This document shows, piece after piece, positions 1-7,555 of a stretch of DNA of 7,555 bases. A program made the position numbers and the translations under genes. Source of the stretch: a virus (lineage: Duplodnaviria; Heunggongvirae; Uroviricota; Caudoviricetes). Numbering within the stretch: the first letter of the stretch is position 1; each line of letters opens with the position of its first letter. The DNA lies in the IMG/VR virus record IMGVR_UViG_2744054979_000007; one strand, given 5' to 3'. A model generated the notes under the pieces. That model searched no databases. It was not told the DNA's origin and was given only the letters and a program-made list of their open reading frames with translations.

Positions 1-43
1 TTCTGAACCGGACACTGAAATACCGCCGGGATTCAGGGGGTGA
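1..43 (+). CDS. 3' end of an upstream gene (partial), possibly the replication initiator that precedes the DnaC-like gene; frame ambiguous
   Basis: Frame 2 is open from position 2 to TGA at 41-43. Frame 3 is also open and ends at TGA 51-53, forming an ATGA overlap with the next start. An AGGGGG Shine-Dalgarno for the next gene sits at 35-40. Too short to identify. Confidence 0.25.
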   Translation, partial: SEPDTEIPPGFRG

Positions 44-49
44 CGTGTC

Positions 50-796
50 ATGAAAAACATTGCGGCAGTTGGGGTTCTTGAACGTATTCGCAGACTTGCA
101 CCACAGGGGTCGGTTCCACCGTACCGGACGGTGGAGGAGTGGCGGGAATGGCAACTTGCTGAAGGACGAAAACGCAGCGAGGAGATTAACCGCCAGAATC
201 GCCAGTTGCGGGTGGAAAAAATCCTGAATCGTTCGGGCATCCAGCCTCTGCACAGCAAATGCTCGTTTGCAAATTATCAGGTGCAGAACGACGGGCAAAA
301 ATACGCGCTGAGCCAGGCCAAATCCATAGCTGACGAACTGATGACCGGGTGCACGAATTTTGTGTTCAGCGGTAAAACCGGCACCGGGAAAAATCACCTT
401 GCAGCGGCGATGGGCAACCGGCTGATGGTGAAGGGGCGCAGCGTGATTATCGTCACCGTGTCTGACGTCATGAGCGTGTTGCATGACAGCTACGACAACG
501 GCAAATCCGGGGAAAAATTTTTACAGGAGCTTTGCGGGGTTGATTTGCTGGTCCTGGATGAAATAGGCGTTCAGCGGGAGACGAAAAACGAGCAGGTGGT
601 ATTGCACCAGATAATTGATCGCCGGACAGCATCACTGTGCAGTGTCGGGATGTTAACAAACCTGAATCATGCCGCAATGAGTACGCTTCTTGGTGAGAGG
701 ATTATGGACCGCATGACCATGAACGGTGGTCGATGGGTGACGTTTAACTGGGATAGCTGGCGTCCAAATGTCAGCAATATGAGGGTTGTGAAGTAA
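50..796 (+). CDS. DnaC-like replicative helicase loader (phage replication protein, AAA+ ATPase)
   Basis: 248 aa ORF with ATG at 50 and AGGGGG 9 nt upstream. Walker A-like FSGKTGTGKNHLAAA and Walker B LLVLDEIG are present, and the protein aligns by eye along its length with my recollection of E. coli DnaC (GKPGTGKNHLAAA, DLLVIDEIG, GMLTN, LGERVMDRM, FNWDSYR). Confidence 0.9.
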   Translation: MKNIAAVGVLERIRRLAPQGSVPPYRTVEEWREWQLAEGRKRSEEINRQNRQLRVEKILNRSGIQPLHSKCSFANYQVQNDGQKYALSQAKSIADELMTGCTNFVFSGKTGTGKNHLAAAMGNRLMVKGRSVIIVTVSDVMSVLHDSYDNGKSGEKFLQELCGVDLLVLDEIGVQRETKNEQVVLHQIIDRRTASLCSVGMLTNLNHAAMSTLLGERIMDRMTMNGGRWVTFNWDSWRPNVSNMRVVK

Positions 797-817
797 TTTT
801 GTCCGGAGGAAATTTTA

Positions 818-1588
818 ATGGAAACCGTATCTGACGCACTGAAAGCACTGAAAAAAGCCTCTTCACATGTGGTGGCAGCTCGCCTTGGAATCAGTCGTGA
901 AGAGGCTGTCAACGAGCTGTGGGAACTCAAAAGAAAAGGCGTCGTTGATAAAACTGGTCACACCTGGTTTCTGGCTGGCGAAGGTGAATCCCGGGTAACC
1001 GAAGAGCGGCCAGTAAAATCTGAAGCACAGGATATGCTGACCGGGGAGGTCGAACAAAAAGTTACCGCAGACATGATGATTGAGTTTATCGGTCAGGATG
1101 GGGCTAAAACGTGTGAGGAACTGGCGGGTAAGTTCGGTGTCAGTACTCGCAAGGTTGCTTCCACGCTGGCGGTGGTAACCGCAACGGGGCGGCTGGCACG
1201 CGTTAATCAGAACGGTAAATTTCGTTACTGCATGCCGGGCGATAATTTACCAGCAGAGCCGAAAGCCGCGCTGGTAACGGAAAGTGATGGTAAGGCCTTT
1301 CCTCAGCCAGCAGGTGCTGCGTTACCAGTCCGGGAAGCCGCAACACAGGAAGAAATTAAAACAGAAACTGTGGCGGACATTGTGCAGCCGTTGCCATCGT
1401 TTACCGAAACGCAAGCAGATGAGCTGATTTTTCCGTCCCTTCGCAGGGCAAACCTGGCGCTGCGCAGGGCGAAAAGTGATGTTCAGAAGTGGGAGCGAGT
1501 CTGCGCCGCGCTGCGGGAGCTGAACAAGCACCGGGATATTGTTCGACAGATTACTGATTCTTCCCGCCGTGTTGTATCGGAAAAGTGA
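818..1588 (+). CDS. Hypothetical phage protein with two tandem winged-helix-like segments and a basic, probably coiled-coil C-terminus
   Basis: 256 aa ORF with ATG at 818 and GGAGGA 7 nt upstream. N-terminal segment (ASSHVVAARLGISREEAVNELWELKRKGVV) and a second similar segment (GAKTCEELAGKFGVSTRKVASTLAVVTATGRLARV) both look like helix-turn-helix/winged-helix units. Function not recognisable; its position after the DnaC-like gene resembles ydaW-type genes of Rac-like prophages, but that link is from memory only. Confidence 0.7.
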   Translation: METVSDALKALKKASSHVVAARLGISREEAVNELWELKRKGVVDKTGHTWFLAGEGESRVTEERPVKSEAQDMLTGEVEQKVTADMMIEFIGQDGAKTCEELAGKFGVSTRKVASTLAVVTATGRLARVNQNGKFRYCMPGDNLPAEPKAALVTESDGKAFPQPAGAALPVREAATQEEIKTETVADIVQPLPSFTETQADELIFPSLRRANLALRRAKSDVQKWERVCAALRELNKHRDIVRQITDSSRRVVSEK

Positions 1589-1603
1589 TTGCCGGAGGCG
1601 CTT

Positions 1604-2029
1604 ATGGCAAAAGTATTTACACAAGAAGAGCGGGAAAAAATTAAAGGGCAGGTTGTTGAACTTGTACGTCTGAGCGGTCGCGAGACGTTGCGGCAACTGG
1701 AAGCCAAGACAGGTGCGACAAGATATCTGATGAGTGTTCTCGCCAGAGAGCTGGTTGCCAGTGGCGATGTATACAACTCTGGTTACGGGTTATTCCCGTC
1801 TGAACAGGCGCGTAAGGACTGGCAAAATGCTCGCAAAAAACTCTCAAGGGCAAAGGTGAAGAAACCTGCAGTGGTTGATCCGGACCTTATCTGGTCGTTA
1901 CCAGACGGCGAAATACGCCGCTACGACAGGCGCCTGAATATAATCTGTCGCGAGTGCCGGAAGAGCGAAGCTATGCAGCGTGTACTGGCATTTTATCAAG
2001 GAAATGTTAGGTATTTTAGACGTTACTAG
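1604..2029 (+). CDS. Hypothetical phage protein (N-terminal HTH-like, basic C-terminus)
   Basis: The ORF track starts at TTG 1589, but ATG 1604 has a GGAGG (1594-1598) 5 nt upstream, so 1604 is preferred. Stop at 2027-2029. No recognisable catalytic motif. Confidence 0.65.
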   Translation: MAKVFTQEEREKIKGQVVELVRLSGRETLRQLEAKTGATRYLMSVLARELVASGDVYNSGYGLFPSEQARKDWQNARKKLSRAKVKKPAVVDPDLIWSLPDGEIRRYDRRLNIICRECRKSEAMQRVLAFYQGNVRYFRRY

Positions 2030-2182
2030 ATTAAAGAGCATTAGTTCAGATGTGAATTGACATTTTCATGGCGCAGGGTAGAGCCAGCGTGGTTGTCCGC
2101 TTTGCGTCAAAACCAGATATTACCAGATTTAGACATATATTCCCGATAGCCCTGCTCTGATGCTACACTCTGTGCTATTTTC

Positions 2183-2869
2183 ATGACCCCAATAAAAATA
2201 TTTATGACTATTGCTGATTTCAAACGGCCTAAATTGGAGCTCCCAAACGGGGCAAACAAACTACTACTGCACTCTTGCTGTGCTCCATGTTCCGGTGAAG
2301 TGATGGAGGCGCTTCAGGCCTCGGGAATCGACTACACCATCTTTTTCTACAACCCGAACATTCATCCTCAGAAAGAGTATTTAATTCGTAAGGATGAAAA
2401 TATTCGCTTTGCTGAACAACACGGCGTGCCGTTTATCGATGCTGATTACGACATCGACAACTGGTTTGAACGTGCCAAAGGAATGGAATGGGAGCCTGAG
2501 AGGGGGATCCGTTGTACCATGTGTTTTGACATGCGTTTTGAGCGGACAGCGTTGTACGCTGCTGAAAATGGTTTCAGTGTGATCAGCAGTTCACTGGGCA
2601 TTTCACGCTGGAAAAATATGCAGCAGGTTAACGAGTGTGGGCGGCGAGCTGTTGCGCATTATCCGGGTATGGTGTACTGGGATTATAACTGGCGCAAGCA
2701 GGGCGGCTCGTCCCGTATGATTGAAATCAGCAAGCGCGAAAAATTCTATCAGCAGGAATATTGTGGCTGTGTGTATTCTCTGCGCGATACCAATCTACAC
2801 CGCAAATCTCAGGGACGCCCTCTTATCAAAATTGGCCAACTCCACTACGGAAAAGAAGAGAAGGAGTGA
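2183..2869 (+). CDS. QueH-like (DUF208) Cys-rich metalloprotein, putative cobalamin-independent epoxyqueuosine reductase
   Basis: 228 aa ORF with motifs [16 protein letters not shown] and EYCGC, matching the cysteine pattern I associate with DUF208/QueH. There is no clear Shine-Dalgarno before ATG 2183 or the in-frame ATG 2204, so the start is uncertain. It sits in a non-coding-flanked island (2030-2182 upstream), which looks like a moron insertion. Confidence 0.65.
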
Positions 2870-2901
2870 TTTTATGGATCACCTTTCTGATTGATTTCAT
2901 A

Positions 2902-2930
2902 TTGGCGAGGTGACGTGAGTTAAGTAGAAT
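2902..2930 (+). promoter_or_regulatory. Candidate promoter for the hok mRNA
   Basis: -35 TTGGCG (2902-2907), 17 bp spacer, -10 TAGAAT (2925-2930). The predicted start near 2937 coincides with the 5' element (2935-2948) that is complementary to the mRNA 3' end. Confidence 0.35.
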
Positions 2931-2934
2931 GGCT

Positions 2935-2948
2935 GCGGGTGCTTGAGG
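2935..2948 (+). promoter_or_regulatory. hok mRNA 5' element (tac-like) complementary to the 3' fbi-like element
   Basis: GCGGGTGCTTGAGG (2935-2948) is near-perfectly complementary to CCTCAACGCACCCGC (3312-3326) at the 3' end of the locus, the long-range 5'-3' pairing characteristic of hok-family mRNAs. Confidence 0.5.
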
Positions 2949-3106
2949 CTATCTGTCTCAGGCATGAACACTGAAAGGCAGATAGAGAAAAGCCCCAGTT
3001 AACATTTCGCGTCCTGCAAGACGCTTAACATTAATCTGAGGCCCAATCTATGTCTCACAAATGTAGGTTAGCCTCTTACGTGCCGAAAGGCAAGGGGAAG
3101 CAGGCT

Positions 3107-3262
3107 ATGAAGCAGCAAAAGGCGATGTTAATCGCCCTGATCGTCATCTGTTTAACCGTCATAGTGACGGCACTGGTAACGAGGAAAGACCTCTGCGAGG
3201 TACGACTCCGAACCGGCCAGACGGAGGTCGCTGTCTTCACAGCTTACGAACCTGAGGAGTAA
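3107..3262 (+). CDS. hok: Hok/Gef-family type I toxin (small membrane peptide), HokD/RelF-like
   Basis: 51 aa peptide MKQQKAMLIALIVICLTVIVTALVTRKDLCEVRLRTGQTEVAVFTAYEPEE, nearly identical to the HokD (RelF) sequence as I remember it. The track ORF 3050..3262 is an in-frame upstream extension of 70 aa, possibly corresponding to mok. An antisense Sok RNA is expected opposite the leader but cannot be placed from sequence alone. Confidence 0.9.
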   Translation: MKQQKAMLIALIVICLTVIVTALVTRKDLCEVRLRTGQTEVAVFTAYEPEE

Positions 3263-3311
3263 GAGACCCGGCGGGGGAGAAATCCCTCGCCACCTCTGAT
3301 GTGTCAGGCAT

Positions 3312-3326
3312 CCTCAACGCACCCGC
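3312..3326 (+). promoter_or_regulatory. hok mRNA 3' fbi-like element
   Basis: CCTCAACGCACCCGC is complementary to 2935-2948 with one extra base. Confidence 0.5.
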
Positions 3327-3360
3327 ACTTAACCCGGTTCGGCGGGTTTTGTTTTTTTTT
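3321..3360 (+). terminator. Putative intrinsic terminator of the hok transcript
   Basis: GC-rich arms ACCCGC (3321-3326) and GCGGGT (3342-3347), with an alternative shorter stem CCCG/CGGG at 3333-3346, followed by a T-rich run TTTTGTTTTTTTTT (3347-3360). Confidence 0.55.
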
Positions 3361-3368
3361 GGCATTCT

Positions 3369-3620
3369 GGTTTACAATTAACCGACCTTGCCATCCGGCA
3401 TGGGCGGCGTTCACACGCATTTAAAACCGACTGGTACCAACACCCACCATGTACTGAAGAACAGGCCGAATGGCTAATTCATAACTACCGCAGACGCGGA
3501 TACGAGATTAAGAAAGCCCTCAGCCTCGATTATCGTCACTGGATAATCTCCGTCAGGCTTCCTTACTCTGAACGCCCACCGCGTCCGTCCCGCACATTCC
3601 AGCAACGCATCTGGAGGTAA
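3369..3620 (+). pseudogene. rem-like open frame with no canonical start codon (possible remnant or non-canonical start)
   Basis: The frame is open from 3333 to TAA at 3618-3620 and translates to a protein-like sequence (...TDWYQHPPCTEEQAEWLIHNYRRRGYEIKKALSLDYRHWIISVRLPYSERPPRPSRTFQQRIWR) with no ATG, GTG or TTG in frame. Its stop abuts the GTG start of the next gene (3622). In E. coli K-12 Qin a small gene, rem, lies between hokD and ydfU; the identification here is by position only. Confidence 0.3.
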
Positions 3621-3621
3621 C

Positions 3622-4677
3622 GTGCGGGTATTACTTCGACCTGTTCTGGTACCGGAACTCGGGCTGGTGATCGTTAAGCCGGGCCGTGAATCCATGCCGG
3701 TATTCCACAATACCCGGGTACTGGTGGAGCCGGAACCGAAAAGCATGCGTAATCTGCCGTCCGGGGTCGTTCCTGCCGTTCGCCAGCCGCTGGCGGAGGA
3801 TAAATCATTACTGCCATTTTTCAGCGACGAACGAGTGATTCGTGCTGCTGGTGGCGCTGGCGCATTGTCTGACTGGTTACTGCGCCATGTTAAATCCTGC
3901 CAGTGGCCACACGGCGATTATCACCACAGTGAAACCGTCATTCACCGTTATGGTACCGGCGCAATGGTGTTGTGCTGGCACTGCGACAACCAGCTGCGCG
4001 ACCAGACCTCCGAATCACTCGGGCAACTTGCTCACCAAAACCTGTTTGCATGGATGATTGACGTCATACGCCATGCAATGAATGGCTCGCAGGAACGGGA
4101 ATTATCGCTGGCTGAATTATCCTGGTGGGCGGTCCGCAATCAGGTGGCGGACGCGCTACCGGAAGCGGTATTACGTCGTTCGCTGGGGTTGCGTGCGGAA
4201 AAAATCCGCTCAATGTACCGTGAAAGCGACATCGTACCGGGAGAGCAGACCGCCACCAGCATACTGAAGCAGCGCACAAAAAATCTTGCGCCGCTGCCTC
4301 ACGCCCACCAGCAAAACCCGCCACAGGAAAAGACGGTGGTCAGCATTGCCGTTGATCCGGAGTCACCGGCTCAGTATCTCCAGCGCCAGAAATCACAACG
4401 GGAAGAGATGCCTGTATACACGCGTTGGGTAAAAACGCAGAAATGCATGACGTGTGGCAATCAGGCAGATGATCCGCATCACATCATTGGTCATGGACTG
4501 GGAGGGATGGGAACAAAGGCTGATGATTTGTTTGTTATTCCGCTGTGCCGTAAATGCCATAGCGAACTACACGCCGGGGTAAAAGATTTTGAAGAAAAAC
4601 ACGGCAGCCAGCTGTTGTTGCTGATTCGTTTTTTAATGCACGCGAGAAATTCGGGTGTTCTGAAGTGGAAAGCATAA
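3622..4677 (+). CDS. DUF968 / YdfU-like prophage protein with a C-terminal Cys/His zinc-binding, HNH-like motif
   Basis: 351 aa ORF with GTG start at 3622 and GGAGGT at 3613-3618 (short spacer). C-terminal motif CMTCGNQADDPHHIIGHG...CRKCHSELH. Assignment to the YdfU family of Qin-like prophages is from memory of the N-terminus MRVLLRPVLVPELG. Confidence 0.8.
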   Translation: MRVLLRPVLVPELGLVIVKPGRESMPVFHNTRVLVEPEPKSMRNLPSGVVPAVRQPLAEDKSLLPFFSDERVIRAAGGAGALSDWLLRHVKSCQWPHGDYHHSETVIHRYGTGAMVLCWHCDNQLRDQTSESLGQLAHQNLFAWMIDVIRHAMNGSQERELSLAELSWWAVRNQVADALPEAVLRRSLGLRAEKIRSMYRESDIVPGEQTATSILKQRTKNLAPLPHAHQQNPPQEKTVVSIAVDPESPAQYLQRQKSQREEMPVYTRWVKTQKCMTCGNQADDPHHIIGHGLGGMGTKADDLFVIPLCRKCHSELHAGVKDFEEKHGSQLLLLIRFLMHARNSGVLKWKA

Positions 4678-5058
4678 ATGACTGAACGCATAGAATTTGT
4701 TTTGCCTTACCCGCCAACGGTGAACACTTACTGGCGTCGTCGTGGCAGCACATATTTTGTATCAAAAGCCGGGGAGCGTTATCGCCGGGCAGTGGCGCTT
4801 ATTGTTCGCCAGCAGCGGCTGAAATTAAGCCTGTCCGGAAGGTTGGCAATAAAAATTATTGCAGAACCACCGGATAAGCGCCGCCGTGATCTGGACAATA
4901 TTCTGAAAGCGCCGCTGGATGCGCTGACGCATGCGGGGTTGCTAATGGACGATGAGCAGTTTGATGAAATCAATATCGTTCGTGGTCAGCCAGTATCTGG
5001 TGGACGTCTGGGGGTGAAGATTTACCCCATAATGCATGAAGAGCAGGTCAAAAAATGA
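4678..5058 (+). CDS. rusA: RusA-family Holliday junction resolvase
   Basis: 126 aa ORF whose ATG 4678 directly follows the upstream TAA (4675-4677). The motif PDKRRRDLDNILKAPLDALTHAGL matches the RusA acidic catalytic core (RRRDLDN...DAL), and size and position before Q are typical. Confidence 0.9.
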   Translation: MTERIEFVLPYPPTVNTYWRRRGSTYFVSKAGERYRRAVALIVRQQRLKLSLSGRLAIKIIAEPPDKRRRDLDNILKAPLDALTHAGLLMDDEQFDEINIVRGQPVSGGRLGVKIYPIMHEEQVKK

Positions 5059-5876
5059 AACTGGAAGATTTACCGAAATACTACTCCCCAAAATCCCCCG
5101 GCCTGACTGATGCATCGGCCTCAACGTCGAAAGATGCGCTGAGTATCACTGATGTGATGGCCGCGCAGGGCATGACACAGAATCGGGCTGAGATGGGGTT
5201 TTCTGCGTTCCTGGGGAAAATGGGCATCAGTATGAATGACAGGGCGCGGGCAACAGAATTACTGGCAGATTATGCACTCAGTCGGTGCGATCGTGTGGCG
5301 GCGTTGAGAAAACTTCCGGCAGAAATAAAACCGGTAGTGATGCGCATTATGGCTTCGTACGCTTTTGAGGATTATGCCCGCAGCGCAGCGAGTAAAAAGC
5401 AGTGCCCCTGTTGCCGAGGGGAAAAATTTATTGAAGGCGAAGTTTTTACAAACAAGGTTCAGTATCCGGATGGCAAGCCGCCAGTATGGGCAAAGTGTAC
5501 GAAAGGTGTGTATCCGTCTTACTGGGAAGAATGGAAAAAAATTCGGGAGGTGGTGAAAGTTTCTTGTCCTGAATGTAAAGGGAAGGGGGAGATTTCCACT
5601 GCCTGTAAAGACTGCCGTGGGCGTGGTGTCGCCATTCATCGTGAAGAGTCGGTAAAACGTGGTATGCCTGTTATCAGAGACTGCCAGCGTTGTGGTGGTC
5701 GTGGCTGTGAAAGACTACCATCAACGGAGGCATTTAATGCCATATGCAAAGTGACGAGTGCTATCACGCTTGATACGTGGAAAAAATCAGTGAAACGCTT
5801 TTACGATACGTTGGTGGTTCGGTTTGACATTGAAGAGGCATGGGCGGAGCGGCAGTTAAAGAGGGTAACGCGATAG
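5055..5876 (+). CDS. Late-gene antiterminator Q (long, Cys-rich QuuQ/Q82-like type)
   Basis: 273 aa ORF whose ATG 5055 overlaps the rusA stop as ATGA. Its position immediately upstream of a promoter and short-transcript terminator fits Q. It carries CPCCRGEK, CPECKGKG, CKDCRGRG and CQRCGGRG zinc-finger-like repeats. Confidence 0.8.
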   Translation: MKLEDLPKYYSPKSPGLTDASASTSKDALSITDVMAAQGMTQNRAEMGFSAFLGKMGISMNDRARATELLADYALSRCDRVAALRKLPAEIKPVVMRIMASYAFEDYARSAASKKQCPCCRGEKFIEGEVFTNKVQYPDGKPPVWAKCTKGVYPSYWEEWKKIREVVKVSCPECKGKGEISTACKDCRGRGVAIHREESVKRGMPVIRDCQRCGGRGCERLPSTEAFNAICKVTSAITLDTWKKSVKRFYDTLVVRFDIEEAWAERQLKRVTR

Positions 5877-5881
5877 TGTTG

Positions 5882-5909
5882 TTGATTTTTCCCGAATCTG
5901 TGGTAAATT
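5882..5909 (+). promoter_or_regulatory. Candidate late promoter PR' (with the Q-utilisation region expected nearby)
   Basis: -35 TTGATT (5882-5887), 16 bp spacer, extended -10 TGgTAAATT (5901-5909), beginning just after the Q stop codon (5874-5876). A terminator lies about 50 nt downstream. Confidence 0.45.
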
Positions 5910-5958
5910 TGCTCTAACGATGGGCGTTTTATGCCTGACGTTAGAAGATTTTTTACAC

Positions 5959-5980
5959 CCCGCCGCCTGGCGGGTTTTTT
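5959..5980 (+). terminator. tR'-like intrinsic terminator
   Basis: Perfect stem CCCGCC (5959-5964) / GGCGGG (5969-5974) with loop GCCT, followed by TTTTTT (5975-5980). Confidence 0.6.
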
Positions 5981-6102
5981 ATGACTGAAATCGCGTCAGT
6001 ACAGTAAACGCGCTGGTGGCGGTGAATACCTGTCTTTCAGCTTGCTGGCTTTTTCGACAAGAGTTATTGGTGTGTCACGTTAACCGGAAAAGGGAAAAAG
6101 AC

Positions 6103-6300
6103 ATGCTGAAACAGCAGGATATGACAGAAACCGCCAGAGTGGTGTTTAATGAATTAAGCGTCACCGAACCGGCGACAGCCGGGGAGATTGCGCAGAATAC
6201 TTACCTTTCACGCGAACGCTGCCAGTTAATACTGACCCAGCTGGTTATGGCGGGTCTGGCAGACTATCAGTTCGGTTGTTACAGACGCCTTCCGCAGTGA
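6103..6300 (+). CDS. Small winged-helix/HTH-like putative DNA-binding protein (65 aa)
   Basis: ATG 6103 has AGGGA (6091-6095) 7 nt upstream; the track start GTG 6016 has no ribosome-binding site. The segment ATAGEIAQNTYLSRERCQLILTQLVMAGLA looks like a helix-turn-helix recognition unit. Stop at 6298-6300 lies inside a terminator hairpin. Confidence 0.6.
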   Translation: MLKQQDMTETARVVFNELSVTEPATAGEIAQNTYLSRERCQLILTQLVMAGLADYQFGCYRRLPQ

Positions 6301-6310
6301 AGGCTTTTTT
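6287..6310 (+). terminator. Intrinsic terminator overlapping the stop of the small gene
   Basis: Stem GCCTTC (6287-6292) / GAAGGC (6299-6304) with loop CGCAGT, followed by TTTTTT (6305-6310). Confidence 0.65.
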
Positions 6311-6327
6311 ATTTGTGGTAAATGGGC

Positions 6328-6358
6328 GGCTGGTGGGTGTTAGGGGCACCCACCAGCC
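6328..6358. promoter_or_regulatory. Perfect 12-bp inverted repeat (candidate operator or RNA hairpin) upstream of the methyltransferase gene
   Basis: GGCTGGTGGGTG (6328-6339) and CACCCACCAGCC (6347-6358) are exact reverse complements around a 7-nt loop, with no T-run after. A 10-bp perfect palindrome TTTGCGCAAA (6405-6414) and a direct repeat CCATCTGCT (6357-6365, 6397-6405) lie nearby. Confidence 0.4.
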
Positions 6359-6451
6359 ATCTGCTCATGCGTTGGGGTCACAAGCAAACCTCAGGCCCAT
6401 CTGCTTTGCGCAAAAGCGGTATGAGCCTATCAGAGAAGTGCTTATTGATCT

Positions 6452-7501
6452 ATGGCTAATACTGTAAAAATATCCAGTTGTGAGTTAATCAACGCCGACT
6501 GCCTGGAATTTATCCGGTCGTTACCCGAAAATTCTGTTGACCTGATAGTCACGGACCCGCCGTACTTTAAAGTGAAGCCTGAGGGCTGGGATAACCAGTG
6601 GAAAGGGGACGAAGATTACCTTAAGTGGCTGGACCACTGTCTGGCCCAGTTCTGGCGGGTGTTAAAACCTGCCGGAAGCCTTTACCTGTTCTGTGGGCAT
6701 CGCCTGGCATCTGATATCGAAATCATGATGCGTGAACGCTTCAGTGTGCTGAACCATATTATCTGGGCGAAGCCGTCCGGACGCTGGAACGGATGCAACA
6801 AGGAAAGCCTGCGGGCGTATTTCCCCGCCACAGAGCGCATTCTGTTCGCGGAACATTATCAGGGGCCGTATCGTCCGAAAGATGCCGGGTATGCGGCGAA
6901 GGGCAGTGCACTGAAACAGCATGTGATGGCCCCGCTGATTTCTTACTTTCGTGATGCGCGCGCGGCCCTGGGGATAACGGCAAAACAGATTGCAGATGCC
7001 ACAGGAAAGAAAAACATGGTGTCGCACTGGTTCAGTGCCAGTCAGTGGCAGCTACCGAACGAAAGCGATTATCTGAAATTACAGTCGCTGTTTGCCCGGG
7101 TGGCAGAAGAGAAACATCAGCGCGGTGAACTGGAAAAGCCCCACCACCAGCTGGTGGATACGTATACGTCACTGAACCGGCAGTATGTGGAGCTGCAGAG
7201 TGAATATAAGCATCTGCGGCGGTATTTTGGTGTGACGGCGCAGGTGCCGTACACGGATGTGTGGACACATAAACCGGTGCAGTTCTATCCCGGGAAACAT
7301 CCGTGCGAAAAACCGGCAGAAATGCTGCAGCAGATAATCAGCGCAAGCAGTCGTCCGGGTGACCTGGTTGCAGATTTTTTTATGGGCTCAGGTTCAACGG
7401 TAAAAGCGGCACTGGCGCTCGGGCGTCGTGCGATTGGCGTTGAGCTGGAGACCGGACGTTTTGAGCAGACAGTCAGGGAAGTTCAGGGTTTAATCGTTTG
7501 A
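6452..7501 (+). CDS. Beta-class (motif IV before motif I) DNA N6-adenine/N4-cytosine methyltransferase, apparently an orphan
   Basis: 349 aa ORF with the catalytic motif DPPY (in LIVTDPPYF) near the N-terminus and the AdoMet-binding motif FFMGSGST near the C-terminus, preceded by HPCEKPAEMLQQII. This arrangement matches YhdJ/CcrM-type enzymes. No restriction endonuclease gene is present in the window. The ribosome-binding site is weak. Confidence 0.9.
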   Translation: MANTVKISSCELINADCLEFIRSLPENSVDLIVTDPPYFKVKPEGWDNQWKGDEDYLKWLDHCLAQFWRVLKPAGSLYLFCGHRLASDIEIMMRERFSVLNHIIWAKPSGRWNGCNKESLRAYFPATERILFAEHYQGPYRPKDAGYAAKGSALKQHVMAPLISYFRDARAALGITAKQIADATGKKNMVSHWFSASQWQLPNESDYLKLQSLFARVAEEKHQRGELEKPHHQLVDTYTSLNRQYVELQSEYKHLRRYFGVTAQVPYTDVWTHKPVQFYPGKHPCEKPAEMLQQIISASSRPGDLVADFFMGSGSTVKAALALGRRAIGVELETGRFEQTVREVQGLIV

Positions 7502-7555
7502 AACGGATGAGATTGCAGAATTAATTACGCACCATTATTATTCTGCTCCCGGCCC

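Follow-up and report, generated by a model that had tools for sequence, protein, structure and literature searches.

The stretch of viral DNA analysed here (7,555 nt, in the following called the window) is recognisable as the early-right region of a Rac/Qin-like lambdoid prophage, and between its DUF977 gene and its hok/sok module lies an open reading frame with the cysteine motifs of QueH, an enzyme of queuosine (Q) synthesis. The locus raises the question of what this gene encodes, where it came from, and what a second reductase of this kind could contribute in a host which already carries queG.

QueH and QueG are non-homologous enzymes that catalyse the same last step of the queuosine pathway, and the full pathway occurs in E. 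coli (PMC5372724). Both convert oQ-tRNA to Q-tRNA (PMC5372724 and PMC4646009); the latter also describes that QueG needs cobalamin, and that an E. coli K-12 yjeS (queG) knockout accumulates oQ. Since oQ builds up in this knockout, K-12 has no backup enzyme. QueG is, moreover, encoded by a chromosomal core gene, whereas the prophage queH is accessory and mobile.

Identification of the prophage gene as a member of the QueH family

The features of the window are given below, with the cysteines of QueH counted from ATG 2204.

50-796: DnaC-like helicase loader
818-1588: DUF1627 protein
1589-2029: DUF977 protein
2030..2160, no strand: non-coding spacer from the DUF977 stop (2029) to the promoter-like element; left junction zone
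2161..2169, + strand: TGCTACACT, extended -10-like element (TGn + TACACT), based on conservation across copies
2170..2203, + strand: predicted 5' leader, short, A/U-rich and lacking a Shine-Dalgarno sequence, holding the unconserved ATG 2183, based on the sequence
2204..2869, + strand: queH coding sequence (CDS), 221 aa plus TGA, based on PF02677, the 7lc5 match, Foldseek, the RefSeq name, dN/dS and intact loci
2276..2290, + strand: CCAPC of the HSCCAPC motif (C25, C26, C29), aligning with C9, C10 and D13 of T. maritima QueH
2513..2524, + strand: CTMC, the CxxC motif (C104, C107), aligned to CERC of 7lc5
2762..2770, + strand: CGC motif (C187, C189), aligned to CGC of 7lc5
2870..2936, no strand: short spacer from queH to sok/hok; right-hand recombination junction zone
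2937-3262: hok/sok module, with sok at 2937-3112 (Rfam, 120 bits) and the hok ORF extending to 3262 (Pfam HOK_GEF)
3622-4677: DUF968/HNH protein
4678-5058: RusA
5055-5876: Q-type antiterminator
6452-7501: DNA methyltransferase

A Pfam scan matched the ORF product to PF02677 (QueH; IPR003828, formerly DUF208) with 221.3 bits and an E-value of 1.2e-65 over positions 1-174 of the 175 in the profile, a score about ten times higher than the gathering score of 23.5. The product also matched the solved QueH of T. maritima (PDB 7lc5) by sequence (E 1.4e-21, approximately 30% identity), and all cysteine motifs (CC, CxxC and CGC) of the prophage protein align to that enzyme. Where T. maritima QueH has Asp13 (CCAPD) the prophage protein has Cys29 (CCAPC), as does the greater part of the family (108 CCAPC versus 4 CCAPD among 150 representatives at 50% clustering), and in this respect the prophage QueH is therefore typical. 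The PDB holds T. maritima QueH mutants with the substitutions C9S (9d86) and D13N (9dco), which implies that these positions were considered important. Every family-invariant residue is found in the prophage protein, and its motif cysteines are unchanged across 30 close homologues, distant homologues and 157 phage/prophage loci.

The predicted structure was assessed with an AF2 model built from 30 homologues, which reached moderate confidence (pLDDT 77, pTM 0.78). The top five Foldseek hits for this model were all T. maritima QueH entries (7lc5, 7lc7, 9d86, 9deu and 9dco), with TM-scores normalised to the target of 0.82-0.85, rmsd values of 2.5-3.8 Å and E-values of about 1e-10 to 3e-11, and they were followed by just distant AANH-fold enzymes, e.g. 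TtuA and LarE. As modelled, the protein would share the fold of the T. maritima enzyme (7LC5, 7LC7, 9DEU; target-normalised TM 0.85, rmsd 2.6 Å over 180 columns), to which it adds about 19 N-terminal and 25 C-terminal residues that are of low confidence in the model.

The results confirm that positions 2204-2869 encode a member of the QueH family by profile, motifs, predicted fold and phylogeny, with a match far above chance. The original prediction of a QueH-like (DUF208) gene, which had been drawn from the pattern HSCCAPC, CTMC and CGC, is thereby borne out over the full profile and for all three motifs as aligned to T. maritima QueH, and also by the two analyses it had proposed, namely a search against the DUF208/QueH family profile, which matched above threshold, and a comparison of the predicted fold with solved QueH, in which the TM-score reached up to 0.85. 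An ORF with a chance cysteine pattern, or one encoding another AANH-fold enzyme, would fit with the lack of any model match in a scan of the protein against NCBIfam release 20 and with the label 'unknown function' in PHROGs; against it stand the full-length PF02677 match at ten times the gathering score, the agreement with solved QueH in both sequence and predicted fold, and the retention of every family-invariant residue, and we regard this reading as extremely improbable. The PHROGs family concerned (phrog_3217, 'unknown function') has a profile that begins at residue 34 and so lacks the CCAPC motif. Family, reaction and protein name are already in RefSeq, where the product is called 'epoxyqueuosine reductase QueH', and the identification as such is therefore not new; as no NCBIfam model matches, the PGAP product name is without a traceable HMM.

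Start codon and leader

The longest + strand ORF spans 2183-2869. Translation is taken to start at ATG 2204, which yields the 221-aa protein, is invariant, coincides with the RefSeq start and is equivalent to the position at which chromosomal orthologues start. Two other starts were rejected: ATG 2183 is unconserved, reading ATT in other prophage alleles (GPEC657) and in plasmid alleles, and a start at residue M34, where the PHROG profile begins, would remove the CCAPC motif. Of the span 2030-2869 originally given for the gene, the part 2204-2869 is coding, as proposed, whereas 2030-2203 is non-coding. The sequence ahead of ATG 2204 is ...CCAATAAAAATATTT ATG, in keeping with the earlier remark that no obvious Shine-Dalgarno sequence is present, and the closest chromosomal queH orthologues likewise have none. 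No riboswitch or other Rfam family was found in the queH leader; when the whole window was scanned against Rfam (E <= 0.1) for a preQ1 or cobalamin riboswitch, sok alone was matched.

The cassette and its borders

Comparison between prophages showed that homology around queH breaks off close to the gene on both sides. Upstream it begins at 2030, 2088, 2133 or 2155 (approximately 50-175 nt from the gene), and downstream it stops about +0, +40, +60, +100, +120, +180 or +220 nt after queH, depending on the prophage, while all versions retain the CDS plus about 50 nt upstream, including TGCTACACT. The DUF977 gene always precedes queH; flanks and downstream neighbours vary: queH may be followed by hokD, by a KwaB-like gene or by a DUF1971 gene of opposite orientation, and the left junction of some prophages borders on a truncated methyltransferase pseudogene. 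No ORF with a family match was found in the spacer 2030-2160, and PADLOC returned no defence-system match for QueH or its immediate neighbours. The GC content of queH (0.48) hardly differs from that of its flanks (0.51-0.52).

The gene behaves as a self-contained cargo cassette lying between the DUF977 gene and hok/sok, the flanks of which recombine within tens of bases. This agrees with its earlier description as a prophage-carried gene adjoining the hok locus, as seen from the lambdoid gene neighbourhood and the Rfam (sok, 120 bits) and Pfam (HOK_GEF) matches, and as a separately acquired cassette, as seen from the homology breaks close to the gene and the differing neighbours. The name 'moron' that was then applied to it holds for the variable presence at a module boundary but not for a terminator of its own.

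A conserved promoter-like element upstream of queH

The element TGCTACACT ends 34 nt upstream of ATG 2204 and is invariant or nearly so among prophage alleles, being exact in 142 of the 157 loci and mostly altered by a single base in the rest. In chromosomal copies from Scandinavium, Kluyvera, Enterobacter, Symbiopectobacterium and Erwinia the same element (TGCTACAAT or TGCTACACT) is found at the same distance from the ATG, within upstream DNA that is otherwise unrelated, and it is also present in plasmid copies of queH. Of 80 copies outside prophages, on chromosomes and plasmids, 23 have a match to the pattern TGnTAnnnT at 30-55 nt upstream, compared to about 3% of shuffles. With a generic sigma-70 scan, neither a + strand promoter ahead of queH nor a -35 was called. 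From this conservation we read TGCTACACT as a putative extended -10 promoter of queH, which would move together with the gene. Overlap of the promoter region with a Fur or IscR site was also considered and rejected, the resemblance being to a half-site seen by eye in some alleles and unconserved in the alignment.

Downstream of the gene, the stretch from 2869 to the hok/sok module yielded no intrinsic terminator call, and the hairpin at 2862-2935 after the queH stop was no better than shuffles (z -1.57). As no terminator follows the gene, queH is not a textbook promoter-plus-terminator moron, and after induction, read-through from the early-right region would transcribe it as well.

Such read-through bears on the possibility that a functional QueH serves the lytic cycle, being transcribed from the early-right region after induction and supplying Q34 that suits phage genes rich in NAU/NAC codons. 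The co-orientation of queH with the replication, nin and Q genes and the lack of a terminator on either side would fit this reading, as would the tRNA genes downstream of Q in these prophages, which represent an investment in translation. However, the promoter-like element is common to chromosomal and plasmid copies, so that phage transcription would not be needed, IncF plasmids, which have no lytic cycle, retain this cassette as well, and tRNA turnover is slow compared to the lytic cycle. We therefore consider a lytic function unlikely, though it is the least improbable of the alternatives discussed here.

Chromosomal relatives and origin of the cassette

At the protein level the prophage QueH is 75-91% identical to chromosomal QueH across Proteobacteria. 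Identity is 88-91% for chromosomal copies of Enterobacteriaceae (Scandinavium, Kluyvera ascorbata and Enterobacter spp.) and 78-87% for those of other Enterobacterales (Erwinia, Providencia, Photorhabdus, Serratia etc.), and a chromosomal queH was also found in Pectobacterium. Chromosomal and prophage copies are alike in length, start and cysteine motifs, and share TGCTACA(C/A)T about 43 nt before the ATG; they differ in their surroundings, since the prophage copy lies in a lambdoid context in a host already equipped with queG, while the chromosomal copies have non-phage neighbourhoods. In Erwinia the gene order is purL-queH-glrK and in Providencia queH lies between tmcA and purC, and the copies of Enterobacter, Kluyvera and Scandinavium have ordinary chromosomal neighbours with none of the phage genes of the window nearby. 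The original statement that enterobacteria normally use QueG is accordingly right for E. coli but too broad for the Enterobacterales, many of which have a chromosomal queH.

In a neighbour-joining (NJ) tree without support values, eight phage/prophage alleles formed one clade, sister to Scandinavium, Kluyvera and Enterobacter, and in this tree the prophage queH nests within the queH of Enterobacterales. The simplest reading of these data is that the gene stems from a chromosome of related Enterobacteriaceae and was captured there in what was probably a single event.

Distribution among E. coli genomes, viruses and plasmids

A megablast search with the 840-nt region found it in 1032 of 5426 complete E. 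coli genomes, 984 of which cover at least 80% of it, and carriage of queH thus amounts to about 19% of complete genomes across many lineages, nearly always as a single copy on the chromosome. Carriers include O104:H4, ST131 (EC958, JJ1886), ST95, O111:H11 and some O157:H7 strains, and lambdoid prophages with queH are also found in E. albertii. In O104:H4 the prophage is integrated beside ompW with the gene order DUF977 - queH - hokD - DUF968 - rusA - Q - methyltransferase - tRNA genes. The host check that had been proposed together with the original prediction gave a uniform answer: queG was found in 5426 of 5426 E. coli genomes, and hence in all 1032 carriers of queH.

Outside of bacterial genomes, the isolated and complete Escherichia phage HannyBb, a 45-kb temperate siphovirus, carries a 94.7% identical queH in the same slot, where it is annotated as 'hypothetical protein'. 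In IMG/VR approximately 190 viral contigs carry this queH allele group, and a family-wide pattern scan, which used exact patterns and may overlook divergent members, found 213 QueH-encoding viral contigs in all. As 150 of 153 retrieved loci belong to the lineage described here, nearly all QueH in viral contigs is of this one lambdoid lineage.

The queH cassette, including the promoter-like element, was also observed on IncF conjugative plasmids amid IS elements and other cargo. Plasmid copies from K. pneumoniae (11 PLSDB records) show about 83% nucleotide identity, and the copy on a plasmid of S. enterica serovar Gaminara shows 91% nucleotide and 95.9% amino acid identity.

Purifying selection on the prophage gene

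Pairwise Nei-Gojobori comparison of seven prophage alleles gave dN/dS values of 0.03-0.09 at dS values of up to 0.44, and the ORF is intact in all 157 phage/prophage loci (221 or 222 aa, in 16 protein variants). The prophage queH is under strong purifying selection, and the combination of low dN/dS and uniformly intact loci speaks against a passenger in decay. Several captures of the gene from different chromosomes would likewise be expected to give low dN/dS, but the NJ tree (without support values) argues against them.

A related alternative is that queH is a neutral passenger, which reached a cargo hotspot in lambdoid phages by hitch-hiking and is of no use there. The cargo in this slot does vary (hok/sok, a KwaB-like gene, a DUF1971 gene, methyltransferase remnants), and loss of Q maturation has little known phenotype; in one test in E. 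coli, deletion of queG gave no growth phenotype (PMC11841063). Set against this are the dN/dS and dS values given above, the absence of any pseudogene in 157 loci and the invariance of the catalytic cysteines, the occurrence of queH in 19% of complete E. coli genomes from many lineages, and its carriage on plasmids, all of which make a useless passenger improbable.

Proposed role in tRNA queuosine maturation

In view of these results, we consider it likely that the cassette encodes a functional QueH, that it was captured probably once, and that it lets lysogens finish Q synthesis without cobamides. The mechanism we propose starts from the reaction of QueH as an iron-sulfur, cobalamin-independent enzyme, which would convert oQ to Q at position 34 of tRNA-Asp, -Asn, -His and -Tyr. 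The cassette, placed in the early-right region, would comprise the CDS, preceded by a short leader that lacks a Shine-Dalgarno sequence and by an extended -10 promoter of its own. After its capture, probably a single event, from the chromosome of a related Enterobacteriaceae member, it would have been kept by purifying selection while being shuffled between phage backbones, and lysogens carrying queH could then complete Q34 even when cobamides are unavailable.

E. coli does not synthesise B12 de novo. With QueG as its only chromosomal reductase for this step, lysogens would thus likely be able to finish Q synthesis without cobamides by means of the prophage enzyme, and queH would in that case count as an auxiliary metabolic gene or a gene of lysogenic conversion. 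Its most probable role is that of a B12-independent backup for the conversion of oQ34 to Q34 in host tRNA. On this reading the enzyme would be active in E. coli, be transcribed from the repressed prophage and confer a fitness benefit. In 2017, Zallot et al. (ACS Chem Biol) reportedly restored Q in an E. coli queG mutant with duf208/queH from several bacteria, which would indicate that QueH is able to function in E. coli.

It was also considered whether QueH acts on something other than oQ in tRNA, e.g. a 7-deazaguanine base of phage DNA or a free salvage intermediate, and action on 7-deazaguanine intermediates had indeed been raised in the original prediction. Phages use preQ0-derived bases in their DNA (PMC6884629), and PDB entries of QueH with free queuosine and with GMP indicate that small ligands can bind. 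However, no DpdA/TGT-family domain was found in the ten window proteins scanned and none is annotated in the complete HannyBb genome, and the genes folE, queD, queE and queC for preQ0 synthesis are missing from both the window and the HannyBb annotation; on these grounds a role in 7-deazaguanine modification of DNA was rejected as unsupported for the window and HannyBb, and the earlier suggestion is not upheld. In addition, the prophage protein is 88-91% identical to housekeeping QueH and nested therein, which gives no sign of neofunctionalisation, and none of the DNA modifications described in Hutinet 2019 derives from oQ (PMC6884629). A substrate other than tRNA-bound oQ is therefore very improbable, and a backup function in host tRNA remains the preferred reading.

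Comparison with known systems and significance

The phage Dpd clusters (DpdA, FolE, QueD, QueE, QueC) resemble the prophage queH in being phage-borne genes of the queuosine/7-deazaguanine pathways. They make preQ0-type bases for DNA, whereas the prophage queH is a lone, tRNA-specific enzyme of the late pathway. In their survey of viral 7-deazaguanine genes, Hutinet et al. 2019 encountered none of QueA, QueG and QueH (PMC6884629). A prophage queH is nonetheless present in about one fifth of complete E. coli genomes, phage HannyBb carries the gene too, and phage resources (phrog_3217 and the HannyBb annotation) still give QueH as unknown or hypothetical. Literature searches found no paper on prophage or plasmid copies of queH.

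On mobile elements, an oQ reductase that does without B12 has repeatedly reached Enterobacteriaceae for which QueG is the better-known enzyme (queG being confirmed in E. coli), and its frequency in prophages together with its recurrence on IncF plasmids suggests real selection for B12-independent queuosine. More tentatively, and with somewhat less than even confidence, it can be proposed that the mobile queH is a selected 'epitranscriptomic conversion' gene, which would turn oQ at position 34 into Q under scarcity of cobamides. If so, it would act e.g. after loss of BtuB or in gut competition, the switch from oQ to Q could alter decoding or the susceptibility to toxins that target Q34-containing anticodons, and the mobile queH would be the first virus-borne enzyme dedicated to tRNA queuosine maturation.

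The presence of both reductases in one cell has a reported parallel: Acinetobacter baylyi ADP1 is said by Zallot et al. 2017 to encode QueG as well as QueH, and would in this respect be like the queH lysogens. In ADP1 both genes are reportedly chromosomal, whereas here a prophage carries the second reductase, or a plasmid in the case of Klebsiella and Salmonella.

Left edge of the queH cassette and its neighbouring cargo

In one prophage group, a truncated methyltransferase pseudogene stops approximately 14 nt inside the left homology edge of the queH cassette, which comprises the predicted epoxyqueuosine reductase gene and about 50 nt upstream of it. Two examples of such pseudogenes are:

L010, 4829-5014: truncated methyltransferase pseudogene, E. 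coli FHI_NMBU_03
L002, 7762-7968: truncated methyltransferase pseudogene, HannyBb (an isolated, complete temperate Escherichia phage)

Because the pseudogene overlaps the cassette homology in this way, the data suggest that insertion of the cassette deleted the 3' part of a methylase gene in the nin region.

On the other side of queH, the window carries a complete hok/sok type I toxin–antitoxin module, and a terminator-like hairpin lies beyond it:

2937-3262: complete hok/sok module
2937-3112: sok (Rfam, 120 bits)
ending at 3262: Hok-family ORF
3331-3348: terminator-like hairpin with a T-run

In the prophage of E. coli O169:H41 (L013), hok/sok is replaced by a hypothetical gene and a KwaB-like (Kiwa) anti-phage gene, which together occupy 6049-7688 directly 3' of queH. 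In view of this replacement, the stretch from the replication genes to the Q gene looks like a hotspot for cargo and defence genes.

Two further genes follow the Q antiterminator gene in the window:

6016-6300: ORF of 94 aa, flanked by the Q and methyltransferase genes (phrog_331, unknown function, 143 bits)
6452-7501: orphan-looking N6/N4 DNA methyltransferase, shortly after Q (Pfam N6_N4_Mtase; PADLOC MTase_II, 548 bits)

The 94-aa ORF had no match in Pfam or NCBIfam. A counterpart of the methyltransferase gene is found in O104:H4, where it is followed by genes for tRNA-Ile, tRNA-Arg and tRNA-Arg.

Annotation of the QueH family

The link between the family of window 2204-2869 and QueH is absent from the phage annotation resources, both PHROGs and the HannyBb record. 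PHROGs v4 labels the family, phrog_3217, as 'unknown function', and its profile lacks the N-terminal CCAPC motif since it begins at residue 34, while the HannyBb copy (CDS0046) is labelled hypothetical. An HMM search of NCBIfam release 20 with the window QueH gave no match; PGAP nonetheless names the protein QueH.

QueH on plasmids and in other contexts

IncF conjugative plasmids were observed as further carriers of queH, surrounded by IS elements and other cargo:

L247, 6048-6716: queH, K. pneumoniae pRHB38-C06_2
L248, 6050-6718: queH, S. enterica Gaminara pCFSAN024441_02

The extended -10-like promoter element TGCTACACT, found at 2161-2169 in the window, also precedes both plasmid genes, 43 nt upstream of the ATG. 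The Klebsiella plasmid genes (11 records) show approximately 83% nucleotide identity, and the single Salmonella record 91% nucleotide and 95.9% amino acid identity. QueH not of the E. coli lambdoid type was present in just three of the retrieved IMG/VR viral contigs (L174, L178 and L193), with amino acid identities of 75%, 41% and 39%, respectively. Finally, the protein-representative search returned long fusion proteins of 700-1400 aa within the family (P0125, P0129, P0134, P0138 and others), in which the QueH domain forms the C-terminal end.

Follow-up and report, generated by a model that had tools for sequence, protein, structure and literature searches.

The methyltransferase gene near the end of the 7,555-nt window (the whole stretch of viral DNA analysed here) is preceded by a conserved leader, and the palindromes in front of the gene are parts of this leader RNA. 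This is the new point, the enzyme family itself being already known. Our preferred reading, with a probability of about 0.65, is that the region forms a late-operon anti-restriction cassette controlled in two ways, by Q-dependent passage of a pair of terminators and by structure in the leader of the mRNA. The features of nt 6103–7501 are conserved across genera and therefore are not a product of chance. The original prediction had named a small ORF, a terminator, a 12-bp inverted repeat, a TTTGCGCAAA palindrome, and a methyltransferase gene, and all of these were recovered in place.

The methyltransferase gene (nt 6452–7501, + strand) encodes a 349-aa beta-class N6-adenine DNA methyltransferase of the M.EcoGI/M.EcoGII family. 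The predicted beta class is borne out by a PF01555 match (E 2.8e-44) spanning residues 29–340 and by the motif order, in which DPPY (residues 35–38) comes before FxGxG (FMGSG, residues 310–314). Alignment with M.EcoGII over all 349 aa gives 327/350 identical positions with 2 gap positions (about 93%); the reference, from Table S1 of PMC11551740, was machine-read with evident reading errors, and the true identity is thus at least 327/350. Similarly, the enzyme shares 94.5% aa identity with that of phage 1720a-02, which a passage of PMC5778455 names as very similar, and that phage has the same small gene and leader ahead of the methyltransferase. Length, identity, beta-class order, and location in a prophage late region are all in common with M.EcoGI/M.EcoGII as portrayed in PMC5778455, and judged by its sequence the enzyme is a close relative of M.EcoGII within this family. 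According to the same paper, M.EcoGI and M.EcoGII methylate adenine regardless of sequence context and represent a large prophage family of non-specific enzymes that stay silent in lysogens and harm the cell once they are made. A copy in ST131 is described as untranscribed in culture in PMC4659465. From family membership, context-independent adenine methylation would be predicted for the window's enzyme as well. Protection of progeny DNA from restriction, a role suggested in the original prediction, has already been proposed for the family in PMC5778455. A keyword search of PMC5778455, PMC11551740, PMC4659465, and PMC6602927 returned no passage on either the leader or the small gene upstream.

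The gene was foreseen to be an orphan in the late region after Q, and its surroundings agree. A Pfam search of the window places RusA, DUF968, and Q upstream of the methyltransferase gene, with Q (PF03589) at nt 5055–5876. Directly 3′ of Q, and before a tR′-like terminator, we infer the late promoter pR′ at nt 5882–5909 (+ strand), as read from the sequence (TTGATT, 16 nt, and the extended −10 TGG-TAAATT); the site scores under the threshold of the promoter scan, and its position would fit a late promoter. The scan finds no promoter-like site in nt 5700–7555, including the interval between the small gene and the methyltransferase gene. The tR′-like intrinsic terminator, the first of the late operon, was located by a terminator scan at nt 5959–5980 (+ strand) and consists of CCCGCCGCCTGGCGGG (nt 5959–5974) followed by TTTTTT. 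Phages that carry a different type of Q become homologous to the window from about nt 5959 onward (query position 83–84). A second terminator hairpin (nt 6287–6310, + strand), found by the same scan as GCCTTCCGCAGTGAAGGC (nt 6287–6304) plus TTTTTT, overlaps the stop codon of the small gene; judged by eye, compensatory changes preserve it in other genera with a variable T-run. N15-type phages have the tR′ terminator at the equivalent site, directly 5′ of the leader.

No partner endonuclease is encoded upstream in the window, in the 7 kb downstream of the methyltransferase gene in the closest annotated relative (99.4% identical), or after that gene in phiP27. These 7 kb, where an endonuclease was to be sought, hold tRNA-Ile, tRNA-Arg, DUF3927, IraM, an esterase, and lysis genes, and in phiP27 the methyltransferase gene is followed by tRNAs, stx2e, and lysis genes. 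The methyltransferase is thus an orphan. In annotated relatives tRNA-Ile begins 50 nt past the methyltransferase stop, from which nt 7551–7555 (+ strand) would be the first bases of tRNA-Ile (ileZ); ARAGORN reports no tRNA in the window because ileZ is cut by the window end.

The small gene (nt 6103–6300, + strand) is an ORF of 65 aa that matches phrog_331 (E 5e-37). It is kept in 10 or more genera with dN of 0.08–0.55 and saturated synonymous sites, a pattern of substitution that marks it as a real gene under purifying selection. As a gene it agrees with what had been predicted, but the HTH-like protein turns out to be a winged helix and not an Xre-type HTH: the AlphaFold2 model (pLDDT 90.5) has the topology H1-b-H2-H3-b-b, the canonical winged helix. 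Its neighbours in a fold search are generic, with MarR/IclR-type and methyltransferase N-terminal winged helices among them, and Pfam, NCBIfam, PADLOC, and the fold search give no specific function, only generic winged-helix matches. The similarity to Pfam TrmB (PF01978) lies below threshold (E 0.0015, 18.8 bits, cut-off 25.6); the name "TrmB family transcriptional regulator" used for the protein in the source databases rests on this weak similarity.

The linkage of the small gene to the methyltransferase, also part of the original prediction, is strong. A species-level genome scan finds the methyltransferase downstream of the small gene at 22 of 23 loci, and the gap between the two genes is 147–154 nt at 21 of the 22 loci of different genera that hold both. 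Likewise, none of the 55 phage records that contain the small gene lacks the methyltransferase, and in about a dozen of them the spacing was verified by coordinates. One locus with the small gene and without the methyltransferase (L099) was considered as a counter-example and rejected, for it is a decayed remnant. By gene order, the small gene is syntenic with the methyltransferase family. The small gene is present at 35 of 42 leader loci and absent at 7. The gp51 of N15-type phages is homologous to the small protein (hhalign probability 95%, E 4e-8), and there the gene precedes the late promoter instead of adjoining the palindromes, and is not co-transcribed with the leader. The small gene is a frequent yet dispensable companion, most likely an accessory regulator or partner of the cassette.

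The structured 5′ leader of the methyltransferase mRNA occupies nt 6312–6451 (+ strand), within a match to covariance model R1 at nt 6312–6460 (129 bits). Homologous leaders lie ahead of M.EcoGII-like genes in lambdoid phages, in N15/phiKO2/PY54, and in Vibrio phage VHML. A gene-agnostic DNA-pattern scan followed by the covariance model gave 59 matches (58 from the scan plus the remnant locus L099), which amount to 37 unique leaders. After 34 of these 37 an M.EcoGII-like gene (50–96% aa) starts at the model's ATG; of the remaining three, one runs into the end of its contig, one has a disrupted gene, and one is a decayed remnant. Nucleotide identity is 76–84% in the leader versus 42–55% at third codon positions of the methyltransferase, where synonymous sites are saturated, and by this measure the leader is more conserved than the flanking coding DNA. 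No Rfam 15 family matches the leader at the gathering score, the best being a generic hairpin (22.9 vs 36 bits), and none matches the N15 leader. The sole Rfam match elsewhere in the window is sok at nt 2937–3112. Literature searches found no prior description of the leader or of the control of N15 gene 51/52, and the leader is apparently undescribed, a candidate new RNA family. Two other identities for the intergenic region were discarded: a 45-aa ORF within the leader (nt 6322–6459) is broken by stops or frameshifts in most relatives, and a tRNA or described RNA family found no match.

Pairing within the leader is preserved through sequence change. Among 60 distinct leader homologues, 86.5% of pair cells are paired, compared with 28–39% in slid controls, and double changes occur at 27 of the 38 leader pairs; the alignment was fitted to a model with P1, P2, and part of P4, by which the counts for those pairs are biased upward. 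The fold of the window's leader has a z-score of −4.6. The leader sequences are related to one another, and the shuffle control therefore overstates significance. A strand test weakly favours the + strand (86.5% vs 84.2% paired; 140 G.U vs 88 A.C cells). The P2 hairpin (nt 6328–6358, + strand), located by a repeat finder, is the 12-bp inverted repeat, whose arms GGCTGGTGGGTG (nt 6328–6339) and CACCCACCAGCC (nt 6347–6358) are complementary at 12 of 12 positions with 7 nt between. By a rough estimate, a perfect 12-bp short-loop repeat is expected by chance in 150 nt about 2e-4 times. Across lineages, compensatory changes are seen at 11 of the 12 pairs of P2.

P2 is closed by helix P1, in which an invariant 5′ segment, S1 (AUGGGC, nt 6322–6327, + strand, from pair counts), pairs with the 3′ strand S2 (GCUCAU, nt 6363–6368, + strand, from RNAalifold and the pair counts of columns 11–16 with 57–62). 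A standard pair is formed in 60/60 homologues for 5 of the 6 S1:S2 pairs (95% of cells, G.U wobbles counted). Alternatively, S1 can pair with S3 (AGGCCCA, nt 6393–6399, + strand): 4 of the 5 core pairs are Watson-Crick in 60/60, the fifth is gapped in 3 rows, and there are two double changes. S3 can also pair with the conserved S4 (GAGCCUA, nt 6423–6429, + strand, from leader alignments) to form outer P4, where column 92:129 is GC in 42 and AU in 15. The P4 hairpin itself (nt 6403–6417, + strand) has a covarying stem and carries the TTTGCGCAAA palindrome (nt 6405–6414) at its apex. An extra S2:S4 pairing was dropped, being inconsistent across lineages by eye.

In a long-range helix, the 5′ strand GGUCACAAGC (nt 6376–6385, + strand, from RNAalifold and the single-sequence MFE) reaches the translation-initiation region by pairing with GCUUAUUGAUC (nt 6440–6450, + strand, from RNAalifold, MFE, and pair counts), which holds an invariant GATC and ends 1 nt before the ATG. 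The two strands of this long-range helix are about 70 nt apart and change on both sides at 8 of 9 pairs, yet the helix is absent from the alignment model. No canonical Shine-Dalgarno sequence is seen on inspection of nt 6440–6450. In lambdoid and Providencia-type leaders the covarying helix lies over −12 to −2, and 11–15 of 17 nt are paired in most predicted folds, while in most N15-type leaders the start region is predicted to be unpaired. Occlusion of the start site thus does not hold for every leader, and some additional role must fall to the conserved core. In 12 of 13 lineages S4 and the ATG are separated by 22 nt despite differing intervening sequence, and this constant spacing could equally mean that the core promotes initiation rather than blocks it. 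From the alignments, the leader is conserved and its helices covary. The palindromes are stems of a larger covarying element that includes a long-range helix, which points to RNA structure, with the P2 repeat and TTTGCGCAAA as two stems of an element of about 140 nt and not as isolated operators.

Taken as a mechanism, the preferred reading would place the region at the head of the late operon of a lambdoid prophage, as its first cassette, serving DNA modification for anti-restriction. Transcripts from pR′ would have to pass tR′ and then the hairpin at the end of the small gene; with two intrinsic terminators in the way, the methyltransferase gene would be read solely by Q-modified polymerase after induction, and Q read-through would thus be required for its expression. 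A second layer would be provided by the leader, with P1 closing P2, the P4 domain, and the long-range helix directly 5′ of the AUG. Since the start stretch is helix-paired and lacks an ordinary Shine-Dalgarno sequence, the leader most likely acts on translation, limiting or timing the synthesis of a toxic enzyme, and the small protein may act on the cassette. Only tentatively do we go further and suggest that the leader is a new class of cis-regulatory RNA for the non-specific adenine methyltransferases of temperate phages (lambdoid, N15-like, and Vibrio VHML-like), a switch that works by two exclusive UGGGC pairings and is operated either by the winged-helix partner, as a non-homologous analogue of Com, or by the methyltransferase at the P4 apex. 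If a protein-operated switch of this kind were true, synthesis of the lethal enzyme would be restricted to the proper time in the lytic cycle.

The original prediction took the layout for that of a restriction-modification C-protein system, in which the small protein would be a controller that binds the intergenic palindromes as DNA operators and switches methyltransferase transcription. C-protein systems likewise have a small gene of DNA-binding type adjoining the methyltransferase and inverted repeats nearby; the winged helix is a common DNA-binding fold, the synteny is strict, and P4 is a loop-less DNA palindrome in every lineage. However, such systems have an endonuclease, an Xre-type HTH protein of about 70–100 aa, and an upstream promoter with a C-box, and the window's locus is without all three. 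Its repeats are also unlike C-boxes: they follow the small gene on its 3′ side, sit within a transcribed leader, and behave as RNA helices, since what is kept in P2 and in the long-range helix is the base pairing and not the sequence. An operator set should include the P4 palindrome more than once, but no second copy occurs in 15.7 kb of prophage, and by eye the sequence of the palindrome does not follow the type of the small protein. With the element kept at loci that have no small gene, and with the N15-type small gene preceding the late promoter, the operator layout does not hold up, and control of this kind is unlikely. A Com-like activity, in which the small protein binds the leader RNA, opens the start-site structure, and activates late translation as Com of Mu does on mom, is possible though doubtful. 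The logic is the same, in that a toxic DNA-modification gene has a small gene on its 5′ side and a structured leader over the start region, and Mu-like prophages set a precedent, with Com homologues encoded ahead of non-specific adenine methyltransferases (PMC3299994, PMC6483171). Nevertheless, the small protein, judged by its residue counts, is close to neutral or slightly acidic, bears no RNA-binding signature known from other proteins, and draws only generic matches in the fold search. Leaders with and without the small gene look alike, and no pattern across leader loci connects its absence with start-site pairing or loop motifs. In N15-type phages, moreover, the leader and the small gene are not transcribed together.

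A DNA-level or dimer-binding role at the P4 apex has to be weighed beside RNA structure, because an RNA hairpin needs no self-complementary centre. The apex of P4 is self-complementary through its centre in 37/37 variants, with six different centres (GCGC, CGCG, TGCA, ACGT, TCGA, and GGCC); the apex of P2 is not. One candidate is the methyltransferase itself, which as a dimer may bind P4, in DNA or in its own mRNA, through the HTH-containing recognition domain and so limit its own synthesis. In line with this, the palindromy is kept in all lineages, those without the small gene included, and M.EcoGII elutes as a dimer, has an HTH in its recognition domain, and accepts RNA as well as DNA as substrates, as given in PMC11551740 and PMC5778455. 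The argument is purely inferential, however, and the enzyme is reported to be without sequence specificity; such autoregulation seems improbable. We give as little credence to the leader being a riboswitch for a ligand such as SAM or SAH, or a self-contained kinetic switch through the exclusive UGGGC pairings. The leader does have several invariant single-stranded blocks, and its two mutually exclusive helices, whose folds differ by a median of 3 kcal/mol, can both pair in 60/60 with double changes, but the S1:S2 fold is preferred in 48 of the 60, no known riboswitch class matches, and no metabolic logic ties a ligand to a phage late gene. Finally, the repeats may serve the DNA in ways unrelated to expression, for instance as paired Chi sites that protect linear phage DNA, replicating or packaged, from RecBCD. 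The window has 8 Chi octamers against 0.27 expected, and two of them are in the arms of the 12-bp repeat (nt 6329–6336, + strand; nt 6350–6357, − strand); among 20 leaders of lambdoid type, 19 share an unchanged 5′ arm, the one that bears Chi, and the other arm drifts. Other lineages, on the other hand, keep the hairpin with wholly different, Chi-free sequences, and Chi would account neither for the rest of the element nor for its constant placement ahead of the start codon, which makes this account very improbable.

By analogy, the cassette is best read as resembling Mu com-mom more than a C-protein system. In Mu, too, a small gene stands directly 5′ of a late, cell-harmful anti-restriction DNA-modification gene. 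There, mRNA structure covers the start region; here a covarying helix would do so in lambdoid and Providencia types and is mostly unpredicted in N15-type leaders. Expression of com-mom is confined to lytic growth, and the same timing would apply here. The components differ: Com is a Cys4 zinc finger, whereas the small protein of the window is a winged helix without such a motif (two Cys in total), and the Mu-type enzymes are Mom or alpha-class methyltransferases (PMC3299994, PMC6483171), to which the beta-class enzyme of the window is unrelated. The leader of the window, with about 140 nt and several domains, is also far larger than that of Mu. The upstream part of the cassette is built like the start of the late operon in lambdoid and N15-like phages, where the constitutive promoter pR′ (its short RNA is StxS, PMC7547250) is followed by tR′, a terminator passed solely by Q-modified polymerase, and then by the first late gene, with cargo genes such as tRNAs and stx downstream, as here. 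What sets the window apart from the standard arrangement is its second terminator, together with a conserved structured leader that belongs to the methyltransferase gene in particular.

M.EcoGII is in wide laboratory use, and the leader with its linked small protein offers a concrete, easily testable account of how a lethal enzyme is silenced and released. With the cassette, the com-mom design for late anti-restriction functions would also gain another example, independent of the first. The cassette is found in 3000 of 5426 complete E. coli genomes; the M.EcoGII gene family, present in more than half of such genomes, often lies directly upstream of Shiga toxin genes.

The region between the 65-aa ORF at 6103–6300 (the small gene) and the methyltransferase gene (6452–7501, 349 aa, PF01555) is one conserved element, the leader (6312–6451). 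The spacer between the two genes measures 147–154 nt in 21 of 22 loci from different genera in which both genes are held. Its sequence contains long invariant blocks and is 76–84% identical to that of the window, versus 69–77% for the methyltransferase gene and 42–55% for the third positions of that gene. A 45-aa ORF inside the window's spacer was rejected as a gene, since it is not conserved in relatives. The leader precedes M.EcoGII-like genes in mEp460, Hafnia phage yong2, a Providencia phage, phiKO2, PY54, N15 and Vibrio phage VHML. Viral contigs were scanned with a pattern of three short conserved blocks only, followed by a covariance-model filter. The 59 matches (58 from the scan and the remnant locus L099) comprise 37 unique leaders. 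In 34 of these a methyltransferase 50–96% identical to that of the window starts exactly at the ATG of the model, and of the other three one runs into a contig end, one precedes a disrupted gene and one is a decayed remnant. As a conserved RNA the leader seems to be new; Rfam 15 holds no family for it, and literature searches found no published description. In Aeromonas phage phiO18P the enzyme is encoded in the lysis cassette, 21 nt 3′ of the holin gene, with no room for a leader.

The structure was evaluated on 60 distinct leaders (alignment A3). Helix P1 pairs AUGGGC with GCUCAU and closes P2, which in the window is the perfect 12-bp inverted repeat located by a repeat finder (6328–6339/6347–6358). 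P4 is composed of an outer helix, GGC...GCC, and an inner hairpin, GCUUU...AAAGC, and has the palindrome TTTGCGCAAA (6405–6414) at its apex. A long-range helix pairs GGUCACAAGC with GCUUAUUGAUC. The proposed structure gives 86.5% paired cells and a covariation score of 0.329, versus 28–39% and 0.04–0.10 for slid controls with shifted pairings, and changes on both sides occur in 27 of the 38 pairs. P2 is entirely rebuilt between lineages (for instance CUGGUGGGUG/CACCCACCAG, ACUGUAAAAGUG/CACCUUUACAGU and GCGGGACGAG/CUCAUCCCGC), with compensatory change in 11 of its 12 pairs. In the long-range helix 8 of 9 pairs have changed on both sides; as the model used for aligning the sequences did not include this helix, it offers the least biased evidence. 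Its 3′ strand stops one base short of the start codon and contains no ordinary Shine-Dalgarno sequence in the lambdoid-type leader. Folding of the window's leader as a single sequence yields the same structure (z = −4.6), and a strand test weakly favours the + strand.

UGGGC, an invariant part of P1, has a second possible partner in GCCCA, the likewise invariant start of P4. Wherever a sequence has letters at both positions, this alternative pairing is Watson-Crick, and double changes occur twice in it, as UGAGC with GCUCA in one Mixta sequence and as A-U versus G-C at the flanking pair. The median difference between the two folds is 3 kcal/mol, with P1 usually favoured. The two exclusive pairings look like a switch but are not proof of one. 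The P4 apex (A3 columns 99–119) is a loop-less palindrome through its centre in 37 of 37 variants, with six kinds of centre (GCGC, CGCG, TGCA, ACGT, TCGA and GGCC), a symmetry that the P2 apex lacks. A hairpin has no need of such self-complementarity, and RNA folding alone leaves it unexplained; it hints at either a dyad-symmetric ligand on the DNA or RNA-RNA contact.

In 12 of 13 lineages exactly 22 nt separate the last conserved block (AGCCUA) from the ATG (window 6430–6451; alignment A2), even though these nucleotides are unrelated in sequence from one lineage to another. Nearly all lambdoid- and Providencia-type leaders retain a GATC at −5 to −2 relative to the methyltransferase start (6447–6450); window-wide, GATC is under-represented (12 versus 23.9 expected). 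The surrounding UGAUC(U/C) is an in-register complement of GGAUCA just 5′ of the 16S rRNA anti-Shine-Dalgarno, and it may thus be a weak ribosome-binding site. In most N15-type leaders no occlusion of the start site is predicted.

The small gene is a real gene. Its frame and N-terminus, MLKQQDMTE, are preserved across phages of 12 genera (Escherichia, Salmonella, Citrobacter, Kluyvera, Klebsiella, Buttiauxella, Enterobacter, Mixta, Mangrovibacter, Scandinavium, Hafnia and Providencia), with dN of 0.08–0.55 and saturated synonymous sites. It is tightly linked to the methyltransferase, which lies downstream in 22 of 23 genome loci, the sole exception being a decayed remnant, and is also held by 55 of 55 phage records with the small gene. 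Decayed cassettes include L099 (3980–4320), with a truncated small gene, a degenerate leader and no methyltransferase; L103 (4001–4069), where the small gene has a premature stop; and L163, where the methyltransferase gene is disrupted. AlphaFold2 confidently models the small protein as a canonical winged helix (pLDDT 90.5). Foldseek with this model gave no match at E ≤ 1e-3 and only generic winged-helix neighbours, among them small-molecule O-methyltransferase N-terminal dimerisation domains, OhrR/MarR, IclR/TtgV, MotA-NTD and Zalpha. The database label "TrmB family regulator" goes back to a Pfam match below the threshold. In the linear-plasmid prophages N15, phiKO2 and PY54, the homologous gp51 (hhalign probability 95%, E 4e-8) lies just 5′ of the annotated late promoter and terminator preceding the methyltransferase gene. 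The leader is directly 3′ of the late terminator there (L110–L112, ~990–1510 per locus), and the window's terminator at the small-gene end occupies the position of tR′ in these phages.

The methyltransferase matches M.EcoGII over its full length at 327 of 350 residues, a lower bound because the reference was machine-read from Table S1 of PMC11551740. The enzyme as such is therefore not new. According to PMC5778455, M.EcoGI and M.EcoGII are beta-class enzymes that methylate adenine whatever its context; they come from a "very large" family sited in seemingly "well-defined prophage", and are silent in the lysogen and deleterious once expressed. The authors propose a role in overcoming host restriction. 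The ST131 copy is untranscribed in culture (PMC4659465). The cassette (5877–7555) is present in 3000 of 5426 complete E. coli genomes, with identity up to 99.4%, and in Stx2 phages, phiP27, 1720a-02 and others.

The window spans the junction between the early-right and late regions of a lambdoid prophage. Before Q lie, in order, a DnaC-like loader, DUF1627, DUF977, a QueH homologue, hok/sok, DUF968 and RusA. The Q antiterminator (5055–5876, 273 aa) is long, with a DnaJ-type CXXCXGXG zinc-finger stretch besides its PF03589 domain. A putative pR′ was placed by eye 3′ of Q (5882–5909), and a terminator scan gave a tR′-like terminator (5959–5974 plus a T-run) and a second terminator-like hairpin (6287–6304 plus T6) overlapping the small-gene stop codon. 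In phages with other Q types, homology to the window begins at the first terminator. In lysogens, constitutive transcription of the stretch from putative pR′ to that terminator (~5916–5980) would yield a short RNA whose position resembles that of StxS RNA in Stx phages (PMC7547250).

The evidence best supports a modification cassette of the late operon with two controls. Q-dependent read-through of two terminators would be one and the structured leader, acting on translation of the toxic enzyme, the other. Among known designs the Mu com-mom operon comes closest, and in Mu-like prophages non-specific adenine methyltransferases sit behind homologues of Com, the zinc-finger activator of mom (PMC3299994, PMC6483171). 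By analogy the small winged-helix protein could be a counterpart of Com, but this is doubtful, because it lacks homology to Com and shows no evident RNA-binding features, 7 of the 42 leader loci are without it and, in N15-type phages, its transcription is separate from that of the leader.

The original prediction correctly described the ORF, terminator, repeat, palindrome and methyltransferase. Its methyltransferase without a partner was borne out, as no endonuclease gene adjoins it in the window or among the downstream genes of annotated relatives, which are tRNA-Ile and tRNA-Arg, then stx or other cargo, and lysis genes. The proposed control of the enzyme by a C-protein-like regulator at operator palindromes fails in its defining points, namely the fold, the layout of promoter and operators and the partner endonuclease. 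It could hold only in a weak sense, with the P4 palindrome as a possible binding site for a protein. The regulatory idea is upheld in part, as the enzyme has a dedicated control region linked to it and a small protein likewise linked, but the proposed mechanism is probably wrong. The conserved leader RNA is directly testable.

The hok/sok type I toxin-antitoxin locus (2937–3262) comprises a sok RNA (120.5 bits, Rfam) and a Hok/Gef family ORF (3050–3262). The prophage also carries a homologue of the tRNA-modification enzyme epoxyqueuosine reductase QueH (2183–2869; Pfam E 1.2e-65), and its relatives bear tRNA genes as well; the last bases of the window are the first of a tRNA-Ile gene (ileZ, 7551–7555). 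Eight Chi octamers (GCTGGTGG), four per strand, occur in the 7.5 kb at 3847, 4253, 4305, 6012, 6329, 6350, 7144 and 7150, versus 0.27 expected (0 of 200 shuffles reach 8). Two of them are the arms of P2, and two overlap as the palindrome CCACCAGCTGGTGG within the methyltransferase gene (7144–7157).
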